Positions 1 to 64,000 of a stretch of DNA of 64,000 nt are shown here, piece after piece. The stretch comes from an uncultured Verrucomicrobiae bacterium (GTDB taxonomy: Bacteria; Verrucomicrobiota; Verrucomicrobiia; Opitutales; JABDGR01), in NCBI GenBank assembly GCA_963765205.1, contig CAVXVB010000008.1, forward strand, positions 65,076-129,075, in the 5' to 3' direction. The notes under the pieces were generated by a model. It saw nothing but the letters and a program-made list of their open reading frames with translations, ran no database searches and had not been told where the DNA came from. The first letter of the stretch is position 1. The number at the start of each line of letters is the position of its first letter. Made by a program: the position numbers and the translations under genes.

Positions 1-1321
1 CAATGATCGCCAGCGTGCGCCACGCACCCTCGCGCGCAGGGTCGTGACCGGGTTCGGCCGGCAAATCGAGGATGTGCTGGGCGGCCACGGTCGCCTCGGG
101 GTATTTTTGCAATGCCAAATCCAATTGCGTTTGCAGCAGGTATAATTGCTTGAGGAGCGGGTGGGCGGATGCGTCGTTGACGATTTTGTCAATACTGGCT
201 TTGAGCGTGGCCAGGCCGTCCGGGTTTGTGTTTTTGATGCCGGGCACAATATGTTGCAATTGAGCAAGCGCGATTTCCTGCAATTGGCGGAGACTGGCGC
301 TATCGGGGGCGCCGCTGTCCGGCACGTCGTTTAAAATGCTTTTGAGTTTGTCTTGGTCGTCGGCGAGATTGGCCGGGTCGGGTTCTTCCTGGTCAATGAT
401 GACATATTCGAGGCGGAGGGCGTCGAGAGTCTGGCGATCCAAGTCCACCAGCATCAATTTTTTTCTGATCAAAGCGAGGGCGTCGCCACGGCGGCCTTGC
501 TGGTCATAAATGACGGCGAGTAAACCGGCATCTTTCGCCCCGAGCGCGGAATCAAGATTGGGGTCCTGCAGGCTCTTTTCCAGATCCGCCTGGTGGGTGG
601 GCGCGGCGGCGGGGTCGAGCAGGATTTGCGCACGCAGGCGCGAGGCCTCAAATTGGCCCTGTTGCAGCGGATTGGCCGCCGCGGCGATGGCCTGGTTCCA
701 AGCCTCGTTGGTGGCGGTCAAGTTATGTTGCTGTTCGGAGAGGGTGGCCTGCGCCATGTAATACCAGGACAAATCCAAGGCGTTGAGGCTGGCGGGCATA
801 ATGCGCGCCAATTGCGCGGCAGCGTCATCCCATTTTTGGTTTTGTTCCTTGAGCAAGGTGTCGCGCAACAAATAGGCGGGGGTGTTGTTCTCCGCGATCG
901 CGTTCAGGGCCGCCGCCGCTTTGGCCGCGTCCCCCAGCGCGAGATACGCCGTGGCGAGGTTCAGATGCAACAGGTCTTTGATGCTTTGGTCCAATCCTGA
1001 TCTGTTCAACGCGTCCTGAAAACAGTCAACCGCAACGGAAGCCACCCCAATTCCAAGCGCGGATTGGCCCGCCACAATGGCTTCGGTCACGCCCGCATTT
1101 TCCGCAGTATCGGGTGCCGGAGACGTAAACGGAACCCGAGGAGATGGCGGCGGTGGCAAATCTATGGAGTTGGGTGCAAGCACCGGGACAGGAACGGCAG
1201 CCGACGTGGACGGCGTGGCCGTAAGGTCCGTCACCGCCGATGGCGCGGCGGATTGCGCCCACGCGCCCACGTTCGCCGCCAGCAGCAGCGCGATGCAGCC
1301 GAATTTCCCTAAAGGCTTCAT
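1..1321 (-). CDS. secreted alpha-helical (TPR-like) repeat protein, 3' end outside window
   Basis: Minus-strand frame is open from the ATG at 1319-1321 (MKPLGKFGCIALLLAANVGAWAQS..., signal-peptide-like) to position 1. It is absent from the ORF track because it has no in-window stop. The product is rich in Ala/Leu helical repeats. Confidence 0.6.
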   Translation of the reverse strand, partial: MKPLGKFGCIALLLAANVGAWAQSAAPSAVTDLTATPSTSAAVPVPVLAPNSIDLPPPPSPRVPFTSPAPDTAENAGVTEAIVAGQSALGIGVASVAVDCFQDALNRSGLDQSIKDLLHLNLATAYLALGDAAKAAAALNAIAENNTPAYLLRDTLLKEQNQKWDDAAAQLARIMPASLNALDLSWYYMAQATLSEQQHNLTATNEAWNQAIAAAANPLQQGQFEASRLRAQILLDPAAAPTHQADLEKSLQDPNLDSALGAKDAGLLAVIYDQQGRRGDALALIRKKLMLVDLDRQTLDALRLEYVIIDQEEPDPANLADDQDKLKSILNDVPDSGAPDSASLRQLQEIALAQLQHIVPGIKNTNPDGLATLKASIDKIVNDASAHPLLKQLYLLQTQLDLALQKYPEATVAAQHILDLPAEPGHDPAREGAWRTLAII

Positions 1322-1438
1322 ATTCAAAGGTCTCATCTTAGCCGGATTTGGGCGAAGATAAAGTCCAAAGACCCGGCGCAAGAGCGATGGTTCCCGCCGG
1401 CGTGGGGAAAGAAATCGGCCATGGCCGATGCCGCAGCT

Positions 1439-2182
1439 TCAAGGACTGGCGGTGTTTCTTTCGACCAGAAGGTCACGCACCAGACGGCCATGGTCGAAAA
1501 TTTGGTCGCTCGTAATCTGTCCTTGGTCATCCCAGGTGGTTTGCTCGCCCTGCAATTGCTGGGCCACCGCATGGCCCGCCTCATCCTTGAGAATAAAGTT
1601 TTGCGAAAGTGTTTTGGGATAGCCGTCAGCATACCACTCGCGGACGCGGTTGACCAAGCCGCCCGGCGTGGCCACGTCCGCCTCGGAAATGATATGCAGG
1701 TTGCCGTTGGGCCAGAAAGTGCTGAAGAGCACAATGTGCTGGCCGTCCGAATATTCCTCATAGCGCTGGGGTTGCCGCGAACCCGGGTAAAACAAGGTGT
1801 GGCGCAACAGCTTGCCGTCAGCGCCGTATTCAAAAATCTCGGCCGGGATCTGGCCCTCCTGGTAAGCCACCCGGCGCACCGGCAGCCGAAGAGAGGAAAA
1901 CCACGTTTCCGAAACAATGAGGCCCATGAGGTATTCGCGGCGCAGGATTTGCCCGTCCGGCAGAATTTGATCCTGCAGGCCTGTATAACCCGTCGCGACC
2001 GTGGACTTCGCCGGCGGCGCTGCCTGCGGCAAAATCATGCCGGGTAAAAGACCGCCCTGGTTGCCGGTGAGGAGGGGCAATGGGGTGTTCCCGCACCCGG
2101 TCAATAGCAACGCGAAGATCAACACCGGCAATGCGGCCTTGATTCCGATTTGCCGATGACCTGCGCGCGGGATTTCCGTCAT
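1439..2182 (-). CDS. lipoprotein with MORN/YwqK-like repeats
   Basis: Internal Met at 2180-2182 gives MTEIPRAGHRQIGIKAALPVLIFALLLTGC, a lipobox (LLTGC). Repeated Y/W-x-G beta-hairpin-like motifs follow. It lies directly downstream of lutC on the same strand. Confidence 0.6.
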   Translation of the reverse strand: MTEIPRAGHRQIGIKAALPVLIFALLLTGCGNTPLPLLTGNQGGLLPGMILPQAAPPAKSTVATGYTGLQDQILPDGQILRREYLMGLIVSETWFSSLRLPVRRVAYQEGQIPAEIFEYGADGKLLRHTLFYPGSRQPQRYEEYSDGQHIVLFSTFWPNGNLHIISEADVATPGGLVNRVREWYADGYPKTLSQNFILKDEAGHAVAQQLQGEQTTWDDQGQITSDQIFDHGRLVRDLLVERNTASP

Positions 2183-2204
2183 AGGCGTTGGACAAGTTAT
2201 TCTA

Positions 2205-2813
2205 CTACAACACCAAAGCGATTTGCACGCCGGGACCATGCACCCCTTCGATGAGGATGCCTTCGATGTCCGCCGTCTTCGACGGGCCGGTGACCCAGAT
2301 CACGTTCGGATCGCCCCCGAAGGCGAGCACGGCGTCGGTCAGCGTGCGGAGAATTTGCCCGCGCGGCAGCACGGCGATATGCACCCAGGGTGCGAGCGCG
2401 CCGAGGCGCCGCGAGGTCAGCGTGTCATTGAGGATAATCGTGCCTGTCTCGGCGATGCCGCCGGCGGCGCGCGTGATGCCAAAGGCAAAATCATCCACGC
2501 GCGTGCGGTCAAACTCGGTTTCGAGCGTAAACTCCGGGCCGAAAGACGCGGCGAATTGGGCCAACAGGGCGGGGTCGCAATAACCGCGGAGCCACCCGCC
2601 ATTTTTCAAAAATGTGGCAACCGCCGCAATGTCGGTCATCACCATCGCATTGGCGAACTTGATGCGCTCGGCGAAATCGTCGAACGGGTCGCGGTGCTCG
2701 ACGAGTTTGCGCGCGATGGCCAATTCCTTGTCCCAGTCGGGCAGCGCGGCGCGCTCCGGCAGCATCGCCAAAGCGGCCTTCACGCGGCCCAACATGTCTT
2801 CGCGCGCATTCAT
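2205..2813 (-). CDS. lutC: lactate utilization protein C (LUD domain)
   Basis: MNAREDMLGRVKAAL... is LutC/YkgG-like. The start overlaps the lutB stop (ATGA at 2810-2813). The upstream part of track ORF 2205..3308 is Arg-rich shadow sequence. Confidence 0.8.
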   Translation of the reverse strand: MNAREDMLGRVKAALAMLPERAALPDWDKELAIARKLVEHRDPFDDFAERIKFANAMVMTDIAAVATFLKNGGWLRGYCDPALLAQFAASFGPEFTLETEFDRTRVDDFAFGITRAAGGIAETGTIILNDTLTSRRLGALAPWVHIAVLPRGQILRTLTDAVLAFGGDPNVIWVTGPSKTADIEGILIEGVHGPGVQIALVL

Positions 2814-4255
2814 GATTTTCCTTTCGGGGTTGGGCGGTTTTTCAGCCAGTGGCGGAATTCGCCGCCGCGCCAGGGCGGCAGCGTGCGGTAATCCTGCCAC
2901 TTGCGCAACGGGCCAGGCATCAGGATGCGCGGGACGTGGTTCACCGCGCCGCCCAGCGCCAGCGCCGCCTTCCACGCCGCGGGCTGGCTCGCCAAAACCG
3001 ACCACGCGCCCATCGGCGGCGTGCCCGACGACGGCCCGTGCGCGCGCTTGTTCTTGTCGCGCAGACGCAGCAGCAAATCCGGAATCGGGATGTTGACCGG
3101 GCACACTTCCTGGCACGCGCCGCACAGGCTCGAGGCCTTGGGCAAATCCGCCAGCTCGGGAAATTCTTCCTTCGCGAGCAAGGGCGACAACACCGCGCCG
3201 ACCGGGCCGGGATACACGCTGCGGTAGGCGTGGCCGCTGGCCTGTCGGTAAACCGGGCACACGTTCAGGCACGCGCCGCAGCGGATGCAGCGCAAAATGT
3301 CGCGGCACTCGGTCGCCAGCACGTCAATGCGCCCGTTGTCCACGAAGATGATGTGCATCTCGTCCGGGCCGTCGGGCTGCGTGGGTTTGCGCGGGCCGGT
3401 GATGAATTCCGTGTAAACCGTCAACTGCTGCGCGGTGGCCGAGCGGGCGAGCAGGTTGAGCAGCAGCGCGAGGTCGCGGTCGCGCGGCAAAATTTTCTCG
3501 ATGCCGACCATGGCGATGTGGCAGCGCGTGGCCGCCAGGCAGAAGCGCGAGTTGCCCTCGTTGGTGACGAGCACCAGCCGCCCGCTTTCCGCCACGACAA
3601 AGTTCGCGCCGGTCAGCCCCACGTCGGCCTGCAGATATTTTTGCCGCAGGAAGGCGCGCGCGCGCTGCGTGATGACGTTCGGGTCGTCGTTGTAGGCCCC
3701 CAGGCCGTTTTTCTCGAAGCACACCGCGACCTCGCGCCGGCTTTTGTGAATGATGGGGCGCACGATGTGGCTCGGGTGGTCGTGGTCCACCTGCACGATG
3801 AATTCGCCCAGGTCGGTTTCCAGGCACTCGACGCCGTTCTTCTCGAGAAAATGCGCGAGTTCCGTCTCCTCGCTCACCATGGTCTTGGCCTTGACGATCT
3901 TGGTCGCGTTGCGCTGGCGCATGATGGCGAGCACGGCCTCATTGGCGGCTGCGGCGTCCGGCGCCCAATGCACCTGCGCGCCGTTGGCCCGCAGCTTTTC
4001 CTCGACCGCCGGCAGGTAGGTGTCAAGGTTCTCGATGACGTGCTGCTTGATCTCGCCCGCGATCTCGCGCAGCCGGTTCGCGTCCGGGAAATGGTCGAAC
4101 AGCACCTTCGTGCGCTTCTCGTGCGTCGCCTTGGTGCTTTTATAGACGGAATTGTGCGTCTCGGCCGTCAAATGCGCGGCAAACGTGTCAATGGGGGAAG
4201 CGCTCATGCGAAAGGGGAAAGGACGCATCGTGCCCGCCCCGAGCGCGTTTGACAA
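2810..4255 (-). CDS. lutB: lactate utilization protein B, 4Fe-4S iron-sulfur protein
   Basis: Two ferredoxin-type Cys clusters (CIRCGACLNVCPV and CGACQEVCPV) plus a LUD domain. An alternative start is the Met at 4207. Confidence 0.9.
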   Translation of the reverse strand: MSNALGAGTMRPFPFRMSASPIDTFAAHLTAETHNSVYKSTKATHEKRTKVLFDHFPDANRLREIAGEIKQHVIENLDTYLPAVEEKLRANGAQVHWAPDAAAANEAVLAIMRQRNATKIVKAKTMVSEETELAHFLEKNGVECLETDLGEFIVQVDHDHPSHIVRPIIHKSRREVAVCFEKNGLGAYNDDPNVITQRARAFLRQKYLQADVGLTGANFVVAESGRLVLVTNEGNSRFCLAATRCHIAMVGIEKILPRDRDLALLLNLLARSATAQQLTVYTEFITGPRKPTQPDGPDEMHIIFVDNGRIDVLATECRDILRCIRCGACLNVCPVYRQASGHAYRSVYPGPVGAVLSPLLAKEEFPELADLPKASSLCGACQEVCPVNIPIPDLLLRLRDKNKRAHGPSSGTPPMGAWSVLASQPAAWKAALALGGAVNHVPRILMPGPLRKWQDYRTLPPWRGGEFRHWLKNRPTPKGKS

Positions 4256-4356
4256 TCAAAAGTGTGGGGCCGAAAAAGGCGCAATTTCATTGAATGCTCC
4301 GTTGGCGCAATTGGCGCGTTTCTTCCGTCCCGGGAAGCGCGACCGTCCCGGTCGCT

Positions 4357-4469
4357 GCGGTCGGCGTCCCGCCGACCGCCTCTTGGCAAATGCCAGCAAT
4401 GCGTCTCGCGCAGCCGATTCTCGAAGATGTCCTCGGCGAGACGCCGAGGACGGCGGGCGGGACGCCCGC
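4357..4469. repeat. cluster of three GC-rich perfect hairpins (REP/BIME-like)
   Basis: gcggtcggc/gccgaccgc at 4357-4379; gtcctcggcg/cgccgaggac at 4429-4451; gcgggcg/cgcccgc at 4453-4469. All lie in the lutB upstream intergenic region. Confidence 0.6.
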
Positions 4470-4733
4470 GCTCCCCGGGACAAAACCGCCGCATCCAAAA
4501 GCCCCAAAACAATTCTGAGTTGGTATAAGCTCCTTCAGAGCGCAAAATTATTTATACCCACAGATTCCCAGGGTTGCTCCGGCTGCAGCCCGAACAACCC
4601 TAGGGTGGCCTGCCCCCTTCGATCGGCCTCGTGCAACTGGCCTACAACCTGCCCGAAGCCCTGAACACCGTCGGCCTCAAGATCAAAGCCGCCGTGCATC
4701 CGCGGAAAGCGACGCGAAAGGATGGTTCTAGGC

Positions 4734-5586
4734 AGGTAATAAGGTGCAGCCTGACCCTCTATTGGCCCTCATGCCATGTTGTAGTTTGGTAAAAATTTCT
4801 TGTTAAACTCGATAGCAACCGAAGGCTTCCAATGATACTGCCCTTTCATATAATTTGAAAGGCCAGCGGCGTCCATGCAATCGAAACCGCCGATAGCCTG
4901 AGCGTCAAAATCACCCGGAGCTGCAATCACGATCAGCTCCCAGGAAATTCGGTCGCAAAATATTCCCCACTTGAGTGACGATCCCCAAAAAGCTCCAATA
5001 TCTACGCCAGCTAAAAACATTGGGCCATTTCGTACGCAATACATTGTAGACACGTATCTGTCAGTCAAATCCGCTGGCTTAAAAGAAGCTAGGCCGAAAA
5101 AGGAATTTCGCGGATAGTATCCATCGACTGGGTGCGGCTCTATCGTGATGTAATTGACCAACTCGTCGCCGAAATAACTGGCCGCTTTAAAGAGAAACGA
5201 CCCAAATTCCTTTTTGTAGATATAATGGTATCCAATAACAAAATATTTGGCGAAGGAACGTTTAAAAACAAAATCTGGCAGACGCTTTTGCATATCGATA
5301 ATTCCCGCACATTCTCGACTAAGAATGGAAAACGTGTCTCTTTCAACAACTATTTCGTTGGTGTTCATTATTATTTTCCTGTGCCAAAGTTTATCTTAAG
5401 TGGGAGTGCATCTGGGTCGGCTGGCATATAATCCGCTGCATTACCACCGGGGGCCGGAAAGGTCTCAGGCTGCACCTTATTACCCGAGTTTTTGGTGGAA
5501 GGATTGGATTGGAGGTTAGTGGCGCGAAGACGGCGGGCCGGAAAGGGGTCAGGGCCCGAAAGGGGTCAGGCTGCACCTTATTACCT
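4734..5586. mobile_element. AT-rich single-gene cassette bracketed by a perfect 24-bp inverted repeat (MITE-like; no transposase)
   Basis: aggtaataaggtgcagcctgaccc at 4734-4757 is the exact reverse complement of 5563-5586. An extra right-end copy sits at 5464-5483. A roughly 49-bp unit is directly repeated at 5464-5512 and 5566-5614. Confidence 0.35.
4769..5368 (-). CDS. hypothetical protein (AT-rich orphan, no recognisable domain)
   Basis: 199-aa ORF in markedly AT-richer DNA than its flanks. It sits between the inverted repeats. Confidence 0.6.
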   Translation of the reverse strand: MNTNEIVVERDTFSILSRECAGIIDMQKRLPDFVFKRSFAKYFVIGYHYIYKKEFGSFLFKAASYFGDELVNYITIEPHPVDGYYPRNSFFGLASFKPADLTDRYVSTMYCVRNGPMFLAGVDIGAFWGSSLKWGIFCDRISWELIVIAAPGDFDAQAIGGFDCMDAAGLSNYMKGQYHWKPSVAIEFNKKFLPNYNMA

Positions 5587-5633
5587 GAGTTTTTCATGTA
5601 GGATTGGATTGGGCTTGCTGGCGCAAAGAGTCA

Positions 5634-7019
5634 TCATGGAGTCGCCGTGGCCGCCGGTGCAGAGGACGCTGCCGGCGCGCCCGCGGTCTTCGTCGGGGCG
5701 TCCAGGCCGGTGCCGGTGACGTTGGTGAGGTTCAGCAAATTTCCGGTGAAGCCGGTGACGGTGATGTTGTTAAAGTTGGCGTTGACGACGTTCGCCAGGG
5801 TGATGCCGCGCTGGCAGGTGCCGGTAATGTTCGCGAGGGTCAGGCCTTCGATGGGCCGTTCGGGCGCGACGCCGGGGCCGGCGCGGCTGGCCTGCGTCTC
5901 GAAGAGCGTGCGGACGTTGTTGACTTTGATGTTCGTGAAACTGAGGTTGCGCACCAGGGTCCATTTCTCGATATCGCCGGGCACCGGCTCGGCGGCCTGG
6001 ATGCCTTTGGAAATCAGGTCAATGCCGACGAAGGTTGGCGAGGCGTCCACGGTGAGATTGTCGAAGGAAATGTTTTCCATATAGCCGCCGCGGCCGTCGC
6101 GGCTTTTGATGAAAATGGCGTTTTGCACGCCGGAAATCGTGCAGTTCGACACGGTGACGTTGCGCACGCCGCCGGAGATTTCCGTGCCGAAGCCGAGCGC
6201 GGCAAAGCGGACGCTGCGCAGGGTGCTGTCCTTGATGACGATGTTTTCCGAGGGTTTGTTGTAGCGCACGGCTTCCATCCCGCGCCCGGATTTGATGGAG
6301 ATGGCGTCGTCGCCCGCGCTGATGTCGCAATTCTCGACCACGACGTTGGCGTCGGAGTCTAGGTCCATGCCGTCGCCGTTGGTGCCCTGGCTGCGGATGT
6401 AGAGGCCCTTGACGACGACGTTGGTGCAAAACATGGGATGGATGCACCAGATGTCGGTGTTGACGGTGCGGTCGTATTGCAGGCTGAAGCCGTCGAACGT
6501 CACGTCGTTGCAGTCAATCGTTTCGAGGACGACGGGCGCGCGCGGGTTGCGGAGCGAGGCGAGGCCGGCGTTCGCCACGAAGCCGCCTGGCCCGACAATC
6601 GCAATGTGCTCGGCCTGGCTGGCAAAAATCATGGCGCGGTGCACCTGGGTCGTCGCGCCTTCAAAGCGCCCGGTGACGAGCGGGTAGTCGGCGATGTCCG
6701 GCGATTCGATGACGAACACGTCCTTTTCGAGTCGGAGCGTCGTGTTCGAATGCAGCTCGACGCTGCCGATGATATAATTGCCCGCAGGCACAACGACTTC
6801 GCCGCCGCCGGCCGCCGCGCAGGCGTCGAAAGCTTTTTGGAAGGCGGCGGTGTTATTCGTCGCATTGTCGCCGACCGCGCCGTAATCGCGCACATTGAAT
6901 TGCGCGGCGGCCTTGGCCGATGGGGCCGGGGAGGGTGCCGTGGCTTCAGCCGCTCCAATTGGGGTGCCAGCGAGGATCAGTAGACTAAGAATAGAAAGGG
7001 AAAGCGCGGTAGTTTTCAA
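5634..7019 (-). CDS. glycoside hydrolase family 28 (polygalacturonase/rhamnogalacturonase-like), secreted
   Basis: Signal peptide MKTTALSLSILSLLILAG. GH28-type motifs GTNGDGMDLD and AGDDAISIKSG. Parallel beta-helix repeat pattern. Confidence 0.8.
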   Translation of the reverse strand: MKTTALSLSILSLLILAGTPIGAAEATAPSPAPSAKAAAQFNVRDYGAVGDNATNNTAAFQKAFDACAAAGGGEVVVPAGNYIIGSVELHSNTTLRLEKDVFVIESPDIADYPLVTGRFEGATTQVHRAMIFASQAEHIAIVGPGGFVANAGLASLRNPRAPVVLETIDCNDVTFDGFSLQYDRTVNTDIWCIHPMFCTNVVVKGLYIRSQGTNGDGMDLDSDANVVVENCDISAGDDAISIKSGRGMEAVRYNKPSENIVIKDSTLRSVRFAALGFGTEISGGVRNVTVSNCTISGVQNAIFIKSRDGRGGYMENISFDNLTVDASPTFVGIDLISKGIQAAEPVPGDIEKWTLVRNLSFTNIKVNNVRTLFETQASRAGPGVAPERPIEGLTLANITGTCQRGITLANVVNANFNNITVTGFTGNLLNLTNVTGTGLDAPTKTAGAPAASSAPAATATP

Positions 7020-7160
7020 GGGGCGGAGGGGGTTAAGATGGTGAACATAAGCGGCTTGGAGGCAAAGTCCAGCCGATTAAAACCGAGCGAAAGAGGAAAA
7101 GTTGTTCGCAAAATATATTTAATTGATTGCATTCGCTCATTTATTGCATATATTGTTTTT

Positions 7161-8045
7161 ATGAGAGTGGCGAAACATGTAGTCGAGGCCCGTCGGCGCC
7201 GTCTGGGCGAGCTTTTACAACGGCATCGTTATCTGGGGATTGCGGATTTATGCAAGGAGTTTGGCATATCCGAGGCGACGGTGCGCCGTGACCTCGTTTC
7301 CCTCGAAAAAAGCCATCTCATCACCCGCACTTTTGGGGGCGCGCTCGCGGACTACAATTTGCGTTTTCCTTCGTTTCGCAGCCGCCGGGCCACGGGGATG
7401 CAGGGCAAGCAGGCCATTGCCCAGCAGGCGCTGGAATTGATCAGGCCGGAGTCGGTGATTTACCTGGATGCCGGCACCACGATTTTCGCCCTGGCAGAGG
7501 CCATTCGGGTCGCGCCGGTGCGTCCGTTGAGTTGCGTTACGAGCAACCTGCCGGCGGCGGACTTGCTGGCGGAAGTCGAGGGCGTCGCCGTGTATTTGCT
7601 CGGCGGGCAGGTGCTGCGCCGGCAATCGGTGCTCTTGGGCGACGAGGCCTGCCGCAGCGCGGCCTATTGGAAATTCGATCTGACCTTTCTCGGCGCGGAG
7701 GGCATGACCCGCGAGGGATTGTGGAATTCATCGCCAGCCGTCGTCGCGCTACAGAAGGCGGTCATCGCGCAGAGCCGCGCGACGGCGGTCTTGCTCGACC
7801 GTACCAAGCTGGGCCGCACTGCGCATACTTTTCTCGGAGGATGGGACATGGTTACGGCTCTTTTAACCGATGCACCGGCTGAAGCGCTCAAGGTAGAGGG
7901 AATACCGGATTATATGACTGATATTAGTCATATAGCGTCGTATGTGCCGCAGGCTCCATTAAAGTCAAACGCTGAAATTGAGCAGAAAATATATTTTGAA
8001 GAACCTGAAAATAATGGGTTGACACTCCCGACCTCGCTTTTATGA
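7161..8045 (+). CDS. DeoR-family transcriptional regulator (PVM BMC locus regulator)
   Basis: Start taken at the Met at 7161 (MRVAKHVVEARRRRLGELLQ...). HTH GISEATVRRDLVSLE plus a DeoR C-terminal sugar-phosphate sensor domain. The AT-rich 3' tail encodes about 45 extra residues. Confidence 0.8.
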   Translation: MRVAKHVVEARRRRLGELLQRHRYLGIADLCKEFGISEATVRRDLVSLEKSHLITRTFGGALADYNLRFPSFRSRRATGMQGKQAIAQQALELIRPESVIYLDAGTTIFALAEAIRVAPVRPLSCVTSNLPAADLLAEVEGVAVYLLGGQVLRRQSVLLGDEACRSAAYWKFDLTFLGAEGMTREGLWNSSPAVVALQKAVIAQSRATAVLLDRTKLGRTAHTFLGGWDMVTALLTDAPAEALKVEGIPDYMTDISHIASYVPQAPLKSNAEIEQKIYFEEPENNGLTLPTSLL

Positions 8046-8091
8046 TTGCAAGCAGTCATAAAAGGTTAAAGGACTAATTTACCCCTGACTC

Positions 8092-8766
8092 ATGGCCGCG
8101 CCATTGCCCAACCGTTCTCTTGTCGAATCGTTGATTCGCCAGTCGCTCTTTGCGCAACTGGGGCGCGAGTCGTCCGTGGCCGCGCCGCCGACGCTCGTGG
8201 TCAACAGTTCCGCGCGCCACATGCACCTGACGCAGGAGAATGTGGAAATACTTTTTGGCAAGGGCACGCAATTGACCGTTCACAAGTGGCTTTATCAGGA
8301 GGGGCAGTTTGCCTCGGGGCAGACCGTCACGCTCGTCGGCCCGCGCGACCGCATCATCCCGAACCTGCGCATTCTCGGCCCCTGCCGCAACCTCACGCAA
8401 ATCGAACTAGCTTACACGGACTCGATTTACCTCGGCATCAACGTTCCGGTGCGCGCTTCGGGCGACATCAAAGGCTCGGCGGCGGGCGTGGTGATCGGGC
8501 CGAAAGGCGTCGTCGAAATGAAGGAAGGCATCATCCGCGCGGCGCGGCACGTCCACATGAGTCCGGCGGATGCGGCTTATTACGGCGTGAAGGCCGGCGA
8601 GCACATGACCCTGCGCGTCGAATCGCAAAAATGCTCGACGCGCTTTGACGACCTGCTGGTGCGCGTGGACCCGTCCTTCAAGCTCGAGGTGCATATTGAC
8701 ACGGACGAGGCGAATTGCTGCGACCTGGCCCGCGCGCAGCGCTGCGAGCTGGTGCGCCAGGGCTGA
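8092..8766 (+). CDS. pduL: phosphate acyltransferase PduL
   Basis: Two PduL repeats with His motifs (SARHMHLT, AARHVHMS). N-terminal amphipathic helix SLVESLIRQSLFAQL looks like an encapsulation peptide. Confidence 0.85.
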   Translation: MAAPLPNRSLVESLIRQSLFAQLGRESSVAAPPTLVVNSSARHMHLTQENVEILFGKGTQLTVHKWLYQEGQFASGQTVTLVGPRDRIIPNLRILGPCRNLTQIELAYTDSIYLGINVPVRASGDIKGSAAGVVIGPKGVVEMKEGIIRAARHVHMSPADAAYYGVKAGEHMTLRVESQKCSTRFDDLLVRVDPSFKLEVHIDTDEANCCDLARAQRCELVRQG

Positions 8767-8830
8767 ACATTTTTTGACCGAATTAACAAAATTAATAAAA
8801 TCAACCAAAACATCCTAAACACCTAATTAT

Positions 8831-9103
8831 ATGAATGACGCCATCGGACTGATTGAAACCAAAGGTTATGTCGGCCTCGTCGAGGCCAGCGACGCCATGG
8901 TGAAGGCGGCCAACGTCTCTCTGGTAAAACATATCCAGATTGGCGGGGCCTTCGTCACCACCATCGTGAAAGGCGACGTTGGCAGCGTGAACGCGGCGGT
9001 GACCGCCGGCAAGGAGGCCGCGCAGCGCGTCGGCAACCTGGTGGCCGCGCACACCATCGCCCGCCCCGCGGCCGGCCTGCTCGACTTCTTCATCGGCGCC
9101 TAA
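8831..9103 (+). CDS. BMC-H shell protein (Pfam00936-type hexamer)
   Basis: [29 protein letters not shown]... is a canonical PduA/EutM-like sequence. Confidence 0.9.
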
Positions 9104-9158
9104 ACGCCACCTAAAAACTAAAAAAACAGAAACCAGAAAACTTCAACCCATTACTACC

Positions 9159-9458
9159 ATGTCAGGACAAGCCATCGGAATGTTGGAAACCAAAGGCCTC
9201 ACCGCCCAATTCGAAGCGACCGACGCGATGCTCAAAGCCGCGACGGTCGAATTGCTCGGCTGGGAAAAAGTCGGCTCCGGCAATGTCGCCGTCTTCGTGC
9301 GCGGCGATGTCGCCGCGGTGAAGGCCGCCGTCGAAGCCGGCGCGACCGCCGCGGCCGCGATTGGCGAAGTCGTCGCCGTCAACGTCATCCCGCGCCCGCA
9401 CGACGATTTGCACCTGCTCGGCAAATTCCTGTCGAAGGCCGCCGCGCCCGCCAAGTAA
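9159..9458 (+). CDS. BMC-H shell protein
   Basis: [34 protein letters not shown]... Confidence 0.9.
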
Positions 9459-9526
9459 GGGTCGAGACGGCTTTCCGAGCCGTCCGCGGACGCTGGCAAA
9501 CCGGCAACCTCATTCACCAACCCTCC

Positions 9527-10720
9527 ATGGGCAAAATTCTCGTGGCCAACATCGGCAGCACCTCGTTCAAGTTCCGCTTGTTCGAGATGCCCGGCGAGCA
9601 ACTGCTTGCCAAGGGCGGCGTCGAGCGCATTGGCGCCGCCGACAGCCCGTGGCGTGTCGAGATCACGGGGCGCGCGCCGGCAGCGGGGACGGCGAAGTTT
9701 GCCAATTGCGACGAGGCCATCGCCCATGTGGAAAACGCGTTGCGCGGCACCGTGCTCGCGGGTTTCCATGAATTGGCGGCGGTCGGCTTTAAACCCGTGA
9801 TGGCCAAGGGCGTCAGCGGCACGCAGGTGATGGATGAAAAAGTACTGGGCGCGATGGAGGCGCTTTACACGCTGCTGCCCGCGCACAATCCGCCCTACGT
9901 CAACGCGGTACGCACGTTCAACCGGCTCTACCCGAAGCTGCCGTGCATCGGCACGTTCGAGACCGCGTTCTACGACCACCTGCCGGTCGAGAACACGCGC
10001 TTCCCGGTGCCGCTCGAATGGGAGCAAAAATTGGGCATCCGGCGCACGGGCTTTCACGGCGCGAGCCATCGGTTTGTGACCGAGCGTTTCGCGCAAATCA
10101 AAGGGCGCGCGGACTTGCGCCTCATCTCGTGCCACCTCGGCGGCAGTTCCTCGATCTGCGCCGTGCGCGCGGGAAAAGCGATTGATTCAAGCTGGGGGAT
10201 GACGCCGCAAAGCGGCCTGCCGCAGAGCAACCGCGTCGGCGATTTCGACGTGTTCGCGGCGTTCTACCTCGCGAAAGACCTGGGTCTCGGCCTTGAGCAG
10301 GTTGAAAAACAGTTGTCCACCAACGCCGGGCTCAAAGGCATGTCGGGCCTGGCCACCGGCGACGTGCGCGATGTCGCGGAAGCCGCCGCTGCCGGCAACG
10401 AAAACGCGCGCACCGCCCTCGCCGTTTTTAGCAATGCCATTCGCGGTTATCTCGGGCGCTTTCTCGTCGCGCTCAATGGCGCGGATGCCCTCATCTTCAC
10501 CGCCGGCATCGGCGAAAACCGGGTTGAGCTACGCGCAACCGTCTGCGCCGACCTTGATTTCTGCGGGCTGAAACTCGATGCCCAGGCCAACGCCACTACG
10601 CACGCCACCGAGGCGAAAATCTCCGCGCCCGACTCCAAAATCGAAGTCTGGGTGATTCCGACTAATGAAGAAATTGTGATCGCACGCAACGCGTGGGCGA
10701 AGCTGCAAGGAAGGAATTAA
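9527..10720 (+). CDS. ackA: acetate/propionate (acyl) kinase
   Basis: 397 aa. ASKHA-fold AckA signature regions (ILVANIGSTSFKF, RRTGFHGASH, IPTNEEIVIAR). Confidence 0.9.
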   Translation: MGKILVANIGSTSFKFRLFEMPGEQLLAKGGVERIGAADSPWRVEITGRAPAAGTAKFANCDEAIAHVENALRGTVLAGFHELAAVGFKPVMAKGVSGTQVMDEKVLGAMEALYTLLPAHNPPYVNAVRTFNRLYPKLPCIGTFETAFYDHLPVENTRFPVPLEWEQKLGIRRTGFHGASHRFVTERFAQIKGRADLRLISCHLGGSSSICAVRAGKAIDSSWGMTPQSGLPQSNRVGDFDVFAAFYLAKDLGLGLEQVEKQLSTNAGLKGMSGLATGDVRDVAEAAAAGNENARTALAVFSNAIRGYLGRFLVALNGADALIFTAGIGENRVELRATVCADLDFCGLKLDAQANATTHATEAKISAPDSKIEVWVIPTNEEIVIARNAWAKLQGRN

Positions 10721-10922
10721 GGTTTATGATTTAAGAAGTAAAAAGTAAAAATTACGAGTTACGAAACAAAATTCCAAAAAACGAACCCCGTCATTCTTTT
10801 CTGAAATTTCAAAGCCGAAACCGAAATCTGAACCTGAACCTAGAAACTCGAAACTAAAAATCCGAAACACCAAAGCAACAACTTTTAACCTGCAACTTGC
10901 AACCTTCAACCTATATAAAACT

Positions 10923-11213
10923 ATGTCCCAACAAGCCATTGGATTGATTGAAACCCGCGGTCTGGTCGCGCTCGTCGAGGCGACGGACGCCATGCTCAAG
11001 TCGGCCAACGTCGAGTTGGTCGGCCCGCTGACCCAGGTCGGCAACGCGATGGTCACCGTCGTGGTGACCGGCGATGTCGCCGCGGTCAAGGCCGCGACGG
11101 AAGCCGGGCGCACCGCCGCGCAATCGCTCGGCGAAGTCGTGTCCGTCAGCGTCATCGCCCGCCCGCATGGCGACCTCACCACCGTCCTGCCCAAGCTGCC
11201 GGTGAAGAAATAA
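10923..11213 (+). CDS. BMC-H shell protein
   Basis: [34 protein letters not shown]... Confidence 0.9.
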   Translation: MSQQAIGLIETRGLVALVEATDAMLKSANVELVGPLTQVGNAMVTVVVTGDVAAVKAATEAGRTAAQSLGEVVSVSVIARPHGDLTTVLPKLPVKK

Positions 11214-11324
11214 TCCGGCGCGGGTGCCTATTCAGGGCGTCCGCCTGGACGGCTGCTTGCGTCGTCGTCGCGGCGCTCGCCGTTTCACCGGCGGCGCCCT
11301 CCTCAACTCCAACTCCTCTCTGCC

Positions 11325-11636
11325 ATGATTCTCGCCCGTGTCGAAGGCTACATCGTTTCCACCAAAAAGAATGCGAAGATGACCGGCTCGAAATTCCTGT
11401 TCGTGCGGCCCCTCCTCGTGGACCCGGCCAACTTGCAGGGCTTCAAGCCCGGCGCCAATACCATCGTCGCGGTGGACGACCTCGGGGCCGGCGAGGGCGA
11501 AGTCGTCCTCATCGCCCAGGGCAGTTCCGCGCGCCTGGGCGCGAAGGACAAGGACACGCCCATTGACGCCATTGTCATCGGCATCGTGGACACGGTGGAC
11601 GTGGGCAAGAAGGTCGTCTATGCGGCCAACAGCTAA
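11325..11636 (+). CDS. BMC-P vertex protein (EutN/CcmL family)
   Basis: MILARVEGYIVSTKKN...AVDDLGAGEGEVVLIAQGSSAR...AIVIGIVD. Confidence 0.85.
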   Translation: MILARVEGYIVSTKKNAKMTGSKFLFVRPLLVDPANLQGFKPGANTIVAVDDLGAGEGEVVLIAQGSSARLGAKDKDTPIDAIVIGIVDTVDVGKKVVYAANS

Positions 11637-11643
11637 CCAAATA

Positions 11644-11725
11644 AATGGAAGATGGAAAAATCAAGCCAGACAAAAACTAAAATCCACGGACAATCGTAGA
11701 AAGTTTTTTCCATTTTCCATCTTCC
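11644..11725. repeat. stutter-word inverted repeat (atggaagatggaaaa / ttttccattttccatcttcc)
   Basis: Left arm at 11644-11660, right arm at 11705-11725, between the BMC-P and aldehyde dehydrogenase genes. Confidence 0.6.
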
Positions 11726-11752
11726 TTTTTCCATTCCCAACTCCCTCTTCCC

Positions 11753-13177
11753 ATGGACCAGCAGCAAATCATCTCTCGCGTCGTGGCCGAGGTGCTCGCG
11801 CGCCTGCAGACGCAGCAGTCCGCCGCGCGCAGCGGGCAGACCGGCTTCGGCGTTTACGACAAGATGGAGGACGCCATTGCCGCCGCGCAAAAATCATTCG
11901 TGCAATTGCGCGAGGAGGGCGTGACGGCGCGCAAGAAGGCCATCGCGGCGATCCGGCGCACCTGCGTGCAGAACGCGAAAGCGTGGGGCGAAATCGAATT
12001 CGCTGAGACGAAAATCGGCCGCCTCGAACACAAAATCGAAAAGCTCAAAATCTGTTCGGAGCTGGTGCCGGGCGTCGAGATGCTGGAACGCATGGCCTTC
12101 AGCGGCGATTTCGGGCTGACGATCATTGACTTCGCGCCCTGGGGCGTCATCGGCGCGGTCACGCCGGCCACGCACAGCGTGCCGACGCTCACGGGCAACG
12201 CCATAAACATGCTGGCGGCGGGCAACAGCGTGGTTTACAACACGCATCCCTCGGCCTGCGGCGTCGCGGCACTGGCCATCCGCGCCTACAACGAGGCGAT
12301 TTTTGCGGAGACCGGCATTCCCGACCTGCTGGCCACGGTCGTCAAGCCCACACTCCAGACCTTTGACGTGATGTGCAAGCATCCCGATGTGAAATTGCTT
12401 TGCGTCACCGGCGGCCCGGCGGTCGTCGCGGCGGCGATGAAGGCCGGCAAGCGTGCGGTTTGTGCCGGCCCGGGCAATCCGCCGGTGGTGGTGGACGAAA
12501 CGGCGTGCCTCGAACGCGCGGCGCGCTGCATCATCCAGGGCGCGGCCTACGACAACAATTTGCTCTGCATCGGCGAGAAACAGGTATTTGTCGTCGAGTC
12601 GGTCGCCGACGGCCTCATCACCGCGCTCAAAAACGCGGGCGCGGTGCAACTTTCGCCGGCCCAGATTGAGGCGCTGACGAAGCAGGCGTTCACGATTGAG
12701 CCGGGGCAGGGCGGGGGCTGCGCGCACGCGCACGTCACCAAATCCTTCATTGGGCGCGACGCCGCGGTGCTGGCGAAGGCGATCGGCCTCGACGTGCCGC
12801 CGGCCACGATGCTCCTGTTTGGCGAAACCAAGGAAGACCACCTCTTTGTGCAGGAGGAGCAGATGATGCCCTTCATCCCGATAGTGCGCGTGAAGAATGT
12901 GGACGAGGCCATCGCCGCGGCCATCCGCAGCGAGCACAACTACAAGCACACGGCCATCATGCACAGCCGCAACATCACGAACCTCACCAAGTTCGCCCAA
13001 CTCGCCGACACCACGCTTTTCATCAAAAACGGCCCGTGCATGACCGGCCTCGGCCTCGGCGGCGAGGGCTTCCTCTCCTTCTCCGTCGCCACCCCGACGG
13101 GCGAAGGCGTGACGACGCCGATGACGTTCACGCGGTCGCGGCGGTGCGTGATGGTGGAGAACCTAAATCTTTATTAA
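11753..13177 (+). CDS. CoA-acylating aldehyde dehydrogenase (PduP/EutE-like) with N-terminal encapsulation helix
   Basis: 474 aa. ALDH fold with a catalytic Cys context (NNLLCIGEK). N-terminal QQQIISRVVAEVLARLQ amphipathic helix. Confidence 0.85.
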   Translation: MDQQQIISRVVAEVLARLQTQQSAARSGQTGFGVYDKMEDAIAAAQKSFVQLREEGVTARKKAIAAIRRTCVQNAKAWGEIEFAETKIGRLEHKIEKLKICSELVPGVEMLERMAFSGDFGLTIIDFAPWGVIGAVTPATHSVPTLTGNAINMLAAGNSVVYNTHPSACGVAALAIRAYNEAIFAETGIPDLLATVVKPTLQTFDVMCKHPDVKLLCVTGGPAVVAAAMKAGKRAVCAGPGNPPVVVDETACLERAARCIIQGAAYDNNLLCIGEKQVFVVESVADGLITALKNAGAVQLSPAQIEALTKQAFTIEPGQGGGCAHAHVTKSFIGRDAAVLAKAIGLDVPPATMLLFGETKEDHLFVQEEQMMPFIPIVRVKNVDEAIAAAIRSEHNYKHTAIMHSRNITNLTKFAQLADTTLFIKNGPCMTGLGLGGEGFLSFSVATPTGEGVTTPMTFTRSRRCVMVENLNLY

Positions 13178-13262
13178 TGGAAAATAGAAAAATAAAACCC
13201 AAAACCGAATTTATTTTCCACCAACTTCCGCCATTTTTTCCAGCTTCCATTTTCCATCTTTT
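13176..13262. repeat. stutter-word inverted repeat (aatggaaaatagaaaaa / ttccattttccatc)
   Basis: Same word family as 11644-11725. Located between the aldehyde dehydrogenase and the second BMC-P. Confidence 0.5.
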
Positions 13263-13268
13263 ATTCTT

Positions 13269-13547
13269 ATGCGTTTGGCCATCATCCGCGGTTATGTCAC
13301 CTCGACCGTGAAGCACAAAAGCTTCAACGGCGCGCGGCTGCTCATCGCGCAACCGGTGGACCTGGCGGACAAGCCGGACGGGCCGCCGCAGGTGGTCGTG
13401 GACCCGCTTGGCACGGCGCTGCACGAAAAAGTTATTCTCTGCAGCGACGGCAGTTGGGCGCGCACTTATTTGAAGGACCCGCGCAGCCCGTGCCGCTGGT
13501 GGATCATGGGCATCGTGGACGAAGCCACGGAAGGGAGCGTCGCATGA
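13269..13547 (+). CDS. BMC-P vertex protein (EutN/CcmL family)
   Basis: MRLAIIRGYVTSTVKHKSFNGARLLIAQP... Confidence 0.8.
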   Translation: MRLAIIRGYVTSTVKHKSFNGARLLIAQPVDLADKPDGPPQVVVDPLGTALHEKVILCSDGSWARTYLKDPRSPCRWWIMGIVDEATEGSVA

Positions 13548-13840
13548 GGCTCGCTACCGTCATCGGCCGGGTCACGCTCTCCGTGCGGCATCCGGCGCTC
13601 AACGGCGAACGCCTGCTCGTCGCGCTGCCGTGGGGGCCGAAAACGGCGCAGACCGGCCAGGACCACGATTATTCCATCGTCGTTTACGACCAGTTGGGCG
13701 CCGGCCCCGGCGGCACCATCGGCGTGTGCGAAAGCACCGAGGCCACCCGCCCGTTCGAGAAACCCACGCCCGTGGACGCCTATTGCGCCGCGCTGATTGA
13801 CACCGTTTTTTACCAACCCGAGGACCCGCACCGCGCGTGA
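13544..13840 (+). CDS. BMC-P vertex protein (EutN/CcmL family)
   Basis: Met at 13544 (MRLATVIGRVTLSVRHPALNGERLLVA...). ATGA overlap with the preceding gene. The upstream part of the track ORF is not coding-like. Confidence 0.8.
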   Translation: MRLATVIGRVTLSVRHPALNGERLLVALPWGPKTAQTGQDHDYSIVVYDQLGAGPGGTIGVCESTEATRPFEKPTPVDAYCAALIDTVFYQPEDPHRA

Positions 13841-13876
13841 TGCCCGGCTTTGGCCGCGCTCTGCGCCCCATCCATT

Positions 13877-14968
13877 ATGAAACTCTTCTCCCAAAAAGAA
13901 GCCGCTGAATTTGCCAAATCCGGCGTCAAGGAATTCCGCTTCAGCCGCGAATCCACGCGGATGACGCCCGGCGCGCGCGACGTGCTCGTCGCCGCCGGCG
14001 TCAAAATCATCTACGACCCCAACGCCGGGGCCGCGCCGACTGCCGCGCCCGCCGCGGCCAAGCCCGCCGAGCCGGCGAAAAGCGCCGCGTCCGCGCCCGC
14101 CGCCTCGAAGGGCGACATCCTCGCGCTGTTTAATTCGCCGCTCGCGAAAAAACTCAAGGACGACATTGTTGAAATCGGCAGCCGCTGCTGGAAGCGCGAT
14201 TACAACGACGGCAACGGTGGCAACATCTCCGCCCGCCTCGGCAATTATTTTCTCTGCACGCCCACCGGCGTCAGCAAGGGTTTCATGAAGCCCGACATGG
14301 TCTGCCTCGTGGACGTCGAGGGCAACCAGCTCGCCGGCAACGCCCCCTGGAAGCGCACGAGCGAAATCCTCTCGCACCTCGGCATCTACAAAACGGTGCC
14401 GACCGCCGCCGCCGTCGTCCACGCGCACCCGATCCACGCCACGGCGTTTGCCATGGCTGGCCTCGAACCGCCGCAATGCCTCATTCCCGAGGTCGAGGTT
14501 TTTGTCGGCACGATCCCCGTCGCCGAATACAAGACGCCCGGCAGCCCGCAGATGAGCGAAATTCTCGGGAAACTCGCGCCGCAGCACCAGTCCATCCTGA
14601 TGGGCAACCACGGCGTGATCTGCTGGGGCGTCAGCGTCGAGGACGCCTATTTCAAGATGGAGATCACGGACTCCTACTGCCGCACGCTCTGGGTCGCCGC
14701 GCAGTTGCCGACCAAGCGCACGACCATCCCGGCCAACGAGGTTAAAATCCTGCTCGACCTCAAAAAGAAATTGGGCCTGCCCGACGAGCGCCTGAATTTG
14801 AAGACCGCCGACCTGTGCGATTGCGACCCCTGGGAGCAAATCGCCGACCGGCAGGTGACGAGCGCGACGCCCGCCGGCCCCTCACCCGCGAAAATGACCA
14901 ACGCCGAACTCGAAGGCCTCGTGCAAAAACTCACCGAGGAAGTGATGGGGCAGTTGGGGAAGAAGTGA
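13877..14968 (+). CDS. class II aldolase (fuculose/rhamnulose-1-phosphate aldolase-like) with N- and C-terminal extensions
   Basis: The aldolase_II core runs from about residue 100 onward (GNGGNISARL..., HAHPIHATAF). It carries a 45-aa N-terminal domain, an Ala/Pro linker and a C-terminal amphipathic helix (AELEGLVQKLTEEVMGQLGKK). Confidence 0.8.
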   Translation: MKLFSQKEAAEFAKSGVKEFRFSRESTRMTPGARDVLVAAGVKIIYDPNAGAAPTAAPAAAKPAEPAKSAASAPAASKGDILALFNSPLAKKLKDDIVEIGSRCWKRDYNDGNGGNISARLGNYFLCTPTGVSKGFMKPDMVCLVDVEGNQLAGNAPWKRTSEILSHLGIYKTVPTAAAVVHAHPIHATAFAMAGLEPPQCLIPEVEVFVGTIPVAEYKTPGSPQMSEILGKLAPQHQSILMGNHGVICWGVSVEDAYFKMEITDSYCRTLWVAAQLPTKRTTIPANEVKILLDLKKKLGLPDERLNLKTADLCDCDPWEQIADRQVTSATPAGPSPAKMTNAELEGLVQKLTEEVMGQLGKK

Positions 14969-15018
14969 AGTCGCGTTCTGTCTTGCTTGAGTTTAGCTAT
15001 CAGGAATAGCTTCCAAGC

Positions 15019-15657
15019 ATGTCACCGGCAGATGTTGCTCTCGTTGTCACCGAACTCAAAAGGCTTGGCCCCATCCAACCTTCGTCGGATCGTTGCTGGA
15101 AGCGGCTTCCGGCATTAAAGGCGATTGATTGTGTTTTATCCTTAAACCGGCATTACGATCACTTCGTTGTTCCACGACTCGATCGGTTTGAATCGTCGTA
15201 TCCTGCTGTTCAAAAAATTCAGGATTTGCGCGGATTCATCAATACATTTCCGACACTGGCAGTTTTTATGGAAAAAGCATTGGATTATCATGATGCGGCT
15301 AGGGCGGAAACTTTATCGGGAGTGGTGGATTATGTTATAGGCGAGATTCAACGAATGAAGATGGATTCAGAAGAAACTTCGCTTAAAAAATGGGCGAATG
15401 ATGCCCGCCCACAAGATTATTTGATGGTGCATGTCCATGGTTTTGGACTGGCGGGCTTTCAATACCTGCGAATGCTCTTTGGCGCAAACACCACCAAGCC
15501 CGATGTCCATATTCGCGCTTATGTGGGCAAGGTGCTAAACCGTTCCGTGAGTGATTTGGAGGCGCTTGATTTCTTGCAGCATGCCGCGGAGCAGAGCGGC
15601 GTGAAACTCCGGGACTTGGACACGACGATTTGGGAGGCATCCGCGCGCGGTGCGTAA
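15019..15657 (+). CDS. hypothetical protein with helix-hairpin-helix (HhH-GPD-like) motif
   Basis: AT-richer 212-aa ORF. GFGLAGFQYLRMLFGANTTKPDVHIRAYVGKVL resembles the HhH plus following-helix motif of the EndoIII/glycosylase superfamily. The assignment is weak. Confidence 0.5.
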   Translation: MSPADVALVVTELKRLGPIQPSSDRCWKRLPALKAIDCVLSLNRHYDHFVVPRLDRFESSYPAVQKIQDLRGFINTFPTLAVFMEKALDYHDAARAETLSGVVDYVIGEIQRMKMDSEETSLKKWANDARPQDYLMVHVHGFGLAGFQYLRMLFGANTTKPDVHIRAYVGKVLNRSVSDLEALDFLQHAAEQSGVKLRDLDTTIWEASARGA

Positions 15658-15662
15658 GCGAG

Positions 15663-15938
15663 TTAATCAAATTTCCCGCTTTGGTTCAGGCGATGCACTT
15701 CGGTGTGATTGCCGAGAAACTGGACGTGAAGACCGTCCTGGGCATCCAGGAAAACGAGGCGCCAATGCAACCCCGCCCGGCACTCGAAAGTGTGTCGCCG
15801 CAATTTGCGGATGTCGAGGCCACTGTGGAGATGTGGCTGGCCGAATTCCTCGCACAAGCGGCCCAGAGCGAGCCAGCAGGCCTGCTTTTCCAATTCAGGC
15901 AGAACGGCGATTTTTGCCTGGACGGTGGACAGAATGAT
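15663..15938 (-). CDS. RelE/ParE-superfamily toxin (start codon unresolved)
   Basis: The C-terminal 90 aa (...LPELEKQACWLALGRLCEEFGQPHLHSGLDIRKLRRHTFECRAGLHWRLVFLDAQDGLHVQFLGNHTEV) fit the RelE/ParE-like pattern. There is no ATG near the domain start. It overlaps the antitoxin 3' end. Confidence 0.55.
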   Translation of the reverse strand: MILSTVQAKIAVLPELEKQACWLALGRLCEEFGQPHLHSGLDIRKLRRHTFECRAGLHWRLVFLDAQDGLHVQFLGNHTEVHRLNQSGKFD

Positions 15939-16221
15939 GAGCGATTTTTTCGCGCAGTTGTTCAGGGGTGAAACGATATTTTTCCAATTCGCCGGAGGCG
16001 CGCAGGCGTTCAGCCAGTGCTTCAGAAGCGTCGGCGAGCCGGTCAAGTTGTTCCTCCGTCACGCCGTATTCGCGCTGGGCGTAGTCGGAGGACTCGATGG
16101 GCACCTTGCGCAGGGCGATGATGTCGGCACCGCTGACAATGCCGATATCCTGGCCGGCCGCGGCGGCTTTGAGCCACTTGCCGAGGTTTTGCTTCGCGCT
16201 GGTGATGGTGAGAGTATGCAT
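15895..16221 (-). CDS. Phd/YefM-type antitoxin
   Basis: MHTLTITSAKQNLGKWLKAAAAGQDIGIV... has a typical Phd/YefM N-terminus. It lies directly upstream of the toxin frame. Confidence 0.65.
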   Translation of the reverse strand: MHTLTITSAKQNLGKWLKAAAAGQDIGIVSGADIIALRKVPIESSDYAQREYGVTEEQLDRLADASEALAERLRASGELEKYRFTPEQLREKIAHHSVHRPGKNRRSA

Positions 16222-16336
16222 ACAGCCTTTATAGAGATTTTTAAGAGGCTGTCAAGATTGGCTTGGGACACCATCGTGTGGTTTCTCTCTTTTGGTTTTA
16301 CACCATGCGCGGAAACGGGCACAATCTTGTTTTCTT

Positions 16337-17749
16337 ATGGCTTCTGTAACCTGTGCGGCGGTGGATTTGGGCGCGACGAGCGGGCGCGTCATCGTCGGCG
16401 TCTGGGGTAAAAAGCCTGCGCTGACGGAGGTTCACCGTTTCCCGAACGCCTTCCACGCCCTCGGGGTTCACGATTACTGGAACCTGCCTGGATTGTGGAA
16501 TGAGGTGTGCACGGGCCTGCGCAAGGCGAAGGCGCAGTTCCCGAAGCTCGCGTCCGTCGGCGTGGATTTTTGGGGGTGCGACCATGTGCTACTCAACGAC
16601 GCCGGGCGCCTCGTGTTCCCGCCGCACGCCTACCGCGACGCCCGCACGCAGGCCGGCCTCCAGGCGCTGGCCGCGCGCGGCCTCGACCACATCTACGCCG
16701 CCACCGGCCTGCCGAACGTCTTCTATAATTCGAGCCTCCAACTCGCGGAAGTCGTGCGCAACTGCCCGGCCGTCACCGACCTCGCCACGCGCTGCCTGTT
16801 TTTGCCGGACTATTTCAATTACCTGCTCGCGGGGCGGATGGAGAATGAAATGTCCATCGCCAGCACCACGCAATTGCTCGACGTGCATGGGCGGGACTGG
16901 TCGCGCGCGGCGCTCGAATTTTTTCATATTCCCCCGCAATGGTTCACGCCGCCGGTTTTGGCGAACACGAAGCTCGGCCGCGTGCGCGGGCTGCCGGAAC
17001 TCAAGAGCGTCACGTCCATTGTCGTCCCGGGGCACGACACCGCGTGCGCCTACGACGCGATGCCGGCCGACCCCGCGGGCGGCGACTTGTATATCAGTTC
17101 CGGCACCTGGTCGCTGGTCGGCTGCGAGAACGACACGCCGATCCTCGGCCCCGAGGCGCTCCAGGCCCACGTGGCCAACGAACGCACCGGCCGCGGCGGT
17201 TATCGTCCGCTCACGAACATCGTCGGCCTCTGGCTGCTCGAACGGACGCTGCTCGATTTCAGCGCGCGCCCGCAGAGCGCCGGCGAATGGGCCGCGCTCA
17301 TCAAAGCCGCGGAAAAATTGCCCGCGCCGAAAGTCCTGCTCGACGTGAACGACCCGGTTTTCGGCAACCCCCCCTCGATGCGCGCCGCGATTGACGCGCA
17401 GCTCAAAAAGAAAAAAGCCCGGCCGCCGGCGAACGTCGCGGGCTACGCGCGCCTGATTTTCGACTCGCTCGGCGCGGGCCATGCCGGCGCGTTGCGGATG
17501 CTCGCGCGCCTCGGCGGGAAAACCTTCCGGCGCATCCTCATGGTCGGCGGCGGCGCGAAAAACCGGCTGCTCTGCCAGGCGACGGCCGACGCCGCGGGCG
17601 TGCCGGTCGTGGCCTTCGCGCTCGAAGGCACCGCGCTGGGCAACCTCGCCAGCCAGTGGGTCGCCCTCGGCGTGGTCCGCGACCGCGCGGCCTTCCGCGC
17701 CCACCTCGCGCCCACCCTCCAGCAAACCATTTACACGCCCCGCAATTAG
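16337..17749 (+). CDS. rhaB: rhamnulokinase (FGGY family)
   Basis: From the Met at 16337: MASVTCAAVDLGATSGRVIVG...GVDFWGCDHVLL...AYRDARTQ...LFLPDYFNYLLAG... This aligns in pattern with RhaB. Confidence 0.8.
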   Translation: MASVTCAAVDLGATSGRVIVGVWGKKPALTEVHRFPNAFHALGVHDYWNLPGLWNEVCTGLRKAKAQFPKLASVGVDFWGCDHVLLNDAGRLVFPPHAYRDARTQAGLQALAARGLDHIYAATGLPNVFYNSSLQLAEVVRNCPAVTDLATRCLFLPDYFNYLLAGRMENEMSIASTTQLLDVHGRDWSRAALEFFHIPPQWFTPPVLANTKLGRVRGLPELKSVTSIVVPGHDTACAYDAMPADPAGGDLYISSGTWSLVGCENDTPILGPEALQAHVANERTGRGGYRPLTNIVGLWLLERTLLDFSARPQSAGEWAALIKAAEKLPAPKVLLDVNDPVFGNPPSMRAAIDAQLKKKKARPPANVAGYARLIFDSLGAGHAGALRMLARLGGKTFRRILMVGGGAKNRLLCQATADAAGVPVVAFALEGTALGNLASQWVALGVVRDRAAFRAHLAPTLQQTIYTPRN

Positions 17750-17813
17750 GCTGACTTTCCGCCGGGAATCTGTCTCAAAATTGAAAAACGAAATGATTTC
17801 GCACGAATGCCGC

Positions 17814-17883
17814 GGGCGCAGCAAGCCTGCGCCCCTACAAGAGAACCGACGCGACCCTGGAGGGGCGCAGTCTCGCTGCGCCC
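17814..17883. repeat. REP-like palindrome pair (gggcgcagcaagNctgcgcccc family)
   Basis: Hairpin at 17814-17835 and an inverted copy at 17862-17883. Other copies are at 19041-19062 and 28306-28375, with a degenerate copy near 31041-31075. Confidence 0.7.
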
Positions 17884-17918
17884 GCTTCGAAAGGAGTTTG
17901 CGCGGAATTTTTTCTTTG

Positions 17919-18028
17919 CCGCCTCAGTGCCTCAGTGTCTCAGTGCCTTAGTCCCTCAGTCGCCTCAGTCGCTTTAGTCGCCTCAGTGCCTTTGTCCCTC
18001 AGTCCCTTTGCCCCTTCGCCCTCTCCTC
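17919..18028. repeat. degenerate tandem 8-9-mer array (cctcagtgc)n forming the lutA leader
   Basis: About 11 consecutive variants of cctcagtgc / cctcagtcg / ccttagtcc end 2 nt before the lutA start. Confidence 0.7.
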
Positions 18029-18029
18029 A

Positions 18030-18800
18030 ATGAGCACCCCCTCCCCCACCCGCCCGACCGGCCACCGCGTGCAAATGCTCGCCACCTGCCTGTGCGACGC
18101 GTTTTTCGACGACGCCGCGCGCGCGACCGTCGAGGTGCTCGAACACCTCGGCTGCGCCATTGATTTTCCCGAGACGCAAACCTGCTGCGGGCAGCCGGCG
18201 TTCAACGCGGGCGACTGGCCGGCCTCGCGGCGCGTCGTGCGGCACACCGTAAAAGTTTTTGCCGGCGACGCGCCGGTCGTCGTGCCCAGCGCGTCCTGCG
18301 CGGCCATGCTCATCCACGGCGCGCCCCTCGAATTTGAAAAAGAAGCCGACCACGGCAACGTCGAAAAACTCGGCGGGCGCACCTGGGAACTCGCGGACTT
18401 CATTGTCAACGGCCTCGGCGTGAAAACGTGGCCCGGAAAATACCCGGCGAAAATCGCGTTCCACACCTCCTGCCACTCGCGCGGCACGAAAAGCGGCGAG
18501 GCGACGATCAGTTTGCTGCGCTCCATCGCGGGCGTGGAAGTCGTCGTTTTTGGCGAAGGCGAGCAATGCTGCGGTTTCGGGGGCACGTTCTCGGTCGCCT
18601 TCCCGAATATTTCGACCGGCATGGGCAACCTAAAACTCGAACACGTCCGCGCGGCCAATCCCGACGTGCTCGTCTCCGGCGACTCGAGCTGCCTGATGCA
18701 CCTCGCCGGCCTGGCGGAAAAAGAAGGCCACCCCCTCCGCACCCTCCACTTCGCGCAAATTTTAAGAGACGCGCTGAAGAACGGCGGGGTGCTCGGGTAG
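18030..18800 (+). CDS. lutA: lactate utilization protein A (CCG-domain Fe-S oxidoreductase)
   Basis: Two CCG motifs (TCCGQPAFN, QCCGFGG). LutA/YkgE-like. An alternative start is the Met at 18075. Confidence 0.85.
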   Translation: MSTPSPTRPTGHRVQMLATCLCDAFFDDAARATVEVLEHLGCAIDFPETQTCCGQPAFNAGDWPASRRVVRHTVKVFAGDAPVVVPSASCAAMLIHGAPLEFEKEADHGNVEKLGGRTWELADFIVNGLGVKTWPGKYPAKIAFHTSCHSRGTKSGEATISLLRSIAGVEVVVFGEGEQCCGFGGTFSVAFPNISTGMGNLKLEHVRAANPDVLVSGDSSCLMHLAGLAEKEGHPLRTLHFAQILRDALKNGGVLG

Positions 18801-18810
18801 GTCGTGCTTT

Positions 18811-19026
18811 TTAATCTGCCTTGACTGGCTTTATGAAGCCAAGATGGTCTGGACCATGCCACTTGAGGAAATTTGCAGTCCAACCTTCTTGACTTGTAAC
18901 CCCGCCAGGTGCTTCCCGTCTGGCCCATCCGGCTCGAATGAAGCTTATCTCCTCATCTAAAAGCCTTTGGAATGAGTAAACGGCGTCAAGAGTGTGACAA
19001 ATTTGATGCGTTGTGACATTGATCAT
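18811..19026 (-). CDS. hypothetical small protein (AT-rich, uncertain)
   Basis: 71-aa ORF in an AT-rich patch next to a REP hairpin. No recognisable motif. Confidence 0.3.
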   Translation of the reverse strand: MINVTTHQICHTLDAVYSFQRLLDEEISFIRAGWARREAPGGVTSQEGWTANFLKWHGPDHLGFIKPVKAD

Positions 19027-19244
19027 GCCTATTGAGGTTAGGGGCGCAGTCTTGCTGCGCCCTCAATGGAGCTATGGCCTAAAACGGTTATTCACGCCTT
19101 ATGCGCAGGTTATTCACCGGCTTGTGCGCAGGGTTGGCGCCTGGTTTGTGAAGAAAATTTGTTTCATTTGGGCAAAAAAACGTTGCGGGCGCGCGCGGCG
19201 CGCTCTGTAGTGCGCGGTTTAACGCCCACCATTCACCCGCGCGC

Positions 19245-22200
19245 ATGTTCCTCCGCGAAGTCCAAATCAACGGATTCAAAAGTTTTGCCGACCGCACCCG
19301 CATTGCGATGCAGCCCGGGGTGACGGCCATTGTCGGCCCCAACGGCTGCGGCAAGAGCAACATCGTGGACGCCATCCGCTGGGTGCTCGGCGAGCAGAGC
19401 GCCAAGGCCCTGCGTGGCGGCAAGATGGAGGACGTGATCTTCGCCGGCACCGACACGCGCAAGGCTCTGCCCGTCTGCGAGGTCTCGCTGACGTTCACCG
19501 ATTGCGAAAAGGAGCTCGGCACGGCCTTCCACGAAGTCGAGATCGGCCGCCGCGTCGGGCGCGACGGCGTGGGCGAATACTCCATCAACGGCAAACAATG
19601 CCGCCTCAAGGACATCCACCGGCTGTTCATGGACACCGGCGTGGGGCGCGTCTCCTACTCGTTCATGGTGCAGGGGCAGATTGACCAGATTCTCTCCAGC
19701 AACCCGGCCGAGCGGCGTTCGATTTTCGAGGAGGCCGCCGGCATCACACGCTACAAGAGCCAGCGCCGCGAGGCCTTGGGCAAACTGGCCCTCGTCGAGC
19801 AGAACCTCGCGCGCGCCACCGATGTGATCGAGGAGGTCGCGCGGCAAATCGGCTCGCTCAAGCGCCAGGCGGGCAAGGCGCTGCGCTACCAGCGCCTCAA
19901 GCACCGGCTGACGAAGCTCGACCTCGCCCACAACGCGCATTTCTTTACCCAGCGCCAGGCGGCCATCGCGCGGCTCGAGAGCCTCGCCACCGCCGCCCAG
20001 GCCGCCGCCGCCGACACCGCCTCGACCCTGCGCGAGCGCGAAGAGCGCGTGGCCGAACTCAAGGCCGACCGCGCGGAACTGACGCGCAAATTGCAGGACG
20101 CGCAGCAGGCCGTCTTCGACCTGCGCTCGGAAATGGAAAGCGCCCAGAGCCAGGCGGAATTTTCCTTCGTGCGGAAGGAAGACCTCGGCGGGCGCCTCGG
20201 CGAAATCGAGAGCGAAATTTCCGGCCTGCGCGCCCAACTGGCCGAATTGGACGAGCGCATGTCCGCCGACTCCGCGCACCAGCAGGGCGCGCTCGGCTCG
20301 ATGGGCACCTCCGACTCCACCTTCCGCACGCGCCAGGCCGATCATGAAGCCGCCCAGACCGCGCTCGAGGCCGGCGAACGCGCCTTGCAGGACCGCCGGC
20401 AGCACCTCCTCGTGCTCGAAAGCGGCATCACGCGCCTGCGCACCAACAGCACCCACCTCGAAGTTGACTTAAAGACTTACCAGATCAAGCACGCCGCCCT
20501 GGCCGACGCGGTTTTTCAGCTCACGCAGGAACAGGCCGGGCTGGATCAGCAGCAGGCGCAACTCGCCGCGGCCCGGGCCGCTCGCGCGGGCGAACATGCC
20601 ACGGCGCAACAAGCCGCCACCGAGGCCCAGGCTGCCGAGACCGCGCTCCGCCTGCAATTCCGCGACACGCAGGCGCGCATCCAGGACTTGGACCGCCAAC
20701 TCGCGCGCGGCGCGGCGCAACTGGCAGCGATGGAGGGCTTGCAGGCGCGTTTCGAGGGCTTTTCCGAGGGCGCCAAGGCGATTCTCCAGGGTAAACTCGA
20801 AGACGTTTTGCCCAAAGGCACTTTTTCGATTTTGACGAAATTGGTTGAGATTGACGACGCCGACGCGCCGGCCATCGAGGCGTTGCTCGGACCGGCCGCG
20901 GATGCGCTGGCGCTGGCGGACTTCGCCGCGGCGGGGCCAGTCGCAAGCCGCCTGGCAGCCGGGCAGCTCGGGCGCGCGTGCTTGCAGGTACCCGCACCGT
21001 CGCGCGCCAAAATTTCCGCGCCCGCCGACCTGCCCGCGGGCATCCGCCCGGTGCTGGGCGCGGTGGCACTGCGCGAAGGGAACGCCGCCTGGCAGCCGCG
21101 CCTCGAAAATTTGCTCGGCGACTGTTACCTCGCCGATTCGCTGGAAAACTTCCTCGCCTTCTGGGCCGCGCACCCGGATTTCGAATTCGGGCTGGCCGCC
21201 ACCGCGCGCGGCGAAGTCGTGGACCGCCGCGGGTTGATTTTTGGCGGTGTCTCCGACGGTGGCAAAAAAGAGAATTCATTCCTCCAGCGCGAATCCGACA
21301 TCCGCCGCCTGCGCAAGGAACTCAAAACCAAAAACGAGGCTTTGACGCAGCACACCGAAACCTCGATGCGCCTGCAGGCGGAATTGGACGCAGCCGAGGC
21401 GCTGATCGCCGAAAAACGCGCGCGCGTCGGCGAGCTGGCGCAGGAAGTCGCCACTGTCGAGACGCAGGTGAAAACACTCGCGCAGGCCCTCGCGCAAAAC
21501 GCCGACAACGCCGGCCGCCAGCGCCGCCAGCTTGAGGAACTCGAGCAAACCCGCGCCGAGGCCGAGCAGCGCCACGCCCGCGCCCAGGCCGACCTCGCCG
21601 GGGCCGAGGCGCAAATTTCCGGCGAGCGAGAAGCCATCACCGCCGGCGAGGAAAAGCTCACCGGCCTGCGCGCCGCGCGCGACCGCTGCCAGGAGGCCCT
21701 GGCCGAAGCGCGCCTCGAACTGGCCGAAAAGCGCCAGCGCGTCCAAATCCTCGACCGCAACCTCGGCGAGCTGCAGGCCCAGCGCCGCGACCTCGACACC
21801 CGCCTGCTGCGCCGCGCGCAGGAAATTGACGCCGCGCGCGAGCAAATCGCCGAGCTGGAAAAATCCGCCGCCGACCAAAAAGCCCGCGCTGCGCAACTTC
21901 AGCAGACCCTTGCGACGGCCACCGAATCGCTCGAAACCGACCGCCAGGCCGTGTTGCGCCGCGAGCACGAAATCAACGAGTTGGAAGCCGGCCTGGCCGG
22001 CGAGCGCGACCGCCGCCGCGAGCGCGAGGCCGAACTCCACGCCCACGAGGTCAAGCTCGCCGAGGAGCGTTCGCAGTCTGCCTTCCTCGAGGAAAAAGTC
22101 CGCACCGAGCACCAGCTCGACATCCGGCAAATTGACTGGAAGCGCGAATTGTGGAGCGCGGACGAGCAATTTGCCACCCGCGTCAAGCTCGACGACTTGG

Positions 22201-23042
22201 ACGAAGACGCCGACCTCGCGCCGAAGCCCAAGCGCCCGCGCGGCGAGCCGACCGACGAGGATTTCGCCGCCATGGACCAAACGGACTGGGAACCGCTGGC
22301 GCGCGAGATCAAGGATTTGCGCGAGCGCATCGTTAGCATCGGCGCGGTGAACCTCGTCGCCATCGAGGAATACTCCGCGCTGCGCGAGCGCCACGACTTC
22401 TTGAAAACGCAGAGCGACGACCTCTGGAAATCCAAGGAAGACCTCGTCAAGGCCATTGACGAAATCAACCAGACCTCGCTGCAACTGTTCAAGGACACCT
22501 TCGAGCAAATCCGCAAAAATTTCCGCTTCACCTTCGAGAAACTGTTCGGCGGCGGCGAGGCCGACCTGGAATTGGTCGAGGCGGCGGACGTGCTCGACAG
22601 CGGCGTGGAAATCGTCGCCCGCCCGCCCGGTACAAAGCTGCGCAGCATCTCGCTGCTCTCCGGCGGCCAAAAGACGATGACCGCGCTCGCGCTGCTCTTC
22701 GCCATTTACATGGTCAAGCCCAGCCCCTTCTGCGTGCTCGACGAGTTGGACGCCCCGCTCGACGACGCGAACATCGGGCGCTTCACGGCGATGCTGCGCG
22801 ACTTCACCCGCTATTCGCAGTTCCTCGTCGTCACCCACAACAAGCGCACCATCGCGACGGCGCAGACGATTTACGGCGTGACTATGCAAGAACGCGGCGT
22901 CACGCGCCTCATCTCGATGCGCCTCGACACGGAAACCGGCGAAGCGGTGGCCCACGGCGCCGGCCCCGCCACCCAAACCGCCACCACGCCCCCCACCCCG
23001 GCGGAGGAATCTGCGCCCGTAGTAACTCCGACGCCGGCGTGA
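19245..23042 (+). CDS. smc: chromosome segregation protein SMC
   Basis: Walker A GPNGCGKSN, long coiled coils, signature LSGGQK, Walker B FCVLDELDAPLD. Confidence 0.95.
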   Translation: MFLREVQINGFKSFADRTRIAMQPGVTAIVGPNGCGKSNIVDAIRWVLGEQSAKALRGGKMEDVIFAGTDTRKALPVCEVSLTFTDCEKELGTAFHEVEIGRRVGRDGVGEYSINGKQCRLKDIHRLFMDTGVGRVSYSFMVQGQIDQILSSNPAERRSIFEEAAGITRYKSQRREALGKLALVEQNLARATDVIEEVARQIGSLKRQAGKALRYQRLKHRLTKLDLAHNAHFFTQRQAAIARLESLATAAQAAAADTASTLREREERVAELKADRAELTRKLQDAQQAVFDLRSEMESAQSQAEFSFVRKEDLGGRLGEIESEISGLRAQLAELDERMSADSAHQQGALGSMGTSDSTFRTRQADHEAAQTALEAGERALQDRRQHLLVLESGITRLRTNSTHLEVDLKTYQIKHAALADAVFQLTQEQAGLDQQQAQLAAARAARAGEHATAQQAATEAQAAETALRLQFRDTQARIQDLDRQLARGAAQLAAMEGLQARFEGFSEGAKAILQGKLEDVLPKGTFSILTKLVEIDDADAPAIEALLGPAADALALADFAAAGPVASRLAAGQLGRACLQVPAPSRAKISAPADLPAGIRPVLGAVALREGNAAWQPRLENLLGDCYLADSLENFLAFWAAHPDFEFGLAATARGEVVDRRGLIFGGVSDGGKKENSFLQRESDIRRLRKELKTKNEALTQHTETSMRLQAELDAAEALIAEKRARVGELAQEVATVETQVKTLAQALAQNADNAGRQRRQLEELEQTRAEAEQRHARAQADLAGAEAQISGEREAITAGEEKLTGLRAARDRCQEALAEARLELAEKRQRVQILDRNLGELQAQRRDLDTRLLRRAQEIDAAREQIAELEKSAADQKARAAQLQQTLATATESLETDRQAVLRREHEINELEAGLAGERDRRREREAELHAHEVKLAEERSQSAFLEEKVRTEHQLDIRQIDWKRELWSADEQFATRVKLDDLDEDADLAPKPKRPRGEPTDEDFAAMDQTDWEPLAREIKDLRERIVSIGAVNLVAIEEYSALRERHDFLKTQSDDLWKSKEDLVKAIDEINQTSLQLFKDTFEQIRKNFRFTFEKLFGGGEADLELVEAADVLDSGVEIVARPPGTKLRSISLLSGGQKTMTALALLFAIYMVKPSPFCVLDELDAPLDDANIGRFTAMLRDFTRYSQFLVVTHNKRTIATAQTIYGVTMQERGVTRLISMRLDTETGEAVAHGAGPATQTATTPPTPAEESAPVVTPTPA

Positions 23043-23043
23043 A

Positions 23044-23170
23044 AATTCACCGCCAAGGCGCAAAGGGCGCAAAGAATAAATTCTGTTAATTCTGTTCACC
23101 CAAGCACGAAGTGCCGGGAGTGATTCTGTCAAAATCTTCCTTGACGTTCTTTGCGTCTTTGCGGTGAATT
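23044..23170. repeat. stutter-word inverted repeat (ttcaccgc-caaggcgcaaagggcgcaaag family)
   Basis: Left arm at 23044-23076, right arm at 23147-23170, with outer ends aattcaccgc / gcggtgaatt. Located between the convergent smc and DUF480 genes. Confidence 0.7.
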
Positions 23171-23192
23171 GTCTTGGTCTCTAACACGCCTT

Positions 23193-23855
23193 CTAATCAA
23201 ACTGCTTGCGGAATTCGGCAAACTGCGCCTGGAGATCGTTGAATTGCTGGCGCAGTTTTTCAATTTCAGCTTCGAGTTTGGCCACACGTTCCGGGTCGGT
23301 GGGCACCGGAGGCGCGGCGGGTTCCGTGGGCGTCGGCGCTTCCGCCGCGGTTTCAACGTTAATATCACCGCCGAGCAAATGGGCGTAGCGCGATTCCTTC
23401 GTCCCCGGCGCGCGCGGCAATTTGCGCACGAGCGGTTCGGCGCGCGCGGCAAGGCGTTGCAAGACCTCCTCGACCGCGGCCAGACATTCGAAGTTGTGCA
23501 GGTGGGCCGTGCGCGAACGCAATTCGCCAGGCGTTTGCGGCCCGCGCAGCAGCAGCACGCACAGCACGGCGACTTCCGGGGTTTCCAGTTCAAACGCCTT
23601 GGGAAAAGTGTGGCCATACTTGGGCACGCGCGCGCTCGCGCCGTCGAAGGCAAAGGCGAGCTGGTTTTGCCGCAGCCGGTCAAGCGCGCGCAGCACCGTC
23701 GCCTCGCCGTAACTGACCACGGGGTCGCGGTTGTTCTTCTGGTTGCAGGCGTTGACCAGCGCGTTGAGCGTCAGCGGGTAGTAATCAGGCGTGGCGATCT
23801 GTTTTTCCACCAACGCGCCGAGCACGCGCATTTCTTCGAAGTTGAGCACGATCAT
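23193..23855 (-). CDS. YceH-like DUF480 protein
   Basis: From the Met at 23853-23855: MIVLNFEEMRVLGALVEKQIATPDYYPLTLNAL... The upstream part of the track ORF is not coding-like. Confidence 0.7.
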   Translation of the reverse strand: MIVLNFEEMRVLGALVEKQIATPDYYPLTLNALVNACNQKNNRDPVVSYGEATVLRALDRLRQNQLAFAFDGASARVPKYGHTFPKAFELETPEVAVLCVLLLRGPQTPGELRSRTAHLHNFECLAAVEEVLQRLAARAEPLVRKLPRAPGTKESRYAHLLGGDINVETAAEAPTPTEPAAPPVPTDPERVAKLEAEIEKLRQQFNDLQAQFAEFRKQFD

Positions 23856-24026
23856 GAGGTTGGGTTCCGGCCACCGGCGCGGAACAAAGAGAATAGGCGG
23901 ATGGCCGCGCCTCGACAAGAAGGCATTGCGGCCATAAATGGCGACCACCCTCCTCCGAGGTTTGACAGCCGCGCGCCGTTCGGGCATTAAGGCACGTTTA
24001 CCCATTCCTTCCCCGCTCTTCCCGCG

Positions 24027-25244
24027 ATGGCTCTTATCGTCCAAAAATATGGCGGCACCTCCGTCGGCAACCCTGACCGCATCCGGCACGTGGCCAAACG
24101 CATCAAGGCCCACCACGACCGCGGCGACCACGTCGTCGTCGTCGTCTCGGCGCGCAGCGGCGTGACCAACGAGTTGATTGACCGCGCCAAGGCCCTCAAC
24201 TCCAACCCCGATGAGCGCGAGATGGACACCCTCCTGGCCATCGGCGAGCAGGAGACCATCGCGCTGACGGCCATCGCTTTACACGCCATCGGCGTGCCAG
24301 CCGTGTCGCGCACTGGCCCCCAGGCAGGCATCATCACCGACGACGCCCACACCCGCGCCCGCATCCTCGATGTCACCGGCGGCGACGTCAAGGCGCAGCT
24401 CGCCGCGGGCAAGGTCGTCATCGTCGCAGGGTTCCAAGGGCTGAGCACCGACGGCCAGGTGACCACCCTCGGTCGCGGCGGCTCCGACCTCTCGGCCATC
24501 GCCATGGCCTGGGCGCTCCAGGCCGACATCTGCCAGATTTACACCGACGTGGACGGCGTTTACACCGCCGACCCGCGCGTCGTCCCCGACGCCCGCAAGC
24601 TCGACGTGCTCTCCTACGACGAGATGCTCGAACTGGCCTCCAGCGGCTCGAAGGTCATGCAGGCCCGCAGCGTCGAATTCGCGCAAAAATACAACGTCGT
24701 CTTTGAGGTTCGCTCCAGTTTCAATGACAAACCCGGAACCATTGTGAAAACCGAAGCTCCCAACATGGAACAGATCCTGGTCCGCGGCGTGGCCGTGGAC
24801 AAAAACCAGGTGAAATTCACCCTCAACGACCTGCCCGACCGGCCGGGCGTCGCCGCCACGCTCTTTCAGGCGCTCGGCGCCCACGGCGTCGTCGTGGACA
24901 TGATCATCCAAAACATCGGGCGTGGCGGCCGCGCCAACCTGACCTTCACGGTGGCGAAGGAGGACGTGCCGCGCTCGGAAAAGGTGCTCAATGAAGTGAT
25001 TGCCACCCTCGGCGGGGGCAAACTCGGGCCGATGGCGGATATCGCCAAGGTTTCCGCCGTGGGCATCGGCATGCGGACGCACTCCGGCGTCGCCGCGAAA
25101 TTCTTCGAGGCCCTGGCCAAAGCCGGGGTTAATATCATGATGATCACGACCTCGGAAATAAAAATTTCCGTGGCGATTGACCCCGCCCAGGCCGATACCG
25201 CCGCGAGGGCCGTCCACGCGGCGTTCGAGTTGGGCAAGACCTGA
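24027..25244 (+). CDS. lysC: aspartate kinase
   Basis: MALIVQKYGGTSV... followed by two C-terminal ACT domains. Confidence 0.95.
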   Translation: MALIVQKYGGTSVGNPDRIRHVAKRIKAHHDRGDHVVVVVSARSGVTNELIDRAKALNSNPDEREMDTLLAIGEQETIALTAIALHAIGVPAVSRTGPQAGIITDDAHTRARILDVTGGDVKAQLAAGKVVIVAGFQGLSTDGQVTTLGRGGSDLSAIAMAWALQADICQIYTDVDGVYTADPRVVPDARKLDVLSYDEMLELASSGSKVMQARSVEFAQKYNVVFEVRSSFNDKPGTIVKTEAPNMEQILVRGVAVDKNQVKFTLNDLPDRPGVAATLFQALGAHGVVVDMIIQNIGRGGRANLTFTVAKEDVPRSEKVLNEVIATLGGGKLGPMADIAKVSAVGIGMRTHSGVAAKFFEALAKAGVNIMMITTSEIKISVAIDPAQADTAARAVHAAFELGKT

Positions 25245-25245
25245 A

Positions 25246-25317
25246 GATTCACTGCCCAGACGCCAAGCGCGCCAAGAAATTATTTGTCTTCGCGCCCTTT
25301 GCGCCTTTGCGGTGAAC
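25246..25317. repeat. stutter-word inverted repeat (same ttcaccgc/aaaggcgc family)
   Basis: gattcactgcccagacgccaagcgcgccaagaa / tcttcgcgccctttgcgcctttgcggtgaac, between lysC and thrC. Confidence 0.6.
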
Positions 25318-25325
25318 CCATCACC

Positions 25326-26690
25326 ATGAAATTCATCTCCACCCGCGGGCAGTGCGCGCCGGTCGGCTTCAACGCCGCGGTGGCGGGCGGCCTCGCGCCC
25401 GACGGGGGCTTGTATCTGCCGGAAAAGCTGCCGGACATCCGCCCGCTCCTGCCGCGCTGGTCGAACCTCGCCTATGCGGATTTGGCCTATGAATTTTTAC
25501 ACCTCTTCGCCACCGATGTTTCCTCCGCCGAATTGCGCAACCTCGTGGACCGCTCCTATGTGCGCTTCGCCCATCCCGACGTCGCGCCGCTGGTGGAATT
25601 GCGCGACGGCTTGTGGGTGCTCGAACTGTTCCACGGCCCGACGCTCGCCTTCAAGGACTTTGCGATGCAACTGCTTGGCGGCCTGTATGCGAACCAGATT
25701 CTGCACACCGGCGAATTCATCAACGTGCTCGGCGCCACCTCCGGCGACACCGGCGCGGCGGCCATCCACAGCCTGGTCGGCCTCGAAGGCGTGCGGATTT
25801 TCATCCTCTACCCACGCGGGCGCGTCGCGCCGCTGCAGGAGCGCCAGATGGCCTGCACCGGTGCCAGCAACGTCTTCCCCATCGCCATCGCGGGGAACTT
25901 CGACGACGCGCAGCGCATCGTGAAGGAACTGTTTTCCGACCAAGCCTTTCATGCGAAGATGCGGCTCTCGGCGGTGAATTCCATCAATCTCGCGCGCACG
26001 CTCGGGCAGTGCATTTATTACATCCACGCGTGGCGGCGCCTGCCCCCGGCGGCGCGCGAGGCGAACAACCTCGAGGTCATCGTGCCCACCGGCAATTTCG
26101 GCAACATCTTCGCCGGCTGGCTGACGCGCGAGATGGGCCTGCCCATCGGGCGCCTCTGCGTCGCCACCAACCAAAACGACATCCTTTACCGCTTTTTCAC
26201 CACCGGGCGCTACGAAAGCGGCCCCGTGCTCCCGAGCCTCGCGCCTTCAATGGACATCCAGGCCGCGTCGAATTTCGAGCGCTTCCTTTACTATCTCGAA
26301 AAGCACGACTCCGCCGCCGTGCGCGGCGTGATGGAAAATCTGCGCGGCAGCGGCAAGTGGGCCGCCCCGAATTTCGATCCCGGCGTCTTCCGCGCCACCC
26401 ACGCCAACGACGAGGAAATCCGCGAAATCATTGACGACCTCTACGCCTGCTTCCGCTATGTGGCCGACCCGCACACCGCCTGCGGCTTCGCCGACGTGGA
26501 CCCCGACCGCCCCACCGTCGTCCTCGGCACCGCGCACCCCGCGAAATTCCCCGAGACCATCCGCGACACCCTCGGCTTCGAGCCGACCGCCCCTGCGCTC
26601 GAAATGTTAAAAGACCGCACCGTCATCCGCCACGAATTGCCCGCGGAGACGGACGCCGTGCGCGCCTTCCTCGAAGAGCATGGCATATGA
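25326..26690 (+). CDS. thrC: threonine synthase
   Basis: From MKFISTRGQ... with PLP-lysine context PTLAFKDFAMQ. The first 14 codons of the track ORF read through the repeat. Confidence 0.9.
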   Translation: MKFISTRGQCAPVGFNAAVAGGLAPDGGLYLPEKLPDIRPLLPRWSNLAYADLAYEFLHLFATDVSSAELRNLVDRSYVRFAHPDVAPLVELRDGLWVLELFHGPTLAFKDFAMQLLGGLYANQILHTGEFINVLGATSGDTGAAAIHSLVGLEGVRIFILYPRGRVAPLQERQMACTGASNVFPIAIAGNFDDAQRIVKELFSDQAFHAKMRLSAVNSINLARTLGQCIYYIHAWRRLPPAAREANNLEVIVPTGNFGNIFAGWLTREMGLPIGRLCVATNQNDILYRFFTTGRYESGPVLPSLAPSMDIQAASNFERFLYYLEKHDSAAVRGVMENLRGSGKWAAPNFDPGVFRATHANDEEIREIIDDLYACFRYVADPHTACGFADVDPDRPTVVLGTAHPAKFPETIRDTLGFEPTAPALEMLKDRTVIRHELPAETDAVRAFLEEHGI

Positions 26691-27064
26691 AACCCTTCAC
26701 CCGCAGCCTCGGCGCAATTTTGGCGGCCGCGCTGTTCTTGACGGCCGGCTGCTTCACCTCGCCCTCAACGCCGCCGCTGCCGGAAGATTACACCGACGCC
26801 TATTATCAAGTCCGCCAGTGGGTGCCCACCGGCACTTCGCTCCACGACGCGCAGAAAACCATGGAAGCCCACGGCTTCACCTGCTCCGTGACGCGCGACG
26901 CCCAATGGCAGAACCAAAGCCATGTGGATTACCTCTATTGCGACCAAATCTGGACCGCCCCCAACGCCGGGCTGGTGATGAGGCGCCACTGGCAAGTCGC
27001 CCTGTTCCTGGTGAATGACAAAGTATCCGGCCAGTATCTCGCCACCGGCCTGGTCGGTCACTGA
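26687..27064 (+). CDS. small lipoprotein, hypothetical
   Basis: MKPFTRSLGAILAAALFLTAGC has a lipobox. ATGA overlap with the thrC stop. Confidence 0.6.
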   Translation: MKPFTRSLGAILAAALFLTAGCFTSPSTPPLPEDYTDAYYQVRQWVPTGTSLHDAQKTMEAHGFTCSVTRDAQWQNQSHVDYLYCDQIWTAPNAGLVMRRHWQVALFLVNDKVSGQYLATGLVGH

Positions 27065-27221
27065 GGCAATACTTGTCCATCCAGTCCATAACCAGTTGCG
27101 AAGCGGCAGCATTCATCCCTGCCCGCTGAGCACCACGATCTCGACCAACACAATCAGCAGCAGATTATAAAACGCATGCTGCGCCGCGGCGGCATTGACG
27201 CCCGCTTCTTCGGCGAGGTCG

Positions 27222-28232
27222 TTAGGGGTGGGGCCATCCGCAACTTCGAGCAGACCGGTCGCCAAAACGTTCGCCGCCTCCGCGGCGATTGGCCCGGCTT
27301 CCCGCGCCGCGGGGGGGTTCTGCATCACCCAAAACAGGCACGCCTTGGCTGCGCAAAAGCAACCCGGTGGCCGACATCGGTTCAGCCTCCGCGCGCGCGA
27401 GCGGCACGTTGCGCGCATAGAGGTTGACCCACCGTTCATCCGCCTTGGCCTGCGCCTCCAACGCGCTTTGACGCGCGCGCAAGACGCTGAGCAGTGCAGC
27501 CCGCCGCGGTTCGCGCGGGCCTTGCGCCGCCGCCCGTTCGTAACCGCGCTGGTAAACATAATCGAGCCAGAGGCCCGGCACCGTCAGCGCGAACCCGGCG
27601 TAGATTGGAATGCCGATGATGCAGTGAACCAGCCCAAACCAAAGCGCGCGCCTCACGCGCCGTTTCACCGTCAACTTTTGGTTGCCCTTCCGGAAGGAAA
27701 CTTCCTCGGCGCGCGCCTCCCGAATCGCCGCGACGGCAAAGAGCAGCGGAAAAGTGACGGCCAGCACGCCGCTGATCGCCAGCCCCGCCGCGCTCGAACC
27801 CAAGTCCACCTCACCAAACGCCGGGTTGCCTTCGCCGCCGAGCAAGTGCCACCAGCCCCAACCCGTCCACGGCGCGAAATGATGCAACACCTCGCACACC
27901 ACGATGACTCCGGGGAGCGTCGCCAGCGTGCCCGGCAGGTAACGCCACCGCCACGCCCGGATGACATTCCACACCTGCCCCCGGTCCTTCTCGACAAACA
28001 AAGTCCGGTAGCCCGAGACGCTCAAAGCGCAACCGACCAGGGCCAGGATAACAATCGGCAGCGGATTCACCGACGGGGCCAAACCCCATGGTTTTGCGGG
28101 TATCGCGCTCACCGGCGAATTCACCCACGCCACAATGCACTCAAAAACAAAGCCCAGCAGGGCGAGAAAAATGAGCAAGGGCCTTAGCCGTTGATGTCTC
28201 TGCTGCTTGGTCAACTGGCGTCTCGGGCGCAT
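27222..28232 (-). CDS. CPBP-family (CAAX/Abi-like) intramembrane protease, apparently frameshifted near its 3' end
   Basis: Multi-TM protein with EEVSFR and FGLVH motifs. The coding signal continues in another frame (27113-27310, ending ...AAAQHAFYNLLLIVLVEIVVLSGQG) after a C7 run (plus-strand G7 at 27311-27317). Confidence 0.6.
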   Translation of the reverse strand: MRPRRQLTKQQRHQRLRPLLIFLALLGFVFECIVAWVNSPVSAIPAKPWGLAPSVNPLPIVILALVGCALSVSGYRTLFVEKDRGQVWNVIRAWRWRYLPGTLATLPGVIVVCEVLHHFAPWTGWGWWHLLGGEGNPAFGEVDLGSSAAGLAISGVLAVTFPLLFAVAAIREARAEEVSFRKGNQKLTVKRRVRRALWFGLVHCIIGIPIYAGFALTVPGLWLDYVYQRGYERAAAQGPREPRRAALLSVLRARQSALEAQAKADERWVNLYARNVPLARAEAEPMSATGLLLRSQGVPVLGDAEPPRGAGSRANRRGGGERFGDRSARSCGWPHP

Positions 28233-28305
28233 GGGATACGCAGGATTTAAGATGCCTCTGTCGCAGGCAAGAATAAACCGGGGTGGGCGTCGTGTTTATA
28301 CAGGC

Positions 28306-28375
28306 GGGCGCAGCAAGACTGCGCCCCTACAAAACCACGCTGTTTTTGCTGTAGGGGCGCAGACTTGCTGCGCCC
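28306..28375. repeat. REP-like palindrome pair (gggcgcagcaagactgcgcccc...)
   Basis: Two inverted copies of the hairpin unit separated by ctacaaaaccacgctgtttttgctgta. Confidence 0.7.
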
Positions 28376-28552
28376 GTTTTGCCGCCGATGAAAACCCACA
28401 CTGCCTGGGTGCACACGCGTCTAAATGCTCCCTTAATTCCCCCTCCTTTTCACGCAATCGCCGCACAAATGGCGCATGCCGCCCGTATTGTATCGCCCGG
28501 CCCCACTCCCGGGGCTGCCACTGATTAACCCACCCAACCCCCCCCGTTATCC

Positions 28553-28918
28553 ATGTCGCACGAACACAAAATTGAGCATCACCGCAAAGCTGCCAGCCAT
28601 CACGAACACGCCGCCCGGCACCACCATGCCGCCGCCGAGGCCCACGAAGCCGGCCACCACGAAAAAGCCGGTCATCACGCCCACGTCGCGCACGCCCACC
28701 ACGCCCACGCCGAGCACCACCACCACGAAGCCGCCAAACTCCACGCCCAGCACCACGACGACGCGGCCCGTCGAATTCCACGCGGAACAGCACGCGTAAA
28801 AATCGCGTTGTCTTCGCCCGCCAGCCAAAACCCGCCTCCCCCGAGGCGGGTTTTTTGTTGGCCGACAAAGACCGTCATGTCAAGTTGCCATAGTGCCTGC
28901 GCAAGCCCCGCGGCATAG
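28553..28918 (+). CDS. histidine-rich small protein
   Basis: MSHEHKIEHHRKAASHHEHAARHHHAAAEAHEAGHHEKAGHH... The last 40 codons of this frame read through a terminator hairpin. The true end is probably at 28799 in another frame (see findings). Confidence 0.6.
   Translation: MSHEHKIEHHRKAASHHEHAARHHHAAAEAHEAGHHEKAGHHAHVAHAHHAHAEHHHHEAAKLHAQHHDDAARRIPRGTARVKIALSSPASQNPPPPRRVFCWPTKTVMSSCHSACASPAA
28831..28856 (+). terminator. rho-independent terminator
   Basis: cccgcctc-cccc-gaggcggg followed by tttttt. Confidence 0.8.
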
Positions 28919-29216
28919 GGATCTCTTGCGGATTGAAAAGCACGCCAAGACGCCCCCAAACATAATCGTGGGACATTTTGACCCTTCATAAGCCATCGTG
29001 CGATTATAAATCTGGGTCATTTTCGCTCGCGCAAGCCCCCATTAATCCAGGCAGGATGTTGTAAATGAAAAGGTTATGAAAACGGCAAAAAATGGCATGT
29101 TTTTTGATGGGGAAAAAATTGCAGCCTTCAAGAATGGGGGTTTGCAGGCCGGCCCGGTCAAAGGCGGGACCAGGTTGGTCGCAGAAAACACCACTTCCGC
29201 CCGGGAAACTTGCATT

Positions 29217-29672
29217 ATGAATGTATTAACTCGCTGGGATCCGTTTCGGGAACTCGAGGACGTGCAACAGCGTCTCTCCGGCCTCTTGGGTCGCCGCCAG
29301 CAGCGCGGCGATACTGACGGCAACGAATCAATCACCGTGGCCCAATGGGCGCCCCTGGTTGATATCACCGAAGATGACAAAGAATACCTCATCAAGGTCG
29401 AAGTGCCTGAAATCAAACGCAACGAGATCAAGGTTACGGTCGAAAATGGCGTCCTTGTCATCGCTGGTGAGCGCAAATTCGAGAAGGAGGAAAAAGGCCG
29501 GAAATATCACCGCATCGAGCGCTCCTATGGCAGCTTTGGGCGCAGTTTTGACCTGCCCGATGACGCGGACGCCAACAAGGTGAACGCGGAATTCAAGGAC
29601 GGCTTGCTGTCGGTGCATATCGCCAAGAGCGAGGCGGCCCGCCCGAAACAAATCGAAGTCAAAGTCAATTGA
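29217..29672 (+). CDS. small heat shock protein (Hsp20/alpha-crystallin)
   Basis: From the Met at 29217: MNVLTRWDPFRELEDVQQRL..., with an ACD (VDITEDDKEYLIKVEVPEIKRNEIKVTVENGVLVIAGERK). Confidence 0.85.
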   Translation: MNVLTRWDPFRELEDVQQRLSGLLGRRQQRGDTDGNESITVAQWAPLVDITEDDKEYLIKVEVPEIKRNEIKVTVENGVLVIAGERKFEKEEKGRKYHRIERSYGSFGRSFDLPDDADANKVNAEFKDGLLSVHIAKSEAARPKQIEVKVN

Positions 29673-29779
29673 GGCGGCCGCCGGGCCGCGGGGCGCGCAG
29701 ACGCCCCCGGTCCCAGGATCCTACCGCCCTAATCCAAGTTCCATCCATAACACCAACCATACCCAGAGGAGGAATCACC

Positions 29780-30748
29780 ATGAAAACAAGCGCACTCATT
29801 CTTCGGGAAGGCCGCCAGTTGGCCATCGCCGTCGGCGTTTTCATGCTCGCGACGGCCACCCTGGCCCGGGCTGCTGACGGCGGCCCGACCAGTTCCGACC
29901 CCTTCATCCAAAAAATGAAGCAATGGCAGGACGATATGTCGCAATTATTCCACAACACCTGGCTGGGCCTCGGTCAGGATAAAAACGCCGCCAACCCCGG
30001 CCAATCCACCGTGGCCACCGCCTCCGTGGATTTGCGGGAGCAGCAGGATGGCTACACCGTGCGGCTGAATCTGCCCAGTCGCGATCTGACCAAGGTGGAA
30101 ATCAACCTCACCGGCAACACCCTGCATATTGTCGCTCCCGCCGACGGCAAGGTGGGGCGCTACGAGCAAAACATCCAGCTTGACGGGGTCGCCCCCAAGT
30201 CGGCGCCCCAAATCGAACGCAAGCAGAACGACAATCTGATCGTCATCAACGTCCCCAAGGCGCCGGATGTTGCCGACACCAAACCCGCCGCCCTGCCCGC
30301 TGCCCCGCTGGCTGGCTGGGATGCGTGGGACCGCGACGTGCTTGAGCAGATGGACCGCATGCAGCGGGATATGGACAGCATCTTCAATCAAGCCTTCGCG
30401 GAATATCACAACCAGCCGGGCTTTGGCGGGGTCTTTAACCAAGCCCGCTTCGATTCCTCCTTCGAGGTGCAGGAGGAGGGCAATAAATACGTGGTCCGGG
30501 CCTATCTGCCCGCCCGCGATATGAACAACGTCAACGTGTCCATCGAAGGACAAATCCTGAAGATCGAAGCCAAGAGCGAAGACACCCCCTCGGGGGCAAA
30601 TTCCGCGCAGAATGAAAAGGACGGCGCCATTGTTTCGCGCAAAGCCCTCTATTCACAACTGCTCACGCTGCCAGGCCCTGTGCAGGCCGACAAGATGACG
30701 GTTGACCGCAAGGAAAACATGCTCGTGGTCACGCTGCCCAAAGCGTAA
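29780..30748 (+). CDS. secreted protein with two alpha-crystallin (Hsp20-like) domains
   Basis: ggagga RBS upstream of the ATG at 29780. Signal peptide MKTSALILREGRQLAIAVGVFMLATATLARA. Two ACD-like units (VDLREQQDGYTVRLNLP...TLHIVAP and FEVQEEGNKYVVRAYLP...ILKIEAK). Confidence 0.7.
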   Translation: MKTSALILREGRQLAIAVGVFMLATATLARAADGGPTSSDPFIQKMKQWQDDMSQLFHNTWLGLGQDKNAANPGQSTVATASVDLREQQDGYTVRLNLPSRDLTKVEINLTGNTLHIVAPADGKVGRYEQNIQLDGVAPKSAPQIERKQNDNLIVINVPKAPDVADTKPAALPAAPLAGWDAWDRDVLEQMDRMQRDMDSIFNQAFAEYHNQPGFGGVFNQARFDSSFEVQEEGNKYVVRAYLPARDMNNVNVSIEGQILKIEAKSEDTPSGANSAQNEKDGAIVSRKALYSQLLTLPGPVQADKMTVDRKENMLVVTLPKA

Positions 30749-30939
30749 TCCCACGGCCCACTGCCCCCTGGGCGCCACCGGCTTGCCGGAGAAAATCCGG
30801 CAAGCCTTGGCGTTCATTAAATACCTTCGCCGACTTGCTCATTCAAGACGCGGTCCCTGCGTTTTTTCGCGCGGTTTGCCGCACAAGAGCAGACGGCCAT
30901 CGGGATTTTAGTGACCCAACCTCCGCCCGTCACGAACAA

Positions 30940-30965
30940 CCCGCCTCCCTCGAGGCGGGTTTTTT
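30940..30965 (+). terminator. rho-independent terminator (near-identical to 28831-28856)
   Basis: cccgcctc-cctc-gaggcggg followed by tttttt. Confidence 0.8.
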
Positions 30966-31158
30966 GTTGGAGGGGATCAATGCAGGCGGGGTCTGGTGCA
31001 TGCCGCCTGGATGCCCTCCACCACCTTAGCGACCACCAACCGGCGGGCGCAGAGTTGCTGGATGTTCCGCCCGTTTTCCATTTTGATTGCCTTTAATGGG
31101 CCCGCGCCGACAATTTATCCAAAATTTAAGTTGTCGCACTGCCTCAGCCGCTTCCGTC

Positions 31159-32109
31159 ATGTACACCACCGACAGCTCCATCTACAAACACGAACACAAT
31201 TTTACCGGCGACACCGCCTCCGCCGAGCAACGCACCCGCATTGTGGTCGCGCTCACCGCCGCCATGATGCTGGTGGAAATCATTGCCGGTCATTTTTTCC
31301 ACTCGATGGCGTTGATCGCGGACGGCTGGCACATGGGCACCCACGTCGCGGCCTTTGTCCTCGCGGCGGTGGCTTATGCCTTTGGCCGCCGCCACGCGCG
31401 GGACGCCCGCTTCACCTTTGGCACGGGCAAAGTCGGCGTCTTGGGCGCGTTTGCCAGCGCGATTGTCTTATCCCTCATCGCCCTGCTCATCGCGGGCGAA
31501 TCCGTGCAACGCCTGCTCACGCCGCAAACCATCCATTTTCGGGAAGCCATTTTCATCGCCGCCGCGGGCCTGGCCACGAACCTTATCTGCGCTTTCGTGC
31601 TGAAAGACCAACCCCATTACCACCATCATCATCACGACCACGCCGCCGCCGGCCACGATCATGATCTGAATCTAAAGGCCGCCTACCTCCACGTCCTCGC
31701 GGATGCAGTCACCTCGCTCAGCGCCATTTTCGCCCTGAGCGCCGGTTACTTTTTCGGCTGGACTTGGCTGGACGCCGCCATGGGCCTCGTCGGCACGGCG
31801 GTCATTTTATCCTGGGCTTATGCGCTCCTGCGCGACACCAGCTCCATTCTGGTGGACCGCGTGCCCGCCGCCTCCGATTTGCCAGAGGTCATTCGTGAAG
31901 GCATCGAGTCGGACGGCGACGCCGTGATCACCGACCTCCACATCTGGCAGGTCGGCGTCAATAAATTCGCGGCCATCATCAGCCTCGTCGCCCACCACCC
32001 CAAAACCCCGGCGGAATACCGCCAGGCCCTCCTGATTCACGAGGAACTGGTCCATGTGAATGTGGAAGTGCAAGTGTGCCACGCGCCTGCAACCAGCCTC
32101 CGCGGATAA
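31159..32109 (+). CDS. cation diffusion facilitator (CDF) family metal efflux transporter
   Basis: Six TM segments. HSMALIADGWH and LHVLADAVTS motifs. His-rich loop HYHHHHHDHAAAGHDHD. Confidence 0.85.
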   Translation: MYTTDSSIYKHEHNFTGDTASAEQRTRIVVALTAAMMLVEIIAGHFFHSMALIADGWHMGTHVAAFVLAAVAYAFGRRHARDARFTFGTGKVGVLGAFASAIVLSLIALLIAGESVQRLLTPQTIHFREAIFIAAAGLATNLICAFVLKDQPHYHHHHHDHAAAGHDHDLNLKAAYLHVLADAVTSLSAIFALSAGYFFGWTWLDAAMGLVGTAVILSWAYALLRDTSSILVDRVPAASDLPEVIREGIESDGDAVITDLHIWQVGVNKFAAIISLVAHHPKTPAEYRQALLIHEELVHVNVEVQVCHAPATSLRG

Positions 32110-32354
32110 GAATGTTGATTTTGGGGTTCGTTGCAAGACCGATACAATTCAATCTCTAATAGAACTGCTGAAATTAGCATATTCCAATGTTACTTTTAAG
32201 AAGGCAAAATTCCACCCATCAGATTATAGCTTGAAATACACATAGCTTGTTTGGCAGGTGATGGGGACTTCGCAAGCTTGCTCATCTATGAGTGCGACGC
32301 TGCGTAGCAAGCCGCCATCGCCGTTTCAAATCTACCCCCCTCCCCAAATAAATC

Positions 32355-32383
32355 TTGCGCGGACCCGGCCATTTCCCGATAAT
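32355..32383 (+). promoter_or_regulatory. sigma70-like promoter upstream of the orphaned tRNA 5' fragment
   Basis: ttgcgc (32355-32360), a 17-nt spacer, then gataat (32378-32383). This is about 36 nt upstream of the tRNA fragment. Confidence 0.45.
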
Positions 32384-32419
32384 CACCGCTTGCCTGCGTG
32401 CCCCCTGGGCGCGGCGCAG

Positions 32420-32458
32420 GCCGGGATAGCTCAGTTGGTAGAGCGGCGCATTCGTAAT
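32420..32458 (+). other. tRNA-Thr 5' half fragment (att repeat, left island border)
   Basis: gccgggatagctcagttggtagagcggcgcattcgtaat matches 35630-35668 with one D-loop mismatch (t versus c). The sequences diverge after the anticodon loop. Confidence 0.8.
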
Positions 32459-32878
32459 TCCAAACTACGCTTAATCTTTTTAAGTATTATTGATTGTGAC
32501 GAGTTCTGATTGTTGAAAGAACTCGTTTTACGAGGGGAAAATGCCAGCAGGCGAAAAAATCGCCCGGCCTAGGCAAAAAACTTAAAAAAATGCGAATGCG
32601 CGCATTCGTTCATCAGGTTACAGGTCAGGGTTACAGGTTGTCTATTATGGCACTTAGACTTTAGGCAAAGGTGAAATCTCACACTGGCCAGCACCCAGCA
32701 CAAAAAACTTTCCGACGAAACCAAGCTTTCGAAGAAGCAAAGTTGCAATTAGCTGGTGAAGGGGGATTCGCAAGCTTGCTCATCCATGAGTGCGACGCTG
32801 CGTAGAGGCGGTAGCGCTCTAAGGCCGCGCGGCCAAGGAAATTGCTTCGCAATTTACAAGGCAGGAAGGCAGAACTTC

Positions 32879-33760
32879 TTAGTCGTTTTCCATCTTAAAA
32901 GTCTGGCGGCAACGGGGGTAATTTCTGCACCCCCAAAAAGTTCCCCTTGGCCCCTGCCGTTCAACCATCTTCACATCGCAACGAGGGCACGTCGGGGTGG
33001 TATAGTCCCCGGCTGTTATTTCGGCCAAAATTTCCCGGCGTGCTGCCTCGGGCAGTTGGTTCAGGTCTTTAAGCAGGTCAGAGCCGCTCACAAGGACAAG
33101 GGACTGACCCCGCGCGAATTGCACCGCCTCGGCCGTAAAGTCGCCCGTCGTCACAAAGAAGCCATGGCCCACCTTTTCCGCAGCCATGACCCCCAATAGC
33201 TCCCTGACGGGTTTGACGCCCACCGTGTAAACCCGCCATGCCTTGCACTGGACAAAGGCCGCAGGCTGCGATTCTCCGGGGTGGCTGATGATGATATCCA
33301 CGCCGCCATCCGCCCCTACCCTGTTCCGTCGCGCCACGTAGCCGGTCTTTTGGAAGTAGAGCGTCACCAGCATTTCCAAACGCCGCCATTCGAGTGCGGA
33401 TAGCAATTCAGGAGTAAAGCCTATGGGTTCAGGTGTGACGGAGGCTGGCGGCGCTCGCCACGCCCATGGTTCAGGAGTAAAATGTATGGGTTCAGAGGTG
33501 ACAGCGGCAGGCTGCGCTTGGGTGAGCCAGGGATGAGCGACCCGTAAAGAGGCATTCGGCTGGGTTGAAACGGAGCGGTGCTTAGCCTTCATCTTGATAC
33601 GCACCACCAAGGCGATTACCCCCACGCAGACAACAACGATGGCCGTCCATAACACCAGAGCGCGAAACTGCGGGGAGACTGTCCACCCTAATATAAACAG
33701 CCCCGCCAAGAGCGCTATTAGCTCAATCCAGTGTGCTTCCCGTTTACGGCTGCGACGCAT
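32879..33760 (-). CDS. membrane-anchored restriction-endonuclease-like (Mrr_cat) protein with C-terminal topoisomerase-type C4 zinc finger
   Basis: From the Met at 33758-33760: two TM helices, a PD-(D/E)xK-like core (GADGGVDIII...FVQCKAW) and CPRCDVKMVERQGPRGTFWGCRNYPRC. Confidence 0.7.
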   Translation of the reverse strand: MRRSRKREAHWIELIALLAGLFILGWTVSPQFRALVLWTAIVVVCVGVIALVVRIKMKAKHRSVSTQPNASLRVAHPWLTQAQPAAVTSEPIHFTPEPWAWRAPPASVTPEPIGFTPELLSALEWRRLEMLVTLYFQKTGYVARRNRVGADGGVDIIISHPGESQPAAFVQCKAWRVYTVGVKPVRELLGVMAAEKVGHGFFVTTGDFTAEAVQFARGQSLVLVSGSDLLKDLNQLPEAARREILAEITAGDYTTPTCPRCDVKMVERQGPRGTFWGCRNYPRCRQTFKMEND

Positions 33761-34192
33761 GGGGTAGTCAAGATTTGAGGTGAAGAAATCGCAAGTGAAG
33801 GCAAACATAGGCAGTGTCCTAACTTGGAAGTCATTGATTGTCAAACGACTAACGGAAATACCTGTCGACAAATAGATTGCGGCCCAAAAACCACCCAAAC
33901 TAATTTCATTGCCCACCGGGCAGGGGGTGGACAATGATTTGGAGACGAACATATTTAACCATGCCCAGCAAGAACAAAGAGCTTACGTATTTCGGCTAGG
34001 CAACCAAGCCTTATTTAAGGCCACCCAAAATACGACGGTGGGCAATTACGGTTTCACAATCAAAAAGCCTTTTTTGGCCGCATCTTTATTTTCACTTACA
34101 AGCATGGTTGGAACCGAAGCAACATGGGATATTGCGGCTATAAACAGGCGTCAGGGTGTATTGGCCGAACTTGCTGTTATCGCATGGCCAAT

Positions 34193-34321
34193 TTAGTTCG
34201 CCAAAATCATCATCCTTACCCACTCCGACAAATCCAACCCCCGCAACCTAGCCTTTTCCTCAATAGCCTCCAGTTCGTCCTTTCCAATCCTGCATGTTAC
34301 GAGGACAGCAAGCGCCAGAAG
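34193..34321 (-). CDS. possible ribbon-helix-helix mini-protein (no canonical start)
   Basis: Open frame of at most 42 codons ending ...GKDELEAIEEKARLRGLDLSEWVRMMILAN*. It resembles the RHH/MobC-type motif. Confidence 0.25.
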   Translation of the reverse strand, partial: LLALAVLVTCRIGKDELEAIEEKARLRGLDLSEWVRMMILAN

Positions 34322-34415
34322 TTACCATGGTAACCTTCCCGAAGGTTCTACCGCTATCTTTTTCAAATGTCATGCACGATTTCTTCTGTCGAATGTTCTA
34401 TATATAAACAAGGTT

Positions 34416-34447
34416 AGGCCCGGCGCCGCTTGCGCGGCGCCGGGCCT
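34416..34447 (-). terminator. perfect 14-bp GC hairpin downstream of the integrase
   Basis: aggcccggcgccgc-ttgc-gcggcgccgggcct, 19 nt after the int stop. Confidence 0.5.
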
Positions 34448-34465
34448 TATTCCTTGCTTGGATTT

Positions 34466-35536
34466 TTACGACACTATCCGGCTTGCCATCTCAGCGGAGT
34501 GCGTGTCTCGCAAATGCCCGTAGGTGCGTGCAACGAGAATGCCGCCGTCCTTGTGTCCAATCCAAGCGGCGATCGTTTTAAAGTCCACGCCTTTTTCGAG
34601 GACGTTGCTGACGAAGTAATGCCGCAAACAATGGTGGGTGAAGTGCGGCCAGCCCTTAAATTTGCAGACCGAGTTAAGGGCTTTTTTTGCGTCCGAAATT
34701 GGCACCAGAGGCTCGTTAGGACTGGGGTGGCGGGTTTCCCTGACCCTGTCCAGAAAGTCGCGCAGGACGGGGAATAGAGGCACTACGCGGGCCTCCTGGT
34801 TCTTGGTTCCCGTTGCTCCGCCCGTCACCGTGAAGGTGCTACGCTTGAAGTCCACATCCGCCAAACGAAAGGCGTTCGCCTCACCTTTGCGCATACCAGA
34901 ATAAGCCAGTAATTCTATCAAATCAGCCGCGGGTTCAGTTCTGGTGCTGCGTTTGCGAAGGAAATCAACCATCCATGCAAATTGCTCCCGGCTTGGAATG
35001 ACAATCGCCGCTTTGGGTTGCCGACGTTTTTGGATGACCTCAGCCGGGTTATCCAAAATCAAGTTTTCGCGCTTGGCGTATTTCAGGACAAGCAGCAGGG
35101 TATCGCGTTCCAAATTGAAGGACGCCGCCGCCACATGGTGACTGCGCTCACCCGCCCAGTCTTCACACGTTCCCCGGGTTACGTTTCGGACCGGAAGAGT
35201 GCCAAAGGTGGTCTTAAGTTGCCTGATGGCGAGCTCGCGGCGCAACCTTGAGCTTTCCTTGAGGTGTCCGCGCCAAGTGGCAAACCACTTGTCCGCCACC
35301 TCACCGAAGGTCAGGCGGGCGAGCTCGCGGGTGGGTTGGATGCCGCCGACCTTCTCCTTAAGCTGCATCAGGAGCCGCTCAGCCAGCCGTCTATCACAAG
35401 TTTTCAAAGAGCGACGGATTTGCTTGCCCCCGCGTTTGAAAAGCGCATAGTAGATGCCGGATGCGTTACACCGATACAGGCATTCAGCAACGAGTGTGTA
35501 ATCCTGCGATTTCGCGGGATTCTGTGAGTTTTCCAT
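34466..35536 (-). CDS. tyrosine-type site-specific integrase
   Basis: 356 aa. C-terminal catalytic motifs HHCLRHYF and GHKDGGILVARTYGHL. SAM-like N-terminal domain. Confidence 0.9.
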   Translation of the reverse strand: MENSQNPAKSQDYTLVAECLYRCNASGIYYALFKRGGKQIRRSLKTCDRRLAERLLMQLKEKVGGIQPTRELARLTFGEVADKWFATWRGHLKESSRLRRELAIRQLKTTFGTLPVRNVTRGTCEDWAGERSHHVAAASFNLERDTLLLVLKYAKRENLILDNPAEVIQKRRQPKAAIVIPSREQFAWMVDFLRKRSTRTEPAADLIELLAYSGMRKGEANAFRLADVDFKRSTFTVTGGATGTKNQEARVVPLFPVLRDFLDRVRETRHPSPNEPLVPISDAKKALNSVCKFKGWPHFTHHCLRHYFVSNVLEKGVDFKTIAAWIGHKDGGILVARTYGHLRDTHSAEMASRIVS

Positions 35537-35629
35537 GCCCTCAAACCTATCAGGTTACAGGTGCGGGTTACAACACTGTATTTCAGGGGGCATCAAACAT
35601 TTTCTAACTCGTTGATTTTCAACGATTAG

Positions 35630-35705
35630 GCCGGGATAGCTCAGCTGGTAGAGCGGCGCATTCGTAATGCGTAGGTCGTCGGTTCAAATCCGATTCCCGG
35701 CTCCA
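35630..35705 (+). tRNA. tRNA-Thr (anticodon CGT)
   Basis: 76 nt. Acceptor stem gccggga/tcccggc. D arm gctc-agctggta-gagc. Anticodon arm gcgca-ttCGTaa-tgcgt. T arm gtcgg-ttcaaat-ccgat. CCA is encoded. Confidence 0.9.
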
Positions 35706-35719
35706 TTTTTTTCAAGGAA

Positions 35720-35975
35720 GGGACAAAAGGACAGAGGCACTGAGGGTAAGAAAAAAACCCTCGCAACTTTCCCTGCTTCGAACCTGAACGCCTCAACGCT
35801 TTTGCCCATGTGGTCTCGGTCTTGCTTCCGCCGCCTTTGTCCCTCAGTCCCTCTGTCCCTGTCTCGCTTCCGCGCCTATGCCCTCAGTGCCTCAATGCCT
35901 CAGTGCCTTTGTCCCTGTTTCGCCTTCGCGCCTTTGTTCCTCTGTGCCTCTGTCCCTTTGCTCCTCTGCCCCACT
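35720..35975. repeat. cctcagtgc/ctctgtccc stutter-word tract with an inverted purine-strand arm
   Basis: ggacaaaaggacagaggcactgaggg at 35720-35745 opposes multiple ccctcagtgcctc / ctctgtccct words at 35834-35975. Confidence 0.6.
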
Positions 35976-36024
35976 GCTCCTTCTTGATTGCCCCTCCCGC
36001 CAATTTCTGCTCCACTCCCCGGCG

Positions 36025-36897
36025 ATGACGACCAACGCCCCGTTGCCCGCCACCACCGAGGCCTTGCGCCGCCTGCTCGACGACCCCACGCCGCAGGTGC
36101 GCGAAGCCTTGCTCGACGAACTCGGCCGCCAGGGCGACGCCGGCCTCGCCTTCCTCCGCGCCACGGCCGACGGCCCCGACGCCGCCCTCGCCGCCCACGC
36201 CCGCCGCTTTTTGCGCGACCTCGGCGGCGAGGACACCGTGCAGATGTTCCTGGACATGATCCGCTCGTTCACCTACGAGCTGGAGACCGGCCTGCTCATG
36301 ATCGAGCGCACCGTTTTCCCCGTCCTCAATGCCGCCGAGCCGCACGGCTTCCTCGACGCCGCGGCCGCGCGCTGCCGCCAGCTTTTGCTCACGCCCTCGA
36401 CGCCGCGCAAAAAATGCCTCGTCCTCAACCAGGTGCTCTTCCACGAATACGGCTTTCGCGGCGAGACCGAGCACTACCACGACCCGCGCAACAGCTTCCT
36501 CAGCCGCGTCATCCAGCGCCGTCGCGGCATCCCGCTCACGCTCTCGGCGGTCTATATTCTCGTCGCGCTGCGCTGCGGCATCGAACTCGAGCCGATCAGC
36601 CTCCCCGGCCGCTTTATGGTCGCCTGCTTCACCGGCCCCGAGCCGTTCTACATTGACGCCTACGAGCATGGCGCCTTCCGCAGCGCGGACGAATTGCGCG
36701 CCTATTTCCGCCAGATCGAGCAACCCTTCGAGCCGGCTGCGCTGATGCCCGCGCCCATCGGCGAAGTCCTCGCCCGCTGCTGCCGCAACCTCGTCAACCA
36801 ATACACCGCCGCGCGCGACCACGCCAAGTCCAAGCTCTTCGCCGAATTTGTCCATGAGTTCGACCTCGCCTACCGCCGTCATGCCGAACCCACTTGA
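36025..36897 (+). CDS. SirB1/YchA-like transglutaminase-like protein
   Basis: From the Met at 36025. Core LNQVLFHEYGFRGETEHYHDPRNSFLSRVIQRRRGIPLTLSAVYILVA...LPGRFMV. Confidence 0.7.
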   Translation: MTTNAPLPATTEALRRLLDDPTPQVREALLDELGRQGDAGLAFLRATADGPDAALAAHARRFLRDLGGEDTVQMFLDMIRSFTYELETGLLMIERTVFPVLNAAEPHGFLDAAAARCRQLLLTPSTPRKKCLVLNQVLFHEYGFRGETEHYHDPRNSFLSRVIQRRRGIPLTLSAVYILVALRCGIELEPISLPGRFMVACFTGPEPFYIDAYEHGAFRSADELRAYFRQIEQPFEPAALMPAPIGEVLARCCRNLVNQYTAARDHAKSKLFAEFVHEFDLAYRRHAEPT

Positions 36898-37924
36898 TGA
36901 CCGCCAGGTTTACACGTTGGCCGACCTCACCCAGTGGGAACAATTGCGCCCCGGCCTGCCCCCCTCCCTCGCCGTGCTCGGCCACCCGGTCGCCCACTCC
37001 GTCAGCCCGCAAATGCACAACGCTGCGCTCGCGGAATTAACAAAGCAGCATCCACAATTGAAGGACTGGAAATATTTCAAATTTGACATTAAAGAGGATG
37101 AATTAGAAGACGCATTCGGTTTACTTCAGGGAAATAAATTCGCAGGCGTTAATCTAACTGTGCCCCACAAAGAAACAGCCGCGATAATCTTGAGCAAAGA
37201 CAATATATCTACAAAAGGCGTTGGCATCGAGAAAACCTATTTTGATCCCAGCGCAATTGATGCCGCAAATACTGTGATTTTTACCCAAAATGGTATACGG
37301 AAGGTATTCAACACAGATGGTTATGGGATGGCTCAAGCTATAAAACAGAATCTTAAAATTGATTTACGGAAAAAAGTTGTTGTTATTTTTGGCATCGGCG
37401 GAGCGTCATCCAGTGTCGCGGATGAATGCTTAAATCGCGGATGCACGGTTTTATGGGTTGGGGGTCGTAATGAGCAAAAACGATTGAATTTTGTTGGGCG
37501 CGTGAATGCATACATCAACCGCGAAATTAAATCCGATCTTCCGACCAAGATTGAGATACATGACTTTTCCCTATCCGAGCCTCCCGTTAACAAGTGGCCT
37601 GAGGATGTAGTCGTGATCAACGCCACGACCCTGGGAATGAAACCTGACGATCCGCTGCCGCTCGACGTTAGTCTGTTAGGCAATAAAGCCTGCGTATTCG
37701 ATATGGTTTACAATCGTGGAGGGCCGACAAGATTCGTGGCTGAAGCCAAAGCACGCCGATTACAAGCTACAGATGGTCTTGGTATGCTCGTCTGGCAGGG
37801 TGCCAAATCGCTTACCATCTGGATTAAAGCCCACGAAGGTATAGTTATTAAGCCCGAAGACATCGCCCAAACCATGATGGACGCCGCGTGCGCCGCGCTT
37901 GGTTTGCCGCCCCGCCATGCCTGA
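36848..37924 (+). CDS. aroE: shikimate dehydrogenase
   Basis: GHPVAHSVSPQMHNAA, NLTVPHKE, NTDGYG, GIGGASSSV, ATDGLGMLVWQG. The start is uncertain (36848 or 36881). The central 0.8 kb is AT-rich. Confidence 0.85.
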   Translation: MSMSSTSPTAVMPNPLDDRQVYTLADLTQWEQLRPGLPPSLAVLGHPVAHSVSPQMHNAALAELTKQHPQLKDWKYFKFDIKEDELEDAFGLLQGNKFAGVNLTVPHKETAAIILSKDNISTKGVGIEKTYFDPSAIDAANTVIFTQNGIRKVFNTDGYGMAQAIKQNLKIDLRKKVVVIFGIGGASSSVADECLNRGCTVLWVGGRNEQKRLNFVGRVNAYINREIKSDLPTKIEIHDFSLSEPPVNKWPEDVVVINATTLGMKPDDPLPLDVSLLGNKACVFDMVYNRGGPTRFVAEAKARRLQATDGLGMLVWQGAKSLTIWIKAHEGIVIKPEDIAQTMMDAACAALGLPPRHA

Positions 37925-39521
37925 CCTCCTTCACTTCATCATGGACACGCACCCGTGGCTGCTGCGGGTGGTCGCGTTCTACATGGGCGCGTGTGTCGGG
38001 AGTTTTCTCAACGTCTGCATTCTGCGCATCCCGGCGGGCCAGTCCATCGTCACGCCCCGCTCGCATTGCGCATGCGGGCAATTAATCGCCTGGTATGACA
38101 ACATCCCCATTCTAAGCTGGTTCATCCTGCGCGGGCGGGCGCGCTGCTGCGGGCGGAAGTTCAGCATCCGCTACTCGCTGATCGAAGCGCTTACCGCCGG
38201 CGTGTATTTATGGCTCTGGATGAAGCTGCCGCCGGCCACGGCGGTCGCCGGCATGGTCTTTTTCTCCCTGCTGCTGCTCGGCGCGATGATTGACCTCGAT
38301 TGCCTCCAGTTGCCCGACGTGACGACCATCGGCGGCCTGCTCGCGGGGCTGGCCCTGTCGCTGCTGTGGCCGCAAATTCACGGCCTGCCGGGCGGGGCGT
38401 GGCACTGGGCGGTCGCGCAAAAAAGCGGCTTGGTCGCGCTGACGGGCGCCGTGGCCGGCGCGGGCTTCATTTACTGGATTGGCGAACTCGGCGGCTATTT
38501 TTTGCGCAAGCCCGCGATGGGTTACGGCGACATGCTGCTGATGGGCTGCATCGGCGCGTTTTGCGGCTGGCGCGGCGCGCTGGCTTCACTCTTCATCGGC
38601 ACCTTCGCGGGCTTGTTTGCCATCATCCTGTTCAGCGGGCTGGCGTCGCTGCGAAGCGGGAAAAAATCCGCGTCGCCGGAACCGTCGCCCGAAGATACAG
38701 ACGCCACCGAGTCCGCCGAGCCGGAAGTCAACCCGCTCGGCCGCCGCGTTTTCGCGGTCGGTTTTCTTTTTCTCTCCGTGCTGATTGCCGTGCTCCATGG
38801 GCTGGTTTGGATGGGGCATAACGGAGGCGCCTTGCTGATCTGGCCAGGCGCGATTTACCTCGGCGTCATTCTCGCACTCACCATTCTGAAACGCTCGCGC
38901 TTCATCTTGAGCGAACCGTGGCTGGTGCTCGCGGTTTTCGTGGGCGTGATTTTGTCGGCGATTTTTCCGCGCATGCAGGGCGTGGCGTCCACGGAAATTT
39001 GGTTTGTGAACGCCATTCGCGGCGGCGCGCTGGCCGCCATCTCTGCGGTCATCGGCGCGGGCCTGGCCTTGTGGGTGATGGAGTTCGCCAATTTAATTCG
39101 CCACTATTTTTTCCCCAACGCGCCTGCTGGCCCCGCGCTGGATGACTACCACCAGATTGCGGGCGAAGGCTACCTGTTGCTGTTCGGCAGCGTCGGCGCA
39201 TTTTGCGGCTGGCATACGGCGGTCGTGGCCGTGCTGACCTTCGCCGTCGTCGGCGCGATTCAAGCCGTCATAAATTTGTTGAGCCAGCGCGGCGCCAGCA
39301 CTGGCACAACTAATTCTGCCGAGAACAGCGCGCCATCCCCAGCGGATGAAACAGCCCCCGCCGACACCGTCGCCAGTCCCTCCACCTGGACCTTCGGCCA
39401 GGAAATCCCCTTTGGCCCCTCGCTCGCCCTGGGCGGATTTTTATACTACGCCTGGCCGTGGTTGCATTCGGGCGTGGACCGGTATGTGCTTCTGGTGCGC
39501 GATACCTTTTTTGGGAACTGA
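37899..39521 (+). CDS. pilD: prepilin peptidase (A24 family) with enlarged, partly duplicated membrane core
   Basis: Zn-finger CACG...CCGRK, Asp motifs IDLDCLQLPD and GYGDMLLMG, C-terminal IPFGPSLALG. 540 aa compared with the usual 250-290. The start is uncertain (37917 and 37941 are alternatives). Confidence 0.8.
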   Translation: MVCRPAMPDLLHFIMDTHPWLLRVVAFYMGACVGSFLNVCILRIPAGQSIVTPRSHCACGQLIAWYDNIPILSWFILRGRARCCGRKFSIRYSLIEALTAGVYLWLWMKLPPATAVAGMVFFSLLLLGAMIDLDCLQLPDVTTIGGLLAGLALSLLWPQIHGLPGGAWHWAVAQKSGLVALTGAVAGAGFIYWIGELGGYFLRKPAMGYGDMLLMGCIGAFCGWRGALASLFIGTFAGLFAIILFSGLASLRSGKKSASPEPSPEDTDATESAEPEVNPLGRRVFAVGFLFLSVLIAVLHGLVWMGHNGGALLIWPGAIYLGVILALTILKRSRFILSEPWLVLAVFVGVILSAIFPRMQGVASTEIWFVNAIRGGALAAISAVIGAGLALWVMEFANLIRHYFFPNAPAGPALDDYHQIAGEGYLLLFGSVGAFCGWHTAVVAVLTFAVVGAIQAVINLLSQRGASTGTTNSAENSAPSPADETAPADTVASPSTWTFGQEIPFGPSLALGGFLYYAWPWLHSGVDRYVLLVRDTFFGN

Positions 39522-39535
39522 ACCCTACCCCCACC

Positions 39536-39907
39536 ATGAACGCCAAAAACAAAATCACCTGGGCCACCGAACCCCAAGACCATGATTATCCCGCGGCCGC
39601 GTCCTACTTGAGCCTCCTTTATGCGCCCCCGCGCCCAAAAAAGCTGGCGAAAAAACTGCGGCGCGCCCCCATGACACAATTCCACGCCAAGGATATTTTC
39701 CGCGCCGCCCGGCTGCCTTTGCTCGGGCCGGACAATTATCACGTCAAGCAAGACCGCGCCAAAATTTCCGCCAGGCAAAAAATTTCGCCCATCCTCCTCG
39801 TACGCGACGAAGCCATCGGCCGGGTCATGATCGCGGACGGCTACCACCGCCTCTGCGCCGTCTATTCCTTCGACGAGGACGCCATCATCCCCTGCAAAAT
39901 TGTGTGA
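39536..39907 (+). CDS. small ParB-like nuclease domain protein (hypothetical)
   Basis: From the Met at 39536. ...PILLVRDEAIGRVMIADGYHRLCA... resembles the ParB/Srx DGxHR motif. Confidence 0.5.
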   Translation: MNAKNKITWATEPQDHDYPAAASYLSLLYAPPRPKKLAKKLRRAPMTQFHAKDIFRAARLPLLGPDNYHVKQDRAKISARQKISPILLVRDEAIGRVMIADGYHRLCAVYSFDEDAIIPCKIV

Positions 39908-39916
39908 GACCGGCCC

Positions 39917-41323
39917 CTACACCGCATGGATCGCCCGCTGGTCCACCGCCAGCGCCGCTTCCTTGATCGCTTCGGCCAGCGTCGGGTGCGCGGTGACCGT
40001 GCGCGCCACATCTTCGGCGCTGCCGCCATATTCGAGGTGCGGCGTGATCGCGGCGATCATCTCCGACGCGTTGTGCGCGATGATTTGCGCGCCGAGTAAG
40101 CGGTCGGTTTTCGGGTCGGCGATGATCTTCACGAAACCGTCCGTGGCCGCCGCGGACAGCGCGCGCCCATTCGCCGCCAGGTTGAACTTGCCGGTCTTCA
40201 CCGCGACGCCCTTGGCCTTCGCTTCCGTTTCGCCGAGGCCCACCGAGGCGATTTCCGGCTCGGTGTAAACGATGCTCGGAATCGTCGCGTAATTCACATG
40301 CCCCGCCTTGCCGGCCAGAATTTCCGCGCAGGCGATGCCTTCCTCCTCAGCCTTGTGCGCGAGCATCGGGCCGACAATGACATCGCCGATGGCGTAAACA
40401 TTCGGCAGGTTCGATTGGAAATGCGCGTCCACCACCACGCGGCCCTGTTCAAGTTTCAACCCCGCTTCCGCCGCGCCCAAGCCCGCCGTGTTCGGCTTGC
40501 GCCCGACGGCAACCAAAATTTTGTCCGCCGGAAATTCAAGCGTCTGCCCGTCGCGCTGCGCCGTCAGCGCGGCGCGGCCGTTTTCCGATTTCAAACCGGT
40601 TACTTTCGCGCCCAATTCGAATTTCATCCCCTGCTTATGGAAAATGCGCAACGCGAGCCGGGAAATGTCCTCGTCAAACGTCGGCGCGACGCGCGGCAGC
40701 AACTCGACGACCGTGACCTCCGCGCCCAAGCGCGCCCAGACCGACCCTAGCTCCAACCCGATCGCGCCCGCGCCAATGACGACGAGTTTCGCCGGCACGT
40801 CCGCAAACGCAATCGCGTGGTCGCTTGACACCACCAGTTGACCGTCGAATTTGAGGAACGGCAATTCGACCGGCGTCGAGCCGGTCGCAATTAAAATGTT
40901 TTTGGTTTCCAGTTTTTGCGTCGCGCCATCGGCGCGGAGCACTTCGACGCCCCGGCCGCCGGGGCCAAGTTTGCCGAGGCCTTGCACGATCGTGACGCCG
41001 CGCTTGTCGAGCAACTGCTTCACGCCGCCGGTCAGTTTGCTGACGACTTCCAGCTTGCGCTTCATCAGCGCCGGAATGTCCGGGGAAATTTTGCCGACCT
41101 TGATGCCGTGCATCGCGGCCTGCGTGGCCACCGTGTGGTAAAGCTCGGTCGAGTGCAGCAGCGCCTTGCTCGGGATGCAGCCGACGTTGAGGCAGGTGCC
41201 GCCGAGGAACGGATCCTTCTCGACCAGCGCGGTGCGCAGGCCGAGCTGAGCGGCGCGGATGGCGGCAACATAGCCGCCCGGCCCGGCGCCAATCACCACA
41301 AGATCGTAGCGAGATTCAGACAT
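39917..41323 (-). CDS. lpdA: dihydrolipoyl dehydrogenase (E3)
   Basis: From [18 protein letters not shown]. Redox disulfide [13 protein letters not shown]. Confidence 0.95.
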
Positions 41324-41324
41324 A

Positions 41325-42584
41325 TCAAAGCGCAAACAACAGCCGCGCGGGCTCTTCGATGGCTTGCTTGAGGTGGACGAGGAAGGTGACGGCCTCTTTG
41401 CCATCCACCACGCGGTGGTCGTAGCTCAGCGCGAGATACATCATCGGCCGCGCGACGATCTGGCCGTCCACCACCATCGCGCGCTCCTTGATGTTGTGCA
41501 GGCCAAGGATGCCGCTTTGCGGCGGATTGAGGATCGGCGTCGAGAGCATCGAGCCGTAGATGCCGCCGTTGGAAATGGTGAAAACGCCGCCTTGCAGGTC
41601 TTCGATTTTGATTTTTCCCTCGCGCGCTTTTTTCGACAGGGCGCCGATGGCCTTTTCGACTTCGGCAAACGACAACCGGTCGCAATCGCGCACCACCGGC
41701 ACCATCAGCCCGCGGTCGGTGCCGACGGCCACCCCGATGTCGTAATAGTGGTTTTGCACCAGCTCGTCGCCTTCGATTTGGGCGTTCAGCGCCGGCACCG
41801 CTTGCAGCGCCTGCACCACCGCCTTCACAAAAAACGACATGAAGCCGAGCTTGACGCCGTGCCGCGCGGTAAAGTCCTCCTGGAATTTCTTGCGCAAATC
41901 CATGACCGCGCCCATGTCCACTTCGTTGAAGGTGGTGAGAATCGCCGCATTGTGCTGCGCGGAGACCAGCCGCTCGGCGATGCGTTTGCGCAGCGGGGAC
42001 ATTTTGCTGCGCGTCGTGCGCGCCTCCGTCGCGGGTGCGGCCGCGGGCGGCGGGGTGAAGACGACCGGCGGCGGCGGACTGGCCAGCGACGGCGCGCCCG
42101 GCACAGGAATCGCGGTGGCCACCGCGAGCAAATCGCCCTTCGTTACACGCCCGCCTTTGCCGGTGCCAGCAACCGTCGCGGGATCCACCTTCGTTTCCGC
42201 GGCCACCCGGCGCGCGGCGGGGGATAAAGTTTCGAGTTTTAAGTTTTGAGTTTCGAGTTTCGAACTGGCCGTTTCGGGTGGGGCCGGAGCAGCGGCAGAC
42301 GGTGCCACGGGCGTGGGCGCGGGCGTGGGCGCGGGCGCGCTGGCCGTGGCTGCGGTTTCGTCAATGACCGCGACAATCTCGCCAATGGCGACCTCGGCGC
42401 CGACTGCCGCCTTGAGCGCAATGCGCCCGCTGGACTCAGCCTGGCCCTCCGAGGTGATTTTGTCGGTTTCCAACTCGAATATCGGCTGGCCGCGCGTGAC
42501 GGTGTCGCCGTCCTTGACATGCCACTTGGCGAGGATGCCGCTGGCGATGGATTCGCCGAGCGCGGGGATTTTAACTTCGATCAT
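41325..42584 (-). CDS. sucB: dihydrolipoamide succinyltransferase (E2 of 2-oxoglutarate dehydrogenase)
   Basis: Lipoyl domain ([11 protein letters not shown]), Ala/Pro linkers, catalytic [10 protein letters not shown]. Confidence 0.9.
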
Positions 42585-42595
42585 AGGGGTAAGGC

Positions 42596-45397
42596 TCAGG
42601 CGTTGAAGGCGTGCTCGACCAGCGCTTCCTGCTCGATTTTATGGAGACTGGACGATCCGCAGGCGGGGCTGGCGCTGGCCTTGCGGCCGGCGTAAACGGG
42701 CTTTATTCCACAGATTTGCTCAAGAATGGGGGCCATAAAGGTCCACCCGCCCATGTTGCGCGGCTCCTCCTGGCACCAGACGATCTTCTCGAACCCGGTG
42801 TAATTTTTCAGCAGGCGCTGGAGCAATTCCGTGTGGAGCGGGTAAAATTGCTCCACCCGCAGGATGGCCGTGTTGCGGATGTTGTTGTCGTTGCGGACGG
42901 CGTGCAGGTCGTAATAGACCTTGCCCGAGCAAAAGATCAGGCGCTTGGGGCTTTTCGGCTGCAACGGGTCGTCCAGGATTTCCTGGAAGCGCCCCTCGGT
43001 GAAGTCCGTCACTTTCGAGGCCGCCTGGAGCATCTTCGTCTTCTTGTCCTTGCTGCGCAGCAAACTTTTCGGCGACATGATGACCAGCGGCTTGCGGAAA
43101 TTGCGCTTCATCTGCCGGCGCAGCGCGTGGAACAATTGCGCGGGCGTCGTCAGGTTACACACCTGGATGTTGTTTTCCGCGCACGCCTGCAGGAACCGCT
43201 CGACCCGCCCGCTCGAGTGCTCCGGCCCCTGCCCTTCGTAGCCGTGCGGTAGCAGCAGCACGATGCCGCTGGTGCGCTGCCACTTCGACTCGGAACTCGT
43301 GATGAACTGGTCTATAATAACCTGCGCCCCGTTCGCGAAGTCGCCAAACTGCGCCTCCCACAGGCAGAGCATTTCGGGGAAATCCAGCGAATAGCCGTAA
43401 TCAAAACCGAGAATGGCATATTCGGACAGGCTGGAATTATGCACGCAGAAACGCGGCTGCCCCGGCGCCACGTTCGCCAGCGGCACATACGGCGTGCGGT
43501 TCGTCATGTCATAAAGCACCGAGTGGCGCTGGCTGAACGTACCGCGCTCGACATCCTGGCCCGACAGCCGCACCGGCGTGCCTTCCTGCAACAGCGTGCC
43601 AAAGGCCAGCGCTTCGCCAAACGACCAGTCGAGGCCCTCCCCTTTTTGGAAATTCGCCCACTTCTCATCCAGTTGGCGGCGGATGGTCGGGTTGAGGCTG
43701 AAATTCGCCGGTATGGTCGTCAGCGCGCGGGCTACTTTTTCCAGGTTTTCAGCCGTGACCGCCGTCGGGTCCGAATCAAAGGAATAATGCGGGCGGAAGG
43801 GCTTCCGCATGCTGGAGGGCCGCTGGCCTTCGCTCGCCACCTTTTGCTCCTCCTCGTTTTTGCGCACCCGGGTGAGAATTTCGTCCAGGCTGTGCTGGAA
43901 TTGCTGGGAAAATTGGGCGGCGTCCGCCTCCGTCAGGTCACCATCCGCGATCAGCTGCTTGGTGAGAGTTTGCGATATATGCGGATGCTGCCCAATCAGA
44001 CGGTAAAGCGTCGGCTGGGTGAACCCTGGTTCGTCGGCTTCATTGTGGCCGTACCGACGGTAGCACTGCATGTCTATCACCACGTCGTCGCCGAACGCCT
44101 GCCGGTAGTCCAGCGCCAGTTGCGTCACCATGACCATCGCCAGCGGGTCGTCGCCATTGACATGGAAAATCGGCACTTCGATCATCTTGGCAATGTCCGT
44201 GCAATACAGGCTCGAACGCGCGTCCTTCGGCTCCGTTGTAAAACCGATTTGGTTGTTGATCACGAAATGCAGCGTCCCCCCGGTGCGGTAGCCTTCGAGG
44301 CGCGAGAGATTGAACACCTCCGCCACCACCCCTTGCGCGATAAAGGCCGCGTCGCCATGGATCAGCACCGGCACGACTTTCTTGCGCTCCACCATGTCGT
44401 CGCGGCGCCGCAGGCTGGCGCGGGCCTTCCCTTGCACCACCGGGTCCACCGCTTCCAAGTGACTCGGATTGGCTGCCAGCCCAATACGAATGATTTTTCT
44501 GCCCGAGGTCGTGAAATCCGCCTCGTAGCCCAGATGGTATTTCACGTCGCCGTCGCCGTGGGTCGTGTCCGGCAGGTAATTTTCAGAAAACTCCCGAAAG
44601 AGGTATTCGTAGGATTTGCCGACAATGTTGACCAGCACATTGAGCCGGCCCCGGTGCGCCATGCCCATGACCAGCTCCTCGACGCCGGATTGCGGGCAAC
44701 GCTCGGCCAGCGCATCCAACGCGGCAATGATCGTTTCCCCACCCTCCAACGAAAAGCGCTTCTGCCCGACATAGCGCGTGTGCAAAAAACTCTCGAACAC
44801 TTCCGCCTCCGAAATTTTCCGCAGTGCGCGCAATTTTTCAGCTCGCGGCAGTGCCGGCTTCAGGTTCGTCGGCTCTATCCGCGCCTGCAGCCAGCGCCGT
44901 CGCTTCGTGTCCTGGATGTGCAGGTATTCAATCCCGACCCGCCCGCAATAGGTTTCATGCAGGCGGCTGAGCAATTCGCGCACGGTCATCACCCCCCCAT
45001 GCAGGTAATTGCCCGTGAAGCAAAAACGGTCGAGGTCGGCGGGCGTAAAGCCCAGGCGTTCCAATGACAACCGCGGATTTTGCGGCGCCTGGATTTGCAG
45101 GGGGTTCAGGTGCGCCTGGGTGTGGCCAATTCCACGGTAAGCGTAGATGGCGCCAGCCACGCACGCCTGCAGGACAGAGTCCGTCAGCGCCGTCGCCTCC
45201 GCCCCCCCCCCCCGGGGGGGCATCGTGGCCGTGGCCGTGGCGGAGGGTTCGGCTTCGGTGCGGGTTTGACCCAGCTCGAAGCCCTCAAAAAATGCACGCC
45301 AGTCCGGCTCCAAGCTTTCAGGTTGGCGCAGCCAGCTTTCGTAGTATTGGTCAATCAAATCGGCATTCCACCGATTCGCAAACGAGAGATTCTTCAT
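42596..45397 (-). CDS. sucA: 2-oxoglutarate dehydrogenase E1 component
   Basis: 933 aa. ThDP-dependent E1o pattern ([32 protein letters not shown]). Confidence 0.95.
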
Positions 45398-45651
45398 GGA
45401 AATAATTGAAGGGTAAAACAGGGGGTGGTAAATTTGGTTCCTGACTTTACGCAGTTAATTTAAAGAAGCAAGAAACAATAACCCTAAAATATAGAAACGA
45501 CAGACATACTTGTCTGTCTAGTCTACCTTGGCTTTAATTTATTGTTTTTAGTCTTTCGTAATAAATAACTTATAGAATATTTAATCCGCAAGCACTTGGT
45601 TTGGTCATTGTTTTGTTGCATTGTAATCAATTTGAAGCAAACTAAGCAGTA

Positions 45652-45909
45652 ATGAGCATCACTGTCCCCCAATGGCTCCCACCACTACGCGAATTGCTAT
45701 CGGTGGTGTGTGCCCCACCCCCGGGCGCGCAGGGCTTAAGGCGATTAATGACCAGCTTGACCGAGGTCGAGACTCTACTGGCCCAAAATCGCGCGGAGAT
45801 GCCGTCGGAACTAGTCCATTTTCTCGAGCGCCGCAGTTATGACAAAGCCAGACAACTTTGCGCGGGCGACTTGGCCATACTGCGCGGGACTTGTGGTGCA
45901 AGACATTGA
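45652..45909 (+). CDS. hypothetical small protein
   Basis: 85-aa GC-typical ORF isolated between two AT-rich non-coding stretches. No clear RBS. Confidence 0.4.
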   Translation: MSITVPQWLPPLRELLSVVCAPPPGAQGLRRLMTSLTEVETLLAQNRAEMPSELVHFLERRSYDKARQLCAGDLAILRGTCGARH

Positions 45910-45961
45910 TTAATAAAAGCTTGTAAAATTATTGATCTGTTATTGACGCGTTTTGCGAAAT

Positions 45962-45981
45962 TGTGGATAACTTGTGGACAA
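45962..45981. promoter_or_regulatory. two adjacent DnaA-box-like sites
   Basis: tgtggataa at 45962-45970 is an exact reverse complement of TTATCCACA. tgtggacaa at 45973-45981 matches 8 of 9. The two starts are 11 bp apart, in AT-rich DNA. Confidence 0.35.
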
Positions 45982-46257
45982 GGCCATTTGAACGAATGAA
46001 TTAACATTCAACGCCGCCCTTTCACCCCTCGGTGTTAAACGAATTAAAGTTTTTCCGTTTTGGGGCGAGTAGCAGAAGCGCTCCTTCGGAGATCACGGTT
46101 GGCTGGGCCGGTCACCGATCTCTTTCCGAATTATTGTTCCTCCGTTACGCGGCGTAATCTTTTGCCAATCTACGATGCGCCGTTCACCGCGAAGCAAAAA
46201 ATGCCCGGAACTATTTTACTCTCCTTCGCCACCTAGACTTGCTAGAATCCCTGTTTT

Positions 46258-46839
46258 ATGCATAATAGCCTTCAGCCGACTGTTTCCCCCGCCTCTGCTG
46301 TTGCGCCGCTCATGAGCAAGTCCGTCCCAGCCAAAATTACCCTCGACCCGTCCTTCCTCAAGCGGCACGGCTTGTTCGCGGGCTTGGAGGAGGAGGATGT
46401 GACCGATCTGCCGGCGCTGTTCCGCATCGGGAACTTCCAACGTGGCGAACGCATCATCACCGAGGGTGAACGCGGCGGCGCCCTCTACGTCATTTATCAG
46501 GGCGGCGTGGACATCCTCAAGCAGATCGTCTCGCGCGAGGGCGAATCCCAAGAGAAAATCGCCTCGCTTCACGCGGGCGACACGTTTGGTGAAATGGAGT
46601 TGCTGGACCAACAGCCGCGCTCCGCCACGGTCGTCGCCCACGCTAACACCGTCGTGCTGGCGCTTGATAATGTGGACCTGCACAAGCTCAACCTGCGCAA
46701 CACGCGCGTGTATGCGACCATGCTGCGCAACCTCGCCCGCGAAGTCAGCCGGCGCCTCCGCGCCACCGACCAGTATCTCGCCGTGTCGCTGTTCTCCATC
46801 CGCGAACAATCGCGCTTCCGGCTGTTTCCAAAGGAGTAA
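46258..46839 (+). CDS. cyclic nucleotide-binding domain protein
   Basis: cNMP-binding fold pattern: GERIITEGERGGALYVIYQGGVDI...GDTFGEMELLDQQPRSATVVA. Confidence 0.75.
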   Translation: MHNSLQPTVSPASAVAPLMSKSVPAKITLDPSFLKRHGLFAGLEEEDVTDLPALFRIGNFQRGERIITEGERGGALYVIYQGGVDILKQIVSREGESQEKIASLHAGDTFGEMELLDQQPRSATVVAHANTVVLALDNVDLHKLNLRNTRVYATMLRNLAREVSRRLRATDQYLAVSLFSIREQSRFRLFPKE

Positions 46840-47251
46840 AGCGGCGGGCGGGTTGTCGGACTAGGGCTTATCTTCAAACAGCCTTGCGGCCGCGCGTACC
46901 GAGGCGACAATCTTAGCCGTGGACTTCAGGACACTTTTTGCCATTTGCGTTTAGTTTTTCCACGTTAAGTTGCTACGAAATTATTCCCCGAATAGCGAGG
47001 CTTTATCAGCGCTTTCTCGGAAGTGTCGTGGTAACGAACGGCCACCACGAGGTTGTGCAGACACTGCTCGCCAACCTGACCGCCCATCCCATTCCACCCA
47101 CCGACCCTCTTGCCACACTCCCATCTCCAGCTTTCTTCTTTCAACCCCCATCTGACACTATCCCCCTCAATGCAATCGAACGTGTGGCACCACCGAACCG
47201 CGCTGCGGGCTTGCGCCGGGGGCGGCGGGGGTTTATCGTGCGCGGTTTACC

Positions 47252-48667
47252 ATGGATTTCGATCTCAAGGACATCGTCCACACGCGCCTGGGGGAAAACT
47301 ACGACCTGCACGAGCGGCACCTGAACCGCACACTGGTCAAGGTGCTGCGCACCATCGGGTTCGACAAGGTTTACGCGCGCGCCGAGGGGGCCTACCTTTA
47401 CGACATGGATGGGAAGGACTACCTCGACTTCCTGAGCGGCTACGGCGTTTACAACATCGGGCGCAACCACCCCGTGGTCAAGCAGGCCATCAAGGACGTG
47501 CTCGACCTGGATTTGCCCAACATGGTGCAGATGGATTGCGCGCTGCTTTCCGGCCTGCTGGGCGAGGCGCTGGCGAAGCACACCGGGCCGGGGCGCGACG
47601 CGTTCTTCTTCTGCAACAGTGGCGCGGAGGCCGTCGAGGGCGCGCTCAAGTTCGCCCGCTGCCACACCGGCCGCGCGCGCATCCTCGCCCTCGAAAACGC
47701 CTACCACGGGCTGACCTACGGCGCGCTGTCCATCACGGGCAACAAACATTTTCAAGAGGGGTTCGGGCCGTTCTTGCCGGGCGCGGAGCGCGTGCGCTTC
47801 AACGACCTCGACGACCTCGAAACGAAGTTGCGCGCGGGCGACGTGGCGGCGTTCATCGCCGAGCCGGTGCAGGGCAAGGGCGTCTTCATCCCGCGCGACG
47901 ATTTCCTGCCGCAGGCGCAGGCATTGTGCCGGCAATACGGCGCGCTCTTCATCTGTGACGAGGTGCAGACGGGCCTCGGCCGCACGGGCAAAATGTTCGC
48001 CTTCCAGCATTGGAACCTCGATCCCGACATCCTCACTATCGCGAAAACCTTGAGCGGCGGTTACGTGCCCGCCGCCGGCATCTGCACGCGCCGCGAGATT
48101 TATCAAAGCGTGTTCTCGCGCATGGACCGCTGCGTCGTCCACTCGAGCACTTTCGGGCGCAACAACCTGGCCATGGCCTGCGGGCTGGCGACGCTGCATG
48201 TGCTCGAAACGGAAGGCCTGGTCGAGAATTGCGCCCGGCGCGGCGAGCAGCTCCTGACCGCCGCGCGCGCCTTGCAGGCCAAGCACGAGTGGATCAAGGA
48301 AGTGCGCGGGAAAGGCCTGATGTTCGCCATCGAATTCCACGAGCCGAAATCGCTGATGTCGAAAATGGCCTGGAAGGCGCTGCACACGGTAGATCACGGG
48401 CTGTATGCGCAGATGATTGTCACCTCGCTCATACAAAAGCACCGCGTGCTGACGCACGTCGCGGCACACGGGCTGGACGTGGTAAAGGCACTTCCCCCGC
48501 TCGTGATTGGCGACGCGGAGATCACGCGCTTCATCGCCGGGCTGGACGAGGTGATCGGCGAATCCGGTTCGGTGACCGGCCCGCTGTGGCAATTCGGGGC
48601 GAGCCTGGTGAAGGCGTCGCTGGCGCAGAAAAACCCCCGCAACGACCACGCCGCGGTCAAAGTATAG
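47252..48667 (+). CDS. class III (omega) aminotransferase
   Basis: 471 aa. FFCNSGAEAVEGALK, DEVQTGLGRTGKMFA, PLP-Lys context TIAKTLSGG. Confidence 0.85.
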   Translation: MDFDLKDIVHTRLGENYDLHERHLNRTLVKVLRTIGFDKVYARAEGAYLYDMDGKDYLDFLSGYGVYNIGRNHPVVKQAIKDVLDLDLPNMVQMDCALLSGLLGEALAKHTGPGRDAFFFCNSGAEAVEGALKFARCHTGRARILALENAYHGLTYGALSITGNKHFQEGFGPFLPGAERVRFNDLDDLETKLRAGDVAAFIAEPVQGKGVFIPRDDFLPQAQALCRQYGALFICDEVQTGLGRTGKMFAFQHWNLDPDILTIAKTLSGGYVPAAGICTRREIYQSVFSRMDRCVVHSSTFGRNNLAMACGLATLHVLETEGLVENCARRGEQLLTAARALQAKHEWIKEVRGKGLMFAIEFHEPKSLMSKMAWKALHTVDHGLYAQMIVTSLIQKHRVLTHVAAHGLDVVKALPPLVIGDAEITRFIAGLDEVIGESGSVTGPLWQFGASLVKASLAQKNPRNDHAAVKV

Positions 48668-48681
48668 TATTATGAATTTTT

Positions 48682-48775
48682 AACCACGGAGAACACTGAG
48701 CACACGGAGAAGCTTGCCATTAAAAGACTGAAATTTTAAACGTTTCCTCCGTGTTCTCCGTGCCCTTCCGTGGTT
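48682..48775. repeat. stutter-word inverted repeat (aaccacggagaacac family)
   Basis: Left arm at 48682-48712, right arm at 48746-48775, with ends aaccacgg / ccgtggtt. Confidence 0.7.
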
Positions 48776-48793
48776 CAATAAAAAACAATTTTT

Positions 48794-49282
48794 ATGTCCG
48801 CCTCCATTCGTGTTGGCATTGGTTATGACATCCACCGCCTTGCCGCCGGGCGGAAACTGGTGTTGGGTGGCGTCGCCATCCCCTCCGAACTCGGCCTCGA
48901 CGGGCATTCCGACGCCGACGTGCTGACCCACGCGCTGGCGGACGCCGTGCTTGGCGCCATCGGCCTGGCCGACATCGGCCACTTTTTCCCGAATACCGAC
49001 CCGCGCTTCCGCGGGATGGATTCGCAGGAAATCCTGCGCCGCGCCGTCGCCGAGGCGTTGGCGCGCGGCTACCGCGTCGGCAACGTGGACATCGCGGTGC
49101 TCGCGGAACGGCCCCGGCTCGCGCCCCACATCCCCGCGATGAAGGCGCGCCTGGCGCAAACGCTCGGCGTCACGCCCGAGGACATTGGTTTGAAAGCCAC
49201 GACCAATGAAAGCTGCGACGCCATCGGCGCGGGCCAGGCCATCGCGGCCCACGCGGTGGCGTTGCTGGTGCGGGGGGAGTAG
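48794..49282 (+). CDS. ispF: 2-C-methyl-D-erythritol 2,4-cyclodiphosphate synthase
   Basis: IRVGIGYDIHRL...GHSDADVLTHAL... Confidence 0.9.
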   Translation: MSASIRVGIGYDIHRLAAGRKLVLGGVAIPSELGLDGHSDADVLTHALADAVLGAIGLADIGHFFPNTDPRFRGMDSQEILRRAVAEALARGYRVGNVDIAVLAERPRLAPHIPAMKARLAQTLGVTPEDIGLKATTNESCDAIGAGQAIAAHAVALLVRGE

Positions 49283-49407
49283 TTATTTGTTTTGGCCTGC
49301 AAAAGGGAGCTCCATGCGTTGCGTCCCTCCGTCTTGGTTTGGCGCTTGCGATTATCGCCAACATGGATTAAGTTAAACAACATTCGCGCAAGAAGTTTTG
49401 TCCCATT

Positions 49408-49659
49408 TTGGAACACCAACATGTCATGAGCACGCTCTTGTCCCGCATCACGATTGACCCGGAGGTCTGCCACGGCAAGCCCTGCATCCGCCATTTGCGG
49501 TATCCGGTCGAGTCGCTGTTGGAATACCTGGCGGCGGGGGACACCTTTGAAGACTTGCTGGGCGAATTTCCCGATCTGGAACGCGACGACTTGCGCGCCT
49601 GCCTCGAGTTTGCGACCCAATCCCTCAAGCTTAAAAGCCAGCATCTGGTGCTCGCGTGA
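49408..49659 (+). CDS. DUF433 family protein (putative antitoxin-like)
   Basis: ITIDPEVCHGKPCIRHLRYPVESLLEYLAAGDTFEDLLGEFPDLERDDL is a typical DUF433 sequence. Confidence 0.75.
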   Translation: MEHQHVMSTLLSRITIDPEVCHGKPCIRHLRYPVESLLEYLAAGDTFEDLLGEFPDLERDDLRACLEFATQSLKLKSQHLVLA

Positions 49660-50009
49660 AATTTCTGGTGGATGCGCACCTGCCTCCGGGCTTGTGCGCC
49701 CTGCTGCAAGCGGCGGGGCACGACGCCCTGCATACCAGCCAATTACCGGCGGGCAACCAAACCCCCGACAGTTCTCTGAACGAGCGATCCTTGCTTGAGC
49801 ACTGGGTCGTCATCACCAAGGACACGGATTTCTATTATTCGCACCTCCTGCAGGGAAAGCCATGGAAGCTGGTGCTGGTGCGCACGGGCAATATGCGCGC
49901 CCGGGAACTTAAATCGCTGTTTGGACGGCACCTGCCCGCCATTGTGACCGCCCTGGACAAGACTTCGTTGGTCGAACTCGACCGCCAGTCAGTACGAATG
50001 GTGAAATGA
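49656..50009 (+). CDS. DUF5615/PIN-like (Mut7-C-like) protein
   Basis: MKFLVDAHLPPGLCALLQAAGHDALH... with a 4-nt overlap with the DUF433 gene. This pairing is common. Confidence 0.7.
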   Translation: MKFLVDAHLPPGLCALLQAAGHDALHTSQLPAGNQTPDSSLNERSLLEHWVVITKDTDFYYSHLLQGKPWKLVLVRTGNMRARELKSLFGRHLPAIVTALDKTSLVELDRQSVRMVK

Positions 50010-50218
50010 CCTGGCCCCTGGCGGCGCATAAATCGAGGCTCGCCTGCGCGTTTATCAAGATGATTCGGAACCGCAACCAAGGGCAATTGCCTCTGGGGGG
50101 CGGCACCCCCCTGGGTGATGGTGGGATAACACCCCATAGCGGGGGCGGCGCGGTGTCGTTATACTGCTGGTCGCTTCTACCGCCCAAATCATCAACTCAC
50201 AACCCCTCCAGGATTCTT

Positions 50219-50281
50219 ATGATATTTCTCATCGCTGCCATCGCCGTCGCCGTCATCATCGTGGTTCTCGTCGTGAGGTAA
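50219..50281 (+). CDS. hydrophobic mini-protein P1 (20 aa)
   Basis: aggattctt-ATG. MIFLIAAIAVAVIIVVLVVR*. Confidence 0.5.
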   Translation: MIFLIAAIAVAVIIVVLVVR

Positions 50282-50339
50282 CCCCTTGCGCGCCGAAACC
50301 TTTCGGCGCCACCCTGAACCGCCGTGGGTAGGGATTTTT

Positions 50340-50402
50340 GTGATTTTCTTTATCGCTTTCGTGGCCGTCGTCGTCGCGGGGGCGGTCCTCATTTTGAGGT
50401 GA
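50340..50402 (+). CDS. hydrophobic mini-protein P2 (20 aa, GTG start)
   Basis: agggattttt-GTG. (M)IFFIAFVAVVVAGAVLILR*. Confidence 0.45.
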   Translation: MIFFIAFVAVVVAGAVLILR

Positions 50403-50542
50403 TTTTTCACCCAGCGTGCCCCCCCCATGGGGTGCGGTGGGTCAACACCCCCATAGCGCGGGCGCCATTGGAGCGCTATGTTGCTGAACATGTTCCATGA
50501 CTTGCAAACCCAACGCTAAACCCATCCGGGGAAAGGATTTTT

Positions 50543-50614
50543 ATGGTATATTTTATTGTAGTGGTCGCGCTCGTCGTGATTGCCACGGTGCTCGTGGTGA
50601 AGGCGGTACGGTGA
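50543..50614 (+). CDS. hydrophobic mini-protein P3 (23 aa)
   Basis: aaggattttt-ATG. MVYFIVVVALVVIATVLVVKAVR*. Confidence 0.5.
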   Translation: MVYFIVVVALVVIATVLVVKAVR

Positions 50615-50627
50615 ATTCTTTCTCCCT

Positions 50628-51077
50628 TCACGGGAGTTTGGCTTGGACGAGCTTGCTGACGGCGCCGAAATCGAGCAGCGCGGCCTCCGGGCGTTGCTTG
50701 AGCGCGCCGATGACCTTGCCCATGTCCTTCTTCGATTGCGCGCCGGTGGCGGCGATGACCTCGGCGACCAGCGCCTCGAGTTTGGCGGGATCAAAGGGCT
50801 TGGGCAGGTATTTTTCGAGGAGCGCGATTTCGGCGGTGTTGGCGGCCACGAGGTCGGCCCGGCCGCCTTTTTCGAATTCCGCGCGGGCGTCGGCAAGGTT
50901 TTTCACGGCTTTGCGCAGCGTCGTGGTCACGAGGGCATCGTCGATCGGTTTGTTGGCGTCCATCGCGGCGCGCTGGATGGCGGCATCGGCGGTGCGGAGG
51001 CTGAGCGTGGCGGCGGCATCGCGCGCCTTAAGGGCGGTCACAATGTCGGCGCGGAGGGTTTCGTAGGTGGTCGGCAT
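50628..51077 (-). CDS. GatB/YqeY domain protein
   Basis: MPTTYETLRADIVTALKARDAAATLSLR...LLEKYLP... is YqeY-like. Confidence 0.8.
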   Translation of the reverse strand: MPTTYETLRADIVTALKARDAAATLSLRTADAAIQRAAMDANKPIDDALVTTTLRKAVKNLADARAEFEKGGRADLVAANTAEIALLEKYLPKPFDPAKLEALVAEVIAATGAQSKKDMGKVIGALKQRPEAALLDFGAVSKLVQAKLP

Positions 51078-51475
51078 GGGGGGAGGGGAAAGTGTGGAGT
51101 GTGGAGTGTGAAGTATGGAGCGCGGAATGGGAAGTTTTTGAATCCGGGAAATAAATTATCTTGTTTTTGTTCAATGCTTTAAGACCAGCCCAACCTGCAT
51201 TTTACCCAGCCTATTTGACCACAAAGCTAACCTTGGTTTGAATATTCGGGGCAGGGCGAAAAAAATGTCGCCTTGGTGGAACTTTCCTTCCAAACGGGTG
51301 TTTAACTTGGCATCAGGGTGCAAGCCCTGACCAAGGAATACGGCAAATATAGCATAGCAACCAAGCAGCTAGGCAGTGACCCTTGAGCAAGGCCTGCCGT
51401 TTACAAGGCCGGTCGCCGGGGTAACCCGGGGCCGGCCTCTTGCTTGGCAGAAATCAGGAGTGGAGGCAAGCCTTC

Positions 51476-51925
51476 TCAAGAAGATTTCAATGTAAGGCCT
51501 AGAAAAATTTTATTGCCGAGTTCCAAATGCGTCCGCGCTTCACGAGTAATGCTCTCCAAATATAAAACAACCGCAGTCTTGGCGTTGGCAGTGACGTAGC
51601 CGGTAAAAAATCTGCTTGAACCCTTTTCAAGCCCGGAAAAGACTCCAAGTGATTTGCCGCTGGAAACCTTAACGCCGTCACTAATGATCGGGTCGCCAGC
51701 GGCGAGTCCCTTGCGTTCGGCTTCAATGCGGTGAGCATACAATCGTTCAACAACCTGATGAACATCTTTTTCAGAAAGATTCGCCTTGGCGAATTGCATA
51801 ACTGAAACGGAAAGCTGTCGTTGAAGGGCGGCTTCACGAAACACGATTAAATCGGGACGTGAATTCGCCAAACGTTCCCATTCGCCCGGTAATTCCAACG
51901 TAATGTCATGATCTTCGTAATACAT
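51476..51925 (-). CDS. hypothetical protein (AT-rich; DcrB/DUF1795-like pattern, weak)
   Basis: From the Met at 51923-51925: MYYEDHDITLELPGEWERL... The upstream part of the track ORF overlaps the thioesterase and is not coding-like. Confidence 0.5.
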   Translation of the reverse strand: MYYEDHDITLELPGEWERLANSRPDLIVFREAALQRQLSVSVMQFAKANLSEKDVHQVVERLYAHRIEAERKGLAAGDPIISDGVKVSSGKSLGVFSGLEKGSSRFFTGYVTANAKTAVVLYLESITREARTHLELGNKIFLGLTLKSS

Positions 51926-51959
51926 AAAGCGCGGGGGTTCGCAAAATTCCGTAAAATGC

Positions 51960-52469
51960 TCAGCGCTCAAGGCAAAACGCCGCGCCCGCGGCGACCCACG
52001 GCTCGTATTGGGCGCGGAATTCGGCGCTCCAGCCGGTGGGCTCGTGCGTTTGCAGGCCGAGTTTGCAGACCGTCCGCTCGCCGCGGGCATGCAGCGTTGC
52101 ACCATCGTCGCTGCGGAACTCAAAGCCGACCGTCAATCCCGCCTCGCGCAATTTGACGCCCCACAGGGCGACCAAGAACGGTGCCACCCCGCGCAAAGGC
52201 GCCAGGTAATCAATCTCGACGCGCGAAACCACCACATAGAGATCAGGATACTTCTCCGGGGAAAACTCCTTGGCGCCCATTAACTCGTCGAACAGCGCCT
52301 GTTGCGCACGCTCGACGAACTGAAGGTAGCGCGAATGGTGCAGCACCCACAGGGCGTCAATCTCGTAGAAATGCGCGCGCGTGCGGTAAACAAACAGCCC
52401 CGAGGGCGGATGCTGGTAGTCGGGCGGCATAGGGGGGTTAAGGTTGCCATCTGGATCGGGTGGACGCAA
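51960..52469 (-). CDS. 4HBT/YbgC-like acyl-CoA thioesterase
   Basis: Hotdog-fold pattern: YRTRAHFYEIDALWVLHHSRYLQFVE...VVSRVEIDYLAPL. Confidence 0.7.
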   Translation of the reverse strand: MRPPDPDGNLNPPMPPDYQHPPSGLFVYRTRAHFYEIDALWVLHHSRYLQFVERAQQALFDELMGAKEFSPEKYPDLYVVVSRVEIDYLAPLRGVAPFLVALWGVKLREAGLTVGFEFRSDDGATLHARGERTVCKLGLQTHEPTGWSAEFRAQYEPWVAAGAAFCLER

Positions 52470-52480
52470 ACCATTATCGA

Positions 52481-52614
52481 ATTCCTGAATGCTGAGTTCT
52501 ACATGCTGAATGCTGAGTTCCGAATGCTGAACGGCGTCGCCAACTGTGGTGTCGAATTATCACCGAGAATCGGTATCCTCCCATTCAGCAATCAGAATTC
52601 AGCATTCAGAAATT
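52481..52614. repeat. stutter-word inverted repeat (gaatgctgaatgctgag family)
   Basis: Left words at 52481-52532, right arm cattcagcaatcagaattcagcattcagaaatt at 52582-52614, in a divergent intergenic region. Confidence 0.65.
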
Positions 52615-52620
52615 AGCCCC

Positions 52621-53169
52621 ATGCCGCCCGACCGCCATTTGCTTGTGGATGCCTACAACGTGATCCATGCCTGGCCCGAGCTGAAAGCCGCGCTCGCCAA
52701 GCATGGCCCGGACGCCGCGCGCACGCAGCTCGCGACCCTTCTGCGTCCCATCCACGATCTTGAAGGCTGGCGCGTAACGATGGTCTTCGACGGCAATGGC
52801 GATGAGATCCGCGTCGAGCGGCCGGGGCGGGAACTGACCTTTTCCTACGCCTTCGGCCCGCGCGGTCTGAGCGCGGACGGCGTCATCGAGCAACTGGTCG
52901 CCAACGCCACGCTGCCGCCCGCCGAAGACCGCCGGCCGCGCAAGAAAAATCGCGAGCCGCCCGAAATTGTCGTCGCCACGCGCGATAATCTACTGAGCGA
53001 CGCCACCGCGGCGTGCGGCGCACGGTTGATGACGCCCGCGCTCCTGCGCGACTGGGTCGAAGCGGCGGCCGCCCGGCAGACGCGCGAGGTGCTCACCAAA
53101 TCGCGCCGCGCGGCGGCGGCATGGAAGGCCGACGCATCGCCATGGGACAAATTAAAGCCGCCGACCTAG
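52621..53169 (+). CDS. NYN-domain (YacP-like) RNA-binding/nuclease protein
   Basis: From the Met at 52621: MPPDRHLLVDAYNVIHAWPELK...VFDG... Confidence 0.7.
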   Translation: MPPDRHLLVDAYNVIHAWPELKAALAKHGPDAARTQLATLLRPIHDLEGWRVTMVFDGNGDEIRVERPGRELTFSYAFGPRGLSADGVIEQLVANATLPPAEDRRPRKKNREPPEIVVATRDNLLSDATAACGARLMTPALLRDWVEAAAARQTREVLTKSRRAAAAWKADASPWDKLKPPT

Positions 53170-53173
53170 AAAC

Positions 53174-53271
53174 TTAACCACAGAGAACACGGAGGACACG
53201 GAGAAGGATGCTGCTGCATTTCATGTTTCTGATTAAATTCCCTCCGTGTGCCCTGTGTTCTCCGTGGTTAA
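53174..53271. repeat. stutter-word inverted repeat (aaccacagagaacacggag family)
   Basis: Left arm at 53174-53207, right arm at 53240-53271, with ends ttaaccac / gtggttaa. Confidence 0.7.
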
Positions 53272-53381
53272 AACACCGGCTGCCGCTCCTGACCTGCGAC
53301 CGCAAAATCCACCAACTCACCGGGGTGCCGGGTTTGCACCCGATTTGGTAAATGGCCGTTGGGGGCCGCGTGGCGGGCGAC

Positions 53382-53813
53382 CTATTCGCCGTGGGACAAG
53401 CTGCCGCCATCACTATAGTTGGCCGGTGGGTTCATTTTTTCCTTAAATTGTTGCTTGTATTTCCGTCTTTCGCCGCGGGAAAATAGTATAAAAACATACA
53501 TGCTGAAAAAGGCACACCCCAACCAAAGGTGAAAGTCGTGCAAAAACCTGTATGATTCAGTTTGCGCGAAGTGATCTTGCGCGAGGCCAAACAACGCCCA
53601 TAGCAAAATCAATAAGCAACAAAGCCGATTGGCAATTACGTACCACGGTGGTTCAATTTTCCCATAAACTTTTAATATTCGATTAACGATTTTTGACCAT
53701 GGCGGTTCGTTCTTGCCGTAACGAACAAGGAGCGCACACAGAGATACCGGCACTGCAACGATGAAGCAGCCATGGACAAAAACATGGAAGTAATATAGTG
53801 CGGTCTGCACCAT
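53382..53813 (-). CDS. hypothetical membrane protein (AT-rich)
   Basis: 143 aa with 3-4 TM segments. Internal repeat YGKNEPPWSKIVNRIL / YGKIEPPWYVIANRL. Confidence 0.55.
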   Translation of the reverse strand: MVQTALYYFHVFVHGCFIVAVPVSLCALLVRYGKNEPPWSKIVNRILKVYGKIEPPWYVIANRLCCLLILLWALFGLAQDHFAQTESYRFLHDFHLWLGCAFFSMYVFILFSRGERRKYKQQFKEKMNPPANYSDGGSLSHGE

Positions 53814-53843
53814 GGGAAAGCAGGTTTAATTCAAATTTTCCTC

Positions 53844-56036
53844 TCACCGTAAAAACGCCTCGTGCAGGCCGCCGTCCACGGCCAGGACCTGGCCGGTGGT
53901 TTTGCTGAGGCGCTCGCTGACCAGCAGGAAATAGCCCTCGGCCTGGTCTTCAGGAGTGATGGGTGTTTTGGTCAGCGTGCGATCGGCGTAAAATTGCGCA
54001 AGCTTATGCACGAGTGAGTCGGTGCTTTCGTCTTCTGAGAATGGGATGTTGTATTTCGCGAGCGAGCCGATGACGCGCTCGCGCGGAAACATCGCGCTGC
54101 CTTGCACAACGGTCGCCGGCGCGACGGCGTTGACGCGCACCAGCGGCGACAGCTCGATGGCCAGTTCACCGACGAGGTGGTTCGCGGCGGCCTTCGACGC
54201 GTCGTAGGCGATGGAGCCTTTTTTCGAGACGGCGGCGTTGGCGCTCGTCGTCAGCACGAGGCTCCCGCGCAGGCCCTGTTCGCGCCAGGTCCTGGCCGCT
54301 TCGTCGCCGACGAGGTAGCTGCCGGTAACGTTGATCGCAAAAGTCAGCGCCCATTTGTCGTCGGGAATATGGCCGGTGGTGTCGCTCGGGACAAAAATGC
54401 CCGCGGTGACGCAGATGGAATCAAAGCCGCCGTAGGCGAGGGCCACGTCGTCGAGCATCCGCCGGATGCTCTCGCGCTTGGTGATGTCCGCGCCGAGGCC
54501 GAGCGCGGGGCCGCAATTCGACAAGCCGGTCCCCGCGACGCCGATGCCCGTGCCAAGCTTGTCCGTGATTTCCTTCGCCGTGGCCTGCGCGGAGGCTTCA
54601 TTCAAGTCCACGCAGACGACGTGCGCGCCCTCCCGGGCGACGCGGTGCGCGGTCTGCTTGCCGATGCCGGAGCCGGCGCCAATGACGATGACGACGCGGC
54701 GCGCGAGTTCCTTTTCCGGCGGCATGCGCTTGAGCTTGGCCTCCTCGAGCAGCCAGTATTCGATGTCAAAAGCCTCTTGCTGCGGCAGCGCAACGTAGCG
54801 GTCCATCGCCTCCGCGCCGCGCATGACCTCGACGGCGCAGTTGTAAAATTCGGCGGTCACGCGCGATTCGCTCTTGTCCTTGCCCCAGGCGATCATGCCG
54901 AGGCCGGGAATGAGCACCACGGTCGGATTCGGGTCGCGCATGGCGGGCGAATTCGCGCGGTGGCATTTTTGGTAATAGGCCGCGTAGTCCAGGCGATACT
55001 GCGCGATGCCGGCGGCGAGTTTCTGCTTCAGCGCGGCAACGTCCTCGGCCTGCGGATTCCAGTCCACGTAGAGCGGCTTGATCTTGGTGCGCAAAAAATG
55101 GTCGGGACACGACGTGCCCAGCTCGGCCAGGTGCGCGGCGTCGCGGCTGTTGACGAAGCGCAGAATTTTCTCGTCCTCCTGCACGGTGCCAATAAACCGC
55201 TGGTGCGAGGAGACCTGGCCGCGCAGCCAGGGCAGGATCGCGGCGAACACGGCGCGGCGCTTTTCCGGCGGCAGGGTTTGGTATTTCGCGCCGCCGAACG
55301 CCGCAGCGTCGCCGCCCTTGGCGGTGTATTTTTCCTCGATGAACGCGGCGGCGCGCTCGATGAAGTCGAGGGTGCGCGTGTAACATTCGCGCTCGTCGTC
55401 GGCCCAGGAAATAAAGCCGTGCTGGCCCATCATGATCGCGCGAATGTCGGGCTGCCGTTTGGCTATTTCCTGCATCGCCAGCCCAAGTTCAAAACCCGGG
55501 CGCATCCACGGCACGTAGGCCATTTCGCCGGCGAAAATCTCGCGCGTCAGTTTTTCGCTGTGCGCCGACGCGGCGATGGCGATGATCGCGTTCGGGTGCA
55601 TGTGGTCCACGTGCGCGCCGGGCAAAAAGGCGTGCAGCGGCGTGTCAATCGAGGAGGCGCGAGGGTTGAGGTTGAACGTGCAGTGAAAATAAAGCCCGAC
55701 CAGGTCGTCCTCGGCCGCCGACTTGATGCCCTTGTCCGGGCGCGCGGCGTAAAGGCCTTGAAGCGCGTGGAGCTTGTCCAGATACAACGACGAAAAAAAC
55801 GCGCGGGTGCTGGTGCGCAAATCCCCGCCGGAGCCTTTGACCCACAGGACTTTTTCCGCGCGGCCGGTTAGCGGGTCTTTCTCCGCGATTTTCGCCGACG
55901 TGTTGCCGCCGCCGGTGTTGGTGATGCGCTGGTCGCCGCCGAGGAGGTTCGAGCGGTATACGAGCCGGCCCACCGGGTCGAGCGCGGCGGCCTGGGCGTC
56001 GTCCCAAAGGAAATTCACATAGCGGTAGGTTTTCAT
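53844..56036 (-). CDS. bifunctional rhamnulose-1-phosphate aldolase / short-chain dehydrogenase (lactaldehyde dehydrogenase-type)
   Basis: 730 aa. N-terminal class II aldolase-like half (GGGNTSAK, HVDHMHP) and C-terminal SDR (VIGAGSGIGKQTA...YDASKAA). Confidence 0.85.
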   Translation of the reverse strand: MKTYRYVNFLWDDAQAAALDPVGRLVYRSNLLGGDQRITNTGGGNTSAKIAEKDPLTGRAEKVLWVKGSGGDLRTSTRAFFSSLYLDKLHALQGLYAARPDKGIKSAAEDDLVGLYFHCTFNLNPRASSIDTPLHAFLPGAHVDHMHPNAIIAIAASAHSEKLTREIFAGEMAYVPWMRPGFELGLAMQEIAKRQPDIRAIMMGQHGFISWADDERECYTRTLDFIERAAAFIEEKYTAKGGDAAAFGGAKYQTLPPEKRRAVFAAILPWLRGQVSSHQRFIGTVQEDEKILRFVNSRDAAHLAELGTSCPDHFLRTKIKPLYVDWNPQAEDVAALKQKLAAGIAQYRLDYAAYYQKCHRANSPAMRDPNPTVVLIPGLGMIAWGKDKSESRVTAEFYNCAVEVMRGAEAMDRYVALPQQEAFDIEYWLLEEAKLKRMPPEKELARRVVIVIGAGSGIGKQTAHRVAREGAHVVCVDLNEASAQATAKEITDKLGTGIGVAGTGLSNCGPALGLGADITKRESIRRMLDDVALAYGGFDSICVTAGIFVPSDTTGHIPDDKWALTFAINVTGSYLVGDEAARTWREQGLRGSLVLTTSANAAVSKKGSIAYDASKAAANHLVGELAIELSPLVRVNAVAPATVVQGSAMFPRERVIGSLAKYNIPFSEDESTDSLVHKLAQFYADRTLTKTPITPEDQAEGYFLLVSERLSKTTGQVLAVDGGLHEAFLR

Positions 56037-56124
56037 GGGGTGCTGGGATTGTGCGCCGCGAACGCATGGAGATCAAACTGAATCTCGGGCACAAAAATAG
56101 GTGGTGTTTGAAGAATCTTCCCAT

Positions 56125-56197
56125 CGTAGCGCGGTGCTTCAGCCCGCGCTCTGCATGATTCGTTGGAAAGAAGCGCGGGCTGAAGCACCGCGCTACG
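56125..56197. repeat. perfect 26-bp palindrome (cgtagcgcggtgcttcagcccgcgct family)
   Basis: Arms at 56125-56150 and 56172-56197 with a 21-nt loop. A degenerate copy is at 63893-63956. Confidence 0.75.
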
Positions 56198-56312
56198 AAG
56201 CCGGCAAACAGAGCCAGTGCCCTCAAACCGATCACTGCCCGGCCGTCGAGCATTCGCCATTGTCGCCAACTCGAAACTCGCAACCCGAAACTCGAAACTC
56301 CATGCTTAACTC

Positions 56313-57110
56313 ATGCCCTTGGAACTGGCTTACCGTTACTTCGGCGGCGAGGGCCGGCCGCCGCTCGTCATCCTGCACGGCTTGCTGGGTTCGTCGCGCA
56401 ATTGGACGACAGCGGGCAAGCTGCTCGCGCGCAGCTTCGAGGTCTTCGCGCTCGATTTGCGCGGCCACGGCGAGTCGCCCTTCGCCCCGCCGCCGGTGCG
56501 CGATTACTCGTTCAAGACCTGCGCGGCGGACGTGGCGGCGTGGCTCGACGCGCGCGGCGTGCGGCGGCCGCTGCTGCTGGGGCACAGCCTCGGCGGCAAA
56601 ATCGCCATGCGCCTGGCGGTGGATGAGCCTGCGCGCCTCTCCGCGCTGGTGGTGGCGGACATCGCTCCGCGCGATTACGCCCCGCCGCACGCAGCGGCCT
56701 TCGCGGCCATGCAGGAGCTCGATCTGGCCGCGCTCCATTCCCGCGCCGAGGCCGAGGAAAAATTGCGCGCGCAACTGCACGATGAAACGCTGGCGCGCTT
56801 TCTAGTAACAAATCTCGCGCGCGAGGCCGACGCCGCTTTCCGCTGGCGCGTGGATGTCGCGGGGCTGGCGGCGGCGTTGCCGGCCATTGCGCGTTCACCG
56901 CTCGCACCCGGCGAAACCTATCCAGGGCCAGCTCTATTTCTGCGCGGCGACCAATCCGACTTCATCCGCGACGCCGACCGGCCGGCCATCGCCGCCCATT
57001 TTCCGCGGCATCAAATCCTCGCCCTCGGCCGCGCCGGGCACAACCTGCATGTGGATCAGCCGGCGGCCTTCACCGTCGCGCTCGAGTATTTTGCGACGGA
57101 TCTGGTGTAG
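56313..57110 (+). CDS. alpha/beta hydrolase (YbfF/MenH-like esterase)
   Basis: LVILHGLLGSSRNW... with nucleophile elbow GHSLGG. Confidence 0.75.
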   Translation: MPLELAYRYFGGEGRPPLVILHGLLGSSRNWTTAGKLLARSFEVFALDLRGHGESPFAPPPVRDYSFKTCAADVAAWLDARGVRRPLLLGHSLGGKIAMRLAVDEPARLSALVVADIAPRDYAPPHAAAFAAMQELDLAALHSRAEAEEKLRAQLHDETLARFLVTNLAREADAAFRWRVDVAGLAAALPAIARSPLAPGETYPGPALFLRGDQSDFIRDADRPAIAAHFPRHQILALGRAGHNLHVDQPAAFTVALEYFATDLV

Positions 57111-57121
57111 GGGCTTTCATT

Positions 57122-57206
57122 ATTCACCGCAAAGGCGCGGAGAACGCAAAGGAGTTTTTTTAGACAGAATTTATTCTTGGCGCCCTTTGCGCCTTGGCGG
57201 TGAATT
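57122..57206. repeat. stutter-word inverted repeat (ttcaccgcaaaggcgc family)
   Basis: Left arm at 57122-57154, right arm at 57176-57206, with ends attcaccgc / gcggtgaat. Confidence 0.7.
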
Positions 57207-57217
57207 GCCTTGGGAAG

Positions 57218-57403
57218 TTACCGCAGAGCGATGAGCGCGAAGCCGACGATGGCGGCGGACAGGAAGAGCGTGCCGACCCAGGCGGCGACTTCGCTCTTGT
57301 CGAAGCGGGAGGTGGTGTCCTCGACCGTGATGCGCTCGGCGATGGCGCGCTTCTGCACGGGCGAGAGGGAATTCCAGATTTGGGCGTCAATTTTGGTGTT
57401 CAT
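57218..57403 (-). CDS. small tail-anchored membrane protein, hypothetical
   Basis: aggag RBS 8 nt upstream. 61 aa with a C-terminal TM segment (VAAWVGTLFLSAAIVGFALIAL). Confidence 0.55.
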   Translation of the reverse strand: MNTKIDAQIWNSLSPVQKRAIAERITVEDTTSRFDKSEVAAWVGTLFLSAAIVGFALIALR

Positions 57404-57669
57404 GGGCTTGTTCTCCTAAGATGGTTATGAGTGATGATTGGAAAGGTGGGCGGCGGGGATTTTGTCGTTCCGCGCCGTTGATGGACACGAGGGTAAACAC
57501 AGGTTGGGGCAAAAAGTTTCGTGCAAGAGGTGCGGGAAGGTTGTCAAAGAGATGTCATGGGGGCGCCGAGCCGATTCCGGCGGCATCCGGTTCGCTCCGT
57601 GAAAATTCCATTGCGCGCCGGGCGCAGTCCGGTAGCTTGGCAGACCGGCCCTCGCGCCCTCTTCCCTCC

Positions 57670-59217
57670 ATGCCTCCTCCTCCCAACGCCCAGCCCAAAA
57701 CCGCCATCACGCCCACCCGCGCCGACGATTATCCCGAGTGGTATCAGCAGGTCATCAAGGCCGCCGATCTCGCCGAGAACAGTCCCGTGCGCGGCTGCAT
57801 GGTGATTAAGCCCTGGGGCTACGCGCTGTGGGAAAACATGCAGCGCGCGCTCGACCGGCGCTTCAAGGACACCGGCCACGTCAACGCCTATTTCCCGCTC
57901 TTCATCCCGATGAGCTTCCTCGAAAAGGAGGCCGCGCACGTCGAGGGCTTCGCCAAGGAATGCGCCGTGGTCACCCACACGCGCCTGCAAGCCGGGCCGG
58001 ACGGCAAACTCGTCCCCGCCTCGCCGCTGGACGAGCCGCTCATCGTGCGCCCGACTTCCGAAACCATCATCGGCGAAATGTATGCCAAGTGGGTCGAGAG
58101 CTACCGCGACCTGCCGATTCTCATCAACCAGTGGGCCAACGTCGTCCGCTGGGAAATGCGCACGCGGCTCTTTTTGCGCACCACGGAATTCCTCTGGCAG
58201 GAAGGCCACACCGCCCACGCCACCGAAGCCGAGGCCATGGAGGAAACGCGCAAGATGCTCGAAGTTTATGCGGACTTCGCCGAGAACCACCTCGCCATCC
58301 CCGTCATCCAGGGCGAGAAAACCGCGGGCGAACGCTTCCCGGGCGCGGTCAACACGTATTGCATCGAGGCGATGATGCAGGACCGCAAGGCGCTCCAGGC
58401 CGGCACGTCGCACTTCCTCGGGCAGAATTTTTCCAAGGCCGCTGGCATCAAGTTTCTGGATCAAGCAGGCAAGCAGGAATTCGCGTGGACGACTTCGTGG
58501 GGCGTTTCGACGCGCCTCATCGGCGGCGTCATCATGGCCCACGGCGACGACGACGGCCTCATGCTCCCGCCACGCCTCGCGCCCACGCACGTCGTTATTT
58601 TGCCTGTGCTGCACAAAGAGGAAACGCGCGCGAAGGTGCTGGAGTATTGCCAAAAACTCCGCGCCGAATTGCGCGCCGTGCGCTTCGCCGACCAGCCGCT
58701 CGAAGTCGAACTCGACACGCGCGACCTGCGCGGCGGCGACAAAGTCTGGCAATGGGTCAAGAAAGGCGTGCCCCTGCTCGTCGAAGTCGGCCCGCGGGAT
58801 ATGGACAAGGACTGCGTGTTCTGGGGCCGGCGCGACCGCGGCCCGAAAAACCGCACTTCGACCCCCCGCGCGGAATTCGTTGCCACGGTCGCCGTCACGC
58901 TCGACGACATCCAGCAATCCATGCTCGAACGCGCCAGCGCCTTCCGCGCGGAAAACACGCGCCGCCTCGACACGAAGGACGACATCTACGCCTACTTCAC
59001 GCCGCAAAACGCGGACAAACCGGAAATCCACGGCGGCTTCGCCCTCGCCCACTGGAGCGGCGACCCGGCCTTCGAAGAGCAGTTGGCCAAAGACCTAAAA
59101 GTCACCATCCGCTGCATCCCGATTGACACCACCGGCGACCTCGCCCCCGAACCGGGCCTCTGCCCTTTCACCGGCAAGCCCAGTCCGCGGCGGGTCGTGC
59201 TGGGGAAGGCGTATTGA
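57670..59217 (+). CDS. proS: prolyl-tRNA synthetase (archaeal/eukaryote-like class IIa type)
   Basis: From the Met at 57670. ...RGCMVIKPWGYALWENMQ...FLRTTEFLWQEGHTAH...GTSHFLGQNFS... Confidence 0.9.
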   Translation: MPPPPNAQPKTAITPTRADDYPEWYQQVIKAADLAENSPVRGCMVIKPWGYALWENMQRALDRRFKDTGHVNAYFPLFIPMSFLEKEAAHVEGFAKECAVVTHTRLQAGPDGKLVPASPLDEPLIVRPTSETIIGEMYAKWVESYRDLPILINQWANVVRWEMRTRLFLRTTEFLWQEGHTAHATEAEAMEETRKMLEVYADFAENHLAIPVIQGEKTAGERFPGAVNTYCIEAMMQDRKALQAGTSHFLGQNFSKAAGIKFLDQAGKQEFAWTTSWGVSTRLIGGVIMAHGDDDGLMLPPRLAPTHVVILPVLHKEETRAKVLEYCQKLRAELRAVRFADQPLEVELDTRDLRGGDKVWQWVKKGVPLLVEVGPRDMDKDCVFWGRRDRGPKNRTSTPRAEFVATVAVTLDDIQQSMLERASAFRAENTRRLDTKDDIYAYFTPQNADKPEIHGGFALAHWSGDPAFEEQLAKDLKVTIRCIPIDTTGDLAPEPGLCPFTGKPSPRRVVLGKAY

Positions 59218-59260
59218 TTGGCACTTGTTTGAATGCCTAAGTTTGGATAATCTGCATTTC

Positions 59261-59722
59261 ATGCCTCCTTTCCCAAGAAATCGGCATAAAATAAGACAAT
59301 GGGTGACCTTGCTGGTCTGGCTGGCATGCATTGTGGCAACGTTGCTCCTCATGGGTGGAATCAGTTTGTTGGTTTGCATGTTGCTGGCACTGACGCTTTT
59401 GATCGGTGCCTTGCTGATGAAAAAGAAACTCTGCGAGAAAAAGAACCTAGCGCGCGGCTATCGTTTGGCGTTCGGCCACGGGAGTTCTTTTCAATATGGC
59501 GAATTTTACGAGGGAACGTGGCGGGAAGTCGGATTCGGTTACCGAAGGCTGCGCGGAAAAGGGCCAAGTTATCTCATTTTGATTGCCCTACCCCATGAGT
59601 GGGCTCAACGACCCTCGGAGGCTTGGGCCAGGAATCAACGCGAAAAAATCCTCGCCCGTGTGAAAAGTGAACTCAAGCCACCGCGTTATGCTTTCAGCGA
59701 CGACGGAGTCACTGACTGGTGA
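59261..59722 (+). CDS. hypothetical membrane protein (AT-rich)
   Basis: From the Met at 59261: two TM helices followed by a roughly 90-aa soluble domain. Located immediately upstream of the sigma54 activator. Confidence 0.5.
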   Translation: MPPFPRNRHKIRQWVTLLVWLACIVATLLLMGGISLLVCMLLALTLLIGALLMKKKLCEKKNLARGYRLAFGHGSSFQYGEFYEGTWREVGFGYRRLRGKGPSYLILIALPHEWAQRPSEAWARNQREKILARVKSELKPPRYAFSDDGVTDW

Positions 59723-59916
59723 TTTGTCTTTTTAATCTTGAGCCAGTGAGTAAAAACTCACCACGGCTGGCCGGATTCGAGTTCGTAGATCATGCGCCAG
59801 AGGCGGTCGGTTTCGCCAAGCCGGGAACGCGCGCCGAGCAGCGGTGTTATTTTGGGGATAACAATGCATCTAATCGTCCTCGCTTTTCATGCGTTAGTGC
59901 GTATATTGCATATGCA

Positions 59917-61314
59917 ATGCGCGCCGTGCTTGTGACGACGGAGAAGAACCCCCCGGCTTTGCGGAAACTGCAGGGGCTGGGCTTGCGCGCGCAATTGCAG
60001 GCACCGGAGCGCATCCAATCCCTCGAGCGCGACAGCACGGACTTGGTTTACCTGGTGCCCGCCGCGCTGCTGCTGGCACCGGGGTGGAACGAGCACCGCG
60101 TCCGCCTTGCGCGCGCGAGCCGCTGCTACATCGTCTTCGGCACGGGCCTCGACACGCGCGCGATCATGAACGCCGCGCGCGACGGCGCGCATGACGTGCT
60201 CGATGCGCAGGCCGACGGCGACGGGCGCTGGCTTGCGGCGCTCGAACACGCCGCGAACGCGCAGACTTTGTGGTGGCAGCTTTACGGTGGCCAGGGCGAG
60301 GTGGATGAGCAAAAACTGGTCGGCCGCTCGCCGGTGATGAAGGCGCTGCGCGAGTCCGTCCAGCGTCTCGGGCCGACGGACGCGACGGTGCTCATCCTGG
60401 GCGAATCCGGGACGGGCAAGGAGCGGGTGGCCGAGGCGATCCACGCCGCCGCGGGCCGCGGGCCGTTTGTGCCCATCAACTGCGCGGCGCTGCCGGCGGA
60501 TTTGCTCGAGAGCGAATTGTTCGGCGCGGAAAAGGGCGCGTTCACCGGGGCCGACCGGGCCAAGCCGGGCCTCGTCGAGGAAGCCGCGGGCGGCACGCTG
60601 TTCCTCGACGAAATCGGCGAGCTGCCGCTGCCGCTCCAGCCAAAGTTGCTGCGCTTTCTGGAAACACGGATGGCGCGGCGGGTCGGCAGCACGAAGGAAT
60701 ACCGCGCGAACGTCCGCCTGGTCTCCGCGACCAACCGCAGCCTGAGCGCGGACGCGGAGGCCGGTCGCTTCCGGCTGGATTTGTTTTACCGGTTGTCGGA
60801 AGTAATTCTCGAGGTGCCGCCCTTGCGGCACCGGCGCGAGGACATCCCCGACTTGGCGCGGACGTTCCTGCGGCAGGCGGCGGTGCGCGTGGGCAAAAAT
60901 TTCGAGACGCTCGAACCGGAATTGATCCAGCGTTTTCAACAGCACGACTGGCCGGGCAATGTGCGCGAGCTGAAGCAGGCCATCGAACGGCTGGCGTTCC
61001 ACTACGACGGGCCGGTGATGCGGGCGGCGTGGTGGGAACTGCCCCCGTCGCGCGACGCCCGCGCGGCAGCGGCCGGGCCGGGCGTCTTTGCCGGCGGCCA
61101 GGTCATGCCCGGCTCGGCGGCAGGCGTGCCCCACCCCGCGCCCATTTATGCCGGAGCGCTGACGCCGATGGGATTCCCGCCAAGCCGGCGCGGGCGCGCG
61201 GCGCTGGCGCGGCGCTTGTTGCAGGAAAACGCGGAGGACCTCACCTGGGTGGCGGCGCAAGTCGGCGTGCATCCGACGACCCTCTACCGGTGGCGGAAGG
61301 CGGGGAAAGTTTAG
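59917..61314 (+). CDS. sigma-54-dependent transcriptional activator (bEBP, AAA+)
   Basis: From the Met at 59917. GESGTGKE Walker A, ESELFGAEKGAFTGA (GAFTGA loop), DEIGELP Walker B, C-terminal HTH VAAQVGVHPTTLYRW. Confidence 0.85.
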   Translation: MRAVLVTTEKNPPALRKLQGLGLRAQLQAPERIQSLERDSTDLVYLVPAALLLAPGWNEHRVRLARASRCYIVFGTGLDTRAIMNAARDGAHDVLDAQADGDGRWLAALEHAANAQTLWWQLYGGQGEVDEQKLVGRSPVMKALRESVQRLGPTDATVLILGESGTGKERVAEAIHAAAGRGPFVPINCAALPADLLESELFGAEKGAFTGADRAKPGLVEEAAGGTLFLDEIGELPLPLQPKLLRFLETRMARRVGSTKEYRANVRLVSATNRSLSADAEAGRFRLDLFYRLSEVILEVPPLRHRREDIPDLARTFLRQAAVRVGKNFETLEPELIQRFQQHDWPGNVRELKQAIERLAFHYDGPVMRAAWWELPPSRDARAAAAGPGVFAGGQVMPGSAAGVPHPAPIYAGALTPMGFPPSRRGRAALARRLLQENAEDLTWVAAQVGVHPTTLYRWRKAGKV

Positions 61315-61432
61315 AAGAATTTCTGAATGCTGAATGCTGAGCGCAGAAATCTGTTGTCCTATGCCCCAATTCTATTTTGCACCAACGAACGAAGGGGGTT
61401 TCAGCATTCAGAATTCAGCATTCAGAAATTCT
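61315..61432. repeat. stutter-word inverted repeat (gaatgctgaatgctgag family)
   Basis: aagaatttctgaatgctgaatgctgag at 61315-61341 opposes tcagcattcagaattcagcattcagaaattctt at 61400-61432, between convergent genes. Confidence 0.7.
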
Positions 61433-62753
61433 TACCCGAGGTTTCCAGACGCTCCGCGTGCAGCCACGCCTTCGGCACCGCGTGCTTCGCCAGCCGCCTG
61501 TGCAACGCTTCACGCAGCTTTTTTTCCGGCTGCTTTTTGCCGGTGTAAATAGCCACGACGCGTTCGCCCCATTCGGCATCGGGCAGCCCGAGGACGCGCA
61601 CGTCCTTGACCAGGCCGGTCGCGCGGATTTGTTTTTCGACGGCGGCAGGATGGACTTTTTCGCCGCCGGTGTTGATGGCTTGGTCGAGCCGCCCAAGCAG
61701 GCGCAAGCGGCCGCGCGCATCAAGCTTGCCGCCATCTTCCGCGCCGAACGGCCCCGGCTGCCGCCGCGCGGGGAAATATCCCGCGAAGAGCGACGAGGCC
61801 TGAATCCAGACGCGGCCATTATTGCCAACGGGCCGTGGCCGGGCGGTTTCATCGCCAATCCAAATTTTCGCATGGGTCAGCGGTGTGAACCGTGGTGGCG
61901 CGCCGGCGAGGAAGTCCGCGGGCCGCTGCATGGCGACGGCGGCGGCGGTCTCGGTCATTCCATACGCGAGTGCCACGGGCAGACGCAGCTCGCGGGCGCG
62001 GTCGAGCAGGCCGGGGAGTGGTGCCGCGCCGCCGAGCAGAATGGCGCGCGTGTGGCGTAGCCAGGCGATGACCCTTTTGCGTTCGAGCAGGCGCTGCAAT
62101 TGAGTCGGCACCAGCGAGACGAGGGCGCGCTCCGGCGGCGTGGCCGGCGGTCGGCCGGCGGTGAGGTTCTTCCAGTCTTCGAGCCACAGCACGCCGCCGG
62201 CTTCGAGCGCGCGCACGGCGGGCAGCAGGCCACTGACATGCCACAGCGGCAGCGTGCTGACGTGTGTGCTACCGTCCGCATCCAGAAAAGCCGCCAGCGC
62301 GCGCGCCGCCGCCGCAAGGGTCGCCCAGGTGTGAACCGCCCAGCGCACGCGGCCACCGGTGCCACCGGTGGAAATTAGGATCGTCCCCGCCCACATTTTC
62401 GCATCGAAGTCGAAGGCCGGTTTCACGCGCGGCCAGCGCGCGGTTTTGTCGCCGAGCCAGAGGCCGGGCTGGATTTGCGCGGCAGCCTGGGCGCGTTCGG
62501 CTGCGCCCCAGCGCGGGCTGGCGAGAACCACCGGCAGATTTTTTTCGGACGCCGCCAATACACCGGCTAGAAATTTCGCGGGGTTCTCCCAGGCCACCAC
62601 CACCGGACCGCGCGCTGAATTTTTTCCGAGGCGCGCGGTGGCCGCCGCAAAAGCCCCGGCAAAACCTTCCGCACCCGGCCCGGCCAGCCAGGCCCCATGC
62701 TCGGCCAAGCGGGACTTGCGCAGCGGGTGGATCAAGGAGCGAGCCGGTTCCAT
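61422..62753 (-). CDS. menE: o-succinylbenzoate-CoA ligase-like AMP-dependent synthetase
   Basis: From the Met at 62751-62753. STGGTGGRVRW (degenerate AMP motif), YGMTET, GRLDQAINTGGEKVHP. Adjacent to menC. Confidence 0.7.
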   Translation of the reverse strand: MEPARSLIHPLRKSRLAEHGAWLAGPGAEGFAGAFAAATARLGKNSARGPVVVAWENPAKFLAGVLAASEKNLPVVLASPRWGAAERAQAAAQIQPGLWLGDKTARWPRVKPAFDFDAKMWAGTILISTGGTGGRVRWAVHTWATLAAAARALAAFLDADGSTHVSTLPLWHVSGLLPAVRALEAGGVLWLEDWKNLTAGRPPATPPERALVSLVPTQLQRLLERKRVIAWLRHTRAILLGGAAPLPGLLDRARELRLPVALAYGMTETAAAVAMQRPADFLAGAPPRFTPLTHAKIWIGDETARPRPVGNNGRVWIQASSLFAGYFPARRQPGPFGAEDGGKLDARGRLRLLGRLDQAINTGGEKVHPAAVEKQIRATGLVKDVRVLGLPDAEWGERVVAIYTGKKQPEKKLREALHRRLAKHAVPKAWLHAERLETSGKNF

Positions 62754-63797
62754 ATCCCCACAAAATCCGCGGACGACAACTTTTTCAATGCGAGATTCGG
62801 GCCAGACGCATGGACGGGCAATTGCAAACCGTCGTCGCCAAAGGCGTCGAGCGTGCCAAAGCCAAGGGCGCGGCGGCCGGCGCGCGGGTCGCCCGCGGCC
62901 AGACAAAGCGCCGCCTGCACGCCGATGCTGGTCTCAAACGCCGACGAATAAACCAAGTCGGCGCGGGTTTGCGCTCGCCAGCGGCGGAAGTCATCCGCGT
63001 GGCCGAGCAATGACGGCTTCACCACCAGCGGCCCGGGCCATTTCGCGGCGACGGCGCGGCGCAGCCTGAGCCAACTGGCCACGCCCTCATCCAGCGCCAC
63101 CGGCACCGGCGCCGACGGCGGCGGCCCGGGCCTGCTCGCGCCAATGCTGCGGGCCGGTGACGGGCGGAAGCGGTTGCTCAAAAAATTCAAGCGTATGGGC
63201 CGAGGGACTGAGCGCTTTCAACTCCGCGCACCACGCAGCCCACTCGAGACGGCTAAGCGCGCCATTGGCGTCCAAGCGCAGGCGGCCGTGCGCGGGCAGC
63301 GCGGCGAGCAATTGTTCCAGCAAGGAAAATTCTTCCGAGGACGAGCCGACGCCAATCTTCCATTTAAAGACGCGGTAGCCTTGCGCGGCACGCTGCTCGA
63401 GCGCGGCCAGCGCGGCGCGGCCCGCGGGGAGCAATGCGGCCACCGGAAAGGTTTTGATTTTGGCCGGCGGGTGAAATTGGCCGACGAGCATGGCTTGGGC
63501 GCAAGAGAGCGCCCAGCGCAGGCAGGCGAGGCGGTCGGGCATGCGGCGCAGTTGGGTTGGCGTCAACCGCTCCGGCGCGTGGCGCAGCCAGGCCAGGTCG
63601 CGCGCGGCGGTTTCACCGGTGAAGCCAGGAATCGGCGCGGCTTCGCCCAAGCCCAGCCGGCCATCCGCGTCCCGCAGGCGCACAATCACGCCTTCGCGCA
63701 CGGTCCACACGCCGTGGCCGGTGGCTTGGGGCCGCGTGAACTTGCGCCGGTAAGCGCGATAGTCAAGACGCAGATAATCGGCACGCGCGTGAGGCAT
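62732..63797 (-). pseudogene. menC: o-succinylbenzoate synthase (enolase superfamily), split by an apparent frameshift
   Basis: The N-terminal part is in frame 63087..63797 (...LRLDANGALS...LEFFEQPLPP...). The C-terminal part is in frame 62732..63130 (...PVPVALDEGV...LVVKPSLLG...SSAFETSIG). The frames switch within about 63095-63140. Confidence 0.6.
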
Positions 63798-64000
63798 GGC
63801 GCAAGAAGGGGGACGGCCAACATGGCCGCCCCCGGCCCGACTTGCAACCCGCAACTTGGGCTGGGCGCGGGCCGATTGGCCCCCCTGGCGTGGCGCGGTG
63901 CTTCAGCCCGCGCTTGGCAGGTGGTGAATGTTTCCGGGCGCGGACTAAAGCACCCGGATACGCCCACGACTGGATTACGCAGGCAGTGATGGAAGCATGC

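Follow-up and report, generated by a model that had tools for sequence, protein, structure and literature searches.

The window analysed here, 64 kb of DNA from an uncultured Verrucomicrobiae bacterium, harbours three tandem mini-ORFs which belong to a set of 14 ORFs of 19-23 codons found in five genomes. None of the 14 is annotated in the records examined. Judged by their sequences, these ORFs almost certainly encode translated single-helix peptides, and the family is new to Pfam and NCBIfam. The arrays stand behind a palindromic promoter box which recurs in front of many unrelated genes on metagenome contigs. Our best explanation of the locus, held with moderate confidence, is that the peptides are translated as single-helix membrane peptides from small operons, the box-dependent promoters of which are probably stress-responsive.

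The mini-ORFs and their relatives in Opitutaceae

The array occupies the plus strand between a DUF433/DUF5615 gene pair and yqeY, the latter being also the anchor of the search for homologous loci. The features are as follows.

49408-50009: DUF433/DUF5615 gene pair, flanking the array on the side opposite yqeY
50219-50281, plus strand: P1, MIFLIAAIAVAVIIVVLVVR, with ATG start and the Shine-Dalgarno motif AGGA at 50210-50213
50340-50402, plus strand: P2, (M)IFFIAFVAVVVAGAVLILR, with GTG start and the Shine-Dalgarno-like motif AGGGA at 50330-50334
50543-50614, plus strand: P3, MVYFIVVVALVVIATVLVVKAVR, with ATG start and the Shine-Dalgarno motif GGAAAGGA at 50530-50537
50628-51077, minus strand: yqeY, coding for a GatB/YqeY domain protein, convergent neighbour which ends 13 nt from P3

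Positions, start codons and translations of P1, P2 and P3 match exactly those given in a preliminary description of this DNA. The same description had reported a conserved ribosome-binding spacer, and indeed GGATT(C/T)TT abuts the start codon of all three ORFs, but P2 has AGGGATTTTT and not AGGA. A mini-ORF filter (14-40 codons, at least 75% V/I/L/F/M/A, and a Shine-Dalgarno-like motif) was run on all six frames of the window, and P1, P2 and P3 are its only Shine-Dalgarno-bearing matches. If no Shine-Dalgarno motif is demanded, the scan adds a start nested within P3 and a single marginal ORF, which has no such motif.

By its YqeY homologues the window is assigned to Opitutaceae, Verrucomicrobiota. 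The relatives sampled comprise 80 genomic loci around yqeY as well as further contigs of close homologues. In four related Opitutaceae genomes the locus from ispF to yqeY contains mini-ORF arrays, each with 2-4 ORFs of 19-23 codons, which together with the three ORFs of the window make up the 14-ORF set:

L081, YqeY 96% identical: 2 ORFs, the P3 orthologue and one more
L082-84, YqeY 92% identical: 2 ORFs
L002, YqeY 89% identical: 4 ORFs
L003, YqeY 86% identical: 3 ORFs

Every array sits between ispF and yqeY. In four of the five genomes (the window, L002, L081 and L082) the array is convergent with a directly adjacent yqeY, and in L003 it is 2.6 kb away from this gene. The L003 array is followed on the same strand by genes for an ABC ATPase and for a membrane protein of 549 residues, which matches the 'putative ABC exporter' profile PF16962 weakly (E = 8e-5, below the curated cut-off). 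A search for an ABC transporter of this type as a conserved partner of the arrays found it at no other locus and not in the window. The surroundings of the arrays carry lineage-specific insertions: L002 has a LamG-like gene, L003 the ABC transporter and the window the DUF433/DUF5615 pair.

Outside the homologous arrays the mini-ORF filter has zero matches in about 620 kb of related Opitutaceae DNA. No array could be found in the other 77 of the 80 loci of the yqeY scan, nor in the relatives P0005, P0006, P0009, P0017 and P0023. Several relatives which are equally close thus lack an array, and therefore the arrays are dispensable.

The alignment of the 14 mini-ORFs needs no gaps. Of the 252 codons, 192 have T and 54 have C at position 2 (246/252, 98% T/C), and the mean pairwise differences at codon positions 1, 2 and 3 are 0.41, 0.27 and 0.65, position 3 being the most variable. 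Read from the codons, this pattern is the signature of purifying selection for a hydrophobic helix. The pN/pS values range from 0.23 to 0.53 between orthologues and from 0.48 to 0.77 between paralogues. For P1 and its orthologues L082_1 and L003_2 they are 0.38-0.40, and P3 differs from its L081 orthologue, MLYFIAVVALVVIATVLVVRAVR, by 5 synonymous and 3 conservative changes (pN/pS 0.25). It is the gap-free alignment, the codon-position bias and the pN/pS of the orthologues from which translation of the ORFs follows with near certainty. The claim that selection acts on the peptide, made from the window before, is borne out in the homologous loci of the relatives, where pN/pS is below 1, frame-breaking indels are absent from all 14 copies, and length and composition are kept despite a nucleotide divergence of 40-65%. 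A 99-residue ORF on the minus strand (50192-50491) opposite P1 and P2 was rejected as spurious; it mirrors the NTN codons in hydrophilic form and is neither called as a gene nor conserved in L082.

In most of the 14 ORFs a GGAAAGGA-like Shine-Dalgarno motif precedes the start codon by 5-6 nt; the first ORF of L082 has none. The peptides of 19-23 residues consist to 79-100% of V/I/L/F/M/A and are uniformly hydrophobic, not amphipathic. Nine of them were searched against NCBIfam, with no match at E <= 10, and against Pfam, where the only matches, to the Class III signal peptide model, stayed below threshold. The peptides thus match no Pfam or NCBIfam model, including those of Ibs, Ldr and other toxins, in line with the preliminary description, which had recognised no described family. 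Gene callers overlook proteins of fewer than 30 residues, and the locus adds a comparatively well-supported family of predicted membrane peptides of 19-23 residues.

The promoter box upstream of the arrays

A repeat upstream of P1 and P3 had been noticed before and is real (50106-50169 and 50422-50486). Its core in both window units reads GGTGGG..AACACCCCATAGCG, 18 nt, TAnnnT, and it can be divided into the following parts.

50111-50141, plus strand: promoter box of unit 1, with a degenerate left arm CTGGGTG (50111-50117), a G-rich insert of about 10 nt, and right arm plus tail GGTGGGATAACACCCCATAGCG (50120-50141)
50160-50165, plus strand: -10-like hexamer TATACT of unit 1, exactly 18 nt after AGCG
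50427-50458, plus strand: promoter box of unit 3, with a perfect left arm ATGGGGTG (50427-50434), the 9-nt insert CGGTGGGTC, and right arm plus tail AACACCCCCATAGCG (50444-50458)
50477-50482, plus strand: -10-like hexamer TATGTT of unit 3, 18 nt after AGCG

When the regions upstream of the first ORF of six units are aligned, GG..AA.ACC(C)CCAT.G is the sole invariant non-coding block, and at a fixed distance from it stands a hexamer, TAT(A/G)nT or TACGCT. Five of the six array promoters share the same spacing from box to hexamer: the box ending in AAYACCCCATAGYG, followed by 18 nt and TAnnnT, is present in both window units, in L082, in L003 and, with one mismatch, in L081, and L002 has ATGG and a 17-nt gap. 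The box of unit 1 fits the metagenome consensus ATGGGGTGAACACCCCATAGCG and is kept in L082, L002 and L003, and the orthologous unit of L081 has the same layout as the box of unit 3.

Metagenome contigs were searched with the pattern GGGNNAAYACCCCATAGYG-N18-TANNNT. At least 120 exact matches were found compared with about 7 expected by chance, the latter being our own estimate from the information content of the pattern and an assumed ~10^12 bases. All box statistics rest on 105 unique sites among the matches listed. In these, positions which the pattern leaves free are conserved as well: before GGG there is A in 68, T in 95 and G in 97 of the 105 sites, and the two NN positions are T in 85 and G in 74. 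The element is therefore the palindrome ATGGGGTG-AA-CACCCCAT, followed by AGCG. Among the array promoters it is near-perfect only in L002. In unit 3 and L081 the left arm ATGGGGTG is perfect but displaced upstream by about 10 nt relative to the consensus; unit 1 and L082 have a degenerate left arm.

At the 105 metagenome sites the hexamer prefers T at positions 3 and 4, and no conserved -35 hexamer is seen. In 34 of the 105 sites among the matches listed an ATG begins exactly 6 nt downstream of the hexamer, compared with 0-8 sites at any other offset. We therefore infer that transcription starts there and that one third of the box genes are leaderless. In the window, transcription would correspondingly start near 50172 for P1-P2 and near 50489 for P3, about 6-7 nt after the hexamer, and with these start sites the box of the window units would not be transcribed from these promoters. 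The palindrome is then centred near -42/-43, and a position overlapping the -35 region is typical of the binding site of a dimeric transcription factor. The box is thus a putative binding site for such a factor, which would most simply be an activator. Readings of the box as an RpoH-type -10 (CCCCAT), an ECF-type -35 (TGAAC) or a sigma-54 site were tried and given up, as nothing is conserved at the required partner position; the only conserved element downstream of the box is TAnnnT, 18 nt after AGCG.

In the preliminary description the upstream element was a structured RNA leader with a covarying hairpin (AUAGCG/CGUUAU in unit 1, CAUAGCGC/GCGCUAUG in unit 3). Neither part of this could be upheld. 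The box is a promoter/operator element common to at least 120 non-toxin genes, and the hairpin lies in the 18-nt spacer, overlaps the hexamer and precedes the predicted start of transcription. In the set of six array promoters 76% of its pairs form, versus 73% after shuffling, and 85 of 500 shuffles are as good. Both sides change in only two cells. Three of the eight pairs arise between ATA in the box and TAT in the -10 hexamer and are uninformative, because both are conserved for other reasons. Of the 105 metagenome box promoters among the matches listed, just 3 form all three informative inner pairs. We do not take this hairpin for a functional RNA structure.

Many kinds of gene stand behind the box. 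Of 51 scanned proteins five belong to DUF2934 and three are response regulators, followed by BON proteins, DUF5670/lmo0937-type membrane proteins and omega-subunit-like proteins with two each. PAS sensor proteins or sensor kinases are found as well, and an ECF sigma factor, a fatty-acid desaturase, CsbD, YflT, DUF3300, DUF2950 and PilZ proteins occur once each. Half of the complete products have at most 100 residues. Several leaderless peptides of 26 residues, MST(L/I)LII...GGGGGYYY(T/S/N)RRR, match the N-terminal half of DUF3309. CsbD, YflT and BON proteins are of the general-stress type in other phyla. By this analogy the gene mix resembles the general-stress regulons of other phyla, and the box appears to define a stress-type regulon which is rich in small proteins.

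No mini-ORF of the array type follows a metagenome box among the matches listed. Within about 680 kb of Opitutaceae DNA the core of the box is confined to the arrays, and the one metagenome box locus that was placed taxonomically, L116, has a zwf 89% identical to that of a 'Verrucomicrobiia bacterium' MAG and comes closest to the class Verrucomicrobiia rather than to Opitutae. Therefore the regulon may be small or different in the organism of the window.

Verrucomicrobiota are a poorly studied phylum, and there are almost no transcription data for these organisms. A literature search for the box sequence, verrucomicrobial promoters and stress regulons gave nothing relevant, and to our knowledge the half-site ATGGGGTG is not a familiar one. 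The apparently undescribed box gives a handle for finding its regulator, and its geometry yields predicted transcription start sites.

Predicted transcripts, array turnover and possible function

One box promoter stands before four ORFs in L002, before three in L003, before two in L082 and before P1 and P2 in the window. P2, which lacks a separate box, probably shares the transcript of P1, and another copy of the promoter precedes P3. Given the start sites proposed above, the predicted 5' UTRs measure about 47 and 54 nt and are C/A-rich. The predicted transcripts fold no better than shuffled sequences (z = -1.27 and -1.76), and in the centroid fold of the P1-P2 transcript the Shine-Dalgarno motif is unpaired. 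Spacers between the ORFs measure 55-130 nt and are unconserved between genomes except for the Shine-Dalgarno motif. Rfam searches of the region with relaxed E-values, and of the whole window at gathering thresholds, returned nothing relevant. Three palindromic elements are found within and behind the array.

50290-50309, plus strand: inter-ORF palindrome GCGCCGAAACCTTTCGGCGC, no T-run
50387-50409, plus strand: terminator-like hairpin CCTCATTTTGAGG with a T-run, overlapping the stop codon of P2
50622-50636, unstranded: weak hairpin CTCCCTTCACGGGAG between P3 and the stop codon of the convergent yqeY

The last of these may act as a terminator in both directions and has no U-run on the yqeY strand. 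The first is probably the remnant of a duplicated fragment of the yqeY 3' end. In L081 the array holds a copy of the terminator and about 50 nt of the yqeY 3' end, fused to a decayed P2 tail, and in the window a shorter remnant of the yqeY 3' end follows P1. From these duplicated yqeY fragments inside the arrays it follows that the array evolves by tandem duplication, with a unit that spans the junction of array and yqeY.

Taken together, the peptides are most likely small membrane peptides of a stress regulon, as far as sequence comparison can tell. The locus would be a small, fast-evolving array of operons for paralogous peptides of 19-23 residues, each of them little more than a single transmembrane helix that ends in a short polar or basic C-terminus. 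The array would be induced together with the box regulon, and each ORF would be translated from its own Shine-Dalgarno motif on a short, unstructured, C/A-rich leader. Once made, the peptides would enter the cytoplasmic membrane, probably keeping the C-terminal Arg/Lys on the inside, and could act through the helix alone, either on properties of the bilayer or on a membrane protein partner. The copies would be redundant, and the array would grow and shrink by tandem duplication. A bolder version, which we put forward as a speculation with a rather small chance of being right, is that the array encodes dormancy or toxin peptides of a new family, stress-induced and active in the membrane, which are wired into a hitherto undescribed verrucomicrobial general-stress regulon, whose master regulator would bind ATGGGGTG-AA-CACCCCAT and drive mostly leaderless genes for small proteins.

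The preliminary description had assigned the array to the type I toxin loci with structured leaders. In such an array the peptides would be putative membrane-depolarising toxins, with a size and hydrophobicity like those of Ibs or of the stress-induced TisB and DinQ, and they would be held in check by an antisense RNA, which could be a small RNA or read-through from yqeY across P3. The peptides are indeed small, extremely hydrophobic, single-helix and tandemly duplicated, the stress-type promoter fits the established TisB/DinQ paradigm, and patchy distribution and rapid turnover are as in toxin-antitoxin loci. Read-through is plausible with yqeY ending 13 nt from P3 and no U-run in the hairpin on its strand; however, it is possible in four genomes and not in L003, where the array is 2.6 kb away. 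The supposed leader turned out to be a promoter, and the predicted 5' UTRs are short, C/A-rich and not unusually structured. Neither a consensus scan of the minus strand, which found no promoter-like site, nor the Rfam searches gave an antisense signal, and the toxin models, Ibs and Ldr among them, were not matched. Moreover, the inter-ORF spacers are unconserved between genomes, and in L003 and L002 three and four ORFs share a single promoter instead of forming separate transcription units. We consider this reading weakened and somewhat disfavoured, and by now unlikely. Still less credit can be given to the view that the ORFs matter only in cis, by stabilising or regulating a transcript (e.g. 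by interference with yqeY), or that they are near-neutral duplicated DNA. The dispensability of the arrays in close relatives, the decayed copy in L081 and the convergence with yqeY in four of five genomes would agree with it, but pN/pS below 1, 14 copies free of frame-breaking indels, and a length and composition strictly kept at 40-65% nucleotide divergence would be difficult to explain, and the L003 array is not beside yqeY. We rate this as improbable.

Tandem ORFs for about 20 residues, each with its own Shine-Dalgarno motif behind one promoter, could also encode exported or released peptides, be it a signal, a surfactant or a leaderless bacteriocin-like product, in a layout like that of psm-alpha. 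The ABC ATPase and the weakly PF16962-matching membrane protein after the L003 array would suit such a role. However, a transporter is found in one of five genomes only, the peptides are uniformly hydrophobic instead of amphipathic, and no modification or immunity genes are nearby, which leaves export a quite improbable reading. The dominance of V, I, L and A would finally be expected of attenuator leader peptides of the ilvL or ivbL kind, which are rich in Ile, Val, Leu and Ala and sense charged tRNA. Here the gene order is decisive, as the preliminary description had already recognised when it rejected a leader-peptide role. The convergent yqeY on the minus strand means that no gene lies downstream of the window array, four of the five genomes have yqeY directly next to the array in this orientation, and the sole downstream genes, those of L003, encode an ABC transporter. 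A conserved alternative pair of terminator and antiterminator was not seen either, and we consider attenuation extremely improbable, refuted in practice by the gene order.

Comparison with known systems

With respect to promoter architecture the box resembles class II (about -41.5) activator promoters of the CRP/FNR type, where a palindrome takes the place of the -35 element at a fixed distance from the -10 element; its half-site ATGGGGTG, however, matches no site known to us.

Among known arrays of small ORFs, psm-alpha of Staphylococcus aureus is similar in having four tandem ORFs for about 21 residues with their own ribosome-binding sites on one regulated transcript. The phenol-soluble modulins are, however, amphipathic and secreted by the Pmt ABC exporter, whereas the array peptides are hydrophobic throughout and only one genome has a transporter next to the array. 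The Ibs/Sib loci of E. coli are likewise comparable, as the Ibs peptides have 18-19 almost purely hydrophobic residues and are encoded by tandem intergenic copies. In contrast to these, where every Ibs gene is paired with a fully complementary Sib antisense RNA made from a separate promoter, the array showed no antisense element; several of its ORFs share a promoter and the peptides have no sequence similarity to Ibs.

The SOS-induced systems TisB/IstR-1 and DinQ/AgrB share with the arrays a small single-helix peptide behind a promoter with the operator of a stress regulon. The tisB and dinQ mRNAs have long, structured 5' UTRs, which block translation until they are processed, and a small-RNA gene nearby, whereas the predicted UTRs of the array are about 50 nt long, C/A-rich and unstructured, and no small-RNA gene is evident.

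The DUF3309 and DUF5670 (lmo0937-type) proteins are also tiny, with a hydrophobic stretch followed by basic residues, as in the 26-residue DUF3309-like peptides MSTLLIIxLxxLLGGGGGYYYxRRR, and they stand behind the same palindromic box. The mini-ORFs differ from them in that their products have no Pfam match, are shorter and are without the Gly-rich/Tyr motif, and in that they are arranged in arrays and have a leader with a Shine-Dalgarno motif instead of being leaderless.

Duplications and repeats around the array and yqeY

In the window and in the related Opitutaceae locus L081, duplicated sequence from the region where the mini-ORF array meets its convergent neighbour yqeY is found within the array:

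L081, 2560-2615, - strand: inside the array, a copy of the P3 terminator together with some 50 nt from the 3' end of yqeY
Window, 50286-50310: shorter remnant, probably of a duplicated yqeY 3' end fragment, GCGCCGAAA..., located 3' of P1

The L081 copy is fused to the final ~35 nt of a decayed P2. These internal copies are evidence that the array expands through tandem duplications that span its junction with yqeY. The intergenic regions around yqeY and its neighbours also contain short tandem and inverted repeats:

Window, 51085-51120: tandem repeat GTGTGGA GTGTGGA GTGTGAA GTATGGA, upstream of yqeY
Window, 52485-52610: CTGAATGCTGAGTTC twice, followed by a partial third copy, CGAATGCTGAAC, with an inverted AATTCAGCATTCAG nearby

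Lineage-specific neighbours

Two gene pairs accompany the arrays in single lineages:

Window, 49408-50009, + strand: DUF433 (83 aa) and DUF5615/PIN-like (117 aa) genes, overlapping by 4 nt
L003, 4458-6913, - strand: ABC ATPase (269 aa) and 549-residue multi-pass membrane protein

The first pair resembles a type II toxin-antitoxin module; in the window it forms an insertion that separates ispF from the array, and it is not present at the corresponding position in the related loci L082-84 or L003. The second pair follows the L003 array of three ORFs on the same strand, at a distance of about 170 nt, and was found only there among the array genomes compared; its membrane protein weakly matches PF16962 ("putative ABC exporter").

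Start sites of mini-ORFs and box-associated genes

At L082 4661-4685 (- strand), the sequence leading into the initial mini-ORF of the L082-84 array reads …CCTAGCATTCATCCT ATG and contains no recognisable Shine-Dalgarno motif, although the encoded peptide shares 80% identity with P1. Within the window two further elements were noted:

50496-50525, + strand: 9-codon ORF MFHDLQTQR, ATG 7 nt past the hexamer of the promoter unit upstream of P3
2077-2097, - strand: partial box GGGTGCGGGAACACCCCATTG, the sole other near-match, lacking TAnnnT at the distance where it would be expected

The L081 orthologue of the 9-codon ORF (~2411-2437, - strand; ATG at offset 9) starts similarly with MLHDRQTQ... 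and extends in a different frame into the P3 start region. The ORF could represent an upstream mini-ORF without a leader, or nothing more than conserved DNA.

Peat, soil and freshwater metagenomes contain at least 120 occurrences of the palindromic box ATGGGGTG-AA-CACCCCAT-AGCG, 18 nt, TAnnnT (loci L089-L208; consensus built by anchoring the sites on the box), a sequence not encountered in the literature searched. Among the matches listed, an ATG lies 6 nt past the hexamer at 34 of 105 unique sites, which indicates that the genes concerned are probably leaderless. Downstream of the box, again among the matches listed, are CsbD, BON, YflT, DUF2934, DUF5670, DUF3300, sensor kinases and response regulators, which looks like a general-stress set.

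Four box loci (L097, L101, L114, L129) encode leaderless 26-residue peptides, starting about 6 nt past each hexamer, with the pattern MST(L/I)LII(V/L)L..L(F/L)GGGGGYYY(T/S/N)RRR; a frameshifted copy occurs in L156. In Pfam the peptides match DUF3309 over its N-terminal half (E = 2.6e-5) and, compared with this two-repeat small membrane protein, represent a half-size version.
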